Shown: positions 1 to 64,000 of the stretch, piece by piece | Layout of the letters: each line of letters opens with the position of its first letter | Position numbering within the stretch: the first letter of the stretch is position 1 | Source of the DNA: an uncultured cyanobacterium | GTDB lineage: Bacteria; Cyanobacteriota; Cyanobacteriia; Cyanobacteriales; CAWCAG01 | Direction: 5' to 3' | Length of the DNA stretch: 64,000 nt | Assembly: GCA_963793425.1 (NCBI GenBank) | Contig: CAWCAG010000007.1 | Coordinates: 515,217 to 579,216, forward strand | Notes under the pieces: generated by a model | The model's input: the letters and a program-made list of their open reading frames with translations, nothing else | What the model was told of the DNA's origin: nothing | Database searches by the model: none | Program-made: the position numbers and the translations under genes

Positions 1-55
1 ACCTTTGCATCATAAACTTGAATTTAAGAGGTAAACGGCAGTTGAGAGGTTTTTT

Positions 56-1345
56 GTGAAAAGAGTATTAGGAATTATTTTGGGAGGAGGTGCTGGAACC
101 CGTCTATATCCCTTAACAAAAGTACGGGCCAAACCAGCAGTTTCCTTAGCGGGGAAGTATCGCTTAATTGATATTCCGGTCAGTAATTGTATAAATTCAG
201 AAATTTATAAACTTTATGTTCTCACTCAGTTTAATTCAACATCCTTAAACCGTCATATCGCCCAGACCTATAACTTTTCGGGCTTCACAGAAGGGTTTGT
301 AGAAGTCTTGGCGGCACAACAAACTGCTGAGAATCCTGGTTGGTTTCAAGGAACGGCTGATGCTGTACGCCAATACCTCTGGCTATTACAGGAATGGGAT
401 GTAGATGAGTATTTGATTCTTTCTGGAGATCATCTCTATCGCATGGACTATCGCGATTTTGTTCAACGTCATCGCGAAACAAATGCGGATATTACTCTTT
501 CTGTCGTACCGATTGATGAGAAAAGAGCATCTAGCTTTGGTTTAATGAAAATTGATGATAACGGTAGGATTATTGATTTCAGCGAGAAGCCAAAAGGTAA
601 TGCCCTCAAGCAAATGCAGGTAGATACCACAACCTTGGGATTACCTCCAGAAAAAGCCAGAAGAATGCCCTACATTGCTTCAATGGGGATTTATGTCTTT
701 AAAAAGGAAGTTCTTTGTAATTTGTTGAAAGCGAATCTTGAAGAAACTGACTTCGGAAAAGAGATTATTCCTGCTGCTGCCCCAGATCATAATGTTCAAG
801 CTTACTTATTCAAAGGCTATTGGGAAGATATTGGTACAATTGAAGCTTTTTATGATGCTAATTTAGCTTTAACCAAGCAACCTGATCCTGCCTTCAGCTT
901 CTATGATGCCAATGCCCCCATTTATACTCGTTCACGTTACTTACCCCCCACAAAACACTTAGATTGTCAAGTAACCGAATCAATGGTAGGAGATGGTTGT
1001 GTTATCAAATCCTGTCGTATTCACCACTCTGTTTTAGGAATCAGAACCAGGATAGAAGAAAACTGTAGTATTGAAGATAGCTTGATTATGGGAGCAGATT
1101 TTTATGAATCTTCAGCCCAACGCCGAGCTTCTTTAGATAAAGGTAAACCTCCTGTGGGTGTTGGCAGCGAAAGTACAATTCGCCGCGCTATTCTTGATAA
1201 AAATGCCCGTATTGGTAATAAAGTTCTGATTCTTAACAAAGATCGTATTGAAGAAGCTAATCGTGAAGAGCAAGGCTTCTATATCCGTAGTGGCATTGTC
1301 GTTGTGTTAAAAAATGCTGTAATCCCAGACGGGACAGTAATTTAA
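56..1345 (+). CDS. glgC: glucose-1-phosphate adenylyltransferase
   Basis: 429-aa ORF with GTG start. N-terminal [16 protein letters not shown] nucleotidyltransferase motif and full-length GlgC-like sequence. Confidence 0.95.
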
Positions 1346-1477
1346 CCACCTCGGATGAGGGAGTAGTAAACTGATAAAAGGCGACCCTATAGAAGTTATT
1401 AACCTTAACGAATACTAAAATGGGCCGCTTTTTATCTATTTGCAAACATACAATAATTAAAACGAGATAGAGGCATA

Positions 1478-1786
1478 ATGAGTCAACGCGATGGTTTCAC
1501 CGGGGGATTTTTAACAGGAGTAGTTGTTGGTGGCATTTTTGGAGGTTTAATGGGGGCGCTAGTTGCCTCTAAAAGCGAGAGAGAAACCGCAGAAGAAAAA
1601 GATTCTTTACTTAAGAACAACAATCAACCAGAGATTGCGGCTGGAACAGAAGAAAGTATCGAATTTGCCCGTCGTAGCTTAGAAGATAAGATCGCCCAAC
1701 TAAATTTAGCCATTGATGATGTACGTCAGCAACTAGGTACGGTTAATGGCAAAAGCATTGGTGTAGAGATAGAAAATGATTATTAG
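1478..1786 (+). CDS. YtxH-like small membrane-anchored protein
   Basis: 102 aa. Gly-rich hydrophobic N-terminus (GGFLTGVVVGGIFGGLMGALVA) followed by a charged helical tail. Confidence 0.5.
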   Translation: MSQRDGFTGGFLTGVVVGGIFGGLMGALVASKSERETAEEKDSLLKNNNQPEIAAGTEESIEFARRSLEDKIAQLNLAIDDVRQQLGTVNGKSIGVEIENDY

Positions 1787-1885
1787 TTCTTATCTAGGAA
1801 GTTGCTAAATTAACGAAGGGCAGTTCTACAAATCCAGTAGAATAGGTGTATTAAGACAATTCAGCCAAAAAGGTTCTAAAAACTT

Positions 1886-2158
1886 ATGAGCGCTACTCAA
1901 CTGTTCGCTACTAGCCTTGCCAACTTTATCTCGATTTATTCTCTGTTACTTTTGGTGAGAATTCTGCTAACGTGGTTTCAAACTATGGAATGGGCCAATA
2001 ATATTGCTGCTTTCTTGAGTCCCATTACTGATCCTTATTTAAACATTTTCCGTTCCTTTATTCCTCCCCTGGGCGGCATCGACTTGTCTCCCATCGTGGC
2101 AATTTTCGTTCTCAATTTTATTGGCTCTCAGTTAGGTAGATTAAGCCAAATAATTTAA
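1886..2158 (+). CDS. YggT/Ycf19 family membrane protein
   Basis: 90 aa, two TM segments. LLLVRILLTWF and DLSPIVAIFVL motifs are typical of YggT. Confidence 0.8.
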   Translation: MSATQLFATSLANFISIYSLLLLVRILLTWFQTMEWANNIAAFLSPITDPYLNIFRSFIPPLGGIDLSPIVAIFVLNFIGSQLGRLSQII

Positions 2159-2613
2159 TAGTAGTAAGGGCGAACTTTTCTGGCAAAACCAGAAGCTTTA
2201 AATTGCTTAAGCTGAAGAGGCGTTGGTTGATTTGCAGGTACACTAATCCTGATTTGAAAATCACTAACGCCAGGAGGAATTTCTTCAATAGAACCAATGC
2301 GATTACGGTTTTGCATCGCTGGGTTGCCGTTGGCATCGTAAATGCGACCGAAAACATCAGCATCCACCACCAGCTTGCTAGTAGAGTTATTAACCTTGCC
2401 ACTAACAACAAAACAGTTAGCTGCCCTAGTTGAACCAGTACCAACAAATCCTTCTGACAATTCAGCAGAACATTCTTGGTAGGAAAGATCAGAAATTTTA
2501 ACTTGAGTCAAAGCAAAAGCTTGAGGAGCAACCAAGGAACTAAAAAGCCAAAAGCAAAGGGAAATAGCTATAACAGTTAAAGCTCGAATACTCATAAAAC
2601 CGGATGCTCTCAA
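2155..2613 (-). CDS. secreted hypothetical protein
   Basis: 152 aa with an N-terminal signal-like hydrophobic segment ending AFA-LT. No family recognised. Confidence 0.5.
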   Translation of the reverse strand: MRASGFMSIRALTVIAISLCFWLFSSLVAPQAFALTQVKISDLSYQECSAELSEGFVGTGSTRAANCFVVSGKVNNSTSKLVVDADVFGRIYDANGNPAMQNRNRIGSIEEIPPGVSDFQIRISVPANQPTPLQLKQFKASGFARKVRPYYY

Positions 2614-2813
2614 TTATTTTGTGGAATAATGCCTTGATCTTAAGATAACGCGGATTAGTTATCAATTAAATTTTAGTTAATTTGCGGTGCATTAATTACT
2701 TAAGAGTCAATACTCAACATCTGGTTTTCATGAAATTAAGAGTATAGTGCTAGAGTCAAGGACAAAAGGGGATTTAGCATCAAAATCAATTATTAGCTTT
2801 ATAATTTGCACCC

Positions 2814-3908
2814 ATGGTATTGCCAACTAATTTAACCAAACGCTATCAACATATTCTTTGGGCTACCGTTCGTCACTATATCGCTACAGCAGAACCAGTG
2901 GGTTCAAAAACTTTATATAATCAATATGACTTTAGGGTTGCCGCCACAATCCGTAATGCTATGGGGCGTTTAGAAAAGGCTGGTTTACTCTATCAACCCT
3001 ATACTTCTTCTGGTAGGATTCCTTCAGACTCTGGTTATCGAATTTATGTAGATAACCTCATGACTCCGGATGAAGCTTTAGGCAATAGGGTAGAAGAGTT
3101 GCTGAGTAGTAAGCTTAATTGGGATTCTTGGAGTTTCGAGGATCTTTTGCGGGGGGCAGCCCAGATTATTGCTACCCTAAGCGGTCATATTGCCCTAATT
3201 ACTATGCCCCAACATTCTACTACGAGATTGCGTTACTTAAAGTTAGTCGAAATTGGGCAACAACAAATCATGTTAATTGTGGTGACAGATTGCCATAAAT
3301 CTCAATCTATTCTTATGGAAAGAAACTCAACACAGAAAAGAGAAGATGGAGTAGATATACAGTTAACAGAAAGAGAACTAAATATGCTTTCTAATTTTCT
3401 TAATAGTAAGTTGCAAGGACATTTGCTATCAGAATTAGCTTGCATAGATTGGGGAGAATTAGACCGAGAATTTGAATGTTATGCAGATTTTTTGCAAGTA
3501 TTGCAAAAGGAATTAACTCGCCGTTCCCAAGCCCCTAAATCTAATCCTATTATGGTTAGGGGGCTTTCAGAAGTTCTACGCCAACCAGAATTTTCCCAAT
3601 TAGAACAAGTGCAAATGTTGCTACATTTATTAGAAGAAGAACAAGAGCAGCTTTTACCCTTAATCTTAGCTATCCCAGGAGCAGAAAGTAATCAAAAGCG
3701 AGTTACTGTGAGAATTGGTGCGGAAAATCCTCTTCAACCTTTGACAACTTGTACTTTAATTTCTGCTTTATATTGGCAAAATGAAGTCCCTTTAGGCAGT
3801 GTTGGTATTATCGGTCCAACGCGAATGTTATATGAAAATGCCATTCCTTTAGTAGAGTCAGCAGCAGATTATCTTTCTAGTACTTTAACTCAGGTTTTTG
3901 CATTTTAA
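2814..3908 (+). CDS. hrcA: heat-inducible transcription repressor HrcA
   Basis: 364 aa. N-terminal winged-helix region (ILWATVRHYIATAEPVGSKTL) and C-terminal GSVGIIGPTRM motif are typical of HrcA. Confidence 0.9.
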   Translation: MVLPTNLTKRYQHILWATVRHYIATAEPVGSKTLYNQYDFRVAATIRNAMGRLEKAGLLYQPYTSSGRIPSDSGYRIYVDNLMTPDEALGNRVEELLSSKLNWDSWSFEDLLRGAAQIIATLSGHIALITMPQHSTTRLRYLKLVEIGQQQIMLIVVTDCHKSQSILMERNSTQKREDGVDIQLTERELNMLSNFLNSKLQGHLLSELACIDWGELDREFECYADFLQVLQKELTRRSQAPKSNPIMVRGLSEVLRQPEFSQLEQVQMLLHLLEEEQEQLLPLILAIPGAESNQKRVTVRIGAENPLQPLTTCTLISALYWQNEVPLGSVGIIGPTRMLYENAIPLVESAADYLSSTLTQVFAF

Positions 3909-3914
3909 GCGACG

Positions 3915-4661
3915 ATGGAAATAATCAACTCAAAAATACAGTCCATCCTCAAGCTAGAGGGCTTGAGTTTAGCTACATATGTGGGAAATGTTTATTTATT
4001 ACAAGATATCTTTTTTACTGTTTATCCTGGGGAATTTATTGGTATTGTTGGTGCTTCGGGGGCGGGAAAAACTTCTCTTTTACGCTTAATTAATCGTCTT
4101 GGAGAAGCGACTTCTGGCGCAATTTTTTTTGAAGGGAAAACAATTAAGCAAATACCCATTCAGAAATTACGCCAACAAATAGTTCTCGTCTCTCAAGAGC
4201 CTAAACTATTAGGAATGAAGGTAGAAGAAGCCCTAGCTTATCCTCTAAGGCTTAGAAAAATTTCTTCCCAAGAAATCTCCTCTCAAGTAAATAAATGGCT
4301 GGATAAATTAAAGATTAATCCAGATTGGTTAGAGCGCAATGAACTACAACTTTCTACTGGACAAAAACAACTTATTGCTATTGCTCGTGGTTTAATTATA
4401 GAACCCAAAGTTTTATTATTAGATGAACCAACTTCAGCTTTAGATATAGAACAAACAGAGCATTTACTAAAGGTTCTTAGGGAATTAACCACCGAAAAGA
4501 AAACCACCATAATCATGGTTAATCATCAACTGGAGTTGATTAAAAGATTTTGTCAACGCATCCTTTACCTAAAACAGGGAAAATTACAGCAAGATGCTCT
4601 AAGCAAAGAAGTTAATTGGTTGCAATTAGAAAAAAGTCTGAAAGAAGCAGAATTATACTAA
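3915..4661 (+). CDS. ABC transporter ATP-binding protein
   Basis: Walker A GASGAGKTS, ABC signature LSTGQKQ, Walker B LLLDEPTSALD. Confidence 0.9.
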   Translation: MEIINSKIQSILKLEGLSLATYVGNVYLLQDIFFTVYPGEFIGIVGASGAGKTSLLRLINRLGEATSGAIFFEGKTIKQIPIQKLRQQIVLVSQEPKLLGMKVEEALAYPLRLRKISSQEISSQVNKWLDKLKINPDWLERNELQLSTGQKQLIAIARGLIIEPKVLLLDEPTSALDIEQTEHLLKVLRELTTEKKTTIIMVNHQLELIKRFCQRILYLKQGKLQQDALSKEVNWLQLEKSLKEAELY

Positions 4662-4907
4662 ATCCGATGTATAAAAGCCAATAATGAATTAAACATAAGT
4701 TAACCAAACGATAATTCGTTACTGGTGTTTCTATTTTGTTTGTACACAACTTTTTAGGGATAATACTTCAAACAATTTTCAAGTTGAGAATATTCACCTG
4801 CTGCATTTTTTTGTAAGCTACAGTATCAATTGTCGTCATTTCTGTTCTTTTAGCAGATAGTATTTCGTACTCAAATATCTCAGCAACAACGTAAAACTGT
4901 TCTCTTT

Positions 4908-6056
4908 CTATGGCCAAACTTGTTTACCTTGTTTGTCAATGTAAACATACTCGCCTTCTAAGGTAGAGTGCCATAATGTGTTCTCAAAATTATTTACATA
5001 ATCTAAACGGGCCGGTACAACCATTTGGCCAGTCTTATCAATAAGTCCCCACTTACTATTAGATTTTACAGGGGCCAATCCGTTAGTAAATTCTTCCGCT
5101 ATTTGAAACTGTGATTCGATAGCTATTTTTCCTGTTTCGTCAATATAACCCATCTTATTATTTAGTTTTATGGGAGCTAAACCTTCAGCAAATTTTCCTG
5201 CAAACTCAAATTGAGGAGAAATAGCCCACTTACCTTTCGAGTTAATAAATCCCCATTTTCCTTTACTCTCAGCAGCAGCCAAACCTTCTGAAAAACTGCT
5301 TGTCCATCCTAACCAAGGACGGACTACCCATTTTCCTTTTTTGTTGATGAAGCCCCAGCCACCATATTTAACAGCAGCTACTCCTTCTGAAAATGATTCT
5401 GCTGCCTCAAATTTAGCTTTGCTTACTTGTCTACCTTCGTTATCAACAAAACCCACTAAATTATTTTGGAAAAACTTAGCTCGTCCTTCTGAAAATTGGG
5501 CTACAGATTCATACTGTGGTGATACTATAAATTCACCAGTTTTGTTAATGAAACCCCACTTGCCATCTTTTTGAGCAGCAGCTAAACCTTCTGAAAAGTT
5601 ATTAAGTTGAGCAAATTGATTCTTGACTACCAATGTTTCCTGATGGTCGATAGCTCCCCAAAGATTATCTATTTTGACTAACGCTAGTCCTTCCACAAAA
5701 GGTCTAACTTCAGCAAATTGAGGGCTAATAACTACTTTACCTTTTGTGTTAACAAAACCCCATTTACCTTCTATTTTTACAGCAGCAAGTCCTTCAGAGA
5801 AGGTAGTAGCATCAGCAAATTGAAGAGGAATCATTATCTGACCTGAGTTGTCAATATAACCATATTTGCCCTGTTCATTGACAAGATATCTTTCTTCGGA
5901 CATATTACTAAGCTCTGAGGAAGAAATTGTTACAGAATTCAATTTATTAGAGTTACTTGAGACTAGTTGGGGAACCTGGCAACTGCTAAGGATAAAACTA
6001 ATAGTAATAGTTATCCAGAAGTGGATTGTAATTTCTTTAATAATTGATCTGCTCAT
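4908..6056 (-). CDS. WG-repeat lipoprotein (candidate immunity protein for the upstream toxin)
   Basis: 382 aa. Lipobox ILSSC. About ten tandem repeats of the form KWGFINxxGxxVIxPQFxxxxxFSEGLAAV. Start lies 34 nt downstream of toxin gene 6091-7413 on the same strand. Confidence 0.85.
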   Translation of the reverse strand: MSRSIIKEITIHFWITITISFILSSCQVPQLVSSNSNKLNSVTISSSELSNMSEERYLVNEQGKYGYIDNSGQIMIPLQFADATTFSEGLAAVKIEGKWGFVNTKGKVVISPQFAEVRPFVEGLALVKIDNLWGAIDHQETLVVKNQFAQLNNFSEGLAAAQKDGKWGFINKTGEFIVSPQYESVAQFSEGRAKFFQNNLVGFVDNEGRQVSKAKFEAAESFSEGVAAVKYGGWGFINKKGKWVVRPWLGWTSSFSEGLAAAESKGKWGFINSKGKWAISPQFEFAGKFAEGLAPIKLNNKMGYIDETGKIAIESQFQIAEEFTNGLAPVKSNSKWGLIDKTGQMVVPARLDYVNNFENTLWHSTLEGEYVYIDKQGKQVWP

Positions 6057-6090
6057 CTAGCTTCTAAATCAGAATGTTTTTTTGAAGACA

Positions 6091-7413
6091 TTAAGACTCA
6101 TTCTTAATGGTAATTCTGCCTACACTTCTTGAATCTTTTCTAGATTGGATTAAATAAGCCCATATTTGTTCCCAATGTTCTGTATTAACAACTGTGACAC
6201 AACCTTGGCTCACCATACCTGGATGTAGATAGCGATCTCCACTATTACCGATACGGAACCAAGTTGTGGCGTAGTTACCATATGCGGCTCCAAGACTATG
6301 TTGATAGTCAGGAATTTCTAGATCGTATGTACCTGAAGGAATAGGATTGGTAGCATCCATATGTGCGCTTATGGGACCGAAGCTACCAAAATTAAACTGA
6401 CCATTCCACACATTTCCAAAATCCTTGACTTTTGTCCAAGTTACCTGAGCTGAACTATTAGGATTGAGGTAATGACCCAATTGGTCTGTGCTTACCTTTG
6501 CTTTTTTGTCTTTATAATACCCTTCGTGAATTTTAATCCTTCTTACGTCTCCTTCGTTAGTTAATAGGGTAACTTTGAGAGTATGTGGAAGTTCTACAGG
6601 CTCTCCAGGGATATGGAAAGGACCAAGATAACCACTTTTTAAATCAGCCCATCCTGGGTGCTGTGGAGCTACAATACGACGATACGTACCTCCTCTAGCA
6701 ATCAATTGCTCTTCATTTCCCCTAGAAGCTGCTTGCTCAGATTGCGAATCTTCCTTTTTAGCAACAAAGCTGTTGTTATCTGGAATGGATGAAGTGTTCT
6801 TTTGATAGTCTTTTAATAAAGGCTGAACAGACTCTCCAGCAGCTACCTTAGCCCCCACAGCATCAGCCTCCACCTCATACTTATCTCCCACCTTGCCCAT
6901 CTCCCCCGCAAGTTGTACCTTACCGGATTGTTGCTGGACAACATGAGTTCCTTCATGGGCAGCTAACTCAACGCTAGGAGGCTTTTGGAAAGCAATCTTG
7001 TTCCCCATTGTATAAGCCTGCGCCCCCAATTGCTTACTCGCTGCTGTTGCTGGGCCACCGATATAAGCTTGGACATGGGATAAATCTTGTCCAAATGACC
7101 TTTGAATTCTATCTAAATGGGGTAACGCTACAGGGGAACCTGTAAAACCTGTAGCAGCAATCTGGGTGGGAGAATGATTAGCTTCTTCACCTCCACATTT
7201 GGCACATTTAGCTTGTACCTGTAAACCAGAACACATATTATCCCACATGGCCTTTTCACCGGCTATTTGCTGTTGCGTTGATGACTTCTTTTGAACTACA
7301 GGATTAGGAGTAGCTTTTTGTTGTACAGGTTGAAAGTGAGGGGCAGAATTAATAGTTGGCTTTGGTACAGGAGGAATAAAAGAGCTAGATTTTTGGACAA
7401 GTTTGTGACTCAT
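6091..7413 (-). CDS. polymorphic toxin A: DUF4157 (HExxH) N-terminal domain + L,D-transpeptidase/Tlde1-like C-terminal domain
   Basis: 440 aa. DUF4157-like stretch LDRIQRSFGQDLSHVQAY...GAQAYTMGNKIAF...AAHEGTHVVQQ (HExxH encoded at 6943-6957). C-terminus GTYDLEI...TTWFRIG...DRYLHPGMVSQGCVTV (Cys codon at 6199-6201) fits the His...Ser-x-Gly-Cys pattern of YkuD/DUF2778-type folds. Confidence 0.75.
   Translation of the reverse strand: MSHKLVQKSSSFIPPVPKPTINSAPHFQPVQQKATPNPVVQKKSSTQQQIAGEKAMWDNMCSGLQVQAKCAKCGGEEANHSPTQIAATGFTGSPVALPHLDRIQRSFGQDLSHVQAYIGGPATAASKQLGAQAYTMGNKIAFQKPPSVELAAHEGTHVVQQQSGKVQLAGEMGKVGDKYEVEADAVGAKVAAGESVQPLLKDYQKNTSSIPDNNSFVAKKEDSQSEQAASRGNEEQLIARGGTYRRIVAPQHPGWADLKSGYLGPFHIPGEPVELPHTLKVTLLTNEGDVRRIKIHEGYYKDKKAKVSTDQLGHYLNPNSSAQVTWTKVKDFGNVWNGQFNFGSFGPISAHMDATNPIPSGTYDLEIPDYQHSLGAAYGNYATTWFRIGNSGDRYLHPGMVSQGCVTVVNTEHWEQIWAYLIQSRKDSRSVGRITIKNES
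7084..7413. repeat. copy 1 of a duplicated 330-bp toxin 5' module (codons 1-110)
   Basis: Near-identical to 8556-8885. I count 7 amino-acid substitutions in 110 codons. Homology ends exactly after codon 110 (FGQD). Confidence 0.9.
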
Positions 7414-7452
7414 GGTTAGTGACGGAAGGAAGATAATTTGAGTAGAAAACAG

Positions 7453-7494
7453 TGCTTCTTAAACATTGCTTCTTAAACATTGCTTCTCAAACAT
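7453..7494. repeat. three tandem 14-bp direct repeats (TGCTTCTTAAACAT x2, TGCTTCTCAAACAT) upstream of toxin A
   Basis: Read directly from the sequence. They sit in the 137-bp gap between 7551-7946 and the toxin A start codon. Confidence 0.85.
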
Positions 7495-7550
7495 TCTGTT
7501 ACGGAAACATCTTTTAAAATGAGTTCCAATGTGAACTTTCGTCAAAATAA

Positions 7551-7946
7551 CTAAAGACCGATTAATCCTGTTGAAACAGAAACATTGACAACTTTGCCTT
7601 CTTGATGATCAATTGCCACTAACCATCTTCTTGAAACAAGCAATGCTTTGCTAAGCAACAGTTTGCTAAAGTCACAATGAAGAAAATCTTTCTCCTCAGT
7701 AGTTCCAAAAGTTTCATCTTGGAGATATCTACACTTAAAGCGATTTTCCTCCATTACTTTTTTTGCTTGGAAAACAGGACTACCCACCGAAATATGAGCT
7801 AGAATCTCTTTTTCCATCAAGCGTGGATCTTCATAAAACTTGATTTTGTTTACCATTGATTTACTCGCAAAGTTAAAAGCAACGTACACAATGATTCCTA
7901 CTAGGAAAAGAAGTAAAAAGTTTAGTGGTTTTTGATATATATTCAT
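7551..7946 (-). CDS. small membrane-anchored protein (candidate immunity protein for toxin B)
   Basis: 131 aa. One N-terminal TM helix (LNFLLLFLVGIIVYVAFNF) plus a domain of about 100 aa. Start lies 9 nt downstream of toxin B on the same strand. Confidence 0.5.
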   Translation of the reverse strand: MNIYQKPLNFLLLFLVGIIVYVAFNFASKSMVNKIKFYEDPRLMEKEILAHISVGSPVFQAKKVMEENRFKCRYLQDETFGTTEEKDFLHCDFSKLLLSKALLVSRRWLVAIDHQEGKVVNVSVSTGLIGL

Positions 7947-7955
7947 GTTGTTGAG

Positions 7956-8885
7956 CTAAATTTTCATTTTCCAACCAGGGGCCCATACAGGTGGAGAAGG
8001 ATTACCTAAATCAGCATCTCGTATACCTTGATGAGCTACAGAGTTACTGTTGGGACCTAATGGAAAATAACGAAGTTTTTGGGCTGCAATTCGACGCATT
8101 GTACCCACTAAGCTATCCCTGTATCTATTACAGGCTTTAAAATCCAAGTTAGTTGCTGCTTTAATTGTGCCACTGATATTTCTTCCCCAATCTACAGAAC
8201 TAGAATCATATTGCCCATAGCTAGTGACTAAGTATCCCCAAAAACCTTGATCCGTTCCACTAGAGTTGCTTGAATCAGTACGACTTACATCACTGGCAGT
8301 ACCACCAGTGCTACCACTACCGCTACTACCGCTAACACCTCCATTTGCACTCGGTCCACCGCGAAAAATTGTTTCTCTTGCAGATTCGATAGGTTTACCT
8401 TGCTCATCTACAGCTACTGGATCTGAAACTATAATGAAACCATGATTACCTACCCCAAAATCTACTCCGTAGTAGCGAAGCTCAACTTTACCTGGCCGAG
8501 TAAAAGATTTGGCAAGTTGTATTGTTGAGGCTCGGTCACTTTCTACTTTAGCTGAATCTTGTCCAAATGACCTTTGAATTCTATCTAAATGAGGTAACGC
8601 TAAAGGGGAACCTGTAAAACCTGTAGCAGCAATCTGGGTGGGAGAATGATTAGCTTCTTCACCTCCACATTTGGCACATTTAGCTTGTACCTGTAAACCA
8701 GAACGCATATTATCCCACATTGCCTTTTCACCGGCTACTTGCTGTTGCGTTGATGACTTCTTTTGAACAACCGGATTAGGACTAGCTTTTTGTTGTACAG
8801 GTTGAAAATGGGGAGCGGAACTAATCGTTGGCTTTGGTACAGGAGGAAGAAAAGAACTAGATTTTTGGACAAGTTGGTGACTCAT
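7956..8885 (-). CDS. polymorphic toxin B: same 110-aa N-terminal module as toxin A, unrelated C-terminus, no HExxH
   Basis: 309 aa. Residues 1-110 are about 94% identical to toxin A. It then diverges (SAKVESDRAS...), with a Gly/Ser-rich linker and a C-terminal region ending ...YFPLGPNSNSVAHQGIRDADLG... that I could not assign to a family. Confidence 0.7.
   Translation of the reverse strand: MSHQLVQKSSSFLPPVPKPTISSAPHFQPVQQKASPNPVVQKKSSTQQQVAGEKAMWDNMRSGLQVQAKCAKCGGEEANHSPTQIAATGFTGSPLALPHLDRIQRSFGQDSAKVESDRASTIQLAKSFTRPGKVELRYYGVDFGVGNHGFIIVSDPVAVDEQGKPIESARETIFRGGPSANGGVSGSSGSGSTGGTASDVSRTDSSNSSGTDQGFWGYLVTSYGQYDSSSVDWGRNISGTIKAATNLDFKACNRYRDSLVGTMRRIAAQKLRYFPLGPNSNSVAHQGIRDADLGNPSPPVWAPGWKMKI
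8556..8885. repeat. copy 2 of the duplicated 330-bp toxin 5' module
   Basis: See 7084-7413. Partial similarity continues a few nt into the 5' UTR/RBS. Confidence 0.9.
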
Positions 8886-8929
8886 AATTAGTCAGGGAAG
8901 AACGCTACATTATCGTACTTTGTGCCGGG

Positions 8930-9035
8930 ATGTCTCTTTCTCCTCGTTTATCTGACCTAATCTATCAAGCTAGTGAAGAACAATCTACCTATATAACCTT
9001 CAATTTAGCCCTAAAAACTTTTCCTCAACCTTTAT
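8930..9035 (+). pseudogene. AAA+ ATPase (Afp15/Pvc15-like), N-terminal fragment cut off by IS insertion
   Basis: ATG at 8930. The reading frame MSLSPRLSDLIYQASEEQSTYITFNLALKTFPQPL runs into the IS left end. Joining 9035 to 10376 continues the ORF in frame. Confidence 0.65.
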
Positions 9036-10375
9036 CAAAACGAAAAAAAGGTTTAAAACCCCGCCGTTTTAGGGCGGATTCGTTGATTTTTTCAGGTACA
9101 ATAAACATAATTTGCCAATAGCAACTGTTGCAACCAACATGAAAGCTAGATACAGATACAGATTTTACCCAACGAAGGAGCAGAAACACTCATTTGCTCA
9201 ACTATTTGGCTGTATCCGCGTCGTCTGGAATGATGCTCTGGCACAATGCAAAAGTGAAGGCAAAGCATTAAGCTACAACAAACTATCTAGCCTGTTAACC
9301 ATAGCCAAGAAGACAGAAGAAAGGATTTGGCTAAGGGATGTATCAGCAGTCCCCTTACAACAAACTTTAAGAAACTTAGCCGCAGCCTATAAAAACTTTT
9401 TCGACTCGTGCCGTGGTAAAAGGAAAGGTAAAAAAGTCTTACCACCAAGATTCAAAAAGCGGAGTAATCAACAAAGTGCAGCATTTACAAAATCAGCCTT
9501 CTCAATGGAAGGGCAACAAGTCTGCCTAACGAAAATTGGCAACATTACACCTATACTCTCAAGAGAACTTCCCTCAACTCCCACCTCTCTAACAGTAATC
9601 AAAGGTAGTGCGGATAGATACTTCATAAGCTTCGTAGTTGAAATACAACCACAAAACTTACCTAAGTGCCAATCAAGCATAGGAATAGACTTAGGAATAA
9701 CCGACTTTGCCACATTCAGTAATGGAGAGAAAATCAAAGCCCCAAAACCCTTAAAAAAGAAACTAAAGAAGCTCAGAAAACTACAACGTAACCTTGCCAG
9801 AAAGACGAAAGGTAGTAAGAGACGAGAATTAGCTAGAAGGAGAGTAGCCAAGCTTAACGCCAAGATAAAAGACACCAGAACAGATTTTCTACATAAGCTA
9901 TCAACTAAGATAATTCGTGAAAACCAAACGATAATCTTAGAAGATTTAAACGTATCGGGAATGCTCCGAAACCGTAAGTTATCCCGTGCAATTAGTGATT
10001 TAGGTTGGCGTAGTTTCAGAACTATGTTAGAAGCCAAATCAGTAATGTATGGCAGAGAATTTAGGGTAATAGATAGATGGGAACCCACATCACAGAGATG
10101 TCATGAGTGTGGTTTTAGAGGCGGCAAGCAGGAACTCTCTATTAGAGAATGGACTTGCTTAAACTGCGGTGCAGTTCACGATAGAGACGTTAATGCCGCC
10201 ATAAATATCAAAGTCGCGGGGGGACACTCTGAGACGATAAACGGACGTGGAGGGAAGCGTAAGACTACAACCGTAGCAGCACCCAAAGAAACGTCAACCC
10301 ACTTAAAACCTGTTCAACTTTCGTTGTTTGGGTAGATGAGGAATCCCCGTCTCTTTAGAGCGGGGAGGATGTCAA
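9036..10375 (+). mobile_element. IS200/IS605-family, tnpB-only (IS1341-type) element
   Basis: Boundaries were set by comparison with the second copy at 61148-61664. The shared sequence starts after TTTAT and ends ...GGATGTCAA. Subterminal hairpins: CCGCC-GTTTTAG-GGCGG near the left end and CCCCGTCTCT-TTAG-AGCGGGG near the right end. No tnpA gene. Confidence 0.85.
9139..10335 (+). CDS. tnpB: TnpB RNA-guided endonuclease (IS605 OrfB family)
   Basis: Probable ATG at 9139 ([12 protein letters not shown]). The ORF track extends to a TTG at 9112. RuvC motifs IGIDLGITDF, IILEDLNV and [11 protein letters not shown] are present, plus the zinc ribbon CHECG...CLNCG. Confidence 0.9.
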   Translation: MKARYRYRFYPTKEQKHSFAQLFGCIRVVWNDALAQCKSEGKALSYNKLSSLLTIAKKTEERIWLRDVSAVPLQQTLRNLAAAYKNFFDSCRGKRKGKKVLPPRFKKRSNQQSAAFTKSAFSMEGQQVCLTKIGNITPILSRELPSTPTSLTVIKGSADRYFISFVVEIQPQNLPKCQSSIGIDLGITDFATFSNGEKIKAPKPLKKKLKKLRKLQRNLARKTKGSKRRELARRRVAKLNAKIKDTRTDFLHKLSTKIIRENQTIILEDLNVSGMLRNRKLSRAISDLGWRSFRTMLEAKSVMYGREFRVIDRWEPTSQRCHECGFRGGKQELSIREWTCLNCGAVHDRDVNAAINIKVAGGHSETINGRGGKRKTTTVAAPKETSTHLKPVQLSLFG

Positions 10376-10395
10376 ACCATAGTCTTAATCCCCAT
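10180..10395 (+). ncRNA. predicted omega-RNA (scaffold over the tnpB 3' end and right end, plus a flank-derived guide)
   Basis: By analogy to characterised TnpB elements. The region is conserved in the deleted copy at 61.3-61.66 kb and contains the right-end hairpin. Exact 5' end and guide length are unknown. Confidence 0.4.
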
Positions 10396-12007
10396 GCCCC
10401 CTTACGTCACTGGCAAATTATCACTCCCATAGGTACAGACCCCCTGTTTTTACGTCCCTTAGCCTTAGATGAAACCATCTTCCACTACCTCTTAGGACAA
10501 CCTTGCCTTGACCCACAATTACAGGGTTTAGTCAAGCCTTTAACCCTGAAGCAAACAACCTTGCCCCCTTCCCACCAAGCCTTAGCAACCAGGTTAATCA
10601 CTGCCTGGTCTAGCCCTAACCCTCCGGTAGTACAATTAGTGGGTTCTGATTTTGCTGCTAAGGCTACTATTGCTGCTATTTCAACTCAACAGTTAGGCTT
10701 TTCTTTACTCACCATCCCTGCCCATCTCCTACCCCAAGAAACCACAGCATTACAAGAATTCTGCCAACGACTAGAAAGACAAACTATTTTGGGACGTAGC
10801 TTAGTTTTCCTCGATTGTCGTCAAATCTTAGAAAGTGATGGTTTAGCAGAGAAATTCTTTTCTCAATTAATTGAACAACTGCCTACTCCCTTCCTCATTA
10901 ACTCCCCAAAGCCCAAACAAATTTCTCAACCTTGCTTAATTCTGGAAGTTAACCCTCCCACTAAAGGGGAACAATTGCAACTTTGGCAAACTGCCTTGGG
11001 AGATGTGGCTACAAATTTAGAAACAGAATTGGCATCCTTGGCATATCAATATAATCTCGACCTCCCCACTATCCAAACCATCTGCACTCAAACTCTTACA
11101 GAATTGAACTTAAGTAACTCTCCTAGAGAATTACTCCCCAGCCTCCGACAAAACTGTCACCGTTTAGTTCGTCCAGCTTTACAAGGGTTAGCACAACACA
11201 TCGAAACCAAAGCAGATTGGGACAGATTTAATCCTGCCGGAAAAAGAAAAGAACATCCTTGAAGAAATTGTTGCCCAAGTTACTTACAGAAAAACTGTTA
11301 GTGCCGACTGGGGCTGGGCAGGGAAAGGGCAACGGGGACAGGCAATGGTGGCAGTCTTCGCTGGGGCAAGTGGTACAGGAAAAACTATGGCAGCAGAGTT
11401 GATTGGAAAGAGGACAGGTTTGGATGTTTATCGTATTGATTTGGCTGCTGTGGTGAGTAAGTATATAGGGGAAACGGAAAAACATCTGGGTCAAATTTTT
11501 GATGGTGCAGAAAGGGGAGGAGCAATTTTACTTTTTGACGAGGGGGATGCTCTGTTTGGTAAGCGTACTGAAGTAAAAGATAGTCGCGATCGCTATGCTA
11601 ATTTGAGTGTTAGTTATTTGTTGCAACGTTTGGAAGCTTACGGTGGATTAGCTATTATTACTACTAATTGGGAAGAATCTTTGGATAAAGCTTTTAAACG
11701 GCGTTTTCGCCATATTGTTCAGTTTCCCATGCCAGATAAAGAGACCAGGAAGCTACTTTGGCAAAGGATTTTTCCTCAAGCGACACCAACCCATCAGTTA
11801 AACTTTACGGAGTTAGCAAAGATGCACATTAGCGGTGGTCATATTCGCTCCATTGCTCTTAATGCCTGCTTCCTCGCTGTCAAAATAGGACAACCAGTGA
11901 CTATGAAGCAAGTGGCGATCGCTGCCCGTGGAGAGTACATAAAGCTAGATTTGGGAAATATGGATAGTTTTACTCAGCGTTGGTTAAAAGAAGCGGAGTT
12001 AAGTTAA
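10376..12007 (+). pseudogene. AAA+ ATPase (Afp15/Pvc15-like), main body with a 1-nt frameshift
   Basis: Degenerate first AAA-like region (VVQLVGSDFAAKATIAAI), then an intact module: Walker A GASGTGKTMAAE, Walker B LLFDEGDALFGKR, DRYANLSVSYLLQRLE, ITTNWEESLDKAFKRRF. The frame switches at the T-run 11227-11229. Removing one T gives ...DWDRLILPEKEKNILEEIV... The ATG at 10336 (MRNPRLFRAGRMS) lies inside the IS right end and is an artefact. Confidence 0.75.
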
Positions 12008-12084
12008 TTAAAACCTACTCCCTTAAAAAATAACTAAATTTTCTTTGCAAATCGAAAAAACAGTAATACAATCATTATTCATAA

Positions 12085-13557
<1,473 letters not shown>

Positions 13558-13711
13558 TTGAGCAAGTTTTCAGGAATTACTCACTTCCAACTTGTGGTTT
13601 AAAACAGATGAGTTGGATGAATAGGAGTAAGAGGTTATGGTTAGAGAGTTGGATAAAATTAATTAATCTCCAATCTCTCTAACTATTCTTTAATGATTTA
13701 ACCATCAGCTA

Positions 13712-14923
13712 TTAGCCATTAAACTTTTCCACACAACGCACAAACATTTCCACCCCCGTACTCAACGCAGACTCATCAAAATTAAAGCGGGGATGATGAT
13801 GAGGGAAATCTAAACCTTGCTTTTCGTTAGCAGAACCAAGAAAGAAGTAACAACCTGGTACTTCCTTGAGGAAAAATGACATATCCTCACTAGCCATAGT
13901 TTGACATTCCGGTACAACTCCTTGGGGAGTTTCGACAACTTGTAGGGCAACCGAACGGACTAACTCAGCTATGTTAGTATCATTAATTACAGGAGGATAT
14001 AATTGCCAATAATCCAACTCATATTTTGCTCCATAACTCTGACAAACTCCCGCAATTACCTCTTCTACGCGCTGAGAAAGGTAACCTTCTAGGGTAGGAT
14101 TGAAATAGCGTACCGTACCGCTTAAATAAGCTCGATCAGCGATCGCATTTAAGGCTGTTCCTGCTTTTAGTTCCCCGACGGTAACTACCGCCGAATCTAA
14201 GGGATTAACATTACGGGCAACTATACTTTGCAAAGCATTAACAACTTGGGCGCTAACTAGCACAGCATCAATGGTTTGGTCTGGCATAGCCCCATGACCA
14301 CCCTTACCGAAAATATCACAGCGAAAACATTCTACCGCCGCCATCAATGCCCCTGAACGTACTCCTAATGTACCTACAGGCAAGCGATTCCATAAATGAA
14401 GCCCGATAATAGCATCAACATCAGGATTCTTGAGAACCCCCGCCTCAATCATTGGTTTTGCACCTCCTGGATGCTCTTCAGCCGGTTGGAAAATTATTTT
14501 GACAGTTCCCCGAAAACTATTCCGATGAGTTTCTAGGTAATAAGCTGTTCCCAAGGCGATCGCTGTATGCCCATCGTGGCCACAAGCGTGCATGACTCCA
14601 TCATGGCGAGAACGGTAGAGTATACTATTCTCTTCCTGGATCGGTAAAGCATCCATATCTGCTCTAATTGCTAAAACTGGGCCAGGATGAGAACTATTTA
14701 TAGTTGCAACGATACCAGTTTTAGCGATGTCTGTTTGATGATCAATTGCCCACTCTTGCAATTTTTGGGCGACAAATTTTGCAGTTAACTTTTCTTGAAA
14801 ACCCAGTTCAGGATATTGATGAAGATGTCTTCGCCATTGTACTAACTGGGAATGTAAAGCTTTAATTTCTAACCGGATTTGAGAAAAATCCAGAGAATTA
14901 GTCTGGGGGAAAGTAGATACCAT
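13712..14923 (-). CDS. M20D family amidohydrolase (hippurate hydrolase/aminoacylase-like)
   Basis: 403 aa. RADMDALP and HACGHDGH motifs. Confidence 0.85.
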   Translation of the reverse strand: MVSTFPQTNSLDFSQIRLEIKALHSQLVQWRRHLHQYPELGFQEKLTAKFVAQKLQEWAIDHQTDIAKTGIVATINSSHPGPVLAIRADMDALPIQEENSILYRSRHDGVMHACGHDGHTAIALGTAYYLETHRNSFRGTVKIIFQPAEEHPGGAKPMIEAGVLKNPDVDAIIGLHLWNRLPVGTLGVRSGALMAAVECFRCDIFGKGGHGAMPDQTIDAVLVSAQVVNALQSIVARNVNPLDSAVVTVGELKAGTALNAIADRAYLSGTVRYFNPTLEGYLSQRVEEVIAGVCQSYGAKYELDYWQLYPPVINDTNIAELVRSVALQVVETPQGVVPECQTMASEDMSFFLKEVPGCYFFLGSANEKQGLDFPHHHPRFNFDESALSTGVEMFVRCVEKFNG

Positions 14924-15104
14924 AATTTGTTAACTCGCTCTTATTAAAATTGGTTAATTTTTATTGGGGAAGTTTGCCGCAAATTTAGTTAGTATCACTA
15001 GTTAATGTGATTGCGATCGCACCAAAAAATAACTAGAGTCACTACCTTATTGATAACATCAATCATCATGGAGTGATGGGGAATTACTTATTGTTAAGTA
15101 ATTT

Positions 15105-17789
15105 TTGTCTATTTTGCCCAAGGCGAGGGAATGTAACACCATGCTCCCTTCTGACTCTAAATTTGTATCTTATGGTCGTACAAACTCCATTTCTCAGTTT
15201 ATGGAGTCTGAATTTGTTTGCGTATATTTCACTACTTTGATACGAGATGTTGCTGAATTGATGTATGAAAACCAGTCAGGATATGTTGTCATAACTCAAA
15301 ACAGAACAACTAAACAAAGTAATCAATCTGTAACACCTTTAGGCATTATTACAAAAGGGGATATTTTCCGCTTTCAACTTGATGGGTTAGATATTCATAG
15401 CATCCAAGCTCAAGAAGTAATGAGTACACCTTTGTATTATCTAAAAACCGAAGATAGTTTACAAAAAGCGTATCAAGAAATGCAACGCCTTGATGTGAGC
15501 CATTTAATGGTATTAGACAAGCAAAATAAACTACAAGGGGTAATAACAAAAAACAGTTTGTTACGAAGTATTGATACTAGTTTAATAGATAGCTTAAAGC
15601 AACAGCTTAATCGCCTCCAAGCAGAAAAGCAAACACTAATGTCCCAAGGCAACGTGCAATTGGAACAGCAGGTTAAAAGACGTACCGTACAACTCCAAGA
15701 GCAGTCAGAATCTCATCGCTTACTAGCCAATTTGGCTGGAGATATTCGCACCTCTCTTAATCTTCAAGAAGTTCTTGATACTACCGTTGAAAAAATACGT
15801 CAATTTCTCCAAACTGATCGAGTATTTATTTGTCGCTTTAATCCTAAAGGAGATGGAGTAGTAGTTGCAGAATCTGTCGGTGAGAGTTGGCCTTCTTTGT
15901 TAGGAGAAACTTTGCCTGAATCTTGTTTTGAGTCTAGTTGGATAGAAAGTTATTATCAACATCTTACTCGCAGAATTACTAATATTTACGAGGCTGGACT
16001 TAGTGATGGCAAAATTCAATTACTCGAACAGTGGCAGACAAAAGCGAAGTTAACAGTACCTATTTTACTAGATGTTAAGTTGTGGGGTTTGGTTTGCGCT
16101 CATCATTGCAGATATACCAAGGAATGGTCTTCTTCATCTAGTAATTTGCTCTTAAACCTTGCTTTTCAAGTGGGCAAAGCTATTCAGCAATCGGAACTTT
16201 ATCAACATTCTCAATGGGAATTAGAAGAGTATCAAAGAGAAAAAACTGCTTTGAAAGAAAGGGAGCAACGTCTTTGCAAGCATAACCAGGTTTTGATGAA
16301 TTTAGCCAAAAATAAAATCCTCAGTTCAGGAAATATAGCTGCGTCTTTGCAGAAAATAACTCAAGTAGCAGCCCAAACTTTAGAAGTGGATCAGGTTGGT
16401 TTTTGGCTTTGCAATAAAAATTACTCAGCTATACATTGTCATGATTTGTTTTGTCTAAGTACAAAAGAGCATTTAGCAGACATTCAGTTAAATATTGGCA
16501 AAGGTTCTAGATATTTTCAAGCTTTAGAAAGTGAACGTATTATTGCAGTTGAACACACTGATGTTGATCAGAGAACTAAAGAGTTTCTAGAAGCTTATTT
16601 CATTCCTTACCGAGTTAAATCTGTATTAGATGCACCAGTTTATTTAGATGGTAAATTAATAGGAGTTATTTGTCACGAGCAAGTTACGAATATGCGTCAC
16701 TGGACTGTAGAAGAGCAGAATTTTGCTGGTTCCATCGCTGATTTAATTTCTTTAGCTTTTGAAGCAGTAGAAAGAAAGGCTGCTGAAGCAGAAATTCTTA
16801 GGTTAAATGAAGAGTTAGAACAAAGAGTAATTCAACGGACAGAGGAACTTGAAACTGTTAACAAGGAGCTAGGAAAAGCTCGTAGGCAATTAGAAAAACG
16901 GGTCAAGAAAAGAACAGCACAACTAGAACAAGTCAATAAAAACTTAAGACAAGAAATTATCGAACGTCAACAAGCAGAAGCTTCTTTACGAGCTAGTGAG
17001 GAACGCTATGCTACCTTAGCTAGTATTTTGGAAATAACCAATGAAGAATTGGAAATAAGAGTAGCTCGACGTACTGCTGAGTTGCGCCAAGTTATGGCAG
17101 AATTGCAAGAAGAAATTATTGAACGTAAGCAAGCTGAGACAAAAATTACGGCATCTCTTAAAGAAAAAGAAGTTTTACTTAAAGAAATTCATCATCGAGT
17201 TAAGAATAACTTACAAGTCATTTCTAGTTTATTAAAATTGCAGTCTAGCTATGTCAAAGATGAGAAGGTTTTAGCTTTATTTGAAGAGAGTAATAATCGT
17301 GTTAAGACTATGGCTCTTATTCATGAGAAGTTATATCATTCTCCTAATCTAGCTCAAATTAATGCTCAAGAATATATCAACAATTTAACCAACAATATTT
17401 TACATTCCTATAGTATTTTTAATAAAAAAATTAAATTATCTTTAGATGTGGAAGATATTTTATTAGATATAGATACAGCTATACCCTGTGGACTAATTAT
17501 TAATGAATTGGTGTCTAATTCTCTTAAATATGCTTTCATTAAAAAAGAAGAAGGTTTAGTCTTGCTTAAGTTCAGCAAAAATAAACATCAAGAAATAACT
17601 TTGCTGGTAAAAGATAACGGCATTGGTTTACAAGAAGGGTTAAAAATTGAAGAAGCTGATTCTTTAGGATTACAGTTAGTTTATAACTTGACTGAGCAAC
17701 TAGAAGGGGACATCAAAATTAAACGAGGACAAGGAACCTATTTTGAAATAAATTTTCCTTACCCCAAACATCAGGAGGAAGTAACATGA
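15105..17789 (+). CDS. sensor histidine kinase: CBS pair - GAF - GAF - coiled-coil array - HisKA_2/HATPase
   Basis: 894 aa from a TTG start; the true start is uncertain. The kinase core carries EIHHRVKNNLQVISSLL. There are four LExRVxxRTxxL signalling-helix modules. Confidence 0.85.
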   Translation: MSILPKARECNTMLPSDSKFVSYGRTNSISQFMESEFVCVYFTTLIRDVAELMYENQSGYVVITQNRTTKQSNQSVTPLGIITKGDIFRFQLDGLDIHSIQAQEVMSTPLYYLKTEDSLQKAYQEMQRLDVSHLMVLDKQNKLQGVITKNSLLRSIDTSLIDSLKQQLNRLQAEKQTLMSQGNVQLEQQVKRRTVQLQEQSESHRLLANLAGDIRTSLNLQEVLDTTVEKIRQFLQTDRVFICRFNPKGDGVVVAESVGESWPSLLGETLPESCFESSWIESYYQHLTRRITNIYEAGLSDGKIQLLEQWQTKAKLTVPILLDVKLWGLVCAHHCRYTKEWSSSSSNLLLNLAFQVGKAIQQSELYQHSQWELEEYQREKTALKEREQRLCKHNQVLMNLAKNKILSSGNIAASLQKITQVAAQTLEVDQVGFWLCNKNYSAIHCHDLFCLSTKEHLADIQLNIGKGSRYFQALESERIIAVEHTDVDQRTKEFLEAYFIPYRVKSVLDAPVYLDGKLIGVICHEQVTNMRHWTVEEQNFAGSIADLISLAFEAVERKAAEAEILRLNEELEQRVIQRTEELETVNKELGKARRQLEKRVKKRTAQLEQVNKNLRQEIIERQQAEASLRASEERYATLASILEITNEELEIRVARRTAELRQVMAELQEEIIERKQAETKITASLKEKEVLLKEIHHRVKNNLQVISSLLKLQSSYVKDEKVLALFEESNNRVKTMALIHEKLYHSPNLAQINAQEYINNLTNNILHSYSIFNKKIKLSLDVEDILLDIDTAIPCGLIINELVSNSLKYAFIKKEEGLVLLKFSKNKHQEITLLVKDNGIGLQEGLKIEEADSLGLQLVYNLTEQLEGDIKIKRGQGTYFEINFPYPKHQEEVT

Positions 17790-18886
17790 GTTCAACGACT
17801 ATTTTAGTAGTTGAAGATGAAACAATTGTCGGTATGGGGATTAGAAAAGCTCTTAAGGATATGGGCTATGATGTCCCAGCAGTAATTAGTTCTGGAGAAA
17901 AAGCTATTGCTAAGGCTCAAATAATTACTCCAGATTTAGTAATCATGGATATTAGCTTGAAAGGAAAATATGATGGTGTAGAAGCAGCGAAACAAATTCA
18001 AGATGCTTTTCATATTCCCATTGTATACTTAACCGCTCATAGCGATATCAAAACTTTGCAAAGAGTAAAACAAACTAAACCTTTTGGTTATGTAGTGAAA
18101 CCTTTTGAAGAACGTGATTTACAAACTACTATTGAGATAGCATTGAGTCGGTATCAAGCGGAAAAAGAAGTACGTCAAGCTTTAGAAAAAGAAAGAGAAA
18201 TCAATCAGTTGAAGCATCGCTTTCTTTCCATGACTTCCCATGATTTACGTACTCCTCTGTCTGTGGTTTCTTTAGCAGCAGAATTGCTAGAGAGTTTTAG
18301 TTCTACTTGGGAAGAAGAAAAGAAGCTGAGATATATTCACAAAATTCAACAAGCTGTTCGGCAAATGGATAATTTGCTTGAAGACATTTTAATTATTGGT
18401 AAAGCCGAAGTTGGTAGCTTAGGATTTAATCCTAATCATCTCAACTTAGTTGAGTTTTGCCAAGAGTTGGTAGATGAGTTACAGCTTATTTTCCAAACTA
18501 GATCACCGATTAACTTGGTATTTAAAAATTCTTGTCAGGAAGCTTATATGGATGCCAAATTACTGAGGCAGATTCTTACGAACTTATTGTCTAATGCAAT
18601 TAAATATTCTCCTAATAATCAACCTATTAATTTTTATTTGAGTTGTGATCATAATTTTGCAGTTTTTTGTATTCAAGATCAAGGTATTGGTATACCTCCT
18701 CAAGACTTACAGGAACTTTTTAAAAGCTTTCGTAGAGCTAGTAATGTTGGGGAGATTCCTGGCACAGGATTAGGTTTGGCTATTGTCAAAAAGCTTACAG
18801 AAATTCATCGAGGTACAATTTCTGTAGAAAGTGAGTTACAAGAAGGTACTACTTTTACCGTTAGTTTGCCATTTGGGAAAGCCTGA
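17786..18886 (+). CDS. hybrid response regulator/histidine kinase (REC-HisKA-HATPase)
   Basis: 366 aa. ATGA overlap with the upstream kinase gene. REC motif ILVVEDE...DLVIMDISL, H-box SHDLRTPLS, G-box [10 protein letters not shown]. Confidence 0.9.
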   Translation: MSSTTILVVEDETIVGMGIRKALKDMGYDVPAVISSGEKAIAKAQIITPDLVIMDISLKGKYDGVEAAKQIQDAFHIPIVYLTAHSDIKTLQRVKQTKPFGYVVKPFEERDLQTTIEIALSRYQAEKEVRQALEKEREINQLKHRFLSMTSHDLRTPLSVVSLAAELLESFSSTWEEEKKLRYIHKIQQAVRQMDNLLEDILIIGKAEVGSLGFNPNHLNLVEFCQELVDELQLIFQTRSPINLVFKNSCQEAYMDAKLLRQILTNLLSNAIKYSPNNQPINFYLSCDHNFAVFCIQDQGIGIPPQDLQELFKSFRRASNVGEIPGTGLGLAIVKKLTEIHRGTISVESELQEGTTFTVSLPFGKA

Positions 18887-18903
18887 TGTGATTATATTAG
18901 TTA

Positions 18904-19848
18904 TTAATAAGCTACATTCGGTCGGTTGGCAGTATCTAGAAATTTTAATTGTTGGTAGAGCATCTCAATCTTAGGTAAAATTATTCCTTGATGAGCAGCA
19001 CGTTTTAAAGGGTTGCCAACAATTGCCTCTATTTCTAAGGGACGATGGTTATCATAATCTAACTTCATACTAGTATGATAGGGTTTCATCTGTTTGGTAT
19101 AATGCAACATAGTTTGAATATAATCATTAGTAATTTCTTTGCCTTCACTCTTTGCTCCGGCTGCAACTTCTGTCATGATTTTCTCTACTAAACAACGGCT
19201 ACTTTCTTCAAGCATTATTTGTTTAGTTGTTGCATCTAAAACTACTGATAAGCCGTTATAGGGTATGTTCCAAACTAACTTTTGCCACCGGGATTTAAGC
19301 AAGTCTTGACTAAATTTTATTTCTATGGCTGCATTAGCAAAATCTTTGGCGACCTCCTCCATTTCTTTGGTAATACCAGCAGCTTTATAGTTAGGATTAT
19401 ATGCACCAATGGTTATGTAACCGTAGTCTAAATGGCGAATATGTCCTGGTGCAGTTTTATTGGAGCAAACGAAACAGAGTCCTCCTACAATGGCTTGGCT
19501 ATTGGCGAATTCGGCTATTTTTTCTTCTACTCCTAAACCATTTTGTAATAATAAAATAGTACTATTTTCTTTTAATAAAGGGGGGAGTAGGTAAGGGAGA
19601 AGATGATTTTGGGTGGTTTTGAGGGCAACGATAATCACGTCACAGATGGGCATTTGCTGCACATCTTGATAAGCTTTTACTTGAGATAAAGTGAAGTTGC
19701 CATTGATAGATTCAATAACTAAACCCTGCTTTTTGACGTGATGATAATCTCTATTTAAAAGAAAGTGAACTTCCTTTCCTGCTCTTTGTAAACAAGCACC
19801 GTAATAACCGCCAATAGCACCTGTACCAAGGATTGCATAGCTGTTCAT
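18904..19848 (-). CDS. panE: 2-dehydropantoate 2-reductase
   Basis: 314 aa. N-terminal ILGTGAIGGYYG Rossmann motif and ApbA/PanE-like length. Confidence 0.8.
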   Translation of the reverse strand: MNSYAILGTGAIGGYYGACLQRAGKEVHFLLNRDYHHVKKQGLVIESINGNFTLSQVKAYQDVQQMPICDVIIVALKTTQNHLLPYLLPPLLKENSTILLLQNGLGVEEKIAEFANSQAIVGGLCFVCSNKTAPGHIRHLDYGYITIGAYNPNYKAAGITKEMEEVAKDFANAAIEIKFSQDLLKSRWQKLVWNIPYNGLSVVLDATTKQIMLEESSRCLVEKIMTEVAAGAKSEGKEITNDYIQTMLHYTKQMKPYHTSMKLDYDNHRPLEIEAIVGNPLKRAAHQGIILPKIEMLYQQLKFLDTANRPNVAY

Positions 19849-19851
19849 GGT

Positions 19852-20847
19852 TTAAGTCTTACTACTCAATTGAGCTTGGTAAACTGCGATCGCTAATAAT
19901 TTGCTTAAATAAACGAGATATTCTTGAGTATTTTTTTCCCAGGTGTGAAAAACAAGACATTTATGAATTAATAAAACTCCCCACAATTTTCCGGCAACTA
20001 AAATGGGGACAAATAACAAAGACTTTACTGCGCTTTTTTCAAAGCTTGTAACTACTTCTTCTGGAAACCTTGCTTCTGATATCTTATCAATAGCAATGAT
20101 TTCTCCTTGATGATAATTTTGGCCATAATATTCTTGTAAAATAGGATCTAGTAAAGATAACTCTGTTAAAGGGAGGCAATTAGGAGCAACGGCTTCTATA
20201 ATTAATTTACCGTCTAGAGTTTGTATGGCTACCCTTTCGACTTGCAATAAAACCTGTAAATTAGTGACTGTATTGTTTAGTATTACTTCAAGGTTCTCTA
20301 CTGAACTTAACTCCTCAATAATACTTTTAAATAACTCTTGCCAGCCTTGGTGCTGACGTAACTGAGACTTTGCTTCTTGGGCTTCTTTGAAAGCTTGATA
20401 AGCCAAAAGGAGACGTTGTACCCTTTGAGAAAGTACAGCCCAGTGAATTGGCTTAGTAATATAATCAGTAGTGCCAGCTTCAAAAGCTTGATCCACAGAA
20501 TCTTGATCATCAAGCACCGTAATCATCAAAATTGGTGTGCGATCGCCTCCCGGAAGTTCCCTAATTCTCTGACAACAGGTAAAACCATCCATTCCTGGCA
20601 TAACCGCATCAAGAAGTACCATATCTGGTTGACAGCGGCGATATTCCCTAATTCCCTGCTCTCCATCTTTGGCATCCATAACCCGGTAGCCTTCTTCTTC
20701 CATCGCCAAATTAAGAAGTGTCCTCATAGAACGATCATCATCAATCACTAAAATTAAAGGACTTTCTTGCTGAAAAACTGTGCTAGTTTCACCCATTCTG
20801 ACATTCCGATTGCAAAGCTTTTTTAACTTTCTCATACTCCGCCTCAA
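19852..20847 (-). CDS. response regulator with C-terminal GAF domain
   Basis: REC domain (LILVIDDD...[14 protein letters not shown]) plus a GAF-like C-terminus. The likely true start is the ATG at 20796 (MGETST), giving an 8-nt ATGGGTGA overlap with the upstream kinase stop codon. Confidence 0.8.
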
Positions 20848-23800
20848 TCTGCATAAGCTGTTGAGAAGAAATCTGGGTATTTCCTTGCCGAGCTAAATCT
20901 TCTAGCTCTTGGCAGTATTGAGAGAGGACAACTGCCCCTAAATTAGCACTACTTGAGCGCAAACTATGGCTGGCATGACGAAGAGTTTGGGCATCTCCTG
21001 CGGCGATCGCGCTATGTATTTTAGCAATGTTTTGGGGAGCATCTTCAAAATACTGTTCAATAATTGTCGTTAAAATGCCTTTGGCTCTAGCTCTACCTAG
21101 CTTTTTTAAAGCATCTAAAACCTGATAGTCTATCACTTGAAAAGAAGTAAGTGCTGAATTATTTTTTTTTAAATCTAGTTGCTTTTCTCTAGCAATTACG
21201 CTAGCTTGTTGTAAAATGGGCAGCAATTCTGACTCACGAATCGGCTTGCTAACATAACCATCCATTCCTGCTTGCAAGCATTTTTCTTTGTCTCCTTGCA
21301 TTGCGTAAGCAGTAACTGCGACGATTCGGGGGCGCTCATGGGAACTCCAGCCTTGACAGATTAAACGGGCAGCAGTGAAGCCATCCATTTGGGGCATTTC
21401 CACATCCATTAAAATAAGGTCATAATTACGTCGTTGGAGAGCTTTTAAAACTTCCTGACCATTACTAACAACATCTGCTTGATAGCCTAATTTTTCTAAA
21501 ATTAAAAGAGCTACTTGCTGGTTAACTCGATTATCTTCAGCTAAAAGTATTTTCAAAGGTAAGGCTGGAGAATTGATTTCTGGTTCAGAACTTTTTCCTA
21601 GGCGATAAACTTTTCTAAAAGCTGCTTCCGATTCCCTGCTAGTAATTTCTAGAGTTGCAGGTTGAACAAAAATAGCTAAAATAGCTTCATAAAGGCGGGA
21701 CTTTTTCACAGGGTTTTGTAACCAAGCTGCAAAATTAACTTCTTTATGAGGATCTACATCTTTAGCTACCAAACCTAAAGCTGTAATCATAATAATTGGC
21801 GTTTCTGAATAAGCTGGGAGATGGCGAACAGCTTTGGCAAGATTAAAACCATCCATTTTAGGCATTCGCAAGTCAAAAATTAACAAATCAAAGCCTTCAT
21901 CTTCCTTCAGCAAATCTAAGGCGGCTTCACCAGAAGCCGCAGTTGTTGCCACCAAACCCCAAGCTTGGGTAAGGTGGGTTAAAAATTGGCGATTGATAGC
22001 ATTATCATCCACAATAAGCAGACGTTTCCCGACTAAATTCGTCTCGCAACCATGGCGATTACTTGCTAAGGAAGGAGGCGCTAAGGGAAATGAAGTTGTA
22101 AAATAAAAAGTTGAGCCAACCCCAAGTTCACTCTCAACCCACATACGACCCCCCATCATTTCCGTCAAACGCTTGCTGATAGCTAAACCCAGCCCTGTAC
22201 CGCCATATTCACGGGTAGTAGAGGTGTCAACTTGACTAAAAGATTTAAAGAGGCGTTGCTGTTGTTCACCAGAAATGCCAATACCTGTATCTTTAACCCT
22301 AAATTGAATGGTATACAAATTATCCTGACTTTTTTCAAGTAAGGAAACAACCACCACAATCTCTCCTCTGGCAGTAAATTTGAGAGCATTACTAAAGAGA
22401 TTAACCAAGATTTGACGTAATCGAGTCACATCTCCCACCAACAAGGGAGGAATCTCTGGCTCGACAGTATAAACTAACTCTAGCCCTTTTTCTGTGGCTT
22501 CCGGAGCAATTAAATCTAAAGCATTTTCTAAACAAACTTGCAACTCAAAAGGTTGCTCTTCTAATTCTAGTTTTCCTGACTCAATTTTAGAAAAATCGAG
22601 GATGTCATTAATGATTACCAGTAAGGCTTCACCGCTGTTACGAATAATTTCCACATAACCCTTTTGTTGGGGAGATAAAGAGGTATCGAAAAGAATTCCT
22701 GTCATGCCAATGGTAGCATTCATAGGAGTACGTATTTCATGGCTCATAGTGGCGAGAAATTCGCTTTTAGCCCGGTTTGCCGCTTCAGCCGCTTTTTTGT
22801 GCTTTGTTTCTTGTTCGAGGAGTCTCGCTTGGGCTAGGGCAATACCTACCTGGCTAGCAACAGCTTCTAAAAGTTCAATTTCTTCAGTACTCCAGTGACG
22901 AAAGCGATCACATTGATGTAAGGCGAGGACACCATTATGTTTGCCTTGATAGGAAGTACGGACAGCTAAAATTGATTTTAATTCTACTTGGCGACAGATT
23001 TGAGCAGCGGATTTGAGTAGGGGGCTTTGGTAAACATCATCAGCAGCAACAGCTTGATCGCAACTAAAGACTTGTTGAGCATAGGCATCATCTGCCACAG
23101 GAATTTCTATATCTAGAATCGAGCAGTACTCTCCATTTAAAGACTCAGCTAAGCAGTGAAGTTTCGGAGTTGGTTGTTGTTGATAAGTGTAAACAACGCA
23201 ACGGCTAACTTCAAACGCTTTGCTAACCTCTGTGACTGTAGTTTGGAGAATTTGTTGGGTATCTAAACTACGGCGAATCTCTTCGGTGATTTGTTTTAAT
23301 AGTAAGGTTTGTTGATACTGCTTTTGCAATAATTTTTGACCCTGCTTACGTTGGCTTATATCCCAATAGAGCCATAGATGTCCATAGTAACTTCCTTCAA
23401 TAAAAATTGGTACATAGTTACGCTCAATAGTTCTGCCATCAACTAAACTCAATTCTTCGTTGATGACAATTTGTTGTTGATTAATAATAGTTTCAATTCT
23501 AGCCAGATATTCTTGGGGATTAATTAAGACTTGTTGCGTATTCTGAGCAATCTTTAGACAATCTAAACTAATCAATTCTTCTGGAGAAACTGTGAGTTGA
23601 AAAAGATGGCAAAATTCCTGGTTAGCTAAGACAACTTTTCCTAATTCATTGGTTAATAAAACCCCGGCTTGAAGATTTTTGATTAAGGCAGTTAATCGTG
23701 AAGTTGTGGTACGAATTGCTTGCTGGGATTGTTTGTGCAAGCTAATATCTTCAATGATAGAAATAAAATAGTCTGGCTGACCAGATGTTTTATAAACTAA

Positions 23801-24586
23801 AGAGACTGTTACCTTAACCCAAATTAGAGAACCATCTTTAGTTTGATATCTTTTCTCCCGGCAATAAGTAGATATTTTCCCTGCTAACAACTGCCCGACA
23901 TATTCTCTGTCTAACTCTAAATCTTCAGGGTAAGTAATATCGATGAAAGTCCTTTGCTTAAGTTCTTCTTTAGAGTAATTGACAATTTGGCAAAGTTTGG
24001 GATTAACTCGAAGAAACTTACCCTCTAAACTAATGCGAGCAATACCGATGGCAGCGTGGTTGAATATAACGCTAAAGTAATCTTTTTCTTGTTGTAGTTG
24101 TTGGTTAACCAGGCTTAATTGTTTAGTATGATCTGCTTCTCGACGTTGTAAAATACTTTCTGCTTGTTGGTAAGTTGTGACATCGCGGATCACAAAAATC
24201 GCTCTAGCTGTTTTCTCCTCTGGTTTAGTAGAACTTTCAATATGTAAGTATGACCAAGATATTTCTAAATTAATGATTTTGCCGTAGCGCTCATATTCGT
24301 AACACTCTTTGCCTTTAGTTTGCTTTTTTAATACTTGATTAAGAGGATGTAATTCAGGTTTGATTAGTTCGTTTTGCTTAGTTAAAGGTAATAGTTTAGT
24401 TAACAAAACCCCTATAATAAGTATGTGGGGTTGGCCAATCAAGTGAGCAAAAGCAGCGTTGCACCACTGAATATGACCAAGGGTGTCAGTCCAGGTAATA
24501 GCATCCTCCACTTCTGTCAAAGCGGCTTCCATAGTGCCTAGAGTTGCTCTTAACTGACTAATTTGGTTTGTCAGTTCTGCTGTCAT
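20789..24586 (-). CDS. hybrid sensor histidine kinase (PAS x3, GAF, HisKA, HATPase, REC x2, HPt)
   Basis: 1265 aa. H-box [10 protein letters not shown]-box [10 protein letters not shown], two REC domains, and a C-terminal HPt domain ([12 protein letters not shown]). Confidence 0.9.
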
Positions 24587-24866
24587 GGTTTTTTGATATT
24601 CTCCAAGGGATAAGCTGAACTAGACGGTCGTTAGAGTGTCATGGGAAACAAAAATTAATGAAATTATGGCCGAGCTTTCTAGGTTATGATGAGCTGTTAA
24701 TAAAAATAAAATGATACTCTGGCAAGGTTCTTCCATTTTAACTTTAAATAATTATCAATTTGCGTATTTACAATTAATCCTTAAGTTGTATCTTATGGTA
24801 TTGAATATCTAGACTTTGGAATAGAGACAATAGCTAGGTTAATAGCTGAAAATGATTGAATAGCTA

Positions 24867-25115
24867 TTGGGAAGTTATATTAAGATGAGGGACGAAGAAA
24901 ATATCGCAACGAGTCAGGCGGAGTTTTTAACCAATTTTCATCACGAACTTCGTACCCCTTTGACCAAAATACTATCTTCTGCTGAGTTGCTTAAAGATTA
25001 TGGGGAAACTTGGTCGGAAGAAAAACGCCTAAAATATCTTCAGTATATTCAAGATGGTGCTTTAGATATCAGCAATAAGTTAGATGGTGATCAACTCATC
25101 GCCGAAGGAAGTTAG
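24867..25115 (+). pseudogene. histidine-kinase remnant (DHp/H-box only)
   Basis: Contains FHHELRTPLT and WSEEKRLKYLQYIQ, paralogous to 17786-18886, but stops before any ATPase domain. A shifted frame downstream still reads ...TPISLTEAIAVSTINL, resembling the DHp-CA linker. Confidence 0.5.
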
Positions 25116-25256
25116 CCAAAGAAATTCCTCCAGTGCAACCCCTATTAGTTTAACTGAAGCGATCGCCGTATCTACGATTAACCTAAATGGGGAATATTAT
25201 GGATATAAGAAGGAAGAAACTTCTTAGCTCTGTTAGAGAGGAATCCAGATAGATTA

Positions 25257-27554
25257 ATGGCTAAGCGATCGCTTAAAGCATCCCCAGAAGGTATTATTAG
25301 AGCCAAGAAAGCTTTTCAAAGAAAGGGCTGGACTCAGGAGTATCTAGCCGCCGAGGTTGGTTTATCTACTCGTCAGTCCATTTGGAAGTTTTTTACCGGA
25401 AGACCAATTGAGAGGCATCTTTTTGTGGATATTTGCTTTCAATTGGATCTTGAATGGCAATCTATCGCTGATTTACCTCCAGATGTAGAGCCTTTACCTG
25501 CCGCCACGGGGTTAGATAATCATGCCGGAGTAGAAAATTGGGTGGTGACTTTGCGCTCCCAAACTAAGGAGCAAATTCAAGCTCAATGCGGTATTTTGCA
25601 GTCATCTTTTGATATGACTCAACCTTTATTACTAGATTCTATTTATACTAATGTTAACATTTTGCCCCATCTTACTAATCAAAGATGGTTAGAAGTTTCA
25701 GATTTGCAAGATTCTCGCCCAGAGGTGGAACGCCCTCGGTTAACCTCAATAAATCAGCAGGTAGTTGCAGGTATTCAAGCCGCTACCGATAGTGCTAAGT
25801 TAATGATTTTGGGTAAACCTGGGGCTGGCAAAACTACCTTTTTACAGTATTTAGCGATTCAATGCAGCAAAGGTGAATATAAGGGTGATTGCATACCGAT
25901 TTTTATCCAGCTACGCAATTTTGTAGCTCAAACTAAAGAAGAAGAAGATTTTAGTCTTACAAATTATATTGCTCGAAGTTGGAGTAGTTATCAAGTTACT
26001 CAAGAACAAGTAGAAATTCTTTTGCAAAAAGGTAAGCTTTTAGTACTTTTAGATGGATTAGATGAAGTTCCCAAAGAATATAGTCAACAAGTTTTAAAAG
26101 AAATAGACCTTTTCGCTAATAACTACTATCAAAATCAAGTTATTATCACTTGCCGTATTGCTGCCCAACAATATTATTTTCGAGGATTTAATTATGTAGA
26201 AATTGCTGACTTTGATTCTAGCCAAATTAGAACTTTTGCCCAGAAATGGTTTGTTGCCAATTCTGGTGGTTCTGAAGAAGCAGGAATTCTTTTAACCAAG
26301 AAGTTTTTTGAACAGTTAGAATGCCGAGAAAATCAACCAATCAGAGAATTAGTTGCTACGCCTATTTTATTGAGCTTAATCTGCTCTGTATTCCAAGAAA
26401 GAGCTACTTTTCCGACTAAACGTTCTAAACTTTATCAAGCAGGTTTAGATATTCTGTTGGTACGTTGGGACCAAGCAAGGGGAATTCAAAGGGATCAAGC
26501 TTACCGTAACTTATCTTTAGCGGATAAAATCAAGCTTCTTAGTCAGATTGCGGCTATAAATTTTGAGCGAGGTAGTTTCTTTTTTGAAAAGAGTGAAATA
26601 CTCGATATTATTAGCAATCATTTAGCTAAATTACCTAATCATAAGCCAGATCCAGAAACTTTATGGTTAGATAGCGAGGCAATCCTCACAGCCATTGAAT
26701 TACAACATGGTTTATTGGTAGAAAGAGCTAGAGACATTTATTCTTTTTCTCATTTAACTTTTCAAGAATATCTTACTGCCAGAAAAATAGTTGCTAGTAC
26801 TGATAAAGAAGTATTAGAAGAGTCTTTAAATATGCTTGCTAGCCATGCTACTAATCCACAATGGCAAGAAGTTATTTTATTGACTTCGAGTATGTTACCG
26901 AATGCAGATTTTCTTTTGCAACTAATTAAAAAAGAGATTGATAAAATTTTCAAGGGTAAAGAAGAGCTGAGAAAATTTCTTAGCTGCCTCAATCAAAAAG
27001 TTAATAGCTTAGATGTCTCTTACCATTTAGGGGCAGTAAGAGCTTTTTATTTTACTCTTTTTCAAGATAGAGACTTGAATTTAGCTTTATCTTTAGACCC
27101 CAGTTTAGCTTCTGATTTGTCTCCAGATTTAGCTTTAGATTTAGCTTTAGCTCGCGCTTTTCGTATCAGCTTAATTTTAATCAAAAGCCCAGACCTGAAA
27201 AATATCATCAATTTAGGCTTTGCTTTAGATTTAGAGCGCAATTTCAACTTAGAGAAACCATTGCAGCAAGCCCTAGAAAAACTCAAACAAGAACTACCAG
27301 ATTTAGAAATAGGTAAAGAGAAACTTCAATCTTGGTGGCATAGTTATGGTGCAGAATGGGTGAGCAAATTTAGAGCTTTACTAATTGAATACAGACAAAT
27401 TGGTTATGAATGGCAGTTTACTCTTCAACAAGAACAATTACTGCGAAAATACTATGATAGTAACAAATTTATGATTAAGTGCCTGCAAAGCGATTGTCAA
27501 GTTAGTGGTGATCTGCGCCAAAAGATAGAAGATACAACTTTAAATCTCCCCTAA
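25257..27554 (+). CDS. STAND NTPase: N-terminal HTH-like domain + NACHT + helical C-terminal repeats
   Basis: 765 aa. XRE-like GWTQEYLAAEVGLSTRQSIWKFF. Walker A GKPGAGKTTFLQYLA, Walker B LLVLLDGLDEV. C-terminal LALDLALDLALARAF-type low-complexity helical region. Confidence 0.85.
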   Translation: MAKRSLKASPEGIIRAKKAFQRKGWTQEYLAAEVGLSTRQSIWKFFTGRPIERHLFVDICFQLDLEWQSIADLPPDVEPLPAATGLDNHAGVENWVVTLRSQTKEQIQAQCGILQSSFDMTQPLLLDSIYTNVNILPHLTNQRWLEVSDLQDSRPEVERPRLTSINQQVVAGIQAATDSAKLMILGKPGAGKTTFLQYLAIQCSKGEYKGDCIPIFIQLRNFVAQTKEEEDFSLTNYIARSWSSYQVTQEQVEILLQKGKLLVLLDGLDEVPKEYSQQVLKEIDLFANNYYQNQVIITCRIAAQQYYFRGFNYVEIADFDSSQIRTFAQKWFVANSGGSEEAGILLTKKFFEQLECRENQPIRELVATPILLSLICSVFQERATFPTKRSKLYQAGLDILLVRWDQARGIQRDQAYRNLSLADKIKLLSQIAAINFERGSFFFEKSEILDIISNHLAKLPNHKPDPETLWLDSEAILTAIELQHGLLVERARDIYSFSHLTFQEYLTARKIVASTDKEVLEESLNMLASHATNPQWQEVILLTSSMLPNADFLLQLIKKEIDKIFKGKEELRKFLSCLNQKVNSLDVSYHLGAVRAFYFTLFQDRDLNLALSLDPSLASDLSPDLALDLALARAFRISLILIKSPDLKNIINLGFALDLERNFNLEKPLQQALEKLKQELPDLEIGKEKLQSWWHSYGAEWVSKFRALLIEYRQIGYEWQFTLQQEQLLRKYYDSNKFMIKCLQSDCQVSGDLRQKIEDTTLNLP

Positions 27555-27844
27555 AAGAGTTTATAAAACAACAATTCCAGCTTGTAAAATTAACTAGTTG
27601 AAGTTAAGGAGCTAAAAATAGCTTAGACGAAAGTATTTATCAGTATATTCTTCATGAATTCAGGAACATTCCTGAATTTATAACCAGAGGAACATCTTTT
27701 TCCCATCAACTATTGATTAGTTAGAAATAATTTATCCTTAGTAAACTTAAAGAAATTATCTCAAAAAGATTCTTTTCCTGAGAATCCTTCTTTTGAGCGA
27801 AATAGTTTGAATTAAGCACAGCTAAACAGGAGTTATAATTATTA

Positions 27845-28744
27845 ATGGTAAACATTAACAGAGTTGCTGTTGTTGGGGGAACTCACGGCAATGAATTTAC
27901 TGGAGTATACTTAGTGAAAAAGTTTACTCATTTCCCTGAACTAATTCACAGAAAAAGTTTCCAAACCGAAGCAATATTGGCTAATCCTGGAGCTTTTCAA
28001 GCAGCAAGAAGGTATCTTGATAAAGACCTCAATCGCTGCTTTATTACACGAGATTTGCATAATCCTACTCTCCGTACCTACGAAGAAAAAAGGGCTAAAA
28101 CCATTTATCAAACTATTGGTTTTCAAGGAAGTTCTCAAGCAGATTTCATCTTAGATTTACACAGTAGTAGCGCCAATATGGGATTGACAATTATCCTAGT
28201 CAATGACCATCCTTTCAATCTGAGGTTAGCTGCTTATTTAAGTCTCATCGAACCAACAGTCAAAATCTATTATTGGACAGAAAAAAAACAAGAAAATCCT
28301 TTCCTCAATTCTCTATGTGAACTAGGTTTTACTCTGGAATTAGGGCCGATTGCACCTAAAACCCTTAAAGCTACTATTTTTCAAAAAACAGAAAATCTCG
28401 TTTATCGTATTTTAGACTACCTGGATAAATATAACCAAGGTTTATTACCAACACCAGAGCAAGAGTTAACTATTTACCAGCATTTTAAAACTATTGATTA
28501 TCCCAAAAATGAAGCAGGAGGAATTCGAGCAATGATTCATCCTCAACTGGAAAATAGAGATTATCAAAAGCTTCAACCAGGAGATCCTTTATTCCTAACT
28601 TTTGAGGGAGAAACAATCTTTTATCAAGATGAAGAGTCTGTTTGGCCACTTTTTATTAATGAGGTTGCTTACTATGAGAAAGAAATTGCCATGTGTCTTG
28701 CCAAAGAAACTAAAATCAAGATTCCTGAATACTCCAATTTTTGA
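27845..28744 (+). CDS. aspartoacylase / succinylglutamate desuccinylase family zinc hydrolase
   Basis: 299 aa. VAVVGGTHGNEFTG and DLHSSSANMG motifs. Confidence 0.8.
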   Translation: MVNINRVAVVGGTHGNEFTGVYLVKKFTHFPELIHRKSFQTEAILANPGAFQAARRYLDKDLNRCFITRDLHNPTLRTYEEKRAKTIYQTIGFQGSSQADFILDLHSSSANMGLTIILVNDHPFNLRLAAYLSLIEPTVKIYYWTEKKQENPFLNSLCELGFTLELGPIAPKTLKATIFQKTENLVYRILDYLDKYNQGLLPTPEQELTIYQHFKTIDYPKNEAGGIRAMIHPQLENRDYQKLQPGDPLFLTFEGETIFYQDEESVWPLFINEVAYYEKEIAMCLAKETKIKIPEYSNF

Positions 28745-28845
28745 GGAGTCTAACCTCTCTTTAAAAAAAAGACTAAACAGAAACACTAGTTTGCTCAAAA
28801 ATTAACTTTCAGAAATTCTTTACATCCAGGTCATTACAACTAGAT

Positions 28846-30516
28846 TTATCTCAAAGTTTGTCTTGCTGAAGCACTAACAAGATCAACAACAAAAGTAAGT
28901 ATGATAAATACTATCAAAATAGTAACAACACTAGGATAATCGAAATTACTTAATTGCTCTGTTAACAACCTACCCAAACCTCCTGCCCCCACTAAGCCAA
29001 CAATAACAGTGGCACGGATACAAACTTCCCAACGGTAAAGAATATAGGCAAGAAAGCGAGGTAAGGTTAGAGGTAAAATCCCATAGAGAAAAACTTGCCC
29101 TGATGTTGCCCCCAAAGCAGAAAGAGATTTTAGAGGGCGTTGATCCAGGTTTTCTATTACCTCTGCCATTAAACGTCCCAGGATACCTAAATTATGTAAA
29201 CCAAGGGCGATCCCACCGGGTAAAATGCCTGGAAAAAAGCCAAAAAGAAAAATTAGAGCCCAAATGGGTTCGGGAACAGCCCTAGTTAAAAGTAAAATAA
29301 AGCGAGTAGTGATTAAGAGAAAAAGGGGTAATAGTTTGTTGCTTTTAACAGGGTTAAATACTCCTCCTGGCAAAAACAAATTATTAGCAGCAGTAAAAGA
29401 AAGTAAAATTCCTCCTGCGCCAGCTATAACTATTGCTAAAACTGACATAGCTAAGGTTTGTTGGGCTAGTTTCCAGAGGGAAGAGAATTGACTAAAATTA
29501 GGTGGGAAAGCATCTGTTACTATGGTAATCAGGTTATTAATTGTACGAGGCGAACAAAGTTGAGAAAAATCCGCTTTGATGTACCAAAAAGAAAAAATGA
29601 TTAAGCTAACTGTACCAAGGATAGAGAAAATAGTTAAATAAGATTTTCTCTCCCTAAAATAGGAAGTTTGAGTCTTTTTGAAACTAAGAAAATGTAAATC
29701 TAAACGAGTTGGGGCATCCAAACTACGACGTAGCAGAGAACTCCATAAATCGACGCTACCAGTCAAAAGAATTAAAGCAATCAGGAAAGTCCACATTTGC
29801 TGGTAATTCAAAGCTTGCAGACTAAGCAAAATTTCATAACCCAGCCCCCCAGCCCCAATAATACCTAACACCGCAGCAGAACGAATAGAACATTCAAAAC
29901 GGTAGAAAGCGTAGGAAAGGAGATTAAGGAAGGCTTGGGGAATTAAACTGTAAAGAAAAGCTGGTAAAGGGGCAACCCCACTACCCAACAAACTTTGTAA
30001 AGCTTGGGGTGATGTCTCATCTAAAATCTCTGCAAAAACTTTAGCTGTAATTGCGCCAAAAGGAAGGGCGATCGCCCCTATTGCCACTAAAGGATCTAGT
30101 CCGAAAATATTAACAAAAAATAAACCCCAGATTGCTTCATGAATTGAGCGAGGTATCGCTAAAATTCCTCTTACTAATAACCAAGGAGCGCTAGAATTAT
30201 TAGGAAATAAACAATGCCACCAAACTTGAGAAGAAAACAAGCCCCCGATCATACCAATAAGTAAACTTAAAAAAGTTCCGCAGGTAGCAAAAGCTAAGGT
30301 GGTTAAAGTTGCGTTTAAAGTTAAACGGAGAAATTCAGGACTAATTTCTGGAGAAGTTGCGGCAGCAAGGAAGCGCAAAACTAAGGTAATGCCTCCAGTA
30401 TTAATTAAATCCCCTTGAAAAACTCCTGCAACCTGTAATGACCAAAGCAGAGAAAGGAGCAAAATAAAGCTCCAAAAAGTATGCCAGTTAAGGAAGTAAA
30501 GCCGAAGGGAGTTCAC
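28846..30516 (-). CDS. ABC transporter permease, tandem PhnE-like fusion
   Basis: 556 aa and polytopic. Two copies of the YRxExxIRxxxVLGxxGAGGLG motif typical of PhnE-type permeases. Confidence 0.7.
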   Translation of the reverse strand: MNSLRLYFLNWHTFWSFILLLSLLWSLQVAGVFQGDLINTGGITLVLRFLAAATSPEISPEFLRLTLNATLTTLAFATCGTFLSLLIGMIGGLFSSQVWWHCLFPNNSSAPWLLVRGILAIPRSIHEAIWGLFFVNIFGLDPLVAIGAIALPFGAITAKVFAEILDETSPQALQSLLGSGVAPLPAFLYSLIPQAFLNLLSYAFYRFECSIRSAAVLGIIGAGGLGYEILLSLQALNYQQMWTFLIALILLTGSVDLWSSLLRRSLDAPTRLDLHFLSFKKTQTSYFRERKSYLTIFSILGTVSLIIFSFWYIKADFSQLCSPRTINNLITIVTDAFPPNFSQFSSLWKLAQQTLAMSVLAIVIAGAGGILLSFTAANNLFLPGGVFNPVKSNKLLPLFLLITTRFILLLTRAVPEPIWALIFLFGFFPGILPGGIALGLHNLGILGRLMAEVIENLDQRPLKSLSALGATSGQVFLYGILPLTLPRFLAYILYRWEVCIRATVIVGLVGAGGLGRLLTEQLSNFDYPSVVTILIVFIILTFVVDLVSASARQTLR

Positions 30517-30630
30517 GCATTTAAAATGTTTAATTTAGCATTGCTCTACTCTAGTCATTTTTGCAAGCTAGACTAATAATTGTACGGTGGGATCGCCCAA
30601 AACAATAATTGAAACAAAGAGTATAAAACC

Positions 30631-31056
30631 ATGCGAATGCTACATACCATGATTAGGGTATGCAACTTAGAAGAATCGGTGAAATTCTATTGCGAAGTTT
30701 TGGGTATGAAATTACTTCGTCAAAAAGACTACCCTGGGGGCGAATTCACCTTAGCCTTTGTGGGTTATGGCGACGAATCGGAACATAGTGTCATTGAACT
30801 CACCCATAACTGGGGGGTAGATAGTTATGAAATTGGGGATGGTTTTGGTCATCTTGCCCTGGGGGTAGATAATATCTATGATACTTGCGCCCAAATTAGA
30901 GTGCGAGGAGGTAAAATCACTAGGGAACCAGGGCCAATGAAACATGGTTCAACGGTAATAGCCTTTGTTGAAGATCCTAATGGTTATAAGATTGAGCTAA
31001 TTCAGTTAGGAACTCAAGGTTCTCAGCAAAAGAAAGAAACAGCTACTGCAAGTTAA
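30631..31056 (+). CDS. gloA: lactoylglutathione lyase (glyoxalase I)
   Basis: 141 aa. [20 protein letters not shown] and GNGFGHLA-like VOC motifs. Confidence 0.9.
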
Positions 31057-31185
31057 GTCATAATTAACTAGCGCACCGTGGCAATAATAACTGATACTAG
31101 CAATTGATGAGATGGGAAAATCAAGGAAGTCAACCATTGCTTCCCATTAATTCATTAATTTTGCCTAACCTCTGTTGCCATCCCC

Positions 31186-32232
31186 ATGCTTGAGATTTTC
31201 ATTGCTGTCCTTATTGTTCTCTCAGGTTCGGCTATCTGTTCTTGTGCAGAAACTGCTTTACTATCTATATCTACAGTTAGAGTTCGCCAATTAGCCCAGT
31301 CTAAACAACCTGCTACCTTGGCGCTTTTAGCAATCCGGCAAAGGATAAATCGTCCCATAGCTACTATTGTCATCCTTAACAATACCTTCAATATTATTGG
31401 TAGTATTGTCATTGGCAGTTTAGCAACTCAAGAATTAGGAGATGCTTGGTTAGGGCTATTTTCGGCAGTATTAACCTTTTTAATTATTGTCTTTGCTGAA
31501 ATAATTCCTAAAACTTTAGGAGAACGCTATGCTCACCATATCGCTCTTTTTGTAGCCATTCCTGTTAAAGGGTTAACTTTCCTCTTCACTCCCTTAGTTT
31601 GGTTAATGGAACAAGTAACCTCTCCTTTTGTTAAAGGAAAAAAACTACCCACCACCAACGAAGCAGAAATTCAATTCTTAGCCAGAATTGGTTATCAAGA
31701 AGGAGTAATTGAAGACGACGAAGCAGAAATGATTCAGCGTGTCTTTCAATTGAACGATCTTAATGCTGCTAATCTTATGACACCAAGGGTGATTGTTACC
31801 TATTTGCGAGGAGAATTAACTCTTATAGAGGCTAAAGATGAAATCTTAAATTCTCAGCACACTCGAATTATTGTGGTAGAAGATTCTTTAGACAGAGTAA
31901 CTGGCGTAGCCTTAAAGCAAGACTTACTCGCTGCGATGGTAGAAGACAAAAGCGATCACCAAATTGCTAATTTAGTTCGTCCTGTCCATTATGTCCCAGA
32001 AACAGTTAGAGCAGACAAACTACTCAAAACCTTTCAATCTACCCATGAACATCTCTTTGTTGTTCTTGATGAGTATGGCGGAGTCTCAGGGGTTGTCACC
32101 CTAGAGGATGTATTGGAAGTACTTACCGGAGAGATAGTTGATGAAACAGATAGAATTATCGATCTCCAAGAAATTGCCCGCAAACGCAGAAAAAATATGT
32201 TGCAGTCTATGGGATTTGATCATGAAGATTAA
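31186..32232 (+). CDS. CNNM/DUF21 transmembrane domain + CBS pair protein (hemolysin/CorC-like)
   Basis: 348 aa. N-terminal 4-TM DUF21-like region, then a CBS pair (LMTPRVIV..., VVLDEYGGVSGVVTLEDVLE). Confidence 0.85.
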   Translation: MLEIFIAVLIVLSGSAICSCAETALLSISTVRVRQLAQSKQPATLALLAIRQRINRPIATIVILNNTFNIIGSIVIGSLATQELGDAWLGLFSAVLTFLIIVFAEIIPKTLGERYAHHIALFVAIPVKGLTFLFTPLVWLMEQVTSPFVKGKKLPTTNEAEIQFLARIGYQEGVIEDDEAEMIQRVFQLNDLNAANLMTPRVIVTYLRGELTLIEAKDEILNSQHTRIIVVEDSLDRVTGVALKQDLLAAMVEDKSDHQIANLVRPVHYVPETVRADKLLKTFQSTHEHLFVVLDEYGGVSGVVTLEDVLEVLTGEIVDETDRIIDLQEIARKRRKNMLQSMGFDHED

Positions 32233-32480
32233 GCAGAAGGAGTACCGAAAGAAGAACTCTGCTGCTTTTTGTCATTTCTTTCATCTTCTTCCCGACGGCC
32301 ATCACCACGAGAATCACTCCTTTTTTGTTCACCTTGAGCAACAGTTTCTTTTTGAAGAGCCTCAAATTGCAAAGGCTTTTGGGGCTGAGATGCTGTTTGG
32401 TAATGACAATTTACCAAACCAGTAATTAATAAGCTTGTTAACAAAACCGAACCCTGAATTTGCATAGCGAATATTCTCAT
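32229..32480 (-). CDS. possible small secreted protein
   Basis: Signal-like start MRIFAMQIQGSVLLTSLLITGLV followed by a charged low-complexity tail. Weak evidence; it may not be expressed. Confidence 0.25.
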   Translation of the reverse strand: MRIFAMQIQGSVLLTSLLITGLVNCHYQTASQPQKPLQFEALQKETVAQGEQKRSDSRGDGRREEDERNDKKQQSSSFGTPSA

Positions 32481-32607
32481 GAAAGCTTTGTTCACTAATG
32501 CAATCTTTTTTGCCCTTAATCCGTACAAAAAAGCATTAATGTGACAGTTCTTAAACTGATTACTCGGCAGACTTTTTAAGTCGTTAGATATACGGATAAG
32601 CTATTAA

Positions 32608-32976
32608 TTAGCGCTGCCAAACCACTAAAATCACACCACAAACAATAAATCCTAGACCAACGAGACGACTTGTAGGAATAGTCTCGTGAAAAATAAAATA
32701 CCCCAGTAAAACTGAAAAAATATAAATCAAGGAAGCTGAAGGCCCCACAACACTAAGCTTGACGCGGGTAAGCAACATAATATAAAAAATAGCTCCTAAT
32801 CCATAGCAAACCAAACCAGTAACTAGTTCAGGGGTGGTAGCAATACCAAGAATATGACTAATTAGATTATTGGCAGTAACTTTTCCTAACTTAAGGGCCC
32901 CTAACTTTAAGAAAAACTGTCCTAAAGCACTAATTGATATTGATAACAGAAGGAGAACCAATTCTGGTGGTGTCAT
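32608..32976 (-). CDS. small EamA/SMR-like 4-TM transporter
   Basis: 122 aa, four predicted TM helices, resembles single EamA-domain proteins. Confidence 0.6.
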   Translation of the reverse strand: MTPPELVLLLLSISISALGQFFLKLGALKLGKVTANNLISHILGIATTPELVTGLVCYGLGAIFYIMLLTRVKLSVVGPSASLIYIFSVLLGYFIFHETIPTSRLVGLGFIVCGVILVVWQR

Positions 32977-33141
32977 AAATTATTGCGAAATCAAGATAAG
33001 CAACTTTGGATTATATCTTAGTGTTTGCTTAGCTTCCGTTAATATACTGGTTTATGTGAATTGATTTTCTGGCGTTGCCAAACAGACTCTTCCTGGGAAG
33101 CGATGTTATTCTAGCCATTAACAACCACAAATAAGCTTCAG

Positions 33142-33618
33142 ATGACCAAATCCTCTAACCTGTCCTGGTACTCAACTTTGTTGATGGGAACTGTCTTCCT
33201 AACCTTGGGAATAAGCATCAAACCGACTCAAGCACAAAGTAGCTATGCACCTATTCCTATACCTCAAAGCAACGAAATTTCTGATCGGCTTTCAGAATCA
33301 GACATTCCTACAGGTGATGGCGGTTTTTTCCGAGATTATTTAGTAAATTTACAGAAAGGAGATCAAGTAGCTATAGACCTTCTTTCTGAAGAGTTTGATA
33401 CAGTGATCACCTTAATCGCTGATGATGGTTCTGCGGTAGGAGAAAATGATGATGGTCCCGATGGCAGTACTAATTCTCTGTTGTTTTCCAGAATTGCAGA
33501 AACAGGTAAATATGTCGTTCGGGTTAAAGCCTTTGGAGAGACTGGAGGCGGTACATTTTCCCTTAAAGTAACCCGTTTGCGACCTACAGGTGGTGCAGCA
33601 ACTTGTGATTGTGAGTAG
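33142..33618 (+). CDS. secreted protein with pre-peptidase C-terminal (PPC)-like domain
   Basis: 158 aa. Signal peptide ending TQAQS, then GDQVAIDL...DTVITL...GKYVVRVKAFG...GTFSLKV. Confidence 0.55.
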   Translation: MTKSSNLSWYSTLLMGTVFLTLGISIKPTQAQSSYAPIPIPQSNEISDRLSESDIPTGDGGFFRDYLVNLQKGDQVAIDLLSEEFDTVITLIADDGSAVGENDDGPDGSTNSLLFSRIAETGKYVVRVKAFGETGGGTFSLKVTRLRPTGGAATCDCE

Positions 33619-33628
33619 TTGGGGATGT

Positions 33629-34420
33629 TTATAATACTATAGTTAGAAAGCACAGTAATAATGCTTCTGTCCATTCTACCACCGCACCATAGGTATCCCC
33701 TGTATGACCTCCTAGTTGACGATTAAACCAGGCAGCTACAGTTATAGTAGTTACAGCCCCACCTAGTATCATTGCTAAAGGTAGCTGCCACCCTTGGGGA
33801 TGAAAGTAAAGGGGAGTACTGCTCAAGGCAATTAAGGTAAGCAAACCTAAAAGTAAGTCTTGGGGTAGTTGTATCGACTCTTTGTGAAATGCACCTTTAC
33901 CTTCCGGTTTCAAATAATCATAGTATGCGATCGCCCAAACTTGTCCCCAACGTCCCCACCCAGCACAAAACATTAAAGCTAACCAGCGGTAGTTGGTTAG
34001 TTCGCTTAAAGCAGCAGTTTTTAAGAGTAGAACCATGACTGCTGCTATTACCCCAAAAGCACCTGTGCGACTATCCTGCATCACTTCTAGTCGGCGTTCT
34101 GGTTCCAATACTCCCAAGCCATCAGCACTATCAATAGCCCCATCTAGGTGCAAGCCTCCGGTGATGATAATCCAAATTCCGACAATTAAAGCACTGCGGG
34201 TTAACCCTGGCATAGCTAATTGCTCTAAACCAAGATCCACTAACCCTAAAAAACCACCAATCATAATACCAATCAGAGGAGCAAAACGGGCTACCCTTTG
34301 CCATTCTAATTTCCACTGAGCAGGTAAAGGTAGATAAGTATAAAAAACGATCCCTCCTAAAAATGACTTGAAGACGGATTTGCTTGATTTTACGGATTCA
34401 TGATGCATAAATTGCTTCAT
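33629..34420 (-). CDS. cobS: adenosylcobinamide-GDP ribazoletransferase
   Basis: 263 aa, polytopic. [14 protein letters not shown] and [10 protein letters not shown] motifs. Confidence 0.85.
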
Positions 34421-34547
34421 TCTTAATCGAAAATTTAATGAACCGCAGAAATTTATGGCAACAGCGGCTAAATCTTGGGCTAAGATCGTCTAGTAGTCTG
34501 GCTTAATTAAACAGCAGACCATCCAAAAGCATCACAGGCTTTTCCCT

Positions 34548-34997
34548 ATGAGTCAAGAACAATCCATACACCAATTACCAGCCCCTTGTATTATTGATAA
34601 CGGCATTGTTGTTAATAAGGACGATATGCACCGCCTCCTAACCAATCTAGGTCGCGTCAAGTATATTCACACTTTAGAAGAGAAATTACAAGTTGAAGAT
34701 GAGGGTTTTGTAGTCGAGGTTTTCGGCGATCCTCACCAATCTACCTTAATTGTTAATGGTTCTCTTCACCTGAATGTACAGAGTTTTGATTATTTACAAT
34801 TGCATCGTTCTGAAAATAGAGAAGCTTATTTTGATTTAATTCAAGATAATCGCCAGTTGCGACTAATTCCTCTGTCTAACCCCTTAGAAGAGCAAGTTAA
34901 CAAAAATTTGGATGTAGACGCTTTAGAAGCAATGGTAGCTCAAGTTCTCTCTGCTAAATGGGATGTACAAATTGATGAGGATGATTGCCCTTTTTAG
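34548..34997 (+). CDS. hypothetical protein
   Basis: 149-aa ORF in a well-spaced intergenic context. No motif recognised. Confidence 0.5.
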   Translation: MSQEQSIHQLPAPCIIDNGIVVNKDDMHRLLTNLGRVKYIHTLEEKLQVEDEGFVVEVFGDPHQSTLIVNGSLHLNVQSFDYLQLHRSENREAYFDLIQDNRQLRLIPLSNPLEEQVNKNLDVDALEAMVAQVLSAKWDVQIDEDDCPF

Positions 34998-35037
34998 GAC
35001 TTTAAAATTAATGATGATTATTATGGCAACTTAATTA

Positions 35038-36144
35038 GTGGGATTTTCTTTTCAGCATCAAGGACAATGTGGTCAAACCCAAGCTAGGGCTGGAGTGTTG
35101 CATACGCCTCATGGCAACATGGAAACCCCTAAATTTATGCCTGTGGGAACTTTAGGGACGGTTAAAGGGTTAACTCCGGCCCAATTAGAAGATTGTCAGG
35201 CCCAAACTATCCTAGCTAATACTTACCACCTACATCTGCAACCAGGAGAAAAAATTGTTGCCGCAGCGGGAGGACTCCATAACTTTATGGGTTGGCAGCA
35301 ACCAATTTTAACGGATTCTGGTGGCTTCCAAGTATTTAGTTTGAGCAAACTACGGAAAATAACTGAACAAGGAGTTGAATTTCGCTCTCCTAGAGATGGC
35401 AGAATAATTAACTTTACACCAGAGGTTTCTATTCAGATTCAGAATACCCTAGGTGCAGATATTATCATGGCTTTCGATGAATGTCCTCCTTACCCTGCTC
35501 AGTATTCTGATGTGGTTGCGGCCACTGAACGTACCTACCGTTGGTTAAAGCGTTCTATCCAAGCCCACCAACGCCCTCAACAACAGGCTTTGTTCGCCAT
35601 TGTCCAAGGAGGGATTTATACTGATTTACGCCAAAAAGCGGCGCAGGATTTAGCAGCCCTAGACCTTCCTGGTTACGCCATAGGAGGAGTAAGTGTAGGA
35701 GAACCCCCTGAACTAATCAATCAGATTGTACGCTCAACTGCGCCTCTTTTACCCCCTCATAAGCCGAGATATTTAATGGGAGTAGGGACATATCGAGAAA
35801 TGGTTCAGGGGATTGCCTCCGGAATTGATATGTTTGATTGCGTTATTCCCACCAGATTAGGCCGTCATGGTGCAGCTTTGGTAAGGGGGGAACGTTGGAA
35901 CCTCAAAAATGCTCGCTTTCGAGAAGATTTTACCCCCCTAGACTCTCTTTGTAGCTGTTACACTTGCCAAACTTTCTCCCGTGCTTACCTGAATCATTTA
36001 GTGCGATCGCGGGAAATGTTAGGTTATATTTTACTTTCTTTGCATAACGTTAGAGAATTAATTCGCTTCACTGAAGATATCAGAAGAGCAATAATTGCTG
36101 ATCGATTTGTCGAGGATTTTGGTGAGTGGCTGACGGATAAGTAA
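35038..36144 (+). CDS. tgt: queuine tRNA-ribosyltransferase
   Basis: 368 aa with GTG start. [20 protein letters not shown], and the zinc site CSCYTC...H. Confidence 0.95.
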
Positions 36145-36248
36145 TAAGTGATAATACTTGTTTAAGTTATTAATAACCGACTACCAACTCATGTTAAAAT
36201 TCCCCTTAAATATGATTAAAACTTGTTTTGGAAAGGTAAAAAAATAAT

Positions 36249-36386
36249 ATGGAAGTAGTGATGTTGTTAGCGAAATTACCGGAAGCTTATTCTCTTTTCG
36301 ATCCTTTAGTGGATGTTTTACCGATCATTCCCCTCTTTTTTCTTTTACTTGCCTTTGTTTGGCAAGCAGCGGTTGGATTCAAGTAA
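36249..36386 (+). CDS. psbK: photosystem II reaction centre protein K
   Basis: 45-aa ORF, below the ORF-track cutoff: [45 protein letters not shown]. This matches the conserved PsbK sequence. Confidence 0.9.
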
Positions 36387-36564
36387 ATGTCTAACCACTC
36401 AGTTGTTTGAGGAGTTGGGGGTAGGAGATTAACTTGAGGAATTAACCAAACTTTGTATTGTTTTTAAGCTGCGATCGCAATCACAAAGTGTTTTTTCCTC
36501 AAGAGACTGGCACAGAAAGAAAATATCCGCCAGAATCTCGAATTAGGGGTTAAACCGCAACTCC

Positions 36565-37257
36565 CTAATGTAACTCTCCTTCCACCATCACCTCACCAAT
36601 TTTGGCATTATCCTTAAATTTATTGGTTTCGTAATATGCCCCCCCTGAAGATTGGGGATAAACCCCAACAAAGCCTTTTGCTCCTAGATTGCCATTGGTT
36701 CTAAAAGTTATTTTTTGGTCAGCCGTTTCAGCAAACTTAACAAATTCCCTAGCTTCGTAATCTGTGTTGTAGCTTAAGGTTGCTTGCCCATAAACAGATT
36801 CAGCTTTTTTAATCAGAGTACCTGGCCCTACCCCTTCTGCTGTACGAAACTGGGGGTTATCTGTAAGCAAAATTTGGATCGGGTCTTGATCCTCTAATTG
36901 ATCAAAGTTGAAGTAAAGAATGTAATAAAGAGTCTCGCTACCTTTTTTAACTGCGATCGCATCTAAATCCACCATGAAAGAAGGTAAAGTTTCAAAAGTT
37001 ACCTCATCACCCAATTTCTCTTTAAGTTCACCCAACGTCATACCAATTTGGGCTTCACCAATTCCTTGTTCAGAAAGAGCAAATTCTTCTGAAGCGGGGG
37101 CTTTTAGAGGTTGAGAAGTTGTTGGTGATTTTTCTTCTGCTTGGGACTCTGATTCTGTAGTAGTGTCTTGGTCTACAGAATTTGGTTCAACTTCAGCTTG
37201 AGGATTACATCCTGTGAGAATGAGCAGTAATATTGCTAAAAAATAGACTAATTTCAT
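36565..37257 (-). CDS. hypothetical lipoprotein
   Basis: 230 aa. Lipobox LTGC followed by an acidic linker. Confidence 0.55.
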   Translation of the reverse strand: MKLVYFLAILLLILTGCNPQAEVEPNSVDQDTTTESESQAEEKSPTTSQPLKAPASEEFALSEQGIGEAQIGMTLGELKEKLGDEVTFETLPSFMVDLDAIAVKKGSETLYYILYFNFDQLEDQDPIQILLTDNPQFRTAEGVGPGTLIKKAESVYGQATLSYNTDYEAREFVKFAETADQKITFRTNGNLGAKGFVGVYPQSSGGAYYETNKFKDNAKIGEVMVEGELH

Positions 37258-37717
37258 AGTTAAATTTATTGGTAATTGATATTTCTACTTTCCCTTACTG
37301 GTTTAAATTTAAGTTCAATTAGAAAAAATAGAAACAACAAAAAGGGATAATTTGTGACAATTACCCCTGTGAAATTCAGTATGACATTTTTGAGTGGATG
37401 TGGAGGAAGATTTAGCTAAGGATGAAATAGTGGAGATTATTAAGGTAGTGATAGTAGGGAAGGCTACAGGATTGGCGACGTTCGTGATAGCGGCTTTGAT
37501 GGCGGTGGTTTTGCCGATTAGTTTCCCTAGTCAGTTGCTCACAATCTGAACAGGTAAGCTGTAGCTTGAAGCTTTGTTGATTGTTCATTGCTTAATTCTT
37601 GACACCCAAAAGTTATCTTAACTTTCAGTATTGAATAACCAGATTTGCGATCGCGTTTGTGTTTTGTTTGCTTTGTGTATAAATTGGGTATGCTTTACAT
37701 TGAAAATTGACAAATTA

Positions 37718-38119
37718 CTAATCGGGCTTACCAAACCTAAATTGTGGTCCAAAAGCAAGTAATACTAAATGTCCGACTAAGATTAATAAATCTCTTTCCA
37801 ATCCGGCTACTTTTTTAACATCTCCTAAAAAAGCAGGAAGTTGAACAGTAGCGATCGCCCCAGCAATAATAAATAACAAAACTAAATTAGCAATTGCCCA
37901 AAAACGACCAAATAAAAGCAAGACACTGGCAATCACCTCAACAATACCTGTAATTGGTCCCAGGAAACCAGGTAGCCCAAAACCAACGAATTTTTCCATG
38001 GCTACATCCCAAAAAATAGCTTTTGGCAAACCGTGATAAAGAAAAATTAATACCAATGTGATACGCACTATCCAAAGGGCATAAAACTGAAACTTGTTGT
38101 TAGCAAAAGAAATATTCAT
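37718..38119 (-). CDS. DoxX family membrane protein
   Basis: 133 aa, 4 TM helices, FLYHGLPK motif. Last gene of the sigma/anti-sigma operon. Confidence 0.7.
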   Translation of the reverse strand: MNISFANNKFQFYALWIVRITLVLIFLYHGLPKAIFWDVAMEKFVGFGLPGFLGPITGIVEVIASVLLLFGRFWAIANLVLLFIIAGAIATVQLPAFLGDVKKVAGLERDLLILVGHLVLLAFGPQFRFGKPD

Positions 38120-38140
38120 AAACTTTAACTCCTTGATTTA

Positions 38141-38887
38141 TTAAAGAGACTGATAACTTTTCATAACCGAAATACCTTGTGGTTGCAGAGTATCAGGCTG
38201 GTTTTCTATGGTGACTAAAACTGATTTAGCGTTGGTTAAACTATCTGGCGATAATTCTATGTGAACTGTTCCTTCTTCGTCGGGTTTAAAGTTGATACAG
38301 CCAACTTTTTTATTTGGAGAGACAGCCCACAAACGATAAACTTGGTTGCCTGGTAAAGAGTCTAAGTTTTGGAGAGTAAGGACAGCTTTTTGTTGTTCAG
38401 GGACAATAAATAAGCTTCCTGATGCCCCTTGCAACCTATTAATTCCCCTTAAAGCCACCAAACTATTATTAGGTTGGCGTAATAAGGTAATGAGTTCCTT
38501 TTGCTGTTGCAACTTTTCTTGGTTAAAAGCAAGTTGTTGGCGCAAGTAATAATCATCAATGCCTAAACAAATAGCCCCTAAAGTAGCGAAGGCTGCAACC
38601 AGCCACCCCCAACCTTGCAAGGTAAAACTAAAACCAGCTTTCGAGGAAAATTGTTGCCTTTGGGCTGTGGCTAGAATAAGTTCCCGTAATTCTGGGCTAG
38701 GTGTTTGACTTGGTAAGCCATAAGGCACTAAAGCTAAGGTTTCTTGCAGTTGTTCAATTTGTTCTAGTAACTCAGGATTATTGGCTAGTTGTTGTTTTAA
38801 CCAAGTACATTCTGCTTCATCCAAATCTCCTAAAACATAGCCAGCCAATAACTCTTCTAGGTTGTCAAACTCAGGAGTATCATTCAT
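38141..38887 (-). CDS. anti-sigma factor (RskA-like)
   Basis: 248 aa. N-terminal anti-sigma helix region (LLAGYVLGDLDEAE), a central TM helix, and an extracytoplasmic domain. Sits 4 nt downstream of the sigma factor gene. Confidence 0.7.
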   Translation of the reverse strand: MNDTPEFDNLEELLAGYVLGDLDEAECTWLKQQLANNPELLEQIEQLQETLALVPYGLPSQTPSPELRELILATAQRQQFSSKAGFSFTLQGWGWLVAAFATLGAICLGIDDYYLRQQLAFNQEKLQQQKELITLLRQPNNSLVALRGINRLQGASGSLFIVPEQQKAVLTLQNLDSLPGNQVYRLWAVSPNKKVGCINFKPDEEGTVHIELSPDSLTNAKSVLVTIENQPDTLQPQGISVMKSYQSL

Positions 38888-38891
38888 CCCT

Positions 38892-39512
38892 CTATTCCTG
38901 CCCCAACTCTTGTAGGGCTTGTCGCAGTTTTAGCAGCCCTCGGCGACATCGAGTTTTGACTGTTCCTAAAGGTAGATTTAGATGTTGAGCAATTTGAGAG
39001 TGACTTAATCCTTCATAATAAGAAAGTTCTAAAACTTGGCGTTGAGGTGCTGATAGTTGTTGGAGTGCTTTTCTTACTTGGTAGGTTCTTTCCTCTGTTG
39101 ACACTTTTTCTAGAGGATGGCAGGAACTGTTAGTAGCTGTAAGATCATTCATTTTGCCTCTGTTTTGTAAAAGTTTCCACCAGGAATTTCTACTACGGAG
39201 ACGGTCAATAGCCCGCGAACGGGTTAACATCATTAAGTAATTGTAAAAAGAGCCACGTTGCTGCTGATAATTAGGATGTGCCTGTAAACTAAGAAAGACT
39301 TCTTGGGTTAAATCTTCTGCTTCTGGAGGATTATTTAACATCCGTTGAGCCAAGCGGTAAACCAACAAGCCATAGCGGTCGTATAATATCCCTAGAGCAA
39401 AGGTATTTCCCTGTTTGAAAGCAGCAAAAACATCTTCGTCTGTATAAGAGGCAAGCTGAACTCTTGGCTCAAAAGAATAGGTTATCAAAGGATCACGACG
39501 CACTGAATTCAT
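38892..39512 (-). CDS. ECF-type RNA polymerase sigma factor
   Basis: 206 aa. Region 2 (AEDLTQEVFL) and region 4 HTH (LSHSQIAQHLNLPLGTVKTR). Confidence 0.85.
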   Translation of the reverse strand: MNSVRRDPLITYSFEPRVQLASYTDEDVFAAFKQGNTFALGILYDRYGLLVYRLAQRMLNNPPEAEDLTQEVFLSLQAHPNYQQQRGSFYNYLMMLTRSRAIDRLRSRNSWWKLLQNRGKMNDLTATNSSCHPLEKVSTEERTYQVRKALQQLSAPQRQVLELSYYEGLSHSQIAQHLNLPLGTVKTRCRRGLLKLRQALQELGQE

Positions 39513-39680
39513 AATTAGAAAGCAAAAGGCAAAGACAATTTAGCAATAGGCATTGTGAATAATAGGCAAGAGGTTAGGTAAAATTTTTCTGCTTACTTGG
39601 TATACGGAGGTGATGCTCATTTGGATTCATTTACAATCTGAAAGTGATGAAAATTCTTTTATAAGCAAGGAGTTAAACCT

Positions 39681-40259
39681 GTGGTCAAAACCAGGTCAAC
39701 GATGTTACCCATCGGGACAAAAGCCCCCGAATTCAACCTTCCAGATACAGTTTCTGGTCAAACCATTTCTTTAGCTAATTTTGCTGATAGCAAAGCTTTG
39801 TTGGTGATGTTTGTTTGCCAACATTGCCCTTTTGTCAAGCGTGTTAAGACAGAATTTACAAGGTTAGGTAAAGACTATGTAAGCAAGGGAGTGGGGATTG
39901 TTGCTATTAGCGCGAATGATGTGGAAAAGCACCCCGATGATTCTCCAGAAAACCTTAAAGCCATGGCAGAAGAATTAGGTTTTAATTTTCCTTTTTGCTA
40001 CGACGAAACCCAGGAAGTGGCAAAAAGTTATACAGCCGCTTGTACGCCAGATTTTTTCCTTTTTGATGGCGATCGCAAGTTGGTTTATCGAGGTCAACTT
40101 GATGATAGTATCCTTGACGAAAGCTTACCAGTGACAGGTAAAGATTTACGCTCAGCTATTGATCAGGTTTTAGCCGGAAAAGAAATTACTCTAGAACAAA
40201 AACCCAGCCTCGGTTGTAACATCAAATGGAAGCCAGGAAATGAGCCAGCTTATTTTTAA
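39681..40259 (+). CDS. thioredoxin-fold thiol-disulfide oxidoreductase (AhpC/TSA-like)
   Basis: 192 aa with GTG start. CQHCP redox motif in a peroxiredoxin-like context. Confidence 0.8.
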   Translation: MVKTRSTMLPIGTKAPEFNLPDTVSGQTISLANFADSKALLVMFVCQHCPFVKRVKTEFTRLGKDYVSKGVGIVAISANDVEKHPDDSPENLKAMAEELGFNFPFCYDETQEVAKSYTAACTPDFFLFDGDRKLVYRGQLDDSILDESLPVTGKDLRSAIDQVLAGKEITLEQKPSLGCNIKWKPGNEPAYF

Positions 40260-40295
40260 ATGACAGCTTTTGTCTAACAGCTTAGTAATTAGTAA

Positions 40296-41216
40296 ATGAC
40301 ACTGTACGATAATTTTATTGAACAGTTAATGCAACAGCCTGAACTGAATGTAGCTGAGGAAATTTGTAAGCTGGTTGAAAATAAGATTGAGGTGGGCGAT
40401 CGCCTTAAGTTCCAACAAGTAGATAAACTCAAAGAATGGTTGGATAGCTTTCGCCCTTTTTCTCCAATTCTTGTGGCAGAATTGAAAAAAATTTATGATG
40501 TTCAATTTACTTACAATTCCAACGCTATTGAAGGTAATACTTTAACCCAAAGTGAAACAGAATTAGTCTTATCAAAAGGAATTACTATTGGTGGGAAAAC
40601 CTTACAAGAACATTTAGAAGTTGTAGGACATCAAGATGCTATTAATTATATTGAAACCTTAGCGAGAAAAGATAGTCTTGTGGGAGAGTGGGAAATAAAG
40701 CAAATTCATAATTTAATTTTAAGAGCGATCGCTCCTGAAGAAGCAGGCAAGTACAGACAACTTGATGTTAAAGCAGCAGGAACTAGTTATGTTTATCCCG
40801 CTCATTATTTGTTACCACAGTTAATGACAGAATTTGTTAGCTGGCTGAATTCAGAAGCAAAACAAACATTGCATCCTATTGAGTATGCAACCCTAGCTCA
40901 TTTTCGCTTTGTTTCTATTCACCCTTTTCGAGATGGTAATGGCAGAACGGCAAGATTATTAATGAATCTTCTTTTACTGCAAACTGGATATCCTGTTGTA
41001 GTTATTTCTAATCAAATTCGTCATGAATATATTAATGCGGTTGCCCATGGACAACAAAATAAACAGGATATTAAGCTACTTTTAAATATCATTCTTGATG
41101 CCACCTATAAATCTTTGGTAGAAACTTTAACAATTGTGGCAACTGCCAGAGATAGTAGAGGTAAAGGAGAGAATTTTCATGAAGAAATGATAGGCTTTCT
41201 AAAGGTAAGAAATTAA
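40296..41216 (+). CDS. Fic family protein (class II, in-cis inhibitory helix)
   Basis: Active-site motif HPFRDGNGRTARLL. Upstream SNAIEGN fits the (S/T)xxxE(G/N) inhibitory motif. Confidence 0.9.
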   Translation: MTLYDNFIEQLMQQPELNVAEEICKLVENKIEVGDRLKFQQVDKLKEWLDSFRPFSPILVAELKKIYDVQFTYNSNAIEGNTLTQSETELVLSKGITIGGKTLQEHLEVVGHQDAINYIETLARKDSLVGEWEIKQIHNLILRAIAPEEAGKYRQLDVKAAGTSYVYPAHYLLPQLMTEFVSWLNSEAKQTLHPIEYATLAHFRFVSIHPFRDGNGRTARLLMNLLLLQTGYPVVVISNQIRHEYINAVAHGQQNKQDIKLLLNIILDATYKSLVETLTIVATARDSRGKGENFHEEMIGFLKVRN

Positions 41217-41246
41217 GTTTTGAAAAGCTGATTACCGAGTTTAATA

Positions 41247-41837
41247 ATGAAACTAACTTTATCAATTATGAAAGGAAAACCACTTTTACTTTTACTCGGA
41301 TTACTAACCCTTAGTAGCATTAATGTACCTGCATTAAGTCAAGCCAACCCCACCGCAGGAATTCAACGCCCTGTATTACGAATAGGAAGCCAGGGAGACT
41401 ACGTATCTCAAGTACAAGCGGCCCTAAAATTATTGGGTTACTACACCGGAGAAGTTAGTGGGATTTATAATGAAAGCACCGTAATTGCTGTTTCTCGCTT
41501 TCAAGAAGCTGCTAAACTGAATGTTGATGGTATTGTTGGTTTAGCGACTTGGATAAGCCTCTTTCCTGTCACTCCGCCCCAAAATAGCACAGCTACAATT
41601 CCTAGCAATAACCCAACTGCCACAGCCACCACTTTACCGATTTTAAGGGAAGGGATGCAGGGAGAAGCCGTAGTCAAATTGCAAAAAAGATTGATAGCAC
41701 TAGGTTTACTCTCAGGAAGTGCCGATGGCTCTTTTGGACAACAAACTTTAGCTGCTGTTCAAGCGGCCCAAGCAAGTTTTAATTTAGCAGTAGATGGGGT
41801 TGTGGGGGCGGCAACTTGGAGAGCATTATTAAAATAA
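41247..41837 (+). CDS. secreted protein with two peptidoglycan-binding (PG_binding_1-like) domains
   Basis: 196 aa. Signal peptide, then two repeats of the form G..V..LQ..L..LGYY.G..DG.FG..T..AV..FQ. Confidence 0.8.
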   Translation: MKLTLSIMKGKPLLLLLGLLTLSSINVPALSQANPTAGIQRPVLRIGSQGDYVSQVQAALKLLGYYTGEVSGIYNESTVIAVSRFQEAAKLNVDGIVGLATWISLFPVTPPQNSTATIPSNNPTATATTLPILREGMQGEAVVKLQKRLIALGLLSGSADGSFGQQTLAAVQAAQASFNLAVDGVVGAATWRALLK

Positions 41838-41844
41838 ATCACTT

Positions 41845-44800
41845 TTAGTTGTCCTTCCTCACAACACAATTACGCCCTTGCTCCTTCGCCTCATAAAGCG
41901 CTTCATCAGCCCTAGTAATTGACTGTTGTGGCTCTAGGCTGAGATTAGGTACAATTTGAGCAATACCAATACTCAAAGTAACATAATTACTTACTGAAGA
42001 TTGAGCATGGGCAATCTTGAGCTTCTGCAACTCACAACGTAAATTTTCAGCCACCTTCTCTGCCCCTTCAGCATTGGTATTAGGCAAAATAATTGCAAAC
42101 TCTTCTCCACCATAACGAGCAACCAAATCAGCAGGGCGATTAACGGCACGAGTCATTGCTTTAGCTAGTTGCTTAAGGCATTCATCCCCTGCTTGATGAC
42201 CATAGGTATCGTTATAAAGTTTAAAGTAATCTACATCGCATAATAGCAAAGCTAGGGGCTGTTTTTCCCTAGCTAACCTTTGCCATTCCGAATTTAGATA
42301 CTCATCAAACTGACGACGATTTGCTACTTGAGTCAAACCATCTAGGGTTGCTAAACGGTGTAATTGCTTATTGGCCTCTTCTAACTGCTGATATAATTGC
42401 CCTTGATGGATGGCGATCGCCACTTGAGTTGCTAATTGTTTAAGCAATTTTATATCCGTAGACTGCCAAACTCTAGGGCTACGACAATGGTGAGCAATCA
42501 TTAATCCCCATAATTGTTCTCCGTTTAAGATCGGTACTACCAAATTAGCTTTAACTTGAAAACTAGCTAACATTTCTAGATAGCAAGGGTCAATACCCGC
42601 TTCTTGAACATTATTAATGGTAGCTATTTTTCCTTGGCGATAGAGAGGAACAGATTTTGCCCGGAAACAAGGATCATCAATGCTTGCTCCTAACATTGAT
42701 ATCCAGGGGCTTTCCACCGATTCAACGGCTACCTTGCCATCCCAATCAGAAGAAAATTCGTAAAGAATAACCCGATCCGTTTGCAAAAATTCTCTGATTT
42801 GCGTGACTGTAATGTTGAGAATTTCCCCTAAATTTAAAGAAGAGAGGATTTGCTGAGCAATTTTAGCAATTAACTGTTCTCTGTTTGCTTGTTGAACAAT
42901 TATTTCTAATTGTTGGTTGGAGGTGTTAAGTTGTTCGTAAGTTTGTTGAGAAGTAAATTGCTCTTTGCTTTCATTGTTTATAGGTACACTTTTGCGTAGA
43001 TATTCCTGAGCTTTGTGAGCTGGTAAAGGTTCACTAAAAAGATAACCTTGCACTAAATCACAATTGAGGGAACGCAGAAATTCCAACTGTTGAAGGTTTT
43101 CCACCCCTTCAGCAATCACTCGCAAGTTTAGCTTTTGCCCTAATGTTACTACTGCTCTAATAATTGCTGCATCTGTTTTATCAGCAATGGAATCTTTCAC
43201 GAAACACTGATCGATTTTCAAAGTATTGAGGGGAAAATACTTCACTGAGTTAAGGGAAGAATAGCCAACACCAAAATCATCAATAGCAATTTGCATACCC
43301 ATTTGTCGCAGTTGATGCAAGGTGCGAGTTGTAAACTCTACATCTTGCATAGCAGTTGTTTCGGTAATCTCAATTTCTAAATAGGCAGGATTCATACCTG
43401 TTTCAACTAAGATAGCGACCAAATCATCAACTAAAGCAGGTTGATTAAACTGGCGGGCGGATAAATTAACAGCAACTCTGATGTTACCAAAGCCTTCTTT
43501 TTGCCAATGTACCTGTTGCTGACAAGCTTCTTTAATAACCCATTCTCCTAATTCACAAATTAAATCAGTTTCTTCAGCAAAAGGAATAAATTGATTAGGA
43601 GAGACAAAGCCCCGCACAGGATGCTGCCAGCGAATTAAAGCTTCCATAGCCACAGCTTGACCTGTTTTAAGATCAATTTGGGGTTGATAATAGAGAATAA
43701 ATTCGTTTTTTAGTAAAGAAGAGCGTAAATCTGCTTCAATACTGAGGGAATTGAGGGGAGGGTGAAGAGAAGGAGAGTACATTTGGTAAGTATTTTTTCC
43801 TTGCTGCTTAGCACTATACATGGCAGCTTCTGCATTCAAGAGTATAGTTTCGACATCAGAGCCATCGTAGGGGGCAAGGGCAACACCCAAACTTGCTGTT
43901 ATATAAACCGGTTGCTCTCCCAAAGAAAAAGGCTTGCTTAAGCAAGCTTGAATTTGCTGGGTTTTTGTTTCTATTACCTCTCCCGTAGCACCTTTAATAT
44001 TCCGTAGCAAGAAAACAAACTCATCTGCTGCCCAATGAGCCATCACATCTTCTTCTTCTAGGGTTTGCTGCAATCTTTTAGCTACTAGCTGTAATAGTTT
44101 ATCCCCGAAAGCATGGCCGAGGGCTTTATTTACCTGCTTAAATCTATCTAAATCCAAAAACATCACCACCATCAATTCCCCTGTACGATTAGCGTTTAAC
44201 AAAGCCAGGGAAAGTTGTTTGCTGAATAGTTGGCGATTAGGTAAAAGAGTCAAAGAATCTCGCTCAGCTTGAAGCTTTAAGGTTGATTCTAATTGCTGCT
44301 GACGGTTGGTTGTATAAATACGCTCAGCAATTAGTCTTGCCAATTGTAAATGGTTGTCACTCCAAGGTTGAGACTGATTTTTCTTGATTTCTTTCCAAGG
44401 TAAAAAGGATTGGCGGGGGCGGTGGTTGGGTGCAGAGTTTTGATTGCCAGCCCAAATTATTTCTGTATCGTATCCTGGACGGAAAATACTCAGATAGCCT
44501 GTATTTTCTGAATTATTTTGCAAAGAAATGATTAAAATTGATTGGATAGAAGTTGCGGCAAAAGACTGGTAGAAAGAAGTAAGCTGAGGAACAATTTGAG
44601 AGCTTGAATCCAATACATAGTAAGGAAAATGCTCCGCTTGCTTAGAGACATTTTGCAGACAATCAACAACTAAATAATTCCAATCAGAGGTTTTTTCTAA
44701 TTGGTCAATCTCTGGTTGCTCTCCAGAAGTATAACTCTGTTCTGCTTGTTTGAATTCATCTACTAGATATAACCTGCCTCCACAGCCATCTAAGGCAGAG

Positions 44801-45447
44801 ACGGTAAAATCTAACACCATTTGCCAAGTTTCTTGGGATGGTGAAGTTGCCAAAAAACTACTAACTTGAGCAATAATAGCTTCCTGACTTGCTAAGGCAC
44901 GAGATTGAGCTTCCAATCTTTCTCCTGCAATTACTAAAGATAAACGTTCTAAAAGTAGCTCGATTTCTGAGAAAAGAGCTTCTTGCCACTGTCGAGGAGA
45001 GCGATGGTGAATAGCTAACAACCCCCAAAGTTCTCTACCATCAAAAATAGGCAAGGTAGCCGATGATTTTATGCCTAAGCTGTGTAAGTATTCTAAATGA
45101 CAGGGATCAACAGAATGATAACTTTGCTGAAGATTTACTCCCGTCGATTCTGTTTTTGAGCGAGCTAAGGCAGTATCAACTATAACTCTTCCCCTAGAAG
45201 CTATTAATTTGTCACGGGCTGAGGGAGGTATATCTTCAGCAGGAAAGTGTAAGCCCAGCAAGGAAGGCAATTTGTTGTCCCGTATCGATTCAGCAATAAC
45301 TATCCCTGTCCCATCAGCCTCAAAGCGATAAATCTTAACCCGATCTACTTCTAATAAAGAGTTAACTTCTTCAACAATAAGGTCAAGTATTTCTTGTAAA
45401 GAACTTGGTTTTTTGAGAATATTATTCAAACTTCTAGAGGGGAACAT
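41845..45447 (-). CDS. multidomain c-di-GMP signalling protein (GAF - GGDEF(degenerate) - EAL - GAF - GGDEF)
   Basis: 1200 aa. The first cyclase-like domain has AADEF in place of GGDEF. EAL motif EALIRW. The second cyclase has an intact GGEEF. Confidence 0.9.
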
Positions 45448-45730
45448 AGAGAGCTATCGAGGAATCTCACTAACTGGGTTAAATATAGCTATTTCACTTA
45501 TATTAACAACTATTAAGAACATTTTATTTCCTCTTTGGGGTAGACATTATGTTCTCCTTTAGGCTTAATATAGACTCTGCTCTTATGGGCAAGATTTATT
45601 TTTTCTCAAAAAAATTACCTTGGTTATATGTTTGTCAAAAAACTTAGTTAAATGTTATTAATTAAGCAACAATTGTCTTGTTATCACCAGGTTGTCTACT
45701 AAGGTCAAAAAAATCGAGATTGACTGACAG

Positions 45731-46624
45731 ATGACAAACCTTAACCATAAGCAGAGATTAAAAAGATTAAGTAAGAGTCTATTAGAGAATAGCTGTCAAA
45801 TAATTCAGGTGCATGAGCCAAATTTTACCCGTACTTTTTATGGATATCTTTTCGATATTCATCCTGAATTAAAGCCCCTATCCACTCATACTAACTTAAG
45901 CAAACAAGAAAGCCTACTCTTAGATTTCTTAGCTTTTTTCACTCAAAACCTATCAAATCCGGATCTTTTGATAGCTCATTTGAAAGGGCTAGGAGCAAGA
46001 CACGTCAAATATGGAGTTAGACCAGAATATTATCCTCTTTTCGGCTCTGCTTTACTCAATACTTTTACCCAGTATTTCAAGAAAAACTGGACAGAAGAAT
46101 TAGACCAAGCCTGGCTAGATGCTTATCACGCTATTACTGCTTTAATGCTGGCAGGAGCCGAGTATGATCCTGAAGTTTTACTTATCAAAAAAAACTCTAA
46201 AGAAATTTCAGAAAAACAATCTTATTCTCCAGAAGAGCTTATTCAAATCAGCTTTTCAGAACTCAAGCCTTCCTTACAAGAATTTGTACGTGTTTTCTAT
46301 AAAAATCTTTTCGTAAGCTATCCCGAAATAACTATTTTGTTTACTAATACTTTTATGATTAAACAAGAAAAAGTATTAATTACTTCTCTATGTTTTGTGG
46401 TTAAAAACCTTACTAAACCTGAACTACTTGAAGCTAAATTGAAGGGACTAGGAGCAAGACATATCAAGTATAGAGTATTACCAGAATACTATCCACTTTT
46501 TAGTCATATTTTACTAAAGACTTTGGCTCAGTACTTAAAAGGAAACTGGACAGTAGAAGTAGAAAGAGCCTGGTTAGATTCTTATAATCTCATTACTTCT
46601 CTAATGCTACAAGAAAAGGAATAA
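45731..46624 (+). CDS. tandem di-globin protein
   Basis: 297 aa. Two homologous halves, each with FYxxLFxxxPE...LKGLGARH(V/I)KY(G/R)V.PEYYPLF...AWLD(A/S)Y..IT.LM. This is globin-like with a candidate proximal His in GARH. Confidence 0.65.
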   Translation: MTNLNHKQRLKRLSKSLLENSCQIIQVHEPNFTRTFYGYLFDIHPELKPLSTHTNLSKQESLLLDFLAFFTQNLSNPDLLIAHLKGLGARHVKYGVRPEYYPLFGSALLNTFTQYFKKNWTEELDQAWLDAYHAITALMLAGAEYDPEVLLIKKNSKEISEKQSYSPEELIQISFSELKPSLQEFVRVFYKNLFVSYPEITILFTNTFMIKQEKVLITSLCFVVKNLTKPELLEAKLKGLGARHIKYRVLPEYYPLFSHILLKTLAQYLKGNWTVEVERAWLDSYNLITSLMLQEKE

Positions 46625-46631
46625 CTCGTTT

Positions 46632-47183
46632 CTAATTCAAATAAGTTGTACTAGTAGGATGGTTGTATAAAGGAGCAAGTAACCAAGAAACCAGAGAACG
46701 CTCTTTGTAATCTACGGTTAAATAAGCTTTACTAATATTAATTGTTGTTTCTGATTTCTTAGCACTACTTAAATTAGCACCTCGTAAATCAGTACCAGTT
46801 AAATCAGCACCGCTCAAATCAGCACCAGTTAAATCAGCACCAGTTAAATCAGCACCGCTCAAATCAACCCCTCGTAAATCAGCACTCCTTAAATTCGCTC
46901 CCCTCAGATCCGCTTCACTCAAATCTGCCGCAGTAAATTCTGCATAACTTAAATTAGCACGACTCAAATTAGCACCACTCAAATTAGCCCCTTCAAAAAT
47001 AGCTAGCTTGAGATTAGCTTGGCAAAAATTAATTCTTCTTAAGTTAAGCCAACTAAAGTTTTCATCACTAAAATTGAGTTGCTTAAAATCATATTCTCCG
47101 GCAGAATATCGCTGTAACAGCTCTGGAAGAGAAATTTTTTTCAAGTTATTTTTAGTAGCAGCACCTTCTTGTAGAAACACCAT
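46632..47183 (-). CDS. pentapeptide-repeat protein
   Basis: 183 aa. A long run of A(D/N)LxG/A(D/N)LSG pentapeptides. Confidence 0.9.
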   Translation of the reverse strand: MVFLQEGAATKNNLKKISLPELLQRYSAGEYDFKQLNFSDENFSWLNLRRINFCQANLKLAIFEGANLSGANLSRANLSYAEFTAADLSEADLRGANLRSADLRGVDLSGADLTGADLTGADLSGADLTGTDLRGANLSSAKKSETTINISKAYLTVDYKERSLVSWLLAPLYNHPTSTTYLN

Positions 47184-47274
47184 AAAAACTTCCAGTTAAT
47201 TTGAGGGTTTGTTTATTTTCTCAGTATGGAAGATAAAGATTCGCGATCACGTTCGCGTTGATGTATAACTTGTT

Positions 47275-48015
47275 TCAAACAACTTCTAGCTCATCCAAAC
47301 TAGCGATCGCTACATCAGCTTTGTCTAAACAAGCAGTTTGAGCCTCTCCCCAACAAATCCCAATAGTCCCTGCTGCTCCTGCCTTAGAAGCCATTTCAAT
47401 ATCTCCTGCTGAATCTCCTATCATTAAAGTTTGTGCTGCTTCTACCCCCAAAGCATCACAAGCTTGTAAAAATAGAGCAGGATCTGGCTTGCTTAGCCCC
47501 TGGGTTTCCACTCCCATACCCAGTTGAATATAAGCAGAAAGTTGGTGACGTTCTATAAAAGCTTTTACCCCAGCAGTAGAATCAGCAGAGAGAATTGCCA
47601 ATTTTAAATTAGCTTCAGCCAGAAACTTCAACACTTCCAAGCTACCAGCAAACAGAGGAGAAGTATCTGTATTTCCTTTGAGGTAGCGCTCTGCTTCTTC
47701 AAAAGCAGAATGAGCAATTTCTAAAGATTCAAACCACCCTCTCCCCGTTTCAGCAATATAAGCTGCTGTCGCAATTTCATTGTCTCTGCGACTTCCCACC
47801 GCCATCAAACCAGTAGGATCTAGTTGAGCATCCAAAATACCAAAAGCCATTAGTAAAGGCTCCCCAATACCAGGAATTTGAGCATCAACCATGCGCGCTC
47901 TTCTCTGCCCTAATTCTCGCAAAAAGTTTTGAGAATTTTCTAAAGTCCCATCTTTGTCAAAGATAATGGCTTTGATGTTAGTAAATGTCACATCCTGACA
48001 GCGAATAGTTGTCAT
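47275..48015 (-). CDS. HAD-superfamily hydrolase
   Basis: 246 aa. Motif I IIFDKDGTL and motif IV MIGDSAGDIEMA. Confidence 0.8.
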   Translation of the reverse strand: MTTIRCQDVTFTNIKAIIFDKDGTLENSQNFLRELGQRRARMVDAQIPGIGEPLLMAFGILDAQLDPTGLMAVGSRRDNEIATAAYIAETGRGWFESLEIAHSAFEEAERYLKGNTDTSPLFAGSLEVLKFLAEANLKLAILSADSTAGVKAFIERHQLSAYIQLGMGVETQGLSKPDPALFLQACDALGVEAAQTLMIGDSAGDIEMASKAGAAGTIGICWGEAQTACLDKADVAIASLDELEVV

Positions 48016-48045
48016 TTTAATTTTCCTTGCTAAATTTTATCAACA

Positions 48046-48070
48046 CAAAAAAAAGAGGGTTTTCCCTCTT
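48046..48070 (-). terminator. Rho-independent terminator downstream of rpsA
   Basis: Stem AGAGGG/CCCTCT (48054-48059 / 48064-48069) with a 4-nt loop. On the minus strand it is followed by a T8 run (the A-run at 48047-48054). Confidence 0.65.
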
Positions 48071-48155
48071 TTTAGATAAGATTGGATATTTCTATGGTTG
48101 CAAAGCATTGAGCTTAACACCCTAATTGCAGAAATATCCCCAAAGCTAATTGTTG

Positions 48156-49262
48156 TTACTCTTCCACTGCTACAACAGCTTCTTCAGTTGAACTTTCTCC
48201 AGACTCAGAATCAGACTCAGAATCATTGTTATCTGCAACTGCTTCTGGTTCTGCAACTGCCTCTGGCTCTGCAACTGCCTCTGGTTCCGCAACTACCTCT
48301 GGCTCTGCAACTGCTTCTGGCTCTATGGTTTCCTCCGGTTCTACAACTGCCTCTGGTTCTGAACTTTGAAGCATTTTTTGACGATATTTTTCTGCCATTT
48401 CCTCAGCTTTCTCAAAAACCAAGTTCGGGTTTTTGAGCATATCACCAGGTTCTGGCTCTAGCTGCTTGGTAGAAAGAGAAATTCTGCCCCTTTCTGCATC
48501 TAGATCAATAATCATCACCTTCAATTCATCATTGACACCAAAGACACTATGGGGAGTATCGATATGATCGTGGGATATTTCTGAGATGTGTAACAAGCCG
48601 CTGACACCACCAATATCGATGAAAGCTCCGTAGGGTTTGATTCCTCGTACAGAACCAATCACAACTTCCCCTACTTGCAAACCATTCATCTTCCTTTCTA
48701 CTAAGGCGCGACGATGGCTAAGAACTAAACGATTACGATCTTCATCCACTTCCAAGAATTTAAGAGGTAGTTCCTGGGCGACTAAATCTTCTTTCGGCTG
48801 TCGCGTGCTGATGTGAGAGCCAGGAATAAAGCCTCGTAATCCTTCAATACGTACTAAGGCTCCTCCTCTATTCGTAGCGAATACGGCTGAGCGTACTGTA
48901 GCATCTTCATTTTGGAGTTGACGTACTCGCTCCCAAGCTCGCATATATTCTATGCGGCGAATAGAGAGAGTTAACTGCCCATCTTCATTCTCATCAGTTA
49001 GAATAAAGAATTCCCTCGTCTCATCAGATTGCAAGACTTCATTGGGATCGTCAACTCGGTTAATTGACATCTCTTGAATGGGAATGTAGGCAGCAGTTTT
49101 CGCACCAATGTCAATCAAAGCGCCCCTTGGTTCCATACTAAATACGGTTCCAGCGACAATATCTCCCGGACTAAAGTGATAGTCATATTTGTCTAAAAGG
49201 GCGGCAAAATCCTCATGAGTAAAACCAATATCTTTATTAACAGTTGTTTGCTGACTGACCAT
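48156..49262 (-). CDS. rpsA: 30S ribosomal protein S1 with repetitive acidic C-terminal extension
   Basis: 368 aa. Three S1 domains (GDIVAGTV..., DATVRSAVFATNRGGALVRIEGLRGFIPGSHIS, GEVVIGSVRGIKPYGAFIDIGGVSGLLHISE), then (EPEAVA)n. Confidence 0.9.
   Translation of the reverse strand: MVSQQTTVNKDIGFTHEDFAALLDKYDYHFSPGDIVAGTVFSMEPRGALIDIGAKTAAYIPIQEMSINRVDDPNEVLQSDETREFFILTDENEDGQLTLSIRRIEYMRAWERVRQLQNEDATVRSAVFATNRGGALVRIEGLRGFIPGSHISTRQPKEDLVAQELPLKFLEVDEDRNRLVLSHRRALVERKMNGLQVGEVVIGSVRGIKPYGAFIDIGGVSGLLHISEISHDHIDTPHSVFGVNDELKVMIIDLDAERGRISLSTKQLEPEPGDMLKNPNLVFEKAEEMAEKYRQKMLQSSEPEAVVEPEETIEPEAVAEPEVVAEPEAVAEPEAVAEPEAVADNNDSESDSESGESSTEEAVVAVEE
48233..48358. repeat. about seven tandem 18-bp units (TGCAACTGCCTCTGGCTC-like) encoding EPEAVA repeats
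   Basis: Read directly from the sequence, inside the 3' end of rpsA. Confidence 0.85.
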
Positions 49263-49839
49263 GTGCGTTCAAATTCCTAGTTGTTATCTCCGTAGTTACT
49301 TTGTCTTGATTGCGATGTACGCTCAACCTTTCTTAAATAAGACCTGCACCTATCACTCTCATTATGCCTTTAGTTTTGGAATTCTTGGTTAAGAAGAGTT
49401 TCCTACACGAACCGGACTTAGCAGCCTTAGTTGGCAGTTGTTTCGGCAATGCTTCTTAACTCTATGGTAGAGCGCCGAAGAGGGCAAAGCTTGTACCTCT
49501 TTCAAATGGTTTGATTCTTAAGTTTTTGCTTTGCTGTTACTACACTAACTAGAAAGGATAGTTTAAACTATATCTTTAACTAAGGTAGCTCCAGTATCTA
49601 ACGAGCCAAAATTAAATATTTGCTATTCACCACAAAACAACATCCCTCCCTAGAGATTTTGTGAGAATTACTTCGGCTAATAATTTAGACCTAAGCTCAA
49701 GTATTTTTTCAAGGCAGGATGCAGGATTAGATATTTTTAGCAAAAAATTGTGAACCAACCAAGGACACAGAGTTACCATTGTAACTTAAAAGTAGCTACA
49801 AAATAACTAATCTTTGAGGTAAAAATTCAATCTTAGCCC

Positions 49840-50376
49840 TTAAGAAGATGTCATCATTGAATTAGAAAGATCACTATTTGCTGTTTCTGATGAGGTGGAG
49901 TGCCAACTTTCTGATGTATCATTAGCTTCATTCTTGAGTTGATTTAATGTTTCGACGAAATCTTTGATGCCTTGAAATTGGCGATATACTGAAGCGAAAC
50001 GTACATAAGCAACTTCATTTTCTTGGCTTAGGTACTTAAGTACTAATTCACCAATTTCATAACTAGCAATTTCCCTTCCTGAGCGCTGTTGAATTTGAGT
50101 TTCAAGATCGTCAACTAGCTCTTCTATTTGTTGATGGGTAACAACAGTTTTTTCGCAAGCTCTAACAATTCCTCTCAAAAGCTTAGAACGAGCAAAAGAT
50201 TCCTTGCTCCCATCTCGTTTATGCACTGTTATGGGTACAAACTCAATACGTTCGTAGGTAGTGAAACGATTTTTGCACAGCAGGCATTCCCGTCTTCGTC
50301 TTACACTTTGACCCCTTTCCGTAGAGCGAGATTCTAAGACGCGGCTATCTGTATGCTGGCAAGAAGGACACTGCAT
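49840..50376 (-). CDS. nrdR: transcriptional repressor NrdR
   Basis: 178 aa. Zinc ribbon [17 protein letters not shown]...[12 protein letters not shown] plus an ATP-cone domain. Confidence 0.9.
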
Positions 50377-50426
50377 AATCGTAGTCCAGGAAAGGAAGAG
50401 GAAATAAATGTATTGGTAATCAAATA

Positions 50427-50496
50427 CAAAAACCTGAGCCGCGCTGTTTTTTACTCCTTCTCTTTTTTGAGAACTAACAAAAAACTCCGGCTCAGG
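50427..50496 (-). terminator. structured terminator-like element downstream of psbT
   Basis: 9-bp inverted repeat CCTGAGCCG (50433-50441) / CGGCTCAGG (50488-50496) with an inner TTTTTTG/CAAAAAA hairpin. On the minus strand it is followed by TTTTTG. Confidence 0.4.
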
Positions 50497-50554
50497 ACCT
50501 TACAAAGGTCTATAAGGCTTAGCAATTCACCATCTTAATAGAAATGGGAAGCGC

Positions 50555-50650
50555 TTATTTCTCAATTCGGGGAGGTTCCCGAAAGGCGATCGCGAAGAAA
50601 AGTACCCCTAGCGCCAGGGTTAAAACTAGAATGTAAGCAACGCTTTCCAT
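50555..50650 (-). CDS. psbT: photosystem II protein T
   Basis: 31-aa ORF, below the ORF-track cutoff: [31 protein letters not shown]. It lies directly downstream of psbB, as in the conserved psbB-psbT arrangement. Confidence 0.9.
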
Positions 50651-50764
50651 GATATATTTTCCTGATTGCTTTAATAAGATTCTATCAAGAAAAGGGATTG
50701 GTGGCACTAAAGAAGTTTTAAATACTTGCTCTAGCTAAACCAAACCCTTGTCATTGAAACCTTT

Positions 50765-52294
50765 TTAGGCGGTTTCTTTTACCCTAGTAGTTTTGTCACC
50801 AAGTTTTTGGAACAAACCCCATTCGACTTGTTCTTCGAGGTCTGCTTCAACACCAGCAAATACGTCGCGGAATAAAGTCCGAGAACCGTGCCAAAGGTGA
50901 CCGAAGAAGAATAACAAGGCGAAGACGGCGTGGCCATAGGTGAACCACCCTCTTGGACTAGTACGGAATACACCGTCAGAGTTTAGGGTTTCCGTATCAA
51001 ACTCGAATATTTCTCCTAATTGAGATTTACGAGCGAACTGTTTAACCACTTTGGGGTCTTTAAAAGTTTGACCGGATAAAGAGCCACCAGCCAAAGACAC
51101 TGTTACACCAGTCTGTTCAATACTGTATTTAGATTCTGCACGACGGAAAGGAATATCGGCGCGAACTATACCCTCTGAGTCAGTTAAGACTACCGGGAAG
51201 GTTTCAAAGAAGTTAGGCATACGACGAACAGTTAGTTCCCGTCCCTCGCCATCCTTAAAAATAGGATGTCCTGCCCAATCTTGAGCAATACCGCTTCCTT
51301 TATTCATCGCGCCAGTACGGAATAAGCCGCCTTTAGCAGGAGAGTTACCGATGTAATCGTAGAAAGCTAATTTGTCAGGAATAGAAGCCCAAGCTTCTTG
51401 TGCTGTTGCACCATCGGCTAATTCTCCTTGAACTCGCCTTTGAATTTCTTGCTGGAAGTAGCCTTGATCCCATTGATAACGGGTTGGACCAAATAGTTCC
51501 ATTGGTGTGGTAGCGTTGCCATACCACATTGTTCCTGCTACGACAAAAGCAGCAAAGAAGACAGCAGCTATACTACTAGATAGTACTGTTTCAATGTTAC
51601 CCATGCGCAGAGCGCGATACAACCTTTCAGGAGGTCGGACGCTGAGGTGGAATAAACCAGCAATAATGCCGACAATTCCTGCGGCAATATGGTGAGCAAC
51701 TACACCTCCTGGGTTAAAGGGGTTAAAACCTGCCGGCCCCCATTCTGGTGCTACCGGCTGTACGTGACCTGTCAAACCATAGGGGTCTGAGATCCACATA
51801 CCAGGACCAAATAGACCGGTGAGATGAAAGGCTCCAAAACCAAAGCAAAGCAGACCAGACAAAAATAGGTGAATACCAAACATTTTTGGCAAATCTAAAG
51901 CTGGTTCTCCGGTACGAGAATCTCTAAATAATTCTAGATCCCAATATACCCAGTGCCAGCAAGCAGCTAAGAATAAAAGACCAGAAAGAACAATATGGGC
52001 CAGGGCTACGCCTTCAAATGACCAGAAGCCAGGGTCTGTACCGATATCTCCGGTGATATTCCAACCACCCCAAGAGCCGGTTACGCCTAAGCGTGCCATG
52101 AAGGGCAAAACAAACATACCTTGCCGCCACATGGGATTTAAAACGGGATCACTAGGATCAAAAATTGCTAGCTCATAAAGAGCCATAGAACCTGCCCATC
52201 CTGCTACTAAAGCAGTGTGCATCAGGTGTACAGCAATGAGCCGTCCTGGGTCGTTCAGGACGACTGTATGCACTCTATACCAAGGTAGTCCCAT
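50765..52294 (-). CDS. psbB: photosystem II CP47 chlorophyll apoprotein
   Basis: 509 aa starting [43 protein letters not shown]. Unmistakable CP47. Confidence 0.97.
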
Positions 52295-52597
52295 AGACTA
52301 CGCTCCTCCTCTTGAGAATAAATGTCTACTTCTACTCTTCTTTTCTTAATTCGGTATTAGATTTTGTCATAATTACAGCCTTTGCAGAACCGCAATATTA
52401 AGGGTTCTTTAACGGCTAAATCAATCTAGACAAAAGTTTCTCTCGAAACTGAAGATTATTTAAAGAAGTGTAACTATTGTTAGAGTCGATTGCAAGACTA
52501 AAACAGTTTACTAGGGGGAATTGGTGGCTGAAGACAAGGCAAATTATGAAAGTACAGATAAATTAAGTACTTAAATCTTTACTAATCTTTACTGTTC

Positions 52598-52924
52598 TCA
52601 ATCAATTGCTAGTTGTTGAGAGTTAAGTATCGTATTTGCTTTGCTTAAGCGTTCGATGGCTATATCCGCAGTGATTAAACGCCTTAATACCACCTGACCA
52701 ATAGTTTGAGTCAGAGTAGCAGCCGTAGTAACACTAGGTTTGATTTCTACCATCAAAACAGCTTCTTCTACTTGATAAAGCCACAACTTTTCTCCCTGCT
52801 CTAAAATACAGAGATTTAAACAGTTTATTTGCGGTTGGCGCTGCCAGGAATTAGCGTTCCAAAGTCCCCCAAATTCCCAAACTCTACCAACTATCCAACC
52901 ATCAGCTAAAAAAAAGTATTTCAC
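52598..52924 (-). CDS. hypothetical protein
   Basis: 108-aa ORF. No motif recognised. Confidence 0.45.
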   Translation of the reverse strand: MKYFFLADGWIVGRVWEFGGLWNANSWQRQPQINCLNLCILEQGEKLWLYQVEEAVLMVEIKPSVTTAATLTQTIGQVVLRRLITADIAIERLSKANTILNSQQLAID

Positions 52925-53028
52925 TCTTGATTTGCGACAAGATTATTTTGGCGGCAAATTTCCTTGTTTAGTATAGTCGGGGATTTCCCATAAACGCTAG
53001 TTTTATTTAAGGCTAATGCTGTGTCAAA

Positions 53029-53925
53029 TTATTTAAGAAGAGGCAACAAGACTGTTACAAAGTAATAAACTAGGGGTGCTGTAAAAACATAGCTGTCAGT
53101 ACGGTCGAGAATGCCTCCGTGACCAGGAATTATTTGACCAGAATCTTTTACTCCCGCATCTCTTTTCATCATGGACTCAGTTAAGTCTCCGAGCAAACTA
53201 GCTACTCCAATCAAAAGCCCGAACACAAGCCCTGTTAATTGCCACCAAGGCCAGTTTAAATACCAAGCCCCCACTTCTGCTAAAATAACGCTGCCAGTAA
53301 ACCCGAATAAAGCACCTTCTACGGTTTTTTTGGGGCTAATATGAGAAAGTTTAGTGCGTCCTAGAAATTTGCCCATAGTATAAGCACCAATGTCAGCGGC
53401 CCAAATACAACCGAAGGCAAGTAGGGTAATGGTTAAAGCTTTGGGGAAAGTATTGAAGTCTGTCCAAGATTCAGGCCAATAAGCATTTAAAGATAAGTTG
53501 GTTATTTTTGGGCTGCTTTGAGCATAAGCAGAGGAAGATACCTCAGCCAAATTAACCCTTAATCTAATCCAGTAGCTAGGCAAAAAGCCGCCATAAAACA
53601 GCCCTAATATGGAAGTTGAAATGTCAGCGATGCTGGCCATTTTAGGCTGGAATAGTAGGTAAAAGCAGATGAAGGTTCCAGCAATAGGGAACATGGCATC
53701 AGTTAAAGAAGGGGTAACTATAGCCGTAATTAACAATAATTGCGAAACCACTAAAGTCGTTTTCCCTGCTGGAGCAATTCCTTTGGCTCTTACTAGTCGG
53801 AAATACTCTAGTTGCCCCAAAAGAACAATGACACCCAAACCGACAGTAAAGTACCATCCTCCAAAAACTATCATCCCTACAGCCAGAGCGATGGCAACAA
53901 TTCCACTGAAGATTCTAGACCACAT
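53029..53925 (-). CDS. cdsA: phosphatidate cytidylyltransferase
   Basis: 298 aa, polytopic. C-terminal signature SMMKRDAGVKDSGQIIPGHGGILDRTDS. Confidence 0.85.
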   Translation of the reverse strand: MWSRIFSGIVAIALAVGMIVFGGWYFTVGLGVIVLLGQLEYFRLVRAKGIAPAGKTTLVVSQLLLITAIVTPSLTDAMFPIAGTFICFYLLFQPKMASIADISTSILGLFYGGFLPSYWIRLRVNLAEVSSSAYAQSSPKITNLSLNAYWPESWTDFNTFPKALTITLLAFGCIWAADIGAYTMGKFLGRTKLSHISPKKTVEGALFGFTGSVILAEVGAWYLNWPWWQLTGLVFGLLIGVASLLGDLTESMMKRDAGVKDSGQIIPGHGGILDRTDSYVFTAPLVYYFVTVLLPLLK

Positions 53926-54130
53926 AAGACAGACCCGCTTTTTGATAGATAGCGAAGGATAGCAGTAAGCAACTAGGTTAACAAAACCTTATGAAAGGTT
54001 AACAAAATACTCACTACACAGTTTATATCTTGGCTACCAAGAAAAAGCTAGGAGGCATCAACCCAACTGCTTAGCTTACCATGTAAACTTTTTATTCAAT
54101 TGGCGCTCCCGCTCCTACACTTGTAAGAAT

Positions 54131-54721
54131 CTACAATTTCTCTCCACTCAAAATAAATATTGGACTTACAGCAGCAAAGACTTGCTGTATTCCCCGTGTT
54201 TCTAAACGGTTAACGGCTGATTGAACTACTTCTACATTACGAGCTTGTAATTCAGCTAAGCCTTCGGAAATTGTGTAGAGATTTTCTAGGTTACTGGCTA
54301 TAGCAACCACTCGCCCTTGGGAAGGTAAATATTCCCACACAGACTTAAGAAGTTCTTTGACAGGTCTTCCTCCCTCAATACAGATGCGCTGGGGAGGAAG
54401 ACTCAGATGTTCTAAACATTCTGGAGCGCTGCCTTCAATTACTTCTACATTTTTGACCCCAAAGTGCGTACAGTTACGGCGAATCAGTTTGGCAACATCT
54501 TCGTCTCTTTCTACAGCAATGATTTTGCTACTGGGGCAGAGTAAACCCATTTCTATGGGAATTGTACCTGTACCTGCGCCAATATCCCACAGCACTGAGT
54601 TAGATTCCATCCGTAGGTAGGAGATAATTAATAATCTAACTTCGCGCTTACTGAGGGGAATACCAGGCAAGCGCTCGAATAGATGATCGGGGATACCAGG
54701 GGTTGCGTAGGGCCAAATCAT
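54131..54721 (-). CDS. cbiT: precorrin-6Y C5,15-methyltransferase (decarboxylating) subunit CbiT
   Basis: 196 aa. GIPDHLF...PLSKREVR and SAM motif LWDIGAGTGTIPIE. Confidence 0.85.
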   Translation of the reverse strand: MIWPYATPGIPDHLFERLPGIPLSKREVRLLIISYLRMESNSVLWDIGAGTGTIPIEMGLLCPSSKIIAVERDEDVAKLIRRNCTHFGVKNVEVIEGSAPECLEHLSLPPQRICIEGGRPVKELLKSVWEYLPSQGRVVAIASNLENLYTISEGLAELQARNVEVVQSAVNRLETRGIQQVFAAVSPIFILSGEKL

Positions 54722-54752
54722 AAAGTTTTAAGGTCACAATACTAAAATCACT

Positions 54753-56279
54753 TTAATGGACAACCCTGATAGTTTTCAGACTAGTATCGCTACAACCTGT
54801 AATACTTCCTCCTGCTGCTAGGATTTTTTGCAGGAAATTGAGGGCAGAAGCAGAAATTTTTTCTCCAGGCATTAAAATAGGAATTCCCGGAGGGTAAGGA
54901 CAAATAATTTCTGCACTGATGCGGTCAACGGTTTGCTCTATAGGAAGGGTTGCGCTTGGGGCAAAGAAGGCTTCACGAGGGGAAATTTGATTATTGCTAA
55001 TAAACAGGGGCTGAGGGAGAGTGGGTAAAGGAATGTTTGGAGCGCGATCGCCGTATTTTGCAGTTAGAGTAGCAAAGCCTTGAACTAATTTTTCAATATC
55101 TGCTTTGGTGTTACCCAGAGAAATAATAAAGGTTAGATTCTGTAACATGGGTAACTCGGCTGTTACCCCTAATTGTTGGTGGAGAATTTCGTCAGCGGCG
55201 AAGCCGTTAAGTCCTAATTGAGAGATCCCTACTGTTAGCCGGGTTAAATCTAAGTCAAGGAAGCCTGGTATTGGTTTAGTCGGTTTTTTGAGTATTGTTA
55301 ATTTCCCTAGTTGGCTGAGGCTATTTATGGCTCTAGAAGACAGCTTGAGGGTTTGTTCCAGTAATTCTTTTCCTTGGGTCGCAATTTGCCCTCTAGCGGC
55401 ATCAAGAGAAGCTAAAAGTAAATAACTGGGGCTTGTGGATTGTAGTAGTTGAAGACTTTTAGTCAGCTTTTGTCGATCTATCCTCGAACCTTGGACGTGT
55501 AACATAGAAGCTTGGGTCATTGCCCCAATAACTTTGTGACTAGACTGTACGGTTAAATCTGCACCAGCAGCGAGGGCGGAGGTTGGTAAGTCTGGGTGGA
55601 AAGAAAAGTGGGGTCCGTGGGCTTCGTCTACAAGGAGGGGGATGCTATGTTGATGAGCAATGGCAGCAATAGCAGCTATATCGCCGCAGATGCCTTGATA
55701 AGTTGGATAGACGAGCATTATGGCTTTAGTCTTTGGATGCTCTTTTAAAGCCTCTCTAACTGCCTCTGGAGTAATGCAGTAGGTTAGATCCTGTTGGCGG
55801 TTATAGGGGGGGTCAAGAAAAACAGGAATAGCCCCAGAAAAAACTAAACCGGCAATCGCCGATTGATGAACGTTGCGGGGCAAAATTATTTTATCTCCCT
55901 CACCACAGGTAGCGAGAATGGCAGATTCTACACCACAAGTAGAGCCGTTAACCAAAAACCAAGTTTGTTCTGCACCGAAAGCTTGTGCTGCCAGCTCCTG
56001 AGCTGCTTTAATGGTAGTCTCAGGAGCAAAAAGATTGTCTAACTCTGGTAATTCAGGTAAATCAGCTTTGAAGACAGCATCTCCTAGCAAATTAGCTAAT
56101 CTTTTCGGTATGCCTTGACCTCGCTTGTGTCCTGGGGCATAAAAAGCGGCATCAGGTTGATTGGCTAAGGTTTTGAGGGTATCCAGTAAAGGGGTTTCAC
56201 CTTGAGAATGAGAAGACATAGATACCAAAAAGTAAGAAGATGTTGCTAAAGTATTTGACTGGTGAGGTATTAAGTGCAA
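54753..56279 (-). CDS. PLP-dependent Orn/Lys/Arg decarboxylase family protein
   Basis: FYAPGHKRG start region and SSHKVIGAMTQASMLH (PLP lysine). The true start is probably the internal MSSHSQGE. Confidence 0.8.
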   Translation of the reverse strand: MHLIPHQSNTLATSSYFLVSMSSHSQGETPLLDTLKTLANQPDAAFYAPGHKRGQGIPKRLANLLGDAVFKADLPELPELDNLFAPETTIKAAQELAAQAFGAEQTWFLVNGSTCGVESAILATCGEGDKIILPRNVHQSAIAGLVFSGAIPVFLDPPYNRQQDLTYCITPEAVREALKEHPKTKAIMLVYPTYQGICGDIAAIAAIAHQHSIPLLVDEAHGPHFSFHPDLPTSALAAGADLTVQSSHKVIGAMTQASMLHVQGSRIDRQKLTKSLQLLQSTSPSYLLLASLDAARGQIATQGKELLEQTLKLSSRAINSLSQLGKLTILKKPTKPIPGFLDLDLTRLTVGISQLGLNGFAADEILHQQLGVTAELPMLQNLTFIISLGNTKADIEKLVQGFATLTAKYGDRAPNIPLPTLPQPLFISNNQISPREAFFAPSATLPIEQTVDRISAEIICPYPPGIPILMPGEKISASALNFLQKILAAGGSITGCSDTSLKTIRVVH

Positions 56280-56324
56280 GCTTAGCGATCGCCAATTAAA
56301 CCTAATTAATTATTTTAAATTACT

Positions 56325-57416
56325 ATGTTGAAAGCTGGAATTGTTGGTCTGCCTAATGTTGGCAAGTCTACTTTGTTTAATGCTTTGGTGGCTAATGCCA
56401 AAGCTGAAGCAGCTAATTTTCCTTTTTGCACCATTAAACCTAACTTTGGAATAGTATCTGTACCAGACCAAAGGTTGGAGGTTTTAGCAAAAATTTCTAC
56501 TTCAAAACAAATTGTTCCTACACGGATGGAATTTGTTGATATTGCTGGTTTGGTTAAAGGTGCTAGTAAGAATGAAGGATTAGGAAATCAATTCCTTGGT
56601 AATATTCGAGAAGTTGACGCGATCGTTCATGTAGTGCGCTGTTTTGATAGCGAAGACATTATTCACGTTTCTGGTTCGGTTGATCCTGTTCGGGATATTG
56701 AAGTGATTAATTTAGAACTTGCTTTAGCTGATTTAACTCAAGTTGAGAATCGCCTAGAAAGAATACGTAAGCAAGCTCGTGCCAATAAAGATGCTCAAGT
56801 AGAATTAGAGTTATTACAAAAGTTGGCTACCGCTTTGGACAAGGGGCAAATAGTACGAAAGATAGATTTAACGGAAGATGAGACAGCGATAATTAAACCT
56901 TTAGGTTTATTGACCAATAAGCCAGTTATTTACGGCGCTAATGTTTCTGAAGATGATTTAGCTACTGGTAATGATTGGGTGGAAAGAGTTAAGGAAGTTG
57001 CGGCCAAAGAAGAGGCGAAAGTTGTGATTATTTCTGCTCAAGTAGAATCAGAATTAATTGAATTACCCGAAGAAGAGAGGGGAGACTTTTTAGAGGCCCT
57101 AGGAGTGGAAGAGGGAGGCTTAAAATCTTTGATTGCTGCTACCTACGAACTTTTGGGACTGCGTACTTATTTAACCACTGGCCCTGAAGAAACCCGTGCT
57201 TGGACTATCCAAGGAGGTATGAAAGCACCTCAAGCGGCTGGGGTAATTCATACAGATTTTGAGCGTGGTTTTATTCGGGCCGAAACTGTTAGTTACCAAA
57301 ACCTAGTGGAAGCAGGTTCACTCAACGCGGCAAAGGAAAAGGGGTTAGTTCGCAGTGAAGGAAAAGAGTATGTTGTCCAAGAAGGAGATGTGATGGAATT
57401 CCGGTTCAATGTTTAG
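56325..57416 (+). CDS. ychF: redox-regulated ATPase YchF
   Basis: 363 aa. GIVGLPNVGKSTLFNAL, DIAGLVKGAS, and a C-terminal TGS-like domain. Confidence 0.95.
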   Translation: MLKAGIVGLPNVGKSTLFNALVANAKAEAANFPFCTIKPNFGIVSVPDQRLEVLAKISTSKQIVPTRMEFVDIAGLVKGASKNEGLGNQFLGNIREVDAIVHVVRCFDSEDIIHVSGSVDPVRDIEVINLELALADLTQVENRLERIRKQARANKDAQVELELLQKLATALDKGQIVRKIDLTEDETAIIKPLGLLTNKPVIYGANVSEDDLATGNDWVERVKEVAAKEEAKVVIISAQVESELIELPEEERGDFLEALGVEEGGLKSLIAATYELLGLRTYLTTGPEETRAWTIQGGMKAPQAAGVIHTDFERGFIRAETVSYQNLVEAGSLNAAKEKGLVRSEGKEYVVQEGDVMEFRFNV

Positions 57417-57423
57417 TAATCAA

Positions 57424-57471
57424 GCAAAAAAACTGGAATATCAAAAAGTTAAGTTCTTAAATATTCCAGTT
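57424..57471 (-). terminator. Rho-independent terminator between convergent ychF and 57489-57773
   Basis: Perfect 11-bp stem AACTGGAATAT (57431-57441) / ATATTCCAGTT (57461-57471). On the minus strand it is followed by a T-run (the A-run at 57425-57430). Confidence 0.6.
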
Positions 57472-57488
57472 AATATGAATTGCTTCCC

Positions 57489-57773
57489 CTAAGAAATCTG
57501 ACCACTGAGACTGGGGATTTGCTCAAGGTCTCTAGACTCCCCCAGTTCATCATAAATTGTTAGCTTACTAGGATTACAACGTTTGACGGAAACTACAATT
57601 CCTTGAGCATTTTCACTTTTCAAATCTTCTAGGTAGCCAGCTTGAGCATTTTGAGCTTCTTGTTTGCTGGTAAAAGGTCCGAAATAATAAGTACATTTAG
57701 GGGTTTCGGTAGTAATTTCTATCCAAACCGCTGCACCAACTAGCTGTAACAGATTAGTTAAAAAATCTTTCAT
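57489..57773 (-). CDS. small conserved cyanobacterial protein (DUF1816-like)
   Basis: 94 aa. WIEITTETPKCTYYFGPFTSKQEA pattern as I recall for DUF1816. Confidence 0.55.
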   Translation of the reverse strand: MKDFLTNLLQLVGAAVWIEITTETPKCTYYFGPFTSKQEAQNAQAGYLEDLKSENAQGIVVSVKRCNPSKLTIYDELGESRDLEQIPSLSGQIS

Positions 57774-57825
57774 CAGTTTTTTTCGTAGTATAGCAGGACT
57801 AAAGTAAAGTTATTTTTACACTTGT

Positions 57826-58809
57826 TTATACTATGTTGTTCTGATTTGTCAAAGTTTCCTGAGAAAACATTTTCAGATCCAGTTTTTCTGATTGCCGTTG
57901 CCGATACACTTCATACAAGGCAATGGCAGTAGCAACAGAAGCATTCAAGCTTGGTGTTTTGCCACTAAGGGGGATAGAGACTAAGAAGTCGCAACAGCGC
58001 TCTGTCAAAAGATTTAGCCCATCTCCTTCCGAACCTACTACTAAACCTACAGGGCCTTTAAACTCGACGGTGTTTAGAGGCTTGTGGTTTTGAGATACAG
58101 TACCATAAATCCAGAAATTCGCTGCTTTTAATTCTTCTAAAGCTCGACGGAGATTGACAACCCTAGCTACAGGGAAATTTTCTAAAGCACCAGCAGCCAC
58201 TTTCATCACCGTAGAGGTGATTCCAGCACAGCGTCTCTGGGGCATAATCAAGCCCTGAGTTCCTAATGCTTCTGCTGTACGGATAATAGCTCCCAAATTA
58301 TGGGGATCGTTGATCCCATCAGCAATCACAAGCACGGGATCTTCTTTAAGCAGCTTTGCTTGTTCAATCAATGCCCCTAAATCCCAGTAGGAATAAGGAG
58401 CAACTTGAGCAGCTACTCCTTGATGATTAGCTCCTTTGGTAATCTGGTTTAAGCGTCGGGGATCAACTTCATCAATAATAGAACCATTAGCTTTAGCTTC
58501 AATAAGTAAGGAGTGGAAGCGGTTACTATAGCGTAGTTTGGAAGTTACCCAAATTCGATTAATTTGCCGCTTTCCTTCTAATACAGCCAAAACAGCATGA
58601 CAGCCGTAAACTAGATCGTTGTCCTCTTGTTCTAAAGGATTAGAAATAGATTCAGTAGATTGAGAGGTTTGTATTTTTAAGGGTTTGCCCTGGCTATCCC
58701 CCTCAAATTTTCTCTGAGAAACGGCTTTGATTTTAACTCTTTTTTTAGTTAAAGGGCGATTAGGATTAGGGTTTTTGCTCCCCTTGAAGTTGTGATTTTG
58801 GTTAGCCAT
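57826..58809 (-). CDS. rlmB: 23S rRNA (guanosine-2'-O)-methyltransferase RlmB / TrmH family
   Basis: 327 aa. Basic N-terminal extension, then SpoU motifs [43 protein letters not shown]. Confidence 0.8.
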
Positions 58810-58841
58810 ATGTCATCGATGTTTAACATTACTCTGGTCAA

Positions 58842-59303
58842 TTAGTTGATTACCAACTTTGCTAGCAACTCATTTAACCTTTGGGGATCACTGATATAGA
58901 GATAACCAATGAGAGTTTCTAAAGCCGTTGCTTGTTGATAAATATCTGGAGAAAGGCGGCGAGGACTTTTGCTACTAGCATTTCTACCTCGACGAACAAT
59001 TTCTAATTCAAATTTAGTAAGATAGGGGATGAGCGATCGCAGTTGATTCGCTTGAGTTTCTGCTCTAACTTGGGTGACAACTTTTTGATGATAAGTAGAA
59101 AGACGTTTAGGAGGCAGAAGATAGTGGGTGCGTATATAAAGCTCATAAACAGCATCTCCTAGATAAGCTAAAGATGCCGGAGAAAGGCGCTCAACTGGAA
59201 CAGAATCACCGATAAATCTACTCCGTAAACTGGTTTCTACTCTTGGTAAGTTTGAGCCAGTTAGGGGGAAATCAAAATTATCTGGCTCCTTGGGTGGATT
59301 CAC
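58842..59303 (-). CDS. mrnC: mini-ribonuclease III
   Basis: 153 aa. LAYLGDAVYELYIR RNase III signature without a dsRBD. Confidence 0.8.
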   Translation of the reverse strand: MNPPKEPDNFDFPLTGSNLPRVETSLRSRFIGDSVPVERLSPASLAYLGDAVYELYIRTHYLLPPKRLSTYHQKVVTQVRAETQANQLRSLIPYLTKFELEIVRRGRNASSKSPRRLSPDIYQQATALETLIGYLYISDPQRLNELLAKLVIN

Positions 59304-59424
59304 ACTTTAAGCTTGCAGAATTATCTGTCCTCGTTAATTGTAGATGAAAACAAATAAAAAACAAGCTACCGGGCTAGTATAACCTCATAGCTTGCAAAAT
59401 AATTGAACTGTAAACTGCAACTTT

Positions 59425-59781
59425 TTAAGAACCCTTAACATTGTCTAAAGCAATTTGCACAGAAGGCTGCATAGAAAGAAACTTTTCTAAACGAACTAGT
59501 TTCACTGTTTGAGTCACCCGGGCATTAGTGACAATTTGCAGAGTTCCCCCGGCTGTTTGGGCTTTTTTCACCAGTTGTACTAAAGCACCCAACCCAGAAC
59601 TATCTACGAAATCAATTTGAGCAAGGTCTAAAATGACATTACTCGGTCCTTCGTCAATACAGTTACTAAGTACTCTCCGAAATGTAGGTTCGGAAAAGGC
59701 ATCTAACAGTCCAGTAAGACGAAATATTTGGCAGTTTTCTTTTTCCTTGACCTCGCGAGTGCCCCTCAAGCTGACTGTCAA
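59425..59781 (-). CDS. STAS-domain anti-sigma-factor antagonist
   Basis: 118 aa. IDFVDSSGLGALV motif containing the phosphorylatable Ser. Confidence 0.85.
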   Translation of the reverse strand: MTVSLRGTREVKEKENCQIFRLTGLLDAFSEPTFRRVLSNCIDEGPSNVILDLAQIDFVDSSGLGALVQLVKKAQTAGGTLQIVTNARVTQTVKLVRLEKFLSMQPSVQIALDNVKGS

Positions 59782-59882
59782 GGTTAGTGGCTCAGGAATA
59801 ACTTCCTCCTAACATTTTGTAGCGTCGTAAGATCAATGTAATAGTATATAGCTAAATCGGCATTTTTAAAACAGAGATTTTT

Positions 59883-61025
59883 TTATTTCCCTTTTTGTCG
59901 CATCAATTTAACAAACTCCTCAAATAAATAATCGGCATCATGGGGGCCAGGACTAGCTTCAGGATGATACTGCACAGAAAAGAAAGGTAGTTTTTTGTGA
60001 CGCAATCCTGCTACTGTACTGTCGTTAAGATTAAGATGAGTGATTTCTACTTCAGCATTTAAAGAATCTGCTTCAACGGCAAAACCGTGGTTTTGGCTAG
60101 TGATTTCCACCCTTTGTTCCAAACCCGCAGGCTGATTTAAACCTCGATGCCCAAACTTAAGCTTAAAAGTATCACCCCCAAGGGAAAGGCCTAGTATTTG
60201 ATGCCCCATACAAATGCCAAACAAAGGTTTATCACCTTTCAGCAAAGCTTTGGTGGTTTCAATACCTTCAGTGTTAGCAGAAGGATCTCCTGGACCGTTA
60301 GAAAGAAAAATGCCATCGGGATTGTGTTTCAGAATTTCTTCTGGTGGAGTGTCGGCTGGTACAACCACAACTCGACAGCCATAGCTAGCTAAGCGCTTCA
60401 GAATATTTCGCTTGACCCCAAAATCCAGGGCTACCACAGTTAGGGGTTTTCCTTGCTCTGAGATGGTTTCACTACCATAGTACCAATTAGGTTCTGTAAC
60501 CTCAGACCATTCGTAAACTTCTTTAGTTGTTACTTCCTTAACCAAATTCAAGCCTGCCATAGTCGGAGCAGCTTTTACTTGTCGAAGTAACTTTTCAGGA
60601 TCAAGAATTTCTGTGGAGATTCCCCCATTCATGGCTCCTAGAGAGCGAATTTTCCTGGTTAAGGCACGAGTATCAAGACCGTAGATACCAGGTATATGAT
60701 TCTCTGAGAGGTAATCTGGTAAAGATTGTGTCGCTCGCCAATTACTGGGGCGACGAGAAATGTTGCGGGCGATCACTCCCTTAACATGAGGACGAGAGGA
60801 TTCTTCATCTTCAGGATTAACTCCTGTATTACCCAATTCTGGGTAAGTAAAAATGACAATTTGACCGCAGTAACTAGGATCAGTTAAAACTTCCTGATAT
60901 CCTGTCATGCCTGTATTAAAAACGACCTCTCCAATGGCAGTATGAAGAGAACCAAAAGACCAACCCTGATAAAAACTGCCGTCAGCAAGCACTAATAAAG
61001 CTGGTTGAGCATCGGCGATAGGCAT
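59883..61025 (-). CDS. carA: carbamoyl-phosphate synthase small (glutaminase) subunit
   Basis: 380 aa. GICMGHQ catalytic Cys motif and HPE triad residues. Confidence 0.95.
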
Positions 61026-61286
61026 AATTAAAGTTTCTCCACCCTTGTTGCTAATTATTTATCGTCTGAAGGGCATGGTAGCTGTGTATTAACCCTATTG
61101 TCTAGTAGAAAAGCTTTAATCATAGAAAAACTGGGCATACTGTTTATCAAAACGAAAAAAGGTTTAAAACCCCGCCGTTTTAGGGCGGATTAGTTGGTCT
61201 TCTCAGGTATAATAAACATGATTCGCGAATAGCAGCTATTGCAGCCAACATGAAAGCCAGATACAGATACAGATTTTACCCAACAA

Positions 61287-61478
61287 ATGAGCAGAAAGCG
61301 GATGCGACCCCGCGTCGGCGAAAGACGCAAGGGAACGCGCACCAAGCAAGAACTCTCTATTCGAGAATGGACTTGCTTAAATTGTGGTGCAGTTCATGAC
61401 AGAGATGTTAACGCTGCTGTAAATATAAGAGGTGCGCTTAGCCTAACGGCAACGCTCCGCGACCCAACCGCAGTTTAA
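61287..61478 (+). pseudogene. chimeric tnpB remnant
   Basis: The ORF retains only [26 protein letters not shown] of TnpB. Its N-terminus comes from filler and its C-terminus from the nested insert. Confidence 0.8.
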
Positions 61479-61497
61479 CTACGGTTGGGTCGCACCT
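61427..61497. repeat. nested 71-nt hairpin insert (MITE-like) absent from the full-length copy
   Basis: The alignment AAATAT[insert]CAAAGTCGCGG against 10206-10220 defines the insert. Terminal inverted repeat GAGGTGCG/CGCACCTC. Inner perfect 12-bp stem GCGACCCAACCG (61459-61470) / CGGTTGGGTCGC (61482-61493). Confidence 0.7.
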
Positions 61498-61691
61498 CAA
61501 AGTCGCGGAGGGACACCCTGAGACTCTAAACGGACGTAGAGGCAGGTGTAAGACTACTACTGTAGCAGCAGCCTATGAAACGTCAACCCACTTAGAACCT
61601 GTTCAACTTTCGTTGTTTGGGTAGATGAGGAATCCCCGTCTCTCTAGAGCGGGGAGGATGTCAAGAATATACTGATGTATCTAAGCTGAAA

Positions 61692-62588
61692 ATGACTTTT
61701 AAGCCTGATCAGCCAACCAAGACCATTCTGATTTGCTCCGCTATTTTAGCAGTAGGGAGTGTTGCCTGTAGCAAGCTTGATTCCCTGCTTCCGTCTTCTC
61801 GTTCCCAAGGAACTGTTGCTCCGGTATCCTCAACTCCTCAACCTAGTCCTTCCCCCACCCTATCTCCTTCTCCTACACCTCCTTCAGCCGAAGAGGTTAA
61901 AAAAAATTACGAACGGGCTTTAGATGTTGCTGAAGGGGCAGAGGTAATAGCTAGCTCGGCTCAATCTCCTGAAGATTGGCAACTGGTGGCTAAGCGTTGG
62001 CAAAATGCGATTATTTTGTTAGAAACTGTTGACAAATCTCACCAAAGTTATCAAGATGCCCAGACAAAGCTTACTGAATACCAGAATGCTTTGAGTAATG
62101 CTACAGCAAAAGCAAAATTACCGCCTCAAGTTCAAGCCCAAAGGCCCAGAACAACTTCTATTTCTTCAGAAGATTCAGCCTCAACGAATAATGAAGAGGT
62201 AGCTTCTTCAGAAGGAGCAGAGGGAGAAGAGAAGGAAAAGTCGAAAGATAATCGAGAAGTATATAGTGCGGCAATTAGTCGTCGCTTGAATGGCAATCCA
62301 GTTATTAGTGTGACTTTAAATGGTTCTAGTCCCGCAGAAATGTCTATATCTCCTGGAGGAGGAAGTACAGTCATTACTCAATTCACTGCTACATCTCTCG
62401 GTATTGTGCCAGATGTGGATAAAAATGCCGCTAAAGTTAAATCAATTAATGCCGGAGGAGCGGTAGTTAATAATGTCAATGCTACTGTCTCTCCTAGTGC
62501 TGAGGTAGGAGTTTTAGGGGGAGAATTTTTTAGTAAGTACGATGTAGAAATTAAGGATAATGTGGTGGAATTTAGAGCTAAGAGCTAA
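61692..62588 (+). CDS. lipoprotein with Pro/Ser-rich linker and C-terminal retropepsin-like (catalytically degenerate) domain
   Basis: 298 aa. Lipobox SVAC. The C-terminus reads NGNPVISVTLNG...MSISPGGGSTVIT...LGI...VGVLGGEFFSKYDVEI. This aligns to the bacterial clan-AA aspartic protease pattern, but with S-P-G-G in place of D-T-G-A. Confidence 0.55.
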   Translation: MTFKPDQPTKTILICSAILAVGSVACSKLDSLLPSSRSQGTVAPVSSTPQPSPSPTLSPSPTPPSAEEVKKNYERALDVAEGAEVIASSAQSPEDWQLVAKRWQNAIILLETVDKSHQSYQDAQTKLTEYQNALSNATAKAKLPPQVQAQRPRTTSISSEDSASTNNEEVASSEGAEGEEKEKSKDNREVYSAAISRRLNGNPVISVTLNGSSPAEMSISPGGGSTVITQFTATSLGIVPDVDKNAAKVKSINAGGAVVNNVNATVSPSAEVGVLGGEFFSKYDVEIKDNVVEFRAKS

Positions 62589-63163
62589 AGGATGAAAGAA
62601 GGTTTGAGAGAAAATAAAGAATCCCTAACCTAAAAAACTCTCATCAAAAATATACACCCAATCTTTCACAGGTTGAGTGCAATTTTTTATAGTGCTAGCT
62701 TTTTTATACGTTGGTCAGCTAGCGGCATTTATCTTTAGTACTTCTAATATAAATCATTATAGACTCACATCTATTTTGTCTTAATATTTTCTTTATATTT
62801 GTCAAAATCACTTTCTTGCCAAAAAAATTGTCTCCAGAATTACTCAGAAGCACTTTAGTTTCTAGTCAAATCTATACTTATCCCTCTTCTGTCAGATTCC
62901 GATTTTTCCTATTATTTGAACTTCCTGGACAAATGATATACTAGGGAATGCAGAGTGCAATAATCGAATTTTGGCAATTTTGCTGCTTGCAAGAATTTTT
63001 AGGAAGAAAAAATATTGCGATCGCATACTATACAAAAGCTCCAGAATTTAGAAATGACTTTTGTTTCCGGAGATTGACAGAAGAGGGATATATTTGCGAT
63101 CGCTATCAAAGTGAACCCGTAGCGGAGATTCAATAACAAAAGCGTATCCAAGGTGCTTATAAG

Positions 63164-63490
63164 TTGGGCAAAGCTTGGACAATTCCTTTGTATCGTGGTA
63201 AGCCCAAGGTTTCCCGTGGACACAGAGGCCCTGCTCCTCGTTGGGGTAAACCCTATTCCTCCGCAGTGAAGATTATTTATGTTAACCGCGAAGTAATTAA
63301 AAGAAACCAGAAAGAAAACGAGTTTGAACCAGTAATCAGCCTCAATCAGAGGAATCAAGCCAATATTTACGCTCACCAAGCAGATATTAAAGGCCCTTGT
63401 CGCATAATTTACAGTCCCGATAAATCCAATAGTGGTGGAGTAAGGTTATGGCTAGAAACCTACGGGGAGGTAGAGATGATCTGCTATTGA
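63164..63490 (+). CDS. hypothetical protein
   Basis: 108-aa ORF with a TTG start preceded by AAGGTG. Basic N-terminus. No family recognised. Confidence 0.4.
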   Translation: MGKAWTIPLYRGKPKVSRGHRGPAPRWGKPYSSAVKIIYVNREVIKRNQKENEFEPVISLNQRNQANIYAHQADIKGPCRIIYSPDKSNSGGVRLWLETYGEVEMICY

Positions 63491-63628
63491 TAGAATAATC
63501 ATTCCCCGTATCTCTGGCGCTTCAAGTGAATAGGCAATCTCCATTAGTGACAAATTAAGGTTTTGTATTATTTGTCAATCTCTTTGCGGTAAGCTGATTT
63601 TTTCCTAATACTAATAAAGTGGAGGAGT

Positions 63629-63838
63629 TTGATGGATTGGGAAACATGGGGATTGTATATCATTATTGCTATTCTTATTTCATATTTAACAATAATGGGA
63701 ATATATGCTATTGAAAATGCGAAAAATAGCCTTCAACAAGAAGCAAAGCTACAAGAATTAGAGAGCAGATTGAAGCAGTTAGAAAAGATTTCCCAGCTTA
63801 CAGAAGAAGAGCCGATAAAGACAAGGAATGATGAATAA
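63629..63838 (+). CDS. small single-TM protein with coiled-coil tail
   Basis: 69 aa. One TM helix (WGLYIIIAILISYLTIMGIYAI). TTG start. Confidence 0.4.
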   Translation: MMDWETWGLYIIIAILISYLTIMGIYAIENAKNSLQQEAKLQELESRLKQLEKISQLTEEEPIKTRNDE

Positions 63839-64000
63839 CGATGATAAACAAAATCAAGATGGAACAAACTTTAAGAAAGCGAAAAATATCCTTTCCGACG
63901 TATTGGTAATAGGTAGTCTAGTTCTAATTTTATGTGGGAAAAGCTTTTTGGGCGTTGTAATGGAAGTAATTTATTTTATTATTGCTTATATAGATTTATT
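63828..64000 (+). CDS. partial small membrane protein (runs off the window end)
   Basis: ATG at 63828 overlaps the previous stop by 11 nt. Reads MMNNDDKQNQDGTNFKKAKNILSDVLVIGSLVLILCGKSFLGVVMEVIYFIIAYIDL... with no stop before the window edge. Confidence 0.3.
   Translation, partial: MMNNDDKQNQDGTNFKKAKNILSDVLVIGSLVLILCGKSFLGVVMEVIYFIIAYIDL

Follow-up and report, generated by a model that had tools for sequence, protein, structure and literature searches.

An island pairing leader-matched toxin genes with a disrupted Afp15-class ATPase gene in an uncultured cyanobacterium: a probable satellite of a contractile injection system

Organization of the island

The DNA analysed here, referred to as the window, is a stretch of 64,000 nucleotides from an uncultured cyanobacterium (GCA_963793425.1, CAWCAG010000007.1:515217-579216). 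It contains an island flanked on one side by an ABC ATPase gene (3915–4661) and on the other by a TPP riboswitch (12079–12175; 71 bits), the same flanks that a first-pass annotation had reported, the latter as a thiC riboswitch. Four ORFs are located on the minus strand (4908–6056, 6091–7413, 7551–7946 and 7956–8885) and the pieces of an ATPase gene on the plus strand, all at the coordinates given in that annotation. Its left edge of the block has to be moved outwards, to at least 4766, where the relic of an immunity gene is found. This relic (4766–4813, minus strand; tblastn) comprises the last 16 codons of a gene of the type present in the intact relative L001 (QKNAAGEYSQLENCLK), and is 81% identical to the 161/163-aa proteins of L001 (E 1e-4); at the DNA level 4766–4893 aligns with L001 7447–7569 (blastn). 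As had been claimed, the 64-kb window is devoid of sheath, tube and DUF4255 ORFs, both by HMM search and by reading of the ORFs.

The toxin ORFs and the putative immunity ORFs are intact. The gene at 4908–6056 (minus strand) specifies a 382-aa WG-repeat lipoprotein, a call borne out by nine repeats (PF14903, 3.5e-101) and by a lipobox (LSSC). Its position, with toxin A on one side and the older immunity relic on the other, places it in the cassette, and the lipoprotein is a candidate immunity protein for toxin A. No WG gene lies 3' of the toxin A homologue P0299, hence its immunity role is without support from another locus. The gene at 7551–7946 (minus strand) encodes a membrane-anchored protein of 131 aa with an N-terminal hydrophobic helix and no match in Pfam. 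It is a candidate immunity protein for toxin B; the pairing recurs in L002, in which a 60%-identical homologue is located directly 3' of a toxin-B-type gene.

The toxins and their shared leader

Toxin A (440 aa; 6091–7413, minus strand) consists of a hydrophilic leader of ~95 aa, a DUF4157/eCIS_core domain, an SH3-like region and a C-terminus of probable L,D-transpeptidase fold. The second of these is a match to PF13699 (eCIS_core, formerly DUF4157; 3.3e-15, aa 101–164, 56.5 bits, cut-off 22) and carries the HExxH motif as HEGTH, within AHEGTHVVQQ. The C-terminal domain matches Tlde1_dom (PF10908) at 22.6 bits, under the gathering threshold of 30.1. An AF2 model of the protein (pLDDT 94) found DpaA (8ikr) as its best match among solved structures using Foldseek, with a probability of 0.99 but an E value of 0.0097 and a TM score of 0.35. 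Across 28 homologues H131, H156 and C164 are invariant; the fusion partners among these are eCIS_core (17), OmpA (2) and PG_binding_1 (2). The domain is probably YkuD-like, a fold known from Tlde1 and DpaA/LdtF, with a ...HPG..S.GC... motif that holds the invariant His and Cys, and we infer that it is a peptidoglycan-directed enzyme, predicted to be antibacterial. It differs from Tlde1, an L,D-transpeptidase-like effector of the T6SS, in the extra SH3-like N-terminal half of its C-terminal region and in not being delivered by a T6SS.

Toxin B (309 aa; 7956–8885, minus strand) has a leader of the toxin A type, followed by ~14 residues of DUF4157 and a C-terminal toxin domain. Both proteins had been taken for DUF4157 toxins, which is correct for toxin A; toxin B has no match in Pfam and no HExxH, and BLASTP against toxin A reveals only the first ~14 residues of DUF4157. 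It has lost this domain by recombination. Its C-terminal domain belongs to a family that is found at the ends of Rhs proteins as well; its homologues bear the annotation RHS repeat-associated, and an H, RGGPS and NSN are invariant among them. The AF2 model (pTM 0.73) has CLN5 as its best, weak, PDB match (E 0.34).

The N-terminal matching of the two toxins, noticed in the first-pass annotation, is evident over the first ~110 aa, which are ~93% identical. At the DNA level this is a direct repeat of 346 nt with 93.9% identity (self-blastn). Copy 1 (7083–7428, minus strand) contains the 110 leader codons and 15 nt 5' of the toxin A ATG; the outer end of copy 2 (8555–8900, minus strand) coincides with a deletion junction with the ATPase remnant. 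The dN/dS ratio between the copies is 0.18, and leader values of 0.16–0.18 indicate purifying selection. The leader, whose disorder was judged by composition only, contains the motifs QKxSS and LQ.KCAxCG, which resemble those of cluster-encoded cargo.

This architecture, a disordered leader, DUF4157 and a variable C-terminus, is that of toxin A and also of AlgoCIS Cgo1/Cgo2, Anabaena Alr3311/Alr3312 and EATs; furthermore Cgo1 and Cgo2 are, as toxins A and B, two cargos of one system with a common leader. Published deletion work has demonstrated that cargo loading needs the disordered N-terminal domain, that DUF4157 is dispensable and that the AAA+ protein Alg15 is the mediator of loading. Unlike DUF4157 EATs, toxin B is without this domain. 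It has also been reported that 88% of known EATs are encoded within ten genes of an eCIS operon, whereas toxins A and B lie outside the ten-gene range of any such operon within the 64-kb window.

Two recombination junctions are apparent in the toxins, one within the first DUF4157 strand (residue ~110) and the other after the DUF4157 linker (residue ~228). Together with the immunity relic, these mark the island as a polymorphic-toxin cassette locus. As with polymorphic toxin loci of the Rhs/CdiA type and their orphan cassettes, there is a conserved N-terminus with variable C-terminal toxins, a small immunity-like gene after each toxin, short conserved junctions, a displaced immunity relic and, in toxin B, a domain held in common with Rhs proteins. 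The delivery module is different: a leader of contractile injection system (CIS) type takes the place of the Rhs shell, CdiA filament or T6SS/T7SS domain.

The ATPase gene and its lesions

The repaired ATPase shows 33% identity over 518 aa, covering both D1 and D2, to Afp15 of Serratia pADAP (BLASTP, E 2e-66), the gene for which is annotated as an AAA family ATPase and is located between a tape-measure gene and a DUF4255 gene. Its assignment to the Afp15/Pvc15 class in the first-pass annotation is therefore well founded. The description of one degenerate and one intact AAA module likewise holds: PF00004 is found only at aa 362–486 (4.2e-21), on D2, which has canonical GASGTGKT and LLFDEGD motifs, while D1 has GSDFAAKA where the P-loop is expected. 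Nearly all of the 120 listed homologues carry PF22977, which scores weakly in the truncated copy of the window. Like Afp15, Pvc15 and Alg15 (Cis15) the protein combines a winged-helix region at its N-terminus with a degenerate D1 and a canonical D2; in contrast to them, its gene lies outside a tail cluster, is divergent from the cargo instead of upstream of it and is a pseudogene.

Fragment 1 of this pseudogene (8900–9035, plus strand) corresponds to residues 68–112 of an intact 652-aa relative. Window positions 8900–9034 align with L001 10202–10336, and L001 9721–10201 has no counterpart (blastn); a deletion of 481 bp has removed the whole divergent intergenic (promoter) region and ATPase codons 1–67. 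When the first 80 residues of P0002 were compared with the window (tblastn) only residues 68–80 matched. The 5' truncation had been overlooked. Since homology starts at 8900 with residue 68, the 578 aa proposed earlier are not a full-length product (homologues are of 650–700 aa, and the Met encoded by the ATG at 8930 is internal) and the supposed 44-nt gap between the divergent genes is the deletion junction.

The gene is next interrupted, as had been recognized, by an element of the IS200/IS605 family (9036–10375, plus strand) which carries tnpB only (ORF 9112–10335) and no tnpA. The TnpB protein was identified by NF040570 guided_TnpB (330 bits, cut-off 100) and by three Pfam TnpB domains, OrfB_IS605 and Cas12f1-like_TNB being named among its matches. 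The insertion into the ATPase gene is clean, and its flanks are contiguous in L001; it is also present in L007, while L008 ends inside the element. Fragment 2 (10376–12007, plus strand), with the degenerate D1 and canonical D2, contains a +1 frameshift caused by an extra C at 11223 which is absent from L007 and P0001. Removal of this C restores ...ADWEDLILPEKE, as in two other assemblies, whereas the deletion of a T at 11227–11229 suggested previously yields DR where ED is expected.

With the deletion, the TnpB insertion and the frameshift of this assembly the ATPase is not producible in this genome. The dN/dS of the ATPase against its relatives is 0.05–0.08, and the inactivation of the loader appears to be recent.

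Relatives and genomic context

Of 80 genome loci with a relative of the ATPase, 66 also contain a sheath, tube or DUF4255 gene. The typical order in such tail-linked loci is DUF4255–ATPase–DUF4157 cargo; the synteny survey called for by the first-pass annotation thus finds the relatives beside tail markers, usually upstream of DUF4157 proteins. The family assignment stands on these loci, but the window copy is unlinked, as none of the markers occurs in the 64 kb.

A divergent ATPase/cargo pair with no tail genes within 10 kb is found at a minimum of eight other cyanobacterial loci, including L001, L003 (Allocoleopsis/Microcoleus PCC 7113), L013 and L018 (Coleofasciculus), L047 (Roseofilum), L095 and L097, and the housekeeping flanks differ among them. 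L001 is an intact relative with an ATPase 86% identical to that of the window and the same leader. L047 has two leader-matched cargos; that adjoining the ATPase lacks DUF4157 and carries Ntox11. In L002 the ATPase has a different 5' truncation and the cargo ORFs are fragmented. The orphan ATPases form no supported clade (12% NJ bootstrap), so that a single origin of the satellite type is unsupported.

The pair of PCC 7113 is located at 2.69 Mb, and the published eCIS locus of this organism at 6.98–7.03 Mb. Such a pair may be the only loader operon of its genome, relocated, rather than an extra satellite, since in cyanobacteria the DUF4255–ATPase operon is often >10 kb from the sheath gene (L010, L011, L021, L023, L025).

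Nature of the locus

We lean towards the view that the island is a satellite loader/cargo island of a CIS, well away from any tail genes, polymorphic-toxin-like in its make-up, with a recently inactivated loader. Among the three explanations put forward in the first-pass annotation a satellite island is the best supported as a kind of locus, since the pair recurs intact in other filamentous cyanobacteria and PCC 7113 has an eCIS elsewhere in its genome. What counts against it is that neither the 64-kb window nor the best 120 matches of the sheath query described below yielded a tail cluster for this genome.

Decay, another of these explanations, applies to the ATPase gene, with its 5' deletion, IS insertion and frameshift, but no trace of former tail genes was found at this site. 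That a full eCIS cluster once stood here, lost its tail genes and left its distal loader/cargo end to decay is unlikely in our opinion. Canonical clusters do end with the ATPase and cargo, and the ATPase is visibly decaying both here and in L002. In canonical clusters, however, the cargo genes share the direction of the ATPase gene and lie 3' of it, with a long DUF4255 gene ahead of the ATPase. Divergent cargo, with no DUF4255 relic, is found here and in no fewer than seven intact relatives. Moreover, the island is flanked by intact housekeeping genes, its location is different in each relative, and the low dN/dS of the ATPase shows long maintenance in the divergent arrangement.

The third explanation is that the ATPase and the leader-bearing toxins are an autonomous system of filamentous cyanobacteria, in which toxins are exported or activated with no contractile tail. 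If true this would represent a delivery or activation route needing no contractile particle. We rate it as improbable, and found no positive evidence for it. At no fewer than nine loci the pair has no tail genes within 10 kb; among the best 120 matches listed for a Spirulina subsalsa sheath query none was traceable to this MAG or its samples; and Geller et al. scored 0/5 Roseofilum and 0/1 Coleofasciculus genomes as eCIS-positive. Against this, sheath proteins exist in Roseofilum and Coleofasciculaceae, PCC 7113 possesses its separate eCIS locus, the leader motifs are the same as those of cluster-encoded cargo, and the orphan ATPases do not group as a clade of their own. Nor does the module include an export component such as a membrane channel or secretin, and the ATPase has no membrane segment.

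An intracellular defence or toxin-antitoxin role, with an ATPase like that of the anti-phage IetAS system and toxins acting inside the producer, is very improbable, for the best NCBIfam and PADLOC matches (IteA, 92 bits against a family cut-off of 510; IetA, 106 bits) cover the D2 AAA domain only, there is no IetS-like protease neighbour, the full-length matches are to Afp15 and a PHROG ATPase profile of 667 positions, no PADLOC model matches the toxins, and the putative immunity proteins belong to the envelope, as would suit periplasm-acting toxins arriving from outside.

Proposed function of the satellite island

Cargo loading by the AAA+ protein has been published only for Alg15 and Pvc15. 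By extension from that work, in the intact form of the satellite island, as in L001, the Afp15/Cis15-class ATPase would recognize the ~95-residue leader of the neighbouring cargo and thread the cargo, probably in an unfolded state, into the tube of a CIS particle whose genes lie elsewhere in the genome. The variable C-terminal domains would be antibacterial, that of toxin A directed at peptidoglycan and that of toxin B being the Rhs-borne type, and the envelope-located protein encoded after each toxin gene probably gives self-immunity. Toxin/immunity cassettes would be swapped by recombination at the conserved junctions at ~110 and ~228.

With the ATPase dead and the toxin and immunity ORFs intact, these ORFs would remain silent, have their products loaded in trans by a different ATPase, or be retained chiefly for immunity. 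Perhaps, and we offer this tentatively although it has more in its favour than a tail-independent module, every satellite comes with an ATPase paralogue of its own that is matched to its leader. If this were so, new toxin families could plug into a resident injection system.

Locus and surroundings

The DNA stems from a metagenome-assembled Spirulinaceae cyanobacterium, and every ORF of the first-pass annotation was found in its place. On the minus strand these are toxin B (7956–8885), a 131-amino acid membrane protein (7551–7946), toxin A (6091–7413) and a WG-repeat lipoprotein (4908–6056); a AAA+ ATPase gene lies divergently on the plus strand. The block is bounded on the left by an ABC-ATPase gene (3915–4661) and on the right by a TPP riboswitch (12079–12175; 71 bits) ahead of thiC, and outside it the genes of the 64 kb look like cyanobacterial genes for housekeeping and signalling. 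The reported absence of tail genes was borne out by HMMs for sheath, tube and DUF4255 proteins, trained on cyanobacterial contractile injection system (CIS) loci, which gave no match across the 64 kb. Two other plus-strand products were read from translation only: a 765-amino acid protein (25257–27554) with an N-terminal HTH-like region and the P-loop GKPGAGKTT looks like a NACHT/STAND NTPase, and a 306-amino acid protein (40296–41216) carries the Fic motif HPFRDGNGRTARLL.

A 1.22-Mb contig, together with fragments from GCA_049671325.1 and ENA ERZ25039505, carries exact protein matches to toxin B, the 131-amino acid protein and ThiC. An exact protein look-up with toxin A returned no record; the other assemblies diverge in the repeated leader region. 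An independent contig (L007; ENA ERZ25039505 contig_27373, 7479 nt) is an exact circular permutation of 4594–12075, running from 6914 to 12075 and then directly from 4594 to 6912, with only "at" as microhomology where 12075 meets 4594; the flanks of this unit lack direct repeats. A tandem copy of the complete island, a circle cut out of the genome or a loop in the assembly graph could each account for the permutation.

The ATPase gene and its family

An open frame results when 8930–9035 is joined to 10376–12007 and one base is taken out; Pfam recognizes one canonical AAA domain in it. The one-base repair proposed earlier holds in its effect but not in its position, the frameshift being an extra C at 11223; since two other assemblies lack it, it may be strain-specific or an error. 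The same two assemblies share the 1,340-bp insertion (9036–10375), a clean IS200/IS605-type element with tnpB alone. The repaired product had been taken for a whole protein, which it is not: compared with its closest intact relative (P0002; 652 amino acids, 86% identical) it lacks the first 67 residues. Homology begins at 8900, and only 15 nt separate that point from the start codon of toxin B. The absent N-terminal part has no match anywhere in the window, and relative to the locus of the intact gene (L001) 481 bp have been lost, comprising the entire divergent intergenic region and ATPase codons 1–67. About 7,900 homologues were found, the best 120 of which are nearly all 640–715 amino acids long and combine a winged-helix domain (PF22977) with AAA. 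Compared with its two relatives, the repaired gene has a dN/dS of 0.05–0.08 and was therefore strongly constrained until recently.

The right-end hairpin of the TnpB element (10340–10376) occurs again at 61629–61665 on the plus strand, with 2 mismatches in 37 nt and no tnpB ORF listed alongside; this copy could be either a solo end or a miniature form of the element. Of the 94 differences between the window and the permuted contig, 75 fall inside the element (region 9000–10000), which suggests several diverged IS copies in the population, or copies mixed by assemblers.

The first-pass annotation had placed the ATPase in the Afp15/Pvc15 class from its motifs. A tblastn search of plasmids led to pADAP of Serratia entomophila, where the matching gene, an AAA gene flanked by the tape-measure and DUF4255 genes, is Afp15; the repaired ATPase is 33% identical to it over 518 residues covering both AAA modules (E 2e-66). 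A scan taking one genome per species gave 80 ATPase loci from many phyla, with sheath, tube or DUF4255 ORFs in the fetched flanks of 66, most commonly in the order sheath-tube-...-DUF4255-ATPase-DUF4157 protein(s). In this single scan the lineage of the window was not among the returns, the best match being 44% identical. The alignment to Afp15 and the tail-gene neighbours directly support the Afp15/Pvc15 assignment. Two other placements were discarded: matches to the anti-phage ATPase IetA/IteA, which would make this a defence system, are limited to the second AAA domain and lie far under threshold, and a separate clade of orphan ATPases, grouped in the NJ tree, was dropped because its bootstrap is 12%.

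The leader and the toxins

Over the first 110 residues toxin A matches toxin B at about 93% identity; after that point the two proteins show no relationship. At the DNA level this leader is a 346-nt repeat (7083–7428 and 8555–8900) consisting of 110 codons and the 15 nt before each ATG. The description of both proteins as DUF4157 toxins is correct for toxin A, whose leader is followed by a full DUF4157/eCIS_core domain (3.3e-15) with HEGTH; toxin B retains of DUF4157 only the first strand, ...LPHLDRIQRSFGQD, and then changes to a domain without a Pfam match.

The C-terminal 200 residues of toxin A gave a confident model (pLDDT 94) with an SH3-like barrel and a YkuD-type domain, for which the best solved match is DpaA, an L,D-transpeptidase-family enzyme (probability 0.99, E 0.0097). 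The family has an invariant His and Cys in a ...HPG..S.GC... motif, and its members are fused to eCIS_core in 17 of 28 homologues and to OmpA or peptidoglycan-binding domains in some. As the Tlde1 Pfam score is below threshold, we restrict the call to a predicted L,D-transpeptidase fold, probably peptidoglycan-directed.

Relatives of the toxin B C-terminal domain include proteins annotated as RHS repeat-associated, and the alignment places the domain after the Rhs core motif. It is a putative, uncharacterised toxin domain shared with Rhs proteins and absent from Pfam. Members of the family have RGGPS, a long loop rich in Gly and Ser, an invariant His and, at the site of N-C-N in permuted papain-like (PPPDE/CLN5-type) enzymes, an Asn-Ser-Asn that is likewise invariant (mostly PLGPNSNS). 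The best fold match, CLN5 at E 0.34, agrees with this His...NSN pattern, spotted by eye, and is too weak to claim. A promoter and terminator scan gave counts no higher than in shuffled sequence and has no bearing on toxin B expression after the upstream loss.

Cassette structure and immunity candidates

Toxin A and the cargo protein of L001 have about 228 residues in common and then diverge, and downstream of the WG-lipoprotein gene, at 4766–4813, the final 16 codons of an immunity gene of the L001 type remain. From this relic and the shared part, the toxin A domain and WG gene seem to have taken the place of an older cassette, the same organisation as in polymorphic-toxin loci. Position and envelope location make the 131-amino acid protein and the WG lipoprotein putative immunity proteins. 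The former is backed by a related island (L002), where a 60%-identical homologue directly follows a toxin-B-type protein; as a conserved immunity partner the WG lipoprotein was rejected, the one toxin A homologue locus that was inspected having no WG gene. In the L002 protein a complete DUF4157 precedes another copy of the ...ATTGF...LPHLD...GQD motif, behind which lies the toxin-B-type domain, and we infer that recombination between the two motif copies of such a form would yield the DUF4157-less toxin B of the window.

This second island (ENA ERZ25039505 contig_15155, 4000–11300) comes from the same metagenome sample as the permuted contig. Its ATPase is 93% identical in protein sequence over the shared part and is truncated at a different point, leaving 422 amino acids; the island also contains, in scrambled order, fragments of DUF4157 and of toxin-B-like sequence and three or four genes for small membrane proteins. 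It could be a paralogue residing in the same genome, or could derive from a sister strain.

Recurrence of loader and cargo pairs away from tails

A divergent ATPase with leader-bearing cargo recurs, free of tail markers over as much as ±10 kb, in Spirulinaceae (L001, L002), Allocoleopsis/Microcoleus PCC 7113 (L003), Coleofasciculus (L013, L018) and Roseofilum (L047), and at L095 and L097, each pair in a different housekeeping neighbourhood. The Roseofilum locus repeats the pattern of the window, with two leader-matched cargos of which the ATPase-adjacent one lacks DUF4157 and carries Ntox11; other cargos have an anthrax-lethal-factor-like domain or PG_binding_1. Several of the leaders begin with a similar ..VQKKSS..P motif and also contain LQ.KCAxCG; the latter is widespread in the cargo of canonical clusters, which argues that the paired cargos would use the ordinary CIS loading route. 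A tail-independent toxin system, an unlikely rival explanation, has no positive support.

In PCC 7113 the pair lies at 2.69 Mb, away from the eCIS locus at 6.98–7.03 Mb (Geller et al., supplementary table). At five loci from Nostocales and Leptolyngbyaceae (L010, L011, L021, L023, L025) a long DUF4255 gene stands immediately before the ATPase, with no sheath or tube gene within 10 kb. Given these distances, loader/cargo operons are commonly unlinked from tail operons in cyanobacteria, where CIS genes often seem to be divided between a tail operon and a loader operon. None of the best 120 hits of a protein search with the Spirulina subsalsa sheath was traceable to this organism; those followed, which had NCBI+ENA provenance, belonged to other samples. 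The divergent pair may be an extra satellite or the only loader operon of its genome.

Overall reading and significance

In published work a disordered N-terminal domain is required for loading, DUF4157, the hallmark of CIS cargo, is dispensable, and an AAA+ protein mediates loading. By homology we propose that the role of the intact module would be to load a CIS, produced from elsewhere in the genome, with antibacterial toxins that carry the leader. The window copy has intact ORFs for its toxins and putative immunity proteins, a dead loader and a deletion of the native promoter region; most likely the locus is a decaying satellite island of CIS loader and cargo genes. Its novelty lies in how known parts are arranged and not in the kind of system.

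The choice and loading of CIS cargo are still poorly understood, and engineering of CISs as protein delivery tools is under way. That a module of dedicated loader ATPase and leader-matched toxins recurs far from tails suggests that loader and leader travel as a unit, and surveys limited to the surroundings of tail operons miss part of the toxin repertoire. The window copy itself matters less because its loader is dead; chiefly it shows how such islands rearrange and decay.

Follow-up and report, generated by a model that had tools for sequence, protein, structure and literature searches.

Gene content and the shared repeat

The window, which means the whole 64-kb stretch of DNA analysed, has the setting of a Spirulinaceae-like cyanobacterial chromosome. 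The gene ToxA (6091-7413, minus strand) encodes a protein of 440 aa, consisting of a leader, a complete DUF4157/eCIS_core domain, a helical extension and a C-terminal toxin. PF13699 (eCIS_core, formerly DUF4157) matches aa 101-164 (6922-7113) with a score of 56.5 bits (cutoff 22; E 3e-15), and the HExxH motif is located at aa 153 (6943-6957). The DUF4157 core and the helical extension (aa 111-204; 6802-7083, minus strand) are conserved in all homologues and missing from ToxB. The C-terminal domain (6133-6363, minus strand) gives a weak Tlde1-like match (PF10908, E 1e-3), which over aa 351-427 scores 19.8 bits, under the Pfam cutoff of 30.1; the Coleofasciculus ToxA orthologue has no Tlde1 match at E<0.01. 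The domain also holds LHPGMVSQGCVTV, HPG..S.GC, which resembles the His...Gly-Cys motif of L,D-transpeptidases, and the ToxA toxin is tentatively regarded as Tlde1-like from these sequence features. The exact ToxA protein had no match on record, a PDB sequence search with ToxA gave no match, and neither the two toxins nor the immunity candidates matched any NCBIfam family.

Next to ToxA lies a gene for a WG-repeat protein of 382 aa (4908-6056, minus strand) with nine PF14903 repeats and a lipoprotein-like N-terminus, a candidate for the immunity partner of ToxA. This pair of toxin and WG-repeat genes is also kept in Coleofasciculus (locus L011), where Tox1 is orthologous in architecture to ToxA. 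Within the 137-nt spacer upstream of ToxA there is a tandem repeat of 3.5 copies of 14 nt (7447-7495, no strand assigned), possibly a regulatory site.

The second toxin gene, ToxB (7956-8885, minus strand; open reading frame and translation), encodes 309 aa, which begin with a leader (aa 1-96) and an N-terminal stub of DUF4157 (aa 97-110) and end, behind a linker of 20 aa, in a toxin domain of the Rhs type (aa 131-309). ToxB matches no Pfam family with the threshold relaxed to E<=10 and lacks HExxH, and therefore it is not a DUF4157 effector by domain content. The Pfam and motif checks thus agree with the preliminary description, in which ToxA continued through the rest of the domain with HExxH and ToxB had no such motif. 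Residues 111-137 of ToxB were considered as a degenerate half of DUF4157, and this was rejected since no profile matched and residues 131-137 align to the start of the Rhs-borne toxin domain. A weak BLAST extension of the ToxB similarity up to aa 137-143 was also observed, with support from no profile.

The toxin domain of ToxB (aa 131-309; 7956-8495, minus strand) was delineated from 13 homologues and an AlphaFold2 model (pLDDT 80, pTM 0.75). The homologues are found at the C-termini of Rhs proteins just after the DPxGL cleavage motif (P0008, P0009, P0011, P0012, P0014 and P0016) or as small secreted-type proteins. The invariant residues of the domain are H148, R175-G-G-P178, D232 and N279-S280-N281, all of which are retained in ToxB, and a Gly/Ser-rich disordered loop is located at aa 181-213. 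A permuted NlpC/P60 (LRAT-like, H-box/NC-motif) hydrolase was considered for this domain; such an assignment was taken to call for significant similarity in fold or sequence, together with a His on a beta-strand and a nucleophile at the N-terminal end of a helix, and the fold matches found were weak and limited to CLN5 and Aichi virus 2A. Immediately downstream of ToxB, a gene (7551-7946, minus strand) encodes a 131-aa protein with an N-terminal membrane anchor, which from its position is the candidate immunity protein of ToxB. Its homologues stand behind every ToxB-type cassette of a second genome (L003), with a dN/dS of 0.23 against the L003 copy, and the 110-aa gene found behind an Rhs-borne ToxB-type domain has no similarity to it.

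The near-identity of codons 1-110 in the two genes, with 7 amino-acid changes, had been reported in the preliminary description, and the same count was obtained here. The copy in ToxA (7084-7413, minus strand; stub 7084-7161) and the copy in ToxB (8556-8885, minus strand) share 94% amino-acid and 95% nucleotide identity, and the 17 nucleotide differences divide into 10 synonymous and 7 non-synonymous changes (K4Q, I13L, N22S, T35S, I50V, C61R and V95L). The conserved stub of 26 aa reads IAATGFTGSPLALPHLDRIQRSFGQD in the ToxB copy (8556-8633). A direct repeat with a 300-nt core (7083-7382 and 8555-8854) was detected, and there is no other long repeat across 4500-12200; by tblastn, the 64-kb window contains two copies of the leader and one copy of the DUF4157 core. 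In bins of 30 nt, the identity between ToxA and ToxB is 25-30/30 until nt 330 and 7-11/30 directly after, and the abrupt stop of homology after FGQD is an exact boundary. At the other end, the similarity begins about 15-18 nt upstream of the ATG and reaches, as had been noticed, partly into the RBS region, where 13 of 17 positions (about -1 to -17) are identical. The breakpoint does lie inside DUF4157, near position 17 of the 79 positions in the Pfam model. The same junctions are present in two further assemblies, L001 (ENA) and L002 (NCBI GCA_049671325.1), with an identical ToxB protein in all three assemblies, and because of this agreement an assembly chimera was rejected as the source of the arrangement.

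On the other side of ToxB, the homology to the toxin genes gives way at 8900 to homology to an AAA+ ATPase gene on the plus strand. Compared by tblastn and blastn with the 652-aa ATPase of a related locus (L004), the first remnant covers codons about 68-112 (8900-9034). Codons 1-67 have been lost together with the native divergent promoter region; L004 9505-9985 (481 bp) has no counterpart in the window, and the deletion abuts position -15 of ToxB. An IS200/IS605-family element (9035-10375, plus strand; TnpB reading frame 9112-10335 with OrfB_IS605, Cas12f1-like TNB and HTH domains) forms a clean insertion relative to L004 9368/9370. Codons 113-652 follow (10376-11999, plus strand) in two reading frames, 10336-11262 and 11345-12007, divided by a 1-nt frame shift near 11224, which is possibly an assembly error because it is missing from L001. 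The ATPase matches only generic AAA+ families in NCBIfam and only Cdc48/VCP-type AAA proteins in the PDB sequence search. Upstream of ToxB, a weak promoter-like match of 9/12 was found; the promoter scan was discarded as uninformative, since such matches were rarer here than in shuffled sequence.

A proposed effector island

DUF4157 is a marker of the effectors of contractile injection systems (CIS), which are phage-tail-like, and it is highly CIS-specific, with an odds ratio of 2614 (PMC8213781). No CIS structural genes (sheath, tube, baseplate or Pvc16/DUF4255 terminator) were found in the 64-kb window or, among the cyanobacterial relatives with annotated flanks, within 10 kb of the locus. 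In Halogeometricum, DUF4157 effectors are encoded far from the cluster and their secretion is CIS-dependent (PMC11566945). A loader-type AAA+ ATPase (WHD plus AAA), putatively of the Afp15/Pvc15/Alg15 kind, is divergently adjacent to the toxin genes in all the cyanobacterial relatives, among them L004, L005, L006 and L009-L013, and it is intact in L004, L005 and L009-L013. One distant relative, P0024, adjoins a Pvc16_N tail-terminator gene. Our literature search returned no paper linking Coleofasciculus to CIS.

The arrangement resembles that of AlgoCIS from Algoriphagus machipongonensis, where the cargos Cgo1 and Cgo2 form a paralogous pair with a shared disordered N-terminus and different C-terminal domains (PMC8894135). 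Both cargos have DUF4157 behind this N-terminal domain, and the AAA+ ATPase Alg15 mediates loading (PMC8894135; bioRxiv 10.64898/2026.05.27.728243); according to the latter, a 2026 preprint, loading requires the disordered domain but not DUF4157. Unlike in AlgoCIS, the ToxA and ToxB genes lie in a window with no CIS cluster and are accompanied by candidate immunity genes, ToxB naturally has no DUF4157 core, the local ATPase is damaged, and the leaders have no sequence similarity to those of Cgo1 and Cgo2. ToxB in its present form, a leader with no DUF4157 domain, has the architecture of the PVC effectors Pdp1 and Pnf, which have no DUF4157 and carry an N-terminal signal of about 50 residues for loading that depends on the AAA+ ATPase Pvc15 (PMC11495950; PMC10097599); these differ in being anti-eukaryotic, in having no immunity genes and in their unrelated sequences. 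In the thylakoid-anchored CIS of Anabaena sp. PCC 7120, the preparations contain the DUF4157 proteins Alr3311 and Alr3312 (PMC8894136). As here, these are two adjacent DUF4157-type putative effectors of a cyanobacterium; unlike here, their genes flank the structural cluster and no HExxH-less paralogue has been described (PMC8894136).

S, Q, P and A are abundant in the leader, and in the AlphaFold2 prediction, made from a shallow alignment, aa 1-124 of ToxB have a pLDDT below 50 nearly throughout and the C-terminal domain is confident. The dN/dS of the leader is 0.13-0.18 (0.18 for ToxB). From the comparison of ToxA with its closest orthologue, P0017, the values are 0.126 for the leader and 0.118 for the core plus extension, so the constraint is equal and the earlier claim of selection on the leader rather than on the peptidase core is not supported. 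The proposal that the 110-aa leader is a loading signal is plausible for its N-terminal 95 or so residues, in view of the predicted disorder, this dN/dS and the adjacent ATPase; by analogy with AlgoCIS and PVC, these residues are most likely a system-specific loading sequence read by the ATPase. That loading is separable from DUF4157, as had also been suggested, is reasonable here and had already been shown experimentally with Cgo1 and Cgo2 (bioRxiv 10.64898/2026.05.27.728243).

We account for these observations by a CIS effector island at 4.9-12.0 kb, with a remnant loader ATPase, two effector-immunity pairs and ToxB as a lineage-specific chimera, and we put the probability of this reading at roughly 0.6. 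The two pairs, presumed antibacterial, would face away from the ATPase remnant, and ToxA would represent the standard architecture of leader, complete DUF4157, helical extension and toxin. Judging from AlgoCIS and PVC, an ATPase of this type would recognise the shared disordered leader and thread the cargo into the CIS tube, and the locus would be under reshuffling and partial degradation. We infer the periplasmic targets, the immunity roles and the Tlde1-like assignment, the last from a score below the Pfam cutoff. Several points go against the island. The 64-kb window contains no CIS structural gene. The local ATPase gene is truncated, interrupted by the IS element and perhaps also frame-shifted, so that another copy would be required for loading. 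ToxB has lost its native upstream region and would have to be expressed without it.

A less probable explanation is that ToxB is a silent, decaying by-product of the rearrangement in which the promoter and the 5' end of the ATPase gene were lost, in an island which as a whole is non-functional. The 481-bp deletion at position -15, the interrupted and possibly frame-shifted ATPase gene and the want of a convincing promoter upstream of ToxB fit this explanation, and so does the sister locus L003 with its truncated cassettes and 5'-truncated ATPase gene. We consider it rather unlikely, as the reading frames of both toxins, of the candidate immunity gene of ToxB and of the WG-repeat gene are intact, the two leaders differ mainly by synonymous changes (10, with 7 non-synonymous), and ToxB is identical in three assemblies and has all the residues that are invariant in its toxin family.

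The origin of ToxB and the homologue survey

In our reading, ToxB is a derived chimera, in which the leader and only 14 residues from the start of DUF4157 are joined through the 20-residue linker to a toxin domain of uncharacterised type. Its junction from stub to toxin domain recurs in diverged form in L003, where the ToxA-type DUF4157 core of P0002 is followed by a second stub, IATTGFTSFSTQLPHLDTVQQSLGQD, and this by the ToxB linker and a ToxB-type domain. At the nucleotide level, ToxB and P0002 are 86% identical over the 40 codons past the stub and 72% identical in the stub, where ToxB and ToxA share 97%. The ToxB cassette would have brought along a diverged stub of its own (IAATGFT...LPHLD..Q.S.GQD), and the 5' 345 nt of ToxB would have become homogenised with the ToxA sequence as far as the final base of the shared stub. 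The FGQD boundary would then be the endpoint of recombination or gene conversion, where the short homology carried by the cassette ends. ToxB may come from a P0002-like gene, or the direction may be the reverse. Simple unequal crossing-over between the stubs was rejected, since it does not produce the observed gene order.

L003 also contains three 5'-truncated orphan cassettes, in which the homology to ToxA begins at aa 93, 72 and 66. In Rhs and CdiA arrays, 5'-truncated toxin/immunity cassettes keep a short conserved piece, by which they can recombine with the full-length gene. Orphan cassettes of this kind were reportedly described by Poole et al. in 2011 and Koskiniemi et al. in 2014; PMC4436062 is a review of such polymorphic toxin systems. 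The array of truncated cassettes in L003 and the ToxB cassette with its own stub are similar to these; unlike in Rhs and CdiA, the homology handle here would be upstream of the conserved DUF4157 core, and therefore recombination through it would delete the core and not just replace the toxin tip. It is doubtful that the stub (IAATGFT...LPHLDRIQRSFGQD, 26 residues) truly acts as such a handle, by which a toxin cassette is captured behind the leader with DUF4157 skipped. If it does, cyanobacterial CIS effectors with and without DUF4157 would share one loading signal, and the form without the domain would either have no need of it or use that of ToxA in trans, for example as a chaperone or as a processing peptidase acting on the stub.

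The preliminary description went further and had the C-terminal domains swapped at FGQD, so that FGQD would be a regular cassette junction, the 110-aa leader the selected unit and the DUF4157 core an optional passenger. ToxB is indeed an intact reading frame with a leader under purifying selection, DUF4157 is dispensable for AlgoCIS loading, and the junction is common to two diverged cassettes. With the 110-aa leader by itself as the query, a word-index search of proteins gave no matches, and the homologues were obtained from a full HMMER scan of 1.84 billion protein representatives. It was found that all 6 other leader homologues in this search keep the full HExxH domain, as do 30/30 loci in GTDB genomes and 37/40 distinct stub-like sites in all the DNA collected; in leader or stub homologues other than ToxB, HExxH follows LPHLD by 56-58 residues. 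Paralogues within the same Coleofasciculus genome share their sequence up to about aa 225 from aa 1 on; behind ...AG.S..PLL..Y, in the region of aa 200-225, they part into Ntox6, SAA-like and ToxA-like C-termini; in one case the divergence comes directly after HExxH..QQQSG. The normal exchange point would therefore sit past DUF4157 and not at FGQD. The L003 orphan cassettes begin at three leader positions, none of them FGQD, and leader and core have the same dN/dS. The preliminary description had itself named the outcome that would speak against it, that homologues always retain the complete HExxH domain; because the surveyed homologues do so, this is essentially what was found, the exception being the diverged second junction in P0002. 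A regular junction at FGQD is thus largely refuted by the homologue survey, and we regard it as improbable. The absence of the peptidase core from ToxB is a rare, lineage-specific rearrangement, not a general swapping rule.

The description of a polymorphic-toxin pair is supported, with a constant N-terminal region and variable C-terminal toxin domains. Counting C-termini on the leader plus DUF4157, or, for orphan cassettes truncated at the 5' end, on just the DUF4157 core, this region carries Tlde1-like, ToxB-type, NlpC/P60-like, Ntox6, SAA-like and PG_binding-containing domains. Reuse of a toxin domain by another delivery system, a feature of polymorphic toxins, is seen with the ToxB-type domain in Rhs proteins.

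Implications for cyanobacterial effectors

That the AAA+ ATPase and the leader-DUF4157 toxins form a self-contained export or activation system with no contractile particle in filamentous cyanobacteria is very improbable, even though they stand alone among housekeeping genes in the window and at eight cyanobacterial loci, since DUF4157 is so CIS-specific, CIS-dependent effectors can lie far from their cluster, P0024 adjoins Pvc16_N and the module encodes no membrane channel component. The effector island is thus retained: the locus is a known type of CIS effector locus, and the pair is real and mostly ordinary. The functional weight that the locus can bear is limited by its partial degradation.

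DUF4157 is the most widespread marker of CIS effectors. A natural pair in which one leader occurs both with and without this core offers a convenient way to test whether cargo depends on the domain for its loading, stability or activity, and it agrees with the recent deletion experiments in AlgoCIS. One uncharacterised toxin domain is common to Rhs proteins and CIS effectors, and filamentous cyanobacteria have a conserved module of divergent ATPase and effector array apart from the structural clusters.

The toxin gene pair and its shared start

The two neighbouring toxin genes, ToxA (6091-7413, minus strand, 440 aa) and ToxB (7956-8885, minus strand, 309 aa), share a near-identical start of 110 codons, which consists of a leader and a conserved stub ending in FGQD, with 94% protein identity and 95% DNA identity. 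The 17 nucleotide differences comprise 10 synonymous and 7 non-synonymous changes (K4Q, I13L, N22S, T35S, I50V, C61R and V95L), the latter being the number counted in the preliminary description. When identity was evaluated in 30-nt bins, 25-30 of 30 positions agree up to nt 330 and 7-11 of 30 from nt 331 on, so the homology does stop abruptly after FGQD as described; on the 5' side of the start codon it spans only about 17 nt, and the reported partial similarity in the RBS region holds. PF13699 (present name eCIS_core, formerly DUF4157) matches residues 101-164 of ToxA, with HExxH at residue 153, while ToxB lacks this motif, again as claimed, and gave no match in a Pfam search up to E<=10. 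The repeat is the sole long direct repeat within the island (about 4.9-12.0 kb), and across the 64-kb window the leader occurs just twice and the DUF4157 core once. The same junctions are present in two other assemblies. Because the identity counts, the Pfam results and these assemblies agree, the pair is confirmed as it was written.

The spacer 5' of ToxA contains 3.5 copies of a 14-nt unit, AAACATTGCTTCTT (7447-7495), and a different 22-nt direct repeat lies 5' of the toxin gene in the intergenic region of L004, a relative with an intact ATPase; both may be regulator binding sites. One of the assemblies, L001 (ENA ERZ25039505 contig_27373, 7479 bp), is a circular permutation of 4594-12075 containing the WG-repeat gene, ToxA, the 131-aa gene, ToxB, TnpB and the ATPase. 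Its new junction joins 12075, just 5' of the thiC riboswitch, to 4594, within the 3' end of an ABC ATPase gene, with 'AT' as the only common bases, and it may stem from duplication in tandem, from a circular form of this DNA or from an artefact of assembly.

Leader homologues, exchange point and selection

Scanned in full with HMMER, 1.84 billion representative proteins gave ten leader matches in all: ToxA, ToxB, one spurious repeat protein, and P0017, P0018, P0020, P0021, P0022, P0023 and P0024. Leaving out P0021, which is a partial sequence, the other six P-numbered proteins run on after FG.D with LSHVQA.IGG...AHE..H.VQQ and a helical extension (...VGDKYE..ADAV...AG.S..PLL), and diverge only beyond it. 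Among 185,579 species genomes that were scanned, 30 loci came up, from Coleofasciculus, Haliangium, Kofleriaceae and other Myxococcota, and in all 30 HExxH lies 56-58 residues past LPHLD, a motif within the stub. Over all fetched DNA, 3 of 40 distinct stub-like sites are without HExxH, namely ToxB, a ToxA copy with a frame shift on a contig prone to errors, and the stub that lies inside P0002, a protein of a second genome. Retention of HExxH at 30/30 genome loci and 37/40 stub sites is essentially the outcome that the preliminary description had itself set against its reading.

In Coleofasciculus, the ATPase is divergent from two toxin genes: Tox1 has the leader, DUF4157 and a ToxA-like C-terminus and is followed by a WG-repeat gene, and Tox2 joins this leader and DUF4157 to an Ntox6 C-terminus and is followed by lipoprotein genes. 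The two are alike to about residue 225. L013_10016, from a cyanobacterial relative locus, parts from other toxins just past HExxH..QQQSG and carries a serum-amyloid-A-like domain. This domain (PF00277, E ~1e-25) lies behind DUF4157 in two cyanobacterial genomes (L003 12922-13749 and L013 10016-10993) and is an apparent toxin C-terminus. Since the homologues diverge past DUF4157, the usual exchange point is behind that domain; junctions vary across the family, and the FGQD junction is used by the ToxB-type cassette alone. The general proposal that C-termini are swapped at FGQD is therefore not supported, as all 30 loci and six leader proteins keep the domain past FG.D.

The same applies to the claim that the leader, not the peptidase core, is the selected unit: for ToxA against P0017, dN/dS is 0.126 in the leader and 0.118 in the core plus extension. 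The cysteines of the CAKCGG pointed out in the leader belong to KCAKC at residues 69-73 (7195-7209 and 8667-8681), where the Coleofasciculus homologues have KDAHGE or KDAHCE. As the motif is not kept across the family, these cysteines are unlikely to be essential.

Origin of the FGQD boundary and the toxin domains

P0002 (from L003, contig_15155 of MAG MFD03250.bin.1.52) contains, in order, a ToxA-type DUF4157 core with the extension, SSSIATTGFTSFSTQLPHLDTVQQSLGQD, VAKVESD...LAKSSTRPGKVELRYYG, and a ToxB-type domain. Because the same stub-to-domain junction is found here, the ToxB cassette carries its own diverged stub copy. Identity between ToxB and P0002 is 86% over the 40 codons past the stub and 72% inside it; between ToxB and ToxA it is 97% inside the stub. 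On the simplest reading, the 5' 345 nt of ToxB would have undergone exchange or conversion with a gene of ToxA type, and the tract would have ended where the ToxA/ToxB homology ends, in the last stub bases (TCATT(T/A)GGACAAGAT). Most ToxA/ToxB differences are in the first 183 nt, a pattern that fits a conversion tract anchored at the stub end.

L003 is an array of degraded cassettes that resembles the orphan cassettes lined up at Rhs and CdiA loci. In this second island, at 8800-14000, a 5'-truncated ATPase is accompanied by three ToxA-like (DUF4157) orphans that lack their 5' ends and begin at leader residues 93, 72 and 66, by the split pieces of a further ToxB-like toxin, and by at least four copies of an immunity-like gene.

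The ToxB domain (residues 131-309) has 13 homologues, most of them placed just behind the DPxGL autoproteolysis motif of Rhs proteins, and it is thus a true polymorphic-toxin domain, one that Pfam does not model. The structure predicted by AF2 (pLDDT 80) is confident except for a Gly/Ser-rich loop, and a long insert of this composition is found in every homologue. The only fold matches, both weak, are CLN5 and Aichi virus 2A, whose folds are of the permuted NlpC/P60 type, to which the domain is tentatively assigned from the model. Its invariant residues, H148 within a strand and N279-S280-N281 at a helix start, recall the LRAT-like H-box/NC motif with Ser replacing Cys. The ToxA C-terminus has a Tlde1 match below threshold and an HPG..S.GC motif. 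A gene for a 131-aa membrane-anchored protein is directly 3' of ToxB, and one for a WG-repeat lipoprotein-like protein is 3' of ToxA. From the membrane or lipoprotein N-termini of both candidate immunity proteins we infer that the toxin targets are periplasmic.

Damaged ATPase, surroundings and loading

The window is cyanobacterial chromosome (psbB, thiC, hrcA and numerous GAF/PAS kinases), and the NCBI record of the ToxB protein names a 'Spirulinaceae cyanobacterium' MAG. The AAA+ ATPase gene divergent from ToxB is damaged, as mapped against the intact 652-aa orthologue of L004. Codons 68-112 lie at 8900-9034 and are followed by an IS200/IS605-family element (9035-10375, TnpB gene 9112-10335), whose insertion into this loader gene, at about codon 112, is clean. 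Codons 113-652 come after the element and contain a 1-nt frame shift near 11224, which leaves ORFs 10336-11262 and 11345-12007; it may be genuine or an assembly error, and it is not in L001, though L001 has its own indels. Compared with L004, 481 bp are missing, comprising codons 1-67 and the entire divergent intergenic region, so that ATPase homology ends at 8900, the very base that is position -15 of the toxin-gene homology, and ToxB is without its native promoter region.

A GC-rich hairpin (ccccgccgttttagggcgg, about 9060-9080) is near the left end of the IS element, which matched no Rfam family. A TPP riboswitch (RF00059, 71 bits) at 12079-12175, 5' of thiC, delimits the island on its right side. 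Elsewhere there are a NACHT-family STAND NTPase gene (25257-27554) and, at 40296-41837, a Fic/DOC gene followed by a gene for a protein with two peptidoglycan-binding domains; these are unrelated to the toxin pair and may be conflict-system parts.

No sheath, tube, baseplate or terminator genes of a contractile injection system (CIS) were found across the whole 64-kb window. The genes of CIS-dependent DUF4157 effectors can lie a long way from the CIS cluster (PMC11566945), and two DUF4157 proteins were found in Anabaena CIS preparations (PMC8894136). Among accessory domains DUF4157 is the one most specific to CIS, and it is usually N-terminal to toxins (PMC8213781), and effectors without it often adjoin genes that have it (PMC11297309). 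AlgoCIS Cgo1 and Cgo2 have a common disordered N-terminal domain and DUF4157 with different C-termini (PMC8894135); loading, mediated by the AAA+ Alg15, requires the N-terminal domain, and DUF4157 and the C-terminus are dispensable for it (bioRxiv 10.64898/2026.05.27.728243). The AF2 model of full-length ToxB has low confidence over almost the whole of residues 1-124, stub included, and a well-folded toxin domain. Since AlgoCIS loading needs no DUF4157, it is reasonable by analogy that the leader would target cargo independently of DUF4157, as was proposed, but the idea is not new, being already established in this homologous system; ToxB would thus be a natural example.

The toxin pair is therefore a real feature of a known kind of system, and its function in this genome is uncertain because the local ATPase and promoter are damaged. 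The remaining interest lies in an effector that naturally lacks the DUF4157 core, the ToxB cassette's own stub, an unnamed toxin domain shared with Rhs proteins, and a stand-alone ATPase-effector module in filamentous cyanobacteria.

Follow-up and report, generated by a model that had tools for sequence, protein, structure and literature searches.

Tlde1 proteins (DUF2778, PF10908), also named Tae5-7, are Salmonella effectors of the type VI system with L,D-carboxypeptidase and D-amino-acid exchange activity. In Tlde1a, which has a capping sub-domain, H121, H129 and C131 form the motif H-x(7)-H-G-C, and the immunity proteins against these effectors are of several unrelated families and bear either a Sec signal or a membrane anchor. 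DpaA (YafK, also LdtF), which belongs to a sub-family of the YkuD enzymes, detaches Braun's lipoprotein from peptidoglycan and has Cys143 as its proven nucleophile. The YkuD fold is a beta-sandwich in which one helix follows the Cys strand. An L,D-peptidase fold is found in Tox-LD-peptidase, described for polymorphic toxin systems by Zhang et al. (2012), and DUF5675 proteins were classed as C82-like, meaning YkuD-like, by a 2026 preprint. As for eCIS cargo, the AlgoCIS proteins Cgo1 and Cgo2 fill the tube lumen and require their N-terminal region for loading, and a metalloprotease was predicted for the C-terminal domain of Cgo1. An activity is known for very few eCIS cargo proteins.

The window, i.e. 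the whole 64-kb stretch of DNA that was analysed, harbors an intact open reading frame at 6091..7413 on the minus strand for a protein of 440 amino acids, called toxin A here, whose C-terminal end is YATTWFRIGNSGDRYLHPGMVSQGC and whose stop codon lies at 6091-6093. Toxin A is best explained as an injected cell-wall toxin that is carried as eCIS cargo and is neutralized in the producer by a WG-repeat lipoprotein serving as immunity protein, a reading to which a probability of about 0.65 is assigned. The parts of toxin A are as follows.

7114..7413, minus strand: residues 1-100, polar leader at the N-terminus with many Pro, Gln, Lys and Ser residues (composition and hydropathy).
6922..7113, minus strand: residues 101-164, DUF4157/eCIS_core with the zinc-peptidase motif HEGTH (PF13699, 56.5 bits against a cut-off of 22).
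6682..6921, minus strand: residues 165-244, linker of low complexity with abundant Ala, Lys, Gly and Glu (composition).
6463..6681, minus strand: residues ~245-317, SH3-like beta-barrel sub-domain (family conservation and weak Foldseek matches).
6094..6462, minus strand: residues 318-440, predicted YkuD/C82-like Cys-His catalytic domain (sub-threshold Tlde1_dom match, models, fold matches and conservation).

A first-pass annotation, made from the sequence alone, had read toxin A as a DUF4157 leader fused to an L,D-transpeptidase/Tlde1-like domain. The strings that it quoted from the protein, GTYDLEIPDYQH... and ...ATTWFRIGNSGDRYLHPGMVSQGCVTVVNTEHWEQIWAYL, match the translation exactly, and Cys405 is encoded at 6199-6201 (TGT), as it had said; the codons of His397 and His372 lie at 6223-6225 and 6298-6300, respectively. 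The DUF4157 assignment is confirmed by the Pfam match of residues 101-164 to eCIS_core (E 3.3e-15), in which HEGTH occupies residues 153-157 (6943-6957). The preceding leader, in which a hydropathy scan found no hydrophobic segment (KD15 maximum 0.09), is proposed to be a disordered loading sequence for the eCIS tube that is specific to the system. The linker gave no family match in the Pfam search, and the part of it that is included in the model of residues 236-440 has a low pLDDT at the first residues of that model. Searches of NCBIfam and PADLOC gave no match for toxin A or its three neighbours, and scans for promoters and terminators around the operon stayed at the chance level.

The AlphaFold2 models of toxin A are confident: the one of residues 236-440 has a pLDDT of 91 and the one of residues 318-440 a pLDDT of 87. 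The catalytic domain is modelled as a strand bearing the His, a loop, the Cys strand, a helix and a final strand. The only meaningful matches of these models in the PDB are enzymes of the YkuD fold, DpaA (8ikr; Foldseek probability 0.95-0.99, TM 0.47) and YcbB (6ntw; TM 0.50), so that the predicted structure agrees with the YkuD-like fold anticipated in the first-pass annotation. Among the viral predicted structures of BFVD, proteins annotated as L,D-carboxypeptidase/transpeptidase, as a Nodularia phage endolysin and as DUF5675 are matched with a probability of 1.0 and a TM of 0.62-0.77, and all annotated structural neighbours of the domain are cell-wall-acting. Toxin A thus has two traits of the YkuD/C82 enzymes, the structural match to solved members and a His upstream of (S/T)-x-G-C; because the match to solved structures is modest, the assignment holds at the superfamily level only. 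A papain-like or NlpC/P60 fold was rejected, since the His follows the Cys in those enzymes and precedes it by eight residues here, and the NlpC/P60 entries found by Foldseek were matched solely through their SH3b modules.

Besides eCIS_core, the sole Pfam match of toxin A is Tlde1_dom (E ~2e-5), which scores 19.8 bits with the full protein, 22.5 bits with residues 236-440 and 25.0-25.3 bits with the last 90-111 residues, in each case below the gathering threshold of 30.1 bits. The last 90 residues align to positions 25-116 of the 120 in the profile (E 2.7e-5). Among diverse members of the family to which the domain belongs, 8 of 42 and 8 of 50 match Tlde1_dom at E <= 0.01 (best 2.6e-6), some others match YkuD (best E 5e-6), and a precomputed PF10908 annotation is found on none among the homologues listed. 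Tlde1a (7UMA) and LdtMt2 are absent from the Foldseek matches of the model in the PDB. A phmmer search of toxin A against PDB sequences gave a spurious TPR match only, and family profiles searched against the same sequences gave nothing relevant. Comparison of the family by hhalign with Escherichia coli DpaA alone and with an alignment of 26 DpaA sequences gave probabilities of 0.5-3.5%, with alignments confined to the active-site stretch; the DpaA profile is shallow, because the DpaA homologues listed are all at least 60% identical. No sequence test of the domain thus reached a curated threshold. The sub-threshold Tlde1_dom score, taken together with the YkuD-fold matches, indicates a new YkuD/C82-like family rather than a member of Tlde1; judged from the models, the domain represents a previously unnamed family of this kind, a sizeable branch of the L,D-transpeptidase superfamily that carries no annotation. 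The L,D-transpeptidase part of the earlier assignment is therefore retained as a YkuD-like fold, whereas membership in Tlde1/DUF2778 is not (25 against 30.1 bits, and 7UMA not among the fold matches).

The family comprising the last ~120 residues of toxin A is visible only by a full HMMER scan, and an initial word-based search found three relatives only. The scan gave 378 cluster representatives at E <= 1e-3 and 228 at E <= 1e-10 (clusters at 50% identity, ~380 in number), with a match signal far above chance. The hosts are cyanobacteria, Patescibacteria, Bacteroidota, Firmicutes, Actinobacteria and proteobacteria, and viral contigs are nearly free of the family, with 2 loci in IMG/VR. Most of the best 150 of the 378 matches contain the motif HxGxxSxGC, and the key residues of the domain in toxin A are His372, Trp385, His397, Ser402, Gly404 and Cys405. 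The His/Cys pair put forward in the first-pass annotation is indeed conserved: His397 is invariant in every family alignment made, and Cys405, the putative nucleophile, has no exception in alignments A1-A4 and a conservation of 90% or more in A6 and A7. Gly404 is invariant in every alignment, Gly399 in all family-wide alignments from A3 onward, and Ser402 in A1, A3 and A4, with Thr at this position in part of the diverse set A6. Fusions to OmpA, PG_binding_1, Amidase_3 and SLT domains occur within the family, DUF5675 is found fused to or adjoining its members, and eCIS_core is present in 30 of 88 long members.

The earlier view of toxin A as a peptidoglycan-directed effector is supported by the fold, the His/Cys pair and the exported partner genes described below, with toxicity and chemistry as predictions, and is to be corrected by the addition of the SH3-like sub-domain ahead of the catalytic domain. 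The pattern of this sub-domain is kept across the family (GW..., LP..LKV and F.ILEG; conserved columns G19, W20, P41, E62 and G63 in fragment numbering). Its Foldseek matches, namely SH3 domains and the SH3b modules of NlpC/P60 (3h41), NlpC2 (6biq) and TagH (5bnd), are weak, with probabilities of 0.9-0.97 yet E values of 0.2-0.5. The sub-domain possibly binds the cell wall.

The gene that follows toxin A encodes the candidate immunity protein.

4908..6056, minus strand: WG-repeat lipoprotein of 382 amino acids with nine WG_beta_rep repeats, candidate periplasmic immunity protein (Pfam PF14903, E 3.5e-101).

This gene begins 34 nt downstream of toxin A and is intact, and its product starts with a hydrophobic stretch followed by ILSSC, consistent with a lipobox; this exported lipoprotein probably protects the producer. 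Across related loci, an N-terminal hydrophobic anchor or signal peptide is found in the product of the next gene in 64 of 79 cases (81%), compared with 10 of 64 upstream neighbours (16%), and in only 2 of 277 family members themselves. An exported partner next to a toxin without a signal is, as far as sequence can tell, what would be expected of a toxin that acts in the periplasm and of its immunity protein. The downstream partners of related toxins belong to at least four unrelated families, and since HMMs of four of these families found no homologue within the window, the WG protein appears to be a separate candidate type of immunity protein. WG-repeat neighbours occur in just 2 of ~90 other loci, and in the Coleofasciculus locus L009 the gene directly after that of the orthologous toxin encodes a WG protein of 40% identity. 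The periplasmic immunity protein that the first-pass annotation had postulated gains support both from this recurrent pairing and from the 64 of 79 exported or anchored partners. No publication on what WG_beta_rep does was found in a search of the literature.

The canonical motif H-x(14-17)-(S/T)-H-G-C-h-R is altered in the active site of toxin A, as the His-Cys spacing is 8 rather than 14-17, no His precedes the Gly-Cys, and Thr407 occupies the position of the transpeptidase Arg; DpaA deviates from the motif likewise. The chemistry of toxin A may therefore differ from that of known enzymes. The same departures, together with a YafK-family protein that is reported to have a different chemistry, and with the several eCIS that target eukaryotes, could be taken to mean that the YkuD-like fold acts on something other than peptidoglycan, as a protein-directed cysteine peptidase or transferase in the bacterial or eukaryotic cytoplasm. 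Such an activity is very unlikely, because export or a membrane anchor characterizes the partner proteins, the family includes fusions to peptidoglycan-binding and -cleaving domains, an SH3-like module stands ahead of the catalytic domain, and the annotated structural neighbours all act on the cell wall.

The orthologues of toxin A in Microcoleus (L001) and in a metagenome (L005/L006) are located inside operons for sheath, tube and baseplate, directly after the loader ATPase, and are flanked by Pvc16_N and AAA loader genes on one side and by a second DUF4157 protein on the other. The third orthologue, L090, belongs to a row of DUF4157 genes located behind an AAA gene. With DUF4157 a known cargo marker, the predicted route of toxin A is the eCIS and not the T6SS. 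The delivery to a neighbouring cell's periplasm that was proposed in the first-pass annotation agrees with the exported partner genes, and DUF4157 and the operons of the orthologues point to an eCIS as its route.

The fixed place of the orthologues directly after the loader ATPase, with no exported partner or immunity gene adjacent to them in L001 and L005/L006, would also suit an enzyme that acts on the producer and loosens or removes its own peptidoglycan for release or exposure of the particles, as in the wall-less ghost cells that accompany the thylakoid-anchored system of Anabaena. Anabaena particles hold two DUF4157 proteins, the ghost cells are always without outer membrane and peptidoglycan, and phage endolysins are among the closest structural relatives of the domain. 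Toxin A, however, has no signal peptide, and no holin partner was found among its neighbours, so that it has no apparent way into the periplasm of the producer; the pairing with exported partners of several unrelated families, seen for most of the family, is better explained by immunity than by autolysis; and the swapping of the leader onto another toxin domain, along with an Ntox6 toxin in L009, fits polymorphic toxins. Action on the producer is consequently considered unlikely, and an injected toxin with its immunity protein is preferred.

Upstream of toxin A, the local island contains three further features.

7551..7946, minus strand: 131-amino-acid protein with an N-terminal membrane anchor (KD15 3.02 at residues 10-24).
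7956..8885, minus strand: toxin B, 309 amino acids, second cargo cassette (leader as in toxin A, then an unrelated C-terminal domain).
8900..12007, plus strand: remnant of an eCIS-type AAA+ loader (Afp15/Alg15-like, WHD+AAA; tblastn with the L009 ATPase, and Pfam).

The leader is common to toxins A and B up to FGQD (residue ~110), with ~95% DNA identity over 330 nt and sharp breaks at both ends. The C-terminal domain of toxin B gave no family match. The gene for the 131-amino-acid protein, which matches no family in Pfam, NCBIfam or PADLOC, begins 9 nt after toxin B, and this anchored protein is likely to be the immunity protein for toxin B. The loader has lost its first ~92 codons, is interrupted by a TnpB gene at 9112-10335 (OrfB_IS605/TnpB in Pfam) and is frameshifted near 11223: residues 93-136, 142-428 and 429-687 of the L009 ATPase align by tblastn to 8900-9028, 10384-11223 and 11225-11998, respectively, and Pfam AAA covers 11345-12007. 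No sheath, tube, spike or baseplate gene was found within the 64 kb. Because the loader ATPase is a pseudogene and the eCIS structural genes are missing from the window, the delivery of this copy of toxin A is a step that we infer.

The decayed loader and the missing structural genes could alternatively signify that this copy is an orphan relic, intact in sequence yet undelivered and perhaps retained for the immunity gene alone. The open reading frames of toxin A and its WG partner are both intact, however, and a near-identical toxin A protein is present in another Spirulinaceae assembly. In addition, the Coleofasciculus island, which consists of a divergent AAA gene, the toxin, the WG protein and a DUF4157-Ntox6 toxin in the same satellite layout as in the window, likewise lies away from structural genes although its ATPase is intact, implying that satellite islands are a normal arrangement. 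A relic is therefore unlikely, and a second loader or the structural operon may be located elsewhere in the genome.

[quoted passage not shown] The AAA+ loader would thread toxin A into the tube lumen of a phage-tail-like particle, which would free it in the envelope of a target bacterium. There, Cys405, activated by His397, would attack an amide bond of the peptidoglycan stem peptide, probably the one at the diamino acid in position three, the site also used by L,D-carboxypeptidases, Tlde1 and DpaA, and the acyl-enzyme would be hydrolysed or resolved onto another amine. Usable stems would be depleted or links cut, so that the wall weakens, and the WG-repeat lipoprotein in the producer's periplasm would block toxin A that arrives from sister cells.

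A cargo that points to peptidoglycan by its fold, its fusions and its exported partners would provide direct evidence for eCIS that target bacteria and discharge their cargo into the periplasm, and the immunity role, if true, would be the first function for the WG_beta_rep repeat family. The toxin A family is also a candidate source of the enzyme for the cyanobacterial wall loss that is seen with thylakoid-anchored injection systems; if this is true, the same cargo could strip peptidoglycan in the CIS-linked formation of ghost cells in filamentous cyanobacteria. The broadest proposal, that toxin A founds a widespread, as yet unnamed family of YkuD-like toxins against the cell wall, carried by contractile injection particles, neutralized by WG-repeat lipoproteins in cyanobacteria and able to strip the peptidoglycan of ghost cells, is tentative and, taken as a whole, somewhat doubtful.

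Toxin A shares with Tox-LD-peptidase the concept of an L,D-peptidase fold that serves as the C-terminal toxin of a cassette-swapping modular protein with a linked immunity gene. Tox-LD-peptidase differs from it in having been described with RHS repeats, with delivery by T2SS, T6SS or TcdB and with Imm16 and Imm57 as immunity proteins, and its table entry includes neither cyanobacteria nor PVC-type delivery (Zhang et al., 2012). Toxin A resembles cargo of the Cgo1/Cgo2 type in that a disordered leader common to two cargos is followed by DUF4157 and then by a variable C-terminal domain, and the Cgo1/Cgo2 genes lie directly after the AAA+ loader gene, exactly the position of the L001 and L005 orthologues; the papers on that cargo from which this comparison is drawn describe no L,D-peptidase-like member. 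The closest structural matches of toxin A are phage DUF5675 (PF18925) and L,D-carboxypeptidase/endolysin proteins, including a cyanophage endolysin, with no sequence match between Pfam DUF5675 and toxin A.

The resemblance to Tlde1 consists of a small Cys-His domain akin to the L,D-transpeptidases, in which the His-Cys spacing is shortened and the local context reads Y-x-H ... G-C, in a protein without a signal peptide whose partners belong to several unrelated exported or anchored families, the antibacterial role of toxin A being predicted. The part of toxin A that aligns to the Tlde1_dom profile includes His397 and Cys405, which are spaced by 8 residues rather than 10, and the position of Tlde1's His129 is taken by Ala, Leu or Gln (S-x-G-C). 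Toxin A further differs in its additional N-terminal SH3-like barrel, in its DUF4157 leader and eCIS context instead of T6SS or Rhs, and in a family whose hosts include cyanobacteria, Patescibacteria, Bacteroidota and Firmicutes rather than proteobacteria alone.

DpaA is the best fold match in the PDB, yet with a TM of 0.47 and a profile-profile probability of 3.5%, and it is a Sec-exported housekeeping enzyme rather than a toxin, without an SH3-like module or leader. In the active site, the His-8-Cys spacing is identical, as IHGDCVSIGC in DpaA corresponds to LHPGMVSQGC in toxin A, with LH.G..S.GC in register with IHG.CVS.GC and a helix next in both. The toxin A family is thus a branch of the L,D-transpeptidases with a short, DpaA-like His-8-Cys active site. 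Both proteins also lack the transpeptidase Arg two residues after the Cys, a shared absence that hints at hydrolysis rather than cross-linking.

Toxin A is encoded by an uninterrupted open reading frame of 440 residues (6091-7413, minus strand), whose translation contains letter for letter the residue strings quoted in the first-pass annotation, and the window is cyanobacterial, because it carries psbB. The DUF4157 leader claimed in that annotation is borne out: Pfam eCIS_core (PF13699, formerly named DUF4157) matches residues 101-164 (E 3e-15), and HEGTH occupies positions 153-157 within this match. The C-terminus matched Tlde1_dom (PF10908) below the curated Pfam cut-off of 30.1 bits, at 19.8 bits with the whole protein and at 25.3 bits (E 2e-5) with the last 111 residues, and toxin A had no match in NCBIfam, PADLOC or a direct PDB sequence search. 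A Spirulinaceae assembly contains a near-identical sequence, entered as a DUF4157 protein. At 7447-7495, 3.5 tandem copies of a 14-nt unit, AAACATTGCTTCTT, begin 34 nt before the start codon of toxin A; the unit is absent upstream of toxin B.

AlphaFold2 models, built with a 121-sequence alignment, were confident for residues 236-440 (pLDDT 91, pTM 0.88) and residues 318-440 (pLDDT 87). The 205-residue region consists of an SH3-barrel-like first half, weakly matched (E 0.2-0.5) by SH3 barrels, including SH3b modules of cell-wall enzymes, and a catalytic domain in the last ~120 residues. In the PDB fold comparison, only YkuD-fold enzymes rise above noise: DpaA (8ikr) is the top match with both models (probability 0.95-0.99, TM 0.47), YcbB (6ntw) is matched with TM 0.50, and Tlde1a (7UMA) is absent from the matches. 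Predicted viral structures match far better than the PDB (E down to 3e-5, probability 1.0, TM 0.62-0.77); those named are a crAss-like phage 'L,D-carboxypeptidase/transpeptidase', a Nodularia cyanophage endolysin and DUF5675 proteins, which are C82-like, i.e., YkuD-like, according to a 2026 preprint.

The sequence evidence for the fold is weaker than the structural evidence. Family profiles found nothing among PDB sequences, and hhalign aligned only the active-site stretch of DpaA, at low probability; the register is correct, with IHGDCVSIGC and the helix after it in DpaA, whose proven nucleophile is Cys143, placed opposite LHPGMVSQGC and the helix after it in toxin A. Tlde1_dom was matched independently by 8 of 42 diverse catalytic domains of the family (best 2.6e-6), and YkuD by a few (best 5e-6). 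Taken together with the fold matches, this evidence indicates that the catalytic domain is YkuD/C82-like. The YkuD-like fold proposed at first pass is thus upheld by the models and by the DpaA, YcbB and viral matches, whereas membership of the Tlde1 family is rejected, because the score lies below that family's own threshold. The canonical L,D-transpeptidase motif is H-x(14-17)-(S/T)HGC-h-R; toxin A, by contrast, has a His-Cys spacing of 8, lacks the His before Gly-Cys and has Thr at the position of the Arg. DpaA shows the same departures, which hint, by analogy, at hydrolysis rather than cross-linking.

The C-terminal region of toxin A is part of a large family that lacks annotation. Only three relatives came from a word-based search; when 1.84 billion cluster representatives were scanned in full with HMMER, 378 matched at E<=1e-3, 228 of them at E<=1e-10. 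In their sources these proteins are called only 'hypothetical' or 'DUF4157 domain-containing'. The motif H-x-G-x-x-S-x-G-C is present in most of the best 150 matches. All four family alignments (50, 121, 42 and 88 members) keep His397, Trp385, Gly404 and Arg425 without exception, and the three larger alignments also keep Gly399; Cys405 (codon TGT, 6199-6201), His372, Phe386 and Thr407 either do not vary or are conserved to 90% or more, which agrees with the His/Cys pair predicted earlier.

With one genome scanned per species, 90 family loci were found, in cyanobacteria (Coleofasciculus, Cyanobium, Desmonostoc), many Patescibacteria, Flavobacteriia, Paenibacillus, Clostridium, Streptomyces, Bradyrhizobium, myxobacteria and others; among 2.9 million viral contigs the family is nearly missing, with 2 loci. 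An abundant sub-family of ~320 aa in Patescibacteria/CPR (many loci, L007 and L031-L087) has an unassigned N-terminal domain of ~140 aa (consensus KL..I.YSGD.IG.D) before the SH3-like and catalytic domains, and is nearly always followed by a membrane-anchored partner of 160-220 aa. The proteobacterial form (~290 aa; loci L020, L029, L030 and L039 of Bradyrhizobium, Janthinobacterium, Rhizobium and Sphingosinicella) carries an N-terminal extension of ~100 aa, which resembles a coiled coil in database relatives of similar architecture (e.g., P0030); in contrast to most of the family, its downstream partners have no hydrophobic N-terminus.

The family probably acts on the cell wall. Among 88 longer members, the fusion partners of the domain include OmpA (2 members), PG_binding_1, Amidase_3 and SLT. 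The next same-strand genes at related loci can be sorted into four or more families with no relation to one another (40, 12, 10 and 4 loci), all of whose products begin with a membrane anchor, signal peptide or lipobox. A strongly hydrophobic N-terminal segment was found in 64 of 79 distinct downstream partners, as against 10 of 64 upstream neighbours, and in 2 of 277 toxins. The earlier proposals of a peptidoglycan target and a periplasmic immunity protein gain support from these fusions and exported partners.

The WG-repeat lipoprotein gene lies 34 nt downstream of toxin A, and its product has nine WG_beta_rep repeats and a lipoprotein-type N-terminus. In L009, a Coleofasciculus locus, a WG-repeat protein 40% identical to that of the window comes directly after the orthologous toxin, whose domain is 51% identical, and in Halanaerobacter WG-repeat genes lie on both sides of a stand-alone family member; the remaining loci of the ~90 have none. 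An immunity role for the WG protein is plausible, on narrow support, because such neighbours occur at few loci. The Halanaerobacter jeridensis locus (L091) is a run of small same-strand genes, including two WG_beta_rep proteins, an ankyrin-repeat protein and a DUF5675 protein, and looks like a toxin with a poly-immunity array.

The first-pass annotation compared toxin A with type VI effectors; delivery by eCIS rather than by type VI secretion is indicated by DUF4157, a published marker for eCIS-associated toxins, and by orthologues in eCIS operons. eCIS_core is present in 30 of the 88 longer members. Orthologues in Microcoleus (L001) and a metagenome (L005/L006) lie within complete eCIS operons, in the order sheath, tube, Pvc16_N, AAA+ loader, orthologue, second longer DUF4157 protein, spike and baseplate, and another (L090) lies in a DUF4157 gene array after an AAA gene. 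The genes beside toxin A are as follows.

Genes of the toxin island
7551-7946, minus strand: membrane-anchored protein, 131 aa, 9 nt after toxin B
7956-8885, minus strand: toxin B, 309 aa, with the toxin A leader, DUF4157 lost after FGQD
8900-12007, plus strand: pseudogene of an eCIS-type AAA+ loader, with 5' end lost, TnpB insertion and frameshift

The pseudogene has lost ~92 initial codons, is split by a TnpB (IS605 OrfB/Cas12f-like) gene at 9112-10335 and is frameshifted near 11223; sheath, tube, spike and baseplate genes are absent from the 64 kb window, so that toxin A may no longer be loaded and fired. The window shows a satellite island of the same kind as L009, which sits between housekeeping genes; there, an AAA+ gene is divergent from a row made up of the toxin, the WG protein, a toxin of DUF4157-Ntox6 type and one small gene. 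The Ntox6 fusion, the second cargo gene of the island in this Coleofasciculus MAG (L009 12019-13785, plus strand; Ntox6 E 7e-143), has an N-terminal leader in common with the L,D-peptidase-like toxin there; the gene after it, of 228 aa, has no family match. A 765-aa NACHT and NCH2 STAND NTPase of the window (25257-27554, plus strand) is apparently unrelated to the toxin island.

Toxins A and B have a leader in common (~95% DNA identity over 330 nt), and the identity stops abruptly at FGQD, inside DUF4157, which is cassette-swapping as expected of polymorphic toxins. The C-terminal domain of toxin B (~200 aa), unrelated to that of toxin A, has no match in Pfam, NCBIfam or PADLOC; the 131-aa protein is probably its immunity protein, and the two look like an uncharacterised toxin-immunity pair. 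In AlgoCIS, the tube lumen is filled by two DUF4157 proteins, Cgo1 and Cgo2, whose common disordered N-terminal region is needed for loading through an AAA+ protein, and DUF4157 itself is dispensable for loading; the rule of one shared N-terminal region per system fits the toxin A/B leader.

Overall, toxin A is read, with a probability of roughly two in three, as an eCIS-delivered YkuD-like cell-wall toxin with an exported immunity protein, its reaction, toxicity and immunity being predicted. L,D-peptidase domains have been proposed in modular toxins since 2012; that description, which does not list cyanobacteria, has them with RHS repeats and with delivery by T2SS, T6SS or TcdB. The literature search found no report tying DUF4157 to an L,D-peptidase-like domain, and the eCIS literature examined describes no such cargo. 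The mechanism of Tlde1 has been shown for T6SS; there, a toxin without an export signal stands beside an exported, fast-diversifying immunity partner, the same pattern as in the present family. Within the YkuD superfamily, the domain of toxin A thus represents a family of its own, and its predicted delivery machine and candidate immunity protein differ from those described for earlier L,D-peptidase toxins.

Follow-up and report, generated by a model that had tools for sequence, protein, structure and literature searches.

The window, as we call the whole stretch of 64,000 nucleotides that was analysed, carries a tnpB-only element of the IS200/IS605 family inside an AAA+ ATPase gene, as first noted in the initial annotation. 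The insertion sequence spans positions 9036-10375 of the forward strand (1,340 bp), on which all features described here are read, and its only gene is tnpB. We are confident, short of certainty, in reading it as a non-autonomous IS200/IS605 element that inserted cleanly and encodes a TnpB working with a flank-guided RNA, with the insertion being one of several lesions of the ATPase gene.

The first base of the element is C9036, immediately 3' of TTTAT at 9031-9035, and its final base is 10375, after ...GGATGTCAA. On the right side, similarity among about 25 related cyanobacterial elements breaks off exactly past 10375, i.e., after TCAA, and on the left side the boundary was set by 24 related left ends, which were collected by a fuzzy motif search in place of BLAST, an insensitive method for this end that returned 2 matches among the related loci. 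The length of the insertion follows from colinearity with an empty orthologous site in the diverged allele L081, where BLAST matched L081 6202-6336 to window 8900-9034 and L081 6338-7960 to window 10376-11999, and where the uninterrupted orthologue (protein P0002) crosses the 9035/10376 joint with neither gap nor duplication. This site reads TTAC, has a mismatch at guide position 3, and counts as empty by homology rather than as the actual pre-insertion allele. Seven homologues with 37-83% identity also span the joint free of indels in a protein alignment. Joining 9035 to 10376 gives ...FPQPLYHSLNPHAPLRHW... in a single reading frame, and because L081 and the seven homologues are colinear across the joint, comparison makes this in-frame junction more than a 1-in-3 coincidence. 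The exact coordinates, the single frame and the insertion 3' of a short motif without duplication, all proposed in the initial annotation, were upheld by these comparisons, and members of the IS200/IS605 family insert in just this way, on the 3' side of a specific tetra- or pentanucleotide and with no duplication of the target site.

A second, decayed copy was found by BLAST at 61148-61664 (517 bp), preceded by TTTAT at 61143-61147, which confirmed the shared flank and shared right end noticed earlier. The 27-nt right-end terminus recurs only once in the window, at 61638-61664 with 1 mismatch, against 0 occurrences expected by chance. This copy keeps the left end (aligned at 61143-61297), the 3' 250 nt (61343-61426 and 61497-61664) and the right end at 87-91% identity, while tnpB is mostly deleted and survives in fragments only; two segments, 61298-61342 and 61427-61496, are foreign, and the right flank reads GAATATACTGATGTAT.

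The left end (9036-9078) starts with CAAAACG and contains a guide-like tetranucleotide AAAA at 9055-9058, directly 5' of CCCCG, as well as a subterminal hairpin at 9061-9077 where CCGCC (9061-9065) pairs with GGCGG (9073-9077). The motif GGTTTAAAACCCCG and this hairpin, with compensatory changes, are conserved across related loci. The right end (10341-10375) is arranged in the order of GAAT (10341-10344), a hairpin (10345-10365) and the 10-nt AGGATGTCAA, whose last bases form the right cleavage tetranucleotide TCAA (10372-10375), and comparison with relatives showed that the terminus GGAATCCCCG-hairpin-CGGGGAGGATGTCAA is conserved at about 25 loci of different cyanobacteria. Both ends therefore hold subterminal imperfect hairpins and not terminal inverted repeats, as is typical of IS200/IS605, and compensatory changes keep both hairpins in the relatives. 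The same organization is known from IS608 of Helicobacter pylori, with its subterminal hairpins, a left cleavage site located in the flank and a 4-nt guide 5' of the hairpin; the right cut of IS608 falls 10 nt 3' of the hairpin foot at TCAA, a geometry shared by the window element (PMC3201880). As in both ISDra2 and IS608, the right cleavage site, here TCAA, lies at the element's own end.

In IS608, the 4-nt guide sequences 5' of the hairpins recognise the cleavage tetranucleotides, and an altered left guide sequence leads to a predictably altered target (PMC3201880). The related elements follow the same logic, since across the 24 left ends a change in the flanking tetranucleotide goes together with a change in the 4 nt 5' of the hairpin, in flank/guide pairs of TTAT/AAAA, TTAC/AAAG, TCAC/GAAG and TGAC/CAAG. 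Complementarity holds between flank position 2 and guide position 1 in 21 of the 24 elements and between flank position 4 and guide position 4 in equally many (21/24), in each case over four pair types; the right-end pair GAAT/TCAA obeys the rule as well. The flank is TTAT at 11 of the 24 ends, and two relatives (L009 and L018) carry the pair of IS608 itself, TTAC/AAAG, in contrast to the target TTAT and guide AAAA of the window element. In this family the transposon-associated motif (TAM) of TnpB equals the TnpA target, and the guide is the adjacent ~16 nt of the right flank (PMC8612924); a preprint likewise describes a TAM equal to the TnpA target and a flank-derived guide (bioRxiv 10.1101/2023.03.14.532601). 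Because the flank covaries with exactly these 4 nt, the preferred reading of the predicted TAM is a 4-nt core, TTAT, an in silico prediction that the covariation supports. This core lies at 9032-9035, where it also serves as the target and left cleavage tetranucleotide, is found at both local copies and related left ends, and remains with the target in the empty-site comparison.

The T at 9031 precedes this core to make TTTAT, which was the first choice of the initial annotation, with TTAT as its second. A 5-nt TTTAT, comparable to the 5-nt TTGAT of ISDra2, would agree with the T at position -5 in both local copies and in 8 of 12 TTAT-type elements (P of 8 or more ~0.0095 at 30% T), a count that may be inflated by AT-rich flanks. 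However, position -5 is G or C in four related elements (L001, L005, L006 and L017), only 4 nt make up the covarying left-end guide, and 4 nt suffice for the characterised TTAT-type TnpB of ISDge10, a genome editor whose TTAT TAM was determined experimentally (PMC13507860). The window element is predicted to share this TAM with ISDge10, a likeness by TAM and not by sequence comparison. We therefore keep TTAT as the predicted core and regard the longer form, which is not established, as unlikely. Two metagenome scans with exact left-end patterns, seeking further flanks of the same element, gave no matches.

The tnpB gene (9139-10335) is intact and encodes 398 aa with matches to PF01385 OrfB_IS605 (3.8e-33), PF07282 Cas12f1-like TNB (1.3e-23) and PF12323 HTH_OrfB_IS605 (2.6e-17), all exceeding the curated Pfam cut-offs. 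A phmmer search against the PDB aligned residues 6-377 with TnpB of ISDra2 from Deinococcus radiodurans (8BF8/8EXA, E = 2.8e-73; also 8H1J), which is thus homologous over nearly its full length and has the same catalytic triad and zinc ribbon, with the DxG, E and HDRD motifs aligned. The RuvC residues are D184, E268 and D350, and the zinc ribbon consists of CHEC (321-324) and CLNC (340-343), so the intact D/E/D triad and two CxxC motifs claimed in the initial annotation are in place. The three RuvC residues lie in motifs that align with the corresponding motifs of ISDra2 TnpB, whose catalytic residues are D191/E278/D361. A promoter-like site upstream of tnpB (9083-9111; TTGATT, 17 nt, CATAAT) is a consensus match only, and such sites are no more numerous in this region than in shuffled sequence.

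An identical protein (P0121, 100% identity) is present in public assemblies; the closest relatives beyond its own 90% cluster are 77-90% identical, and hundreds of annotated cyanobacterial TnpBs are 62-70% identical. tnpB-only elements with the same right terminus occur in Synechocystis PCC 6803, Planktothrix, Microcoleus and other cyanobacteria, and in Planktothrix no other IS family is as abundant as IS200/IS605 (PMC9366434). Within this range the window element is a lineage-specific variant in Spirulinaceae-type genomes. We also considered whether this TnpB could be a domesticated, nuclease-dead RNA-guided regulator of the TldR type instead of a transposon nuclease, a reading to which the lack of an adjacent tnpA and a guide fixed by the flank would lend themselves. 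It was rejected as very improbable, given an intact D/E/D triad and zinc ribbon, two conserved transposon ends, and a guide region that is unrelated among copies, as expected of a mobile element.

The last ~170 nt of the element (10205-10375), which overlap the right end and the 3' end of tnpB, are predicted to form the scaffold of an omega-RNA (reRNA). An alignment of 18 elements gave an RNAalifold consensus of 32 pairs, 15 of them with compensatory changes, and 94.9% of the cells were paired in contrast to 32-48% when the partners were slid, values that none of 500 shuffles reached. The helices include 10205-10209/10368-10372, 10213-10221/10227-10235, 10244-10248/10291-10295, 10265-10268/10272-10276 and 10345-10353/10358-10365, and the conserved structure ends at the transposon boundary. 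The single-sequence minimum free energy fold recovers the same helices, yet it is no more stable than shuffled sequences (z = -0.94), so that the argument for an RNA is one of covariation and of nothing else. Covariation of the terminal hairpin by itself does not make this argument, because the same hairpin in DNA would be recognised by TnpA; helices 3, 4 and 6, which lie within the tnpB tail, do argue for an RNA. When positions 8000-12500 were scanned with Rfam at E <= 1, no family matched any part of the element, its 3' region included, and the only hits were the thiC TPP riboswitch and a match at chance level.

The RNA would continue into the right flank, whose first 16 nt (10376-10391) give the predicted guide ACCATAGTCTTAATCC, in line with the 16-nt guide that ISDra2 takes from its right flank (PMC8612924). 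The start at 10376, as proposed in the initial annotation, follows as a prediction from the ~25 related elements and the empty orthologous site, and the target at an empty site would read TTAT and then ACCATAGTCTTAATCC. Elsewhere in the window, the sole other match to the guide has 3 mismatches, which is at chance level.

The following course of events is what we propose. The element would have inserted as single-stranded DNA 3' of TTAT into the AAA+ ATPase gene with no target duplication, the reaction being catalysed by a Y1 TnpA supplied in trans. Transcription beginning in the 3' end of tnpB and running across the right end into the flank would yield an RNA of ~170 nt plus the guide ACCATAGTCTTAATCC, which the 398-aa TnpB is predicted to bind. 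After excision, the complex would cut the donor joint, where TTAT meets ACCATAGTC..., and recombination with a sister copy would then restore the element. Such a role in homing and retention has reportedly been shown for the TnpBs of ISDra2 and GstIS605. Like ISDra2, the window element is predicted to derive its RNA from the tnpB 3' end and right end and its guide from the flank, and in ISDra2 the target has the TAM on its 5' side, TAM and transposase target being one motif (PMC8612924). The two differ in that ISDra2 has a tnpA and the 5-nt TTGAT, whereas the window element has no tnpA, TTAT as its flank motif, and an RNA and cleavage activity that are predictions.

No tnpA was found in the 64-kb window by tblastn with a family TnpA (best E = 0.5), which upholds, within 64 kb, the earlier remark that none is present. 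The element itself encodes no Y1 HUH TnpA and is thus filed as a non-autonomous member, tnpB-only members being an accepted IS200/IS605 configuration (PMC8612924). Of 80 related loci, 7 have a divergent Y1 tnpA placed between left end and tnpB, the TTAT-type L013, L024 and L075 among them, so autonomous partners with the same ends exist. The element may nevertheless be a stranded fossil in a genome with no compatible TnpA, its excision blocked by the extended left spacer, its TnpB and RNA idle at this locus and its tnpB so far simply spared from decay. The absence of tnpA from the window and the heavy decay of the second local copy would suit this idea, as would the left spacer, whose 23 nt between cut and CCCCG exceed the 19-20 nt of relatives and the 19 nt of IS608; the source of the difference is an extra A-run in the window copy, and it might impair excision. 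Against this, TnpB is full-length with every catalytic residue present, and the 29 synonymous and 28 non-synonymous codon differences between the tnpB copies of the window and of the sister assembly L084 give a roughly estimated dN/dS of ~0.3, a value suggestive of constraint. The L084 tnpB is a mosaic, which may reflect gene conversion or an assembly chimera. An intact copy of 93% identity (L085) shows these ends at a third insertion site with another flank, and partial copies lie on several MAG contigs; taken together, the sequences speak for a multi-copy family with recent activity. We consider the fossil scenario unlikely, and any mobilisation would be in trans.

The interrupted gene survives as a 5' remnant (8900-9035; equivalent to codons 68-112 of P0002 by BLAST and tblastn) and a 3' part (10376-12007) whose frame is shifted by an extra C at 11223, and amino-acid identity to P0002 is 83-91%. 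The AAA domain PF00004 (3.1e-21) covers residues 4-128 of the ORF at 11345-12007, and a C-terminal AAA domain is a feature of the AAA+ ATPases linked to eCIS_core (DUF4157). Its neighbours include toxin-type genes with eCIS_core (DUF4157). Of the winged-helix profile PF22977, a match is confined to positions 167-218 of 221 and stays below the cut-off (16.7 versus 27 bits), and the complete N-terminus and length of ~650-690 aa of this ATPase type are lacking. tblastn with P0002 begins at residue 68, and residues 1-67 are not in the window. BLAST matches window 8555-8900 to L081 5375-5720, and the next 481 bp of L081 (5721-6201) are missing, a deletion which took the upstream intergenic region and the first 67 codons; 5' of ~8900 the sequence becomes the region upstream of a divergent 309-aa gene.

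The initial annotation had counted exactly 579 codons for the restored gene after a single-T correction. The arithmetic holds, as removal of a single base near 11225 leaves 578 aa and a stop codon, but the count is not that of the whole gene because its first Met is an internal one and the gene is truncated at the 5' end: ATG 8930 aligns with Met77 of the 652-aa orthologue P0002, the homologues are 644-715 aa long, and the first 67 codons are deleted. The extra base is not a T but C11223, as comparison with the sister assemblies L082 and L084 shows, and without it the family-typical W-E-D-L-I-L-P is recovered. This frameshift is absent from L082 and L084, both of which have the same insertion, and is private to the window assembly. 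By sequence comparison the ATPase gene is a multiply damaged remnant with three independent lesions, namely the 5' deletion, the insertion and the +1 C frameshift.

It had further been claimed that the insertion dates the loss of the ATPase. An insertion that inactivated a previously intact gene would fit the split of the coding sequence at orthologue codon 113 and the local frame that excision would restore. However, the gene is also without its upstream region and first 67 codons, and L084 shares both the 5' deletion and the insertion with the window, so their order cannot be told and the insertion cannot date the loss. In the related genome L083 the ATPase is truncated at yet another place, an independent loss of the 5' part which indicates that in this lineage the gene decays with or without the insertion. 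We dropped the dating, and inactivation of an intact gene by the insertion appears rather unlikely next to several accumulated lesions.

A further idea, which we hold to be highly improbable, is that the right end supplies starts in the ATPase frame, giving a 545-556-aa ATPase without the N-terminal winged-helix region that is kept under selection. ATGs in this frame lie at 10336, right after the tnpB stop, and at 10369, inside the conserved terminus GGATGTCAA; the truncated ATPase would come from transcripts reading out of the element, with selection retained in sister strains. In the ATPase 3' part, the window and L082 differ at 8 nucleotides, all synonymous. We rejected this 8:0 pattern as proof of ongoing selection, since recombination or standing variation fits equally: at each of the 8 sites one of the two variants recurs in L081 or L083, both of them diverged alleles, and 5 sites fall within 48 bp. 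In one public MAG, a 545-aa 'ATP-binding protein' is annotated from an ATG within the transposon end. If the idea were true, in-frame insertions of this element family could be portable starts for truncated proteins.

Within the well-studied IS200/IS605 family the element of the window is an ordinary case. It implies no new biology, as both the mechanism and the logic of the TAM, and with ISDge10 a TTAT TAM as well, are established elsewhere. The reading of the ATPase as a multiply lesioned remnant is a useful annotation correction. For an uncharacterised cyanobacterial TnpB, we now have a cloneable set of nuclease, scaffold, TAM and guide that has been checked against sequence data and whose activity is predicted, and its relatives offer a natural series of TnpBs with differing predicted TAMs, i.e., TTAT, TTAC, TCAC and TGAC.

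The tnpB element at 9036-10375 is a real and ordinary tnpB-only member of the IS200/IS605 insertion sequences. Its coordinates in the initial annotation, drawn rightly from comparison with a second copy, proved accurate, as that copy, about 25 relatives and an empty site agree on them. In a search of the window, the right terminus was found again at 61638-61664 with one mismatch, where chance would give none, at the end of a decayed copy (61148-61664) that retains its left end and its final ~250 nt, most of tnpB having been lost. An independent boundary test drew on related loci in other cyanobacterial genomes, 80 in all. The right terminus GGAATCCCCG-hairpin-CGGGGAGGATGTCAA is kept in ~25 of the 80, and their likeness breaks off exactly past TCAA, the flank beyond being different at each locus. 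On the left, C(A/G)AAA...GGTTTAAAACCCCG-hairpin is common to 24 elements, and 5′ of its first C the loci are unrelated except for one tetranucleotide. The same ends bound a 93%-identical copy at a third site (L085). The second copy also holds two GC-rich foreign segments, each single in the window (61298-61342 and 61427-61496); the latter includes two inverted repeat arms (35 nt at 91% identity) and adjoins, on the 5′ side, the start of the predicted omega-RNA scaffold region. Comparable small GC-rich inserts break the same predicted region in the related loci L019 and L076. Public contigs end exactly within or at the ends of the element, L082 (a Spirulinaceae MAG contig) beginning inside its right end (L082 1-63) and the L085 contig at the T just before its left end (L085 1), and the TnpB cluster includes several MAG proteins annotated as partial; such breaks and partial annotations are typical of a multi-copy repeat.

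The empty site was found on a 528-kb contig encoding P0002, a 652-aa ATPase (86% identical) whose locus, L081, is uninterrupted. Positions 8900-9034 correspond to L081 6202-6336 and 10376-11999 to 6338-7960, and the joint TCAACCTTTAT|ACCATAGTC matches TCAATCCTTAC ACAATAGTC of L081 base for base. Seven homologues, with identity down to 37%, were aligned without a single indel across the joint. Because both alignments are gap-free there, the insertion amounts to exactly 1,340 bp (9036-10375) and duplicated none of the target, of which TTTAT is a part, in keeping with the clean insertion first proposed.

The initial annotation had also taken 579 codons as the whole gene, restored its frame by correcting a single T, and dated the loss of the ATPase by the insertion; these three readings have to be revised. 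ATPase homologues are 644-715 aa long with an N-terminal winged-helix domain, and ATG 8930 is internal, aligning to Met77 of P0002 within the conserved LCAGM motif. Coding sequence for residues 1-67 is absent from the entire window: 481 bp of L081 (5721-6201), comprising the intergenic region and 67 codons, are gone, and at ~8900 the upstream region of a divergent 309-aa gene is fused directly to ATPase codon 68. A GA(A)G microhomology is seen near this junction. The extra base is C11223, missing from two sister assemblies, L082 and L084 (the latter being the same locus with both insertion and 5′ deletion present), and its removal restores the family-typical WEDLILP. The gene carries three lesions, the two older of which may have arisen in either order, and the ATPase of a related genome (L083) is cut at yet another point, its homology beginning at window 10682. 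The loss of the ATPase is not dated by the insertion. With C11223 removed, all eight nucleotide differences between the remnant (10378-12007) and L082 or L084 are synonymous; five fall inside 48 bp around the frameshift, and at all eight sites one of the two variants is also carried by L081 or L083, both diverged alleles. Their pattern points to probable recombination rather than new mutation. The tnpB stop (TAG, 10333-10335) is directly followed by ATG 10336 in the downstream ATPase frame, and ATG 10369 within the conserved terminus GGATGTCAA lies in this frame too; P0001, a 545-aa 'ATP-binding protein' in a public MAG annotation, begins at this second transposon-borne ATG.

Upstream, the minus strand carries a toxin-like array (6091-8900), made up of an eCIS_core (DUF4157; Pfam) protein (6091-7413) whose C-terminus is weakly Tlde1-like, a 131-aa ORF (7551-7946) and the 309-aa gene (7956-8885), which has no Pfam match. 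Translations read by eye indicate that the 309-aa gene repeats about the first 110 residues of the 6091-7413 gene and then diverges, and the repeated module stops at the 481-bp deletion that removes the ATPase 5′ part. In L083, three eCIS_core genes alternate with small ORFs (1009-5900) upstream of the truncated ATPase, and the locus resembles a polymorphic-toxin cassette region undergoing rapid rearrangement. Downstream, a TPP riboswitch (RF00059, 12079-12175; Rfam, 71 bits, E = 3.7e-13) stands directly before a 457-aa ORF (12184-13557) taken from its sequence to be thiC, an ordinary arrangement.

The 398-aa TnpB (9139-10335, plus strand) carries OrfB_IS605, Cas12f1-like TNB zinc-ribbon and HTH_OrfB_IS605 domains, all far over the Pfam curated cut-offs. 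Among PDB sequences it matches ISDra2 TnpB (8BF8/8EXA/8H1J; E = 2.8e-73, residues 6-377), with which the GxDxG, E and HDRD motifs align (D184, E268, D350), as do both CxxC pairs (C321/C324 and C340/C343). A public protein, P0121, is 100% identical, and members of its cluster are labelled Spirulinaceae cyanobacterium MAGs. L084 differs from the window at 0/1,388 positions in the left flank and 7/1,461 in the right, and at 73 positions in the tnpB interior (9174-9993 versus L084 1536-2355), the first 300 nt of which are nearer to the L085 paralogue. This mosaic reflects either gene conversion between element copies or a metagenome-assembly chimera. A divergent tnpA lies between left end and tnpB in 7 of 80 relatives, including L013, L024 and L075 among those of TTAT type. 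The family TnpA query from L013 had no match in the 64-kb window, bearing out the reported absence of tnpA. This makes the element a non-autonomous member, whose movement would require a compatible TnpA from another part of the genome.

At the nucleotide level, conservation over the element's last ~170 nt goes beyond the need of the variable TnpB tail. The consensus fold comprises 32 pairs, and 15 of these show compensatory changes. Pairing holds in 94.9% of cells, as compared with 32-48% for slid partners, and none of 500 shuffles reached any of the five observed pairing measures. Folded alone, the window sequence gives the same helices (10205-10372), with no unusual stability against shuffles (z = -0.94), and no Rfam family matches the element 3′ region. 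An omega-RNA from this region is well predicted but unproven, and its terminal hairpin is also the DNA hairpin for would-be TnpA recognition.

Comparison of the 24 left ends shows covariation between the tetranucleotide in the flank and the 4 nt that adjoin the CCCCG hairpin motif on its 5′ side (TTAT/AAAA in 10 elements, TCAC/GAAG and TGAC/CAAG in three each, TTAC/AAAG in two): flank position 2 complements guide position 1, and flank position 4 guide position 4, each in 21/24. The right end fits the same pairing rule, GAAT with TCAA, and its cut falls 10 nt beyond the hairpin foot on the 3′ side. IS608 is built in this way, with TTAC/AAAG at its left end and TCAA at a distance of 10 nt from the right hairpin, and altering its left guide shifts the target in a predictable manner (PMC3201880). 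In ISDra2, the TAM of TnpB is identical to the target of TnpA, and ~16 nt of right flank serve as the guide (PMC8612924). From this covariation, the IS608 rule and the ISDra2 precedent, the predicted TAM is TTAT and the predicted guide ACCATAGTCTTAATCC. Of the two TAMs initially offered, TTTAT or TTAT, the TTAT core is upheld; the fifth T, present in both local copies and 8/12 TTAT-type elements (P ~0.01), is suggestive only. A TTAT TAM has already been demonstrated experimentally for ISDge10 TnpB (PMC13507860). The triple of TnpB, TTAT core and guide is sound as a prediction and routine for the family.

Follow-up and report, generated by a model that had tools for sequence, protein, structure and literature searches.

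The window, by which we mean the whole stretch of 64,000 nucleotides analysed here, contains two copies of one transposable element on its plus strand, a long one at 9036-10375 and a short one of 517 bp, hereafter the mini, at 61148-61664. The mini lies directly 3' of the pentanucleotide TTTAT (61143-61147), the target or transposon-adjacent motif (TAM), between carA and a gene for a retropepsin-like aspartic protease, and is situated 122 nt upstream of the carA start and 27 nt upstream of the protease start (ATG at 61692). TTTAT also stands to the left of the long copy (9031-9035), and both copies terminate on the right with ...GGATGTCAA; after the last four bases, TCAA (61661-61664 in the mini), the flanks part, reading ACCATAG... 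beyond the long copy and GAATATAC... beyond the mini. A gap-tolerant alignment joins the two copies in three blocks, 9031-9186 with 61143-61297 (about 90% identity), 10125-10207 with 61343-61425 (87%) and 10208-10375 with 61497-61664 (91%). A 28-nt segment of the left end, which includes the left-end hairpin, is free of differences between them, and this segment and the right-end motif occur in the window only at the two copies, the chance expectation being 0 to 0.9. The initial annotation had already described a 517-bp copy in what it called the carA/lipoprotein intergenic region, with the shared TTTAT flank and left-end hairpin, about 16 tnpB codons and the right end against a different flank; all of these were recovered, the downstream gene being the aspartic protease.

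The left end of the mini (LE, 61148-61249) is about 90% identical to 9036-9138 and contains a subterminal hairpin CCGCC/GGCGG at 61172-61188, inside the 28-nt segment, and a TATAAT-like hexamer at 61208-61213. It is followed by codons 1-16 of tnpB (61250-61297), a GC-rich hairpin cassette (61298-61349), a 76-nt remnant coding for the TnpB zinc finger/RuvC-III region (61350-61425; 87% identity to 10125-10207), which is out of frame relative to the mini's start codon, an insert of 71 nt (61426-61496) and the guide-RNA (omega-RNA) scaffold together with the right end (RE, 61497-61664), all on the plus strand. No intact protein gene is left, the longest open reading frames being fragments of 49 and 63 aa. 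Imperfect subterminal hairpins are present at both ends, with no terminal inverted repeats, and the RE hairpin (61633-61655) covaries over 25 relatives. The terminus GGATGTCAA recurs in about 80 related loci of metagenomes and viral contigs, whose flanks are unrelated from the next base. The mini is an internally deleted tnpB-only (IS1341-like) element of the IS200/IS605 family.

The long copy retains what the mini has lost. Its intact ORF (9139-10335, 398 aa) matches Pfam HTH_OrfB_IS605, OrfB_IS605 and Cas12f1-like_TNB, and thus has the HTH, RuvC and zinc-finger parts of a TnpB; it aligns end to end with the ISDra2 TnpB structures (E=2.8e-73), the catalytic motifs GIDLG, ILEDL and HDRD being aligned. 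In the mini, only the 16 N-terminal codons and a TNB fragment remain, the latter recognised as a Cas12f1-like_TNB match on the ORF 61287-61478.

Two related species show the empty site and thereby prove the insertion of the mini. Orthologues of the protease (75% and 71% identity) adjoin carA in two related metagenomic genomes, and both loci, L096 and L097, represent the empty site; one of them reads ...GGGCATACTGTTTAT|TGATAAAA..., and the empty site of L096 ends ...CTGTTTAT exactly at the insertion point, where L097 has TTTAC. The carA-protease spacer measures 143 and 135 nt in these relatives, and in the window the removal of 61148-61664 leaves a colinear spacer of 149 nt; the comparison with L096 and L097 therefore defines a clean insertion of 517 nt 3' of TTTAT without target duplication, as in IS200/IS605 elements. 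Other assemblies of this Spirulinaceae species encode the window's carA protein beside an unaltered mini locus: L002 and L003 match over 666 nt with 0 mismatches, L004 and L005 overlap in part, and the locus has the same sequence in four assemblies. The block to the left of the insertion site (TTGTCTAGTAGAAAAGCTT...GGGCATACTGTTTAT; 61026-61147, compared with 2586-2728 of L096 and 2866-3000 of L097) is strongly conserved in the three species and is probably the divergent carA/protease control region; the mini places 517 nt between this block and the protease gene.

The search for the progenitor of the mini led away from the long copy. P0257, an intact TnpB of 410 aa in the 90% identity cluster of the window's TnpB, carries an insert between FRGGK and ELSIREW, in the zinc-ribbon loop, which counts 29 residues in P0257 alone among 121 full-length homologues and 12 residues in the others. 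The sixteen N-terminal codons of the mini are identical to those of P0257 (16/16), including N at residue 13, where the window's own TnpB has K, and the GC-rich cassette, consisting of 51 nt plus one extra base, encodes P0257 residues 332-347, so that the mini's ORF corresponds to P0257 residues 1-16 plus 331-347. Judged by protein identity, on which the link to P0257 rests, the mini is the product of a single in-frame deletion of 314 codons (942 nt) that joined P0257-type codons 1-16 to codon 331 onward. The initial annotation had proposed that about 940 bp of tnpB were replaced by unrelated GC-rich sequence; that reading has to give way to a plain deletion of 942 nt, since the 51 nt stand in frame at the same place in P0257. 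For the same reason, namely that P0257 has the cassette in an intact gene, we dropped the idea that the GC-rich segment is filler templated by microhomology from the cassette at the S1-S2 junction of a sister element.

Compared with the copies that can be read, the mini has a mosaic make-up. In the S2 segment it shares 97% identity with the type of L006 (the 3' end of a related tnpB in this species) and 85% with the window copy; its N-terminus, its cassette and the region of the S2 stem agree with the P0257 and L006 types, and only the last 74 nt (97% identity) match the window copy. By these sequence affinities the mini is not a derivative of the 9139-10335 copy, as had been assumed. Therefore, its divergence from the copy at 9036-10375, which had been read as a sign that the mini is not recent, does not date it and reflects subfamily ancestry rather than age alone. 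N-terminal fragments of P0257 type were found in two MAGs of the mini's species, MAG C and MAG D, the second of which also contains the mini's 63-aa ORF; with the P0257 type present in the same MAGs, a TnpB of this type is a likelier partner nuclease of the mini than the 9139-10335 copy.

Across the protein database, the window and the fetched loci there is one mini-bearing locus, the one at carA. Neither the window nor about 50 kb of contigs from the same species yielded a second mini, and the sole match in a contig scan with a 20-nt word from the RE was a chance one in a Gemmatales MAG. Because the mini is known at this single locus, it is more likely that a formerly complete copy decayed in place than that the element transposed in its miniature form. 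Independent derivatives that consist of the scaffold only exist in another cyanobacterial metagenome (L085, 114-281; L086, 403-570; L087, 1335-1502; also L067, L076 and L083), and in L087 a few N-terminal codons of tnpB precede the scaffold and right end, the fusion falling at the same ORF/scaffold boundary.

The cassette is the only unusual feature of the mini and the one worth following. Its core is identical at 30 of 35 positions (p<0.0005) to a 51-nt insert that occupies a different site in L006 (173-223) and L007 (3607-3657), and in one stem pair a T:A to C:G change is compensatory. The first site is the zinc-ribbon loop (P0257 and the mini) and the second the S1-S2 junction of the omega-RNA region (L006 and L007-L009; P0011, P0259, P0123 and P0127), and close sisters exist that are devoid of the cassette (P0001, P0258, P0262, P0002 and P0122). 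Both sites directly follow AAA, and both inserts are exactly 51 nt long and in frame. The cassette is read in different frames at its two sites and has therefore been conserved as a nucleotide structure, with compensatory changes. In the window, which has 39% GC overall, only three 40-nt stretches reach 70% GC or more, and the cassette segment is among them. A covariance model of the cassette (R2) found no further copy in the 272 kb searched and none outside tnpB elements, and the motif was absent from the viral-contig scans. We tentatively consider, as a possibility with the balance tilted against it, that the cassette is a very small structured module, mobile or copy-converting, which settles in tnpB elements upstream of the omega-RNA core; it could ride along with the transposon as a hitch-hiker or modulate how the guide RNA is processed or how stable it is. 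In other cyanobacteria, unrelated GC-rich hairpins sit at the S1-S2 junction, of 45 nt in L010 (Lusitaniella, 3603-3650) and 27 nt in L044 (about 1700-1730), and P0091 has an extra segment of 8 residues (24 nt) there, as seen from the protein level only. These three junction inserts are all in frame in the TnpB tail, and the junction looks like a hot spot for expansion hairpins.

The second foreign piece is the 71-nt insert at 61426-61496, which contains a perfect 12-bp hairpin (GCGACCCAACCG/CGGTTGGGTCGC) and is specific to the mini. It had been stated that the last 250 bp or so of the element were retained; retained they are, yet not contiguously, since this insert, which had been overlooked, splits the 3' part into 83 and 168 nt, and the earlier tally (150+48+250) falls about 70 nt short of 517. 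The insert has no counterpart in the full copy or in 22 relatives, and another copy was not found in the fetched loci, the protein database or the viral contigs. It stands 5 nt 5' of stem S1, at about -169 from the element end, the point at which members of a subfamily (L041-L045) carry 71-148 extra nt. Homology to the cassette was rejected (local alignment p=0.28; no match to model R2). Within the insert, 61467-61478 is an inverted copy of TTAAACTGCGGT, which is present in the full copy at about 10158-10169 (the codons of the tnpB zinc finger, CLNCG); this weakly hints at a template switch by fold-back (p about 0.004 per test). In ISDra2, a scaffold of 116 nt suffices and positions -231 to -117 of the omega-RNA are dispensable (PMC10097598); by analogy, both hairpin inserts of the mini would lie outside the core that TnpB needs. 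With the mini, nature provides a test of how well a TnpB guide RNA withstands a large structured insert at the 5' boundary.

The integrity of the scaffold was assessed with a covariance model (R1) built from 25 non-redundant 3' ends of the family, the mini being left out. RNAalifold on this alignment gave five helices with 31 pairs, 17 of which show compensatory double changes; standard pairs occupy 96.1% of the cells, as compared with 82% in column shuffles and 39-52% with slid partners. A predicted long-range pairing of the DRDV codons with GGATG..TC was set aside because it shows no compensatory change. R1 matches the window only twice, each time over the full model, at 10207-10375 (176 bits) and at 61496-61664 (165 bits), which bears out the earlier suggestion that the retained 3' part corresponds to the region where omega-RNAs are encoded. 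The 90 family scaffolds in the fetched loci score mostly 104-184 bits with a median near 165. The region has the position of an omega-RNA as well, lying at the 3' end of tnpB, ending at the RE boundary and being followed by a guide derived from the flank.

The mini differs from the long copy at 16 of 169 scaffold positions, mostly in variable columns, and one pair is swapped from G:C to C:G. Of the 31 model pairs, 29 are standard in the mini; of the other two, one lacks pairing in the full copy as well. One S1 pair has become A.C. S1 (61502-61524) and the RE hairpin form in the minimum-free-energy fold of the mini with the insert included, and the outer stem of S2 is made up of 61533-61536 and 61582-61585. 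At 61509 and 61538 the mini has G>A in invariant or nearly invariant columns, changes that correspond to VAGG to VAEG and GRGG to GRRG in the tnpB frame; since these columns fall in conserved VAGG and GRGG codons, their invariance in ORF-bearing copies may be a protein constraint that is gone in the mini. The scaffold (91% identity to the full copy) is no better preserved than the left end (90%) and thus gives no indication of added constraint. In the long copy, conservation at codon positions 1, 2 and 3 is strongly periodic before 10208 (0.75, 0.86 and 0.55), weaker at 10208-10240 (0.90, 0.94 and 0.74) and without any periodicity left at 10241-10300 (0.82, 0.80 and 0.81), which indicates that RNA-level constraint takes over at about S1 (10213). 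On the strength of the model, the mini's scaffold (61497-61664) looks complete and structurally sound. The proposal in the initial annotation that the mini is a non-autonomous deletion derivative which has kept both transposon ends, the whole omega-RNA scaffold and the guide is supported.

In Rfam, no family matches the scaffold or either insert at the gathering threshold; a TPP riboswitch elsewhere in the window (plus strand, 12079-12175), with 71 bits, is the only match to pass it. Weak matches to HgcC (RF00062) at 10250-10388 and 61550-61677 score 12-14 bits (E=2.4-3.6), where the gathering score is 50, and by Rfam's criterion the scaffold is not an HgcC member. The 3' part of the archaeal HgcC consensus, CCCCG..UUUAG..CGGGGAGGAGGUCA, resembles the RE hairpin and the GAGGAUGUCA end of both copies.

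The guide consists of the 16-20 nt after TCAA (GAATATACTGATGTAT...), of which 61665-61680 is host DNA directly 3' of the element. It had been proposed that this guide might direct the full-length TnpB against a second site. The window contains no other TTTAT-flanked match to it; a near match with two mismatches at 27635-27650 was rejected as an off-target, the TTTAT motif being absent there. The RNA would therefore direct TnpB solely to the mini's own vacated donor joint, the usual target in the homing role that has been demonstrated for TnpB of the IS605 family.

The best explanation of the locus, and one that we hold to be probable although well short of settled, is the insertion of a P0257-type element that subsequently lost codons 17-330 and gained the 71-nt insert, leaving a guide RNA usable in trans. 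The element, its cassette already in the zinc-ribbon loop, would have inserted 3' of TTTAT between carA and the aspartic-protease gene; one in-frame deletion would then have removed codons 17-330 (942 nt), and the 71-nt hairpin insert would also have been gained just upstream of the guide-RNA scaffold, so that both ends, the complete omega-RNA scaffold and the 16-nt guide next to it remained. Transcripts of the plus strand might start in the promoter region of the left end or stem from read-through in the direction of the protease gene, which begins 27 nt downstream. In such a transcript the last 168 nt of the element and the guide would fold into the family's omega-RNA, which an intact paralogous TnpB (of P0257 type or the 9139-10335 copy) could load in trans. 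The sole target of the complex would be the vacated donor joint TTTAT|GAATATACTG..., formed if a TnpA excises the element, and recombination after the cut would restore the element.

A serious rival, to which we give a smaller but real share of belief, is that the mini is an inert wreck, that is, a decaying pseudo-transposon in which the guide-RNA region has not yet been eroded and from which no omega-RNA is made or used. The destroyed and frameshifted ORF, the presence of a single copy and the foreign 71-nt insert would all suit a wreck, yet both hairpins that TnpA recognises and the TCAA end are intact. The scaffold has diverged as much as the left end and is substituted at two conserved columns; against this, its score lies in the middle of the family range, with nearly all model pairs standard. 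Promoter prediction, which calls TTGATT-17-CATAAT on the plus strand of the long copy's left end, yields no plus-strand promoter in the mini and no promoter or terminator signal above background there, and a crude regex scan of six-frame translations of the 64-kb window detected no TnpA motif, both of which are in keeping with a relic; intact partner TnpBs exist nevertheless, and the locus is the same in four assemblies.

It is far less probable that the mini was formed elsewhere, transposed as a mini and is one of several copies mobilised by TnpA, an active family of miniature transposons. Its complete ends and correct TAM would permit this and such PATEs are known (PMC10055086), but a protein search with the ORF that spans cassette, remnant and insert matches this locus only, and the window and the same-species contigs (about 50 kb) are devoid of a second copy. 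The earlier suggestion of mobilisation in trans accordingly finds no support, given one locus and a crude scan that detected no TnpA in the window. Equally improbable is retention as host regulatory DNA, a 5' leader or promoter of the protease gene or of carA, for which the distances of 27 and 122 nt to the two starts, the separation of the protease gene from the block conserved in relatives and the identity of four assemblies could be adduced, since the mini shows no promoter or terminator signal above background, the relatives do without it, and identity among assemblies of one population says little on selection.

Among known systems, IS608 of Helicobacter pylori is the paradigm of transposition; its right end finishes with TCAA 10 nt after the hairpin foot and has GAAT directly 5' of the RE hairpin, and it inserts 3' of a short specific motif, TTAC at the left end, without duplication. 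The window elements share the TCAA end 10 nt past the hairpin foot and the GAAT 5' of the hairpin, but differ in that no tnpA stands beside either copy and that their left-end target is TTTAT.

Non-autonomous derivatives of IS200/IS605 elements, called PATEs, have been described for ISGst of Geobacillus stearothermophilus and the IStrons of C. difficile (PMC10055086; 10.1101/2023.11.20.567912), and they often encode omega-RNAs that need to be used in trans (Meers et al., 2023; PMC10055086). The mini resembles them in having both ends with subterminal hairpins and no intact gene, in its insertion 3' of the TAM without duplication and, by analogy, in an omega-RNA beside the right end that would be usable only in trans by a TnpB encoded elsewhere. 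It differs from PATEs in being found as one copy, with no sign of the multi-copy spread, in keeping 16 start codons, the 76-nt zinc-finger remnant and two hairpin inserts, and in belonging to a cyanobacterial lineage, the Spirulinaceae. That a guide-RNA locus may be an orphan served in trans is an idea already published, to which the mini adds one cyanobacterial example, distinguished by an empty site, an identified progenitor type and a scaffold supported by covariation, and changes no concept; it also exposed a 51-nt hairpin cassette at two sites inside tnpB elements.

The TnpB-omega-RNA complex of ISDra2 (PDB 8EXA, 8H1J and 8BF8; PMC10097598) is similar in that the window's TnpB aligns over its full length and that the omega-RNA overlaps the tnpB 3' end and stops at the right end, with the flank as guide. 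The last stem-loop has UUUA at -20 to -17 in ISDra2 and at -22 to -19 in the present family, the mini having UCUA. The two differ in the TAM (TTGAT in ISDra2, TTTAT in the window family) and in the conserved scaffold, which is longer in the window family (about 163 nt from S1) and has an extra covarying 5' stem; ISDra2 has been studied experimentally, whereas the window family is known from sequence.

Some further observations concern the surroundings of the long copy and the rest of the window. The long element interrupts a host ORF (8930-9035/10376-11262), whose joined flanks give an open frame of about 330 aa with only a weak winged-helix match, and an ATG within its right end (10336) starts an ORF of 308 aa that runs downstream. 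Upstream of it, a direct repeat of 300 nt with 95% identity (7083-7382 and 8555-8854) lies in two adjacent minus-strand ORFs. Tandem arrays are present at 46731-47030, with 15-nt units (15 overlapping copies in a 90-nt register), and at 48214-48377, with 7 copies of an 18-nt unit; both are probably repeat-protein coding sequence.
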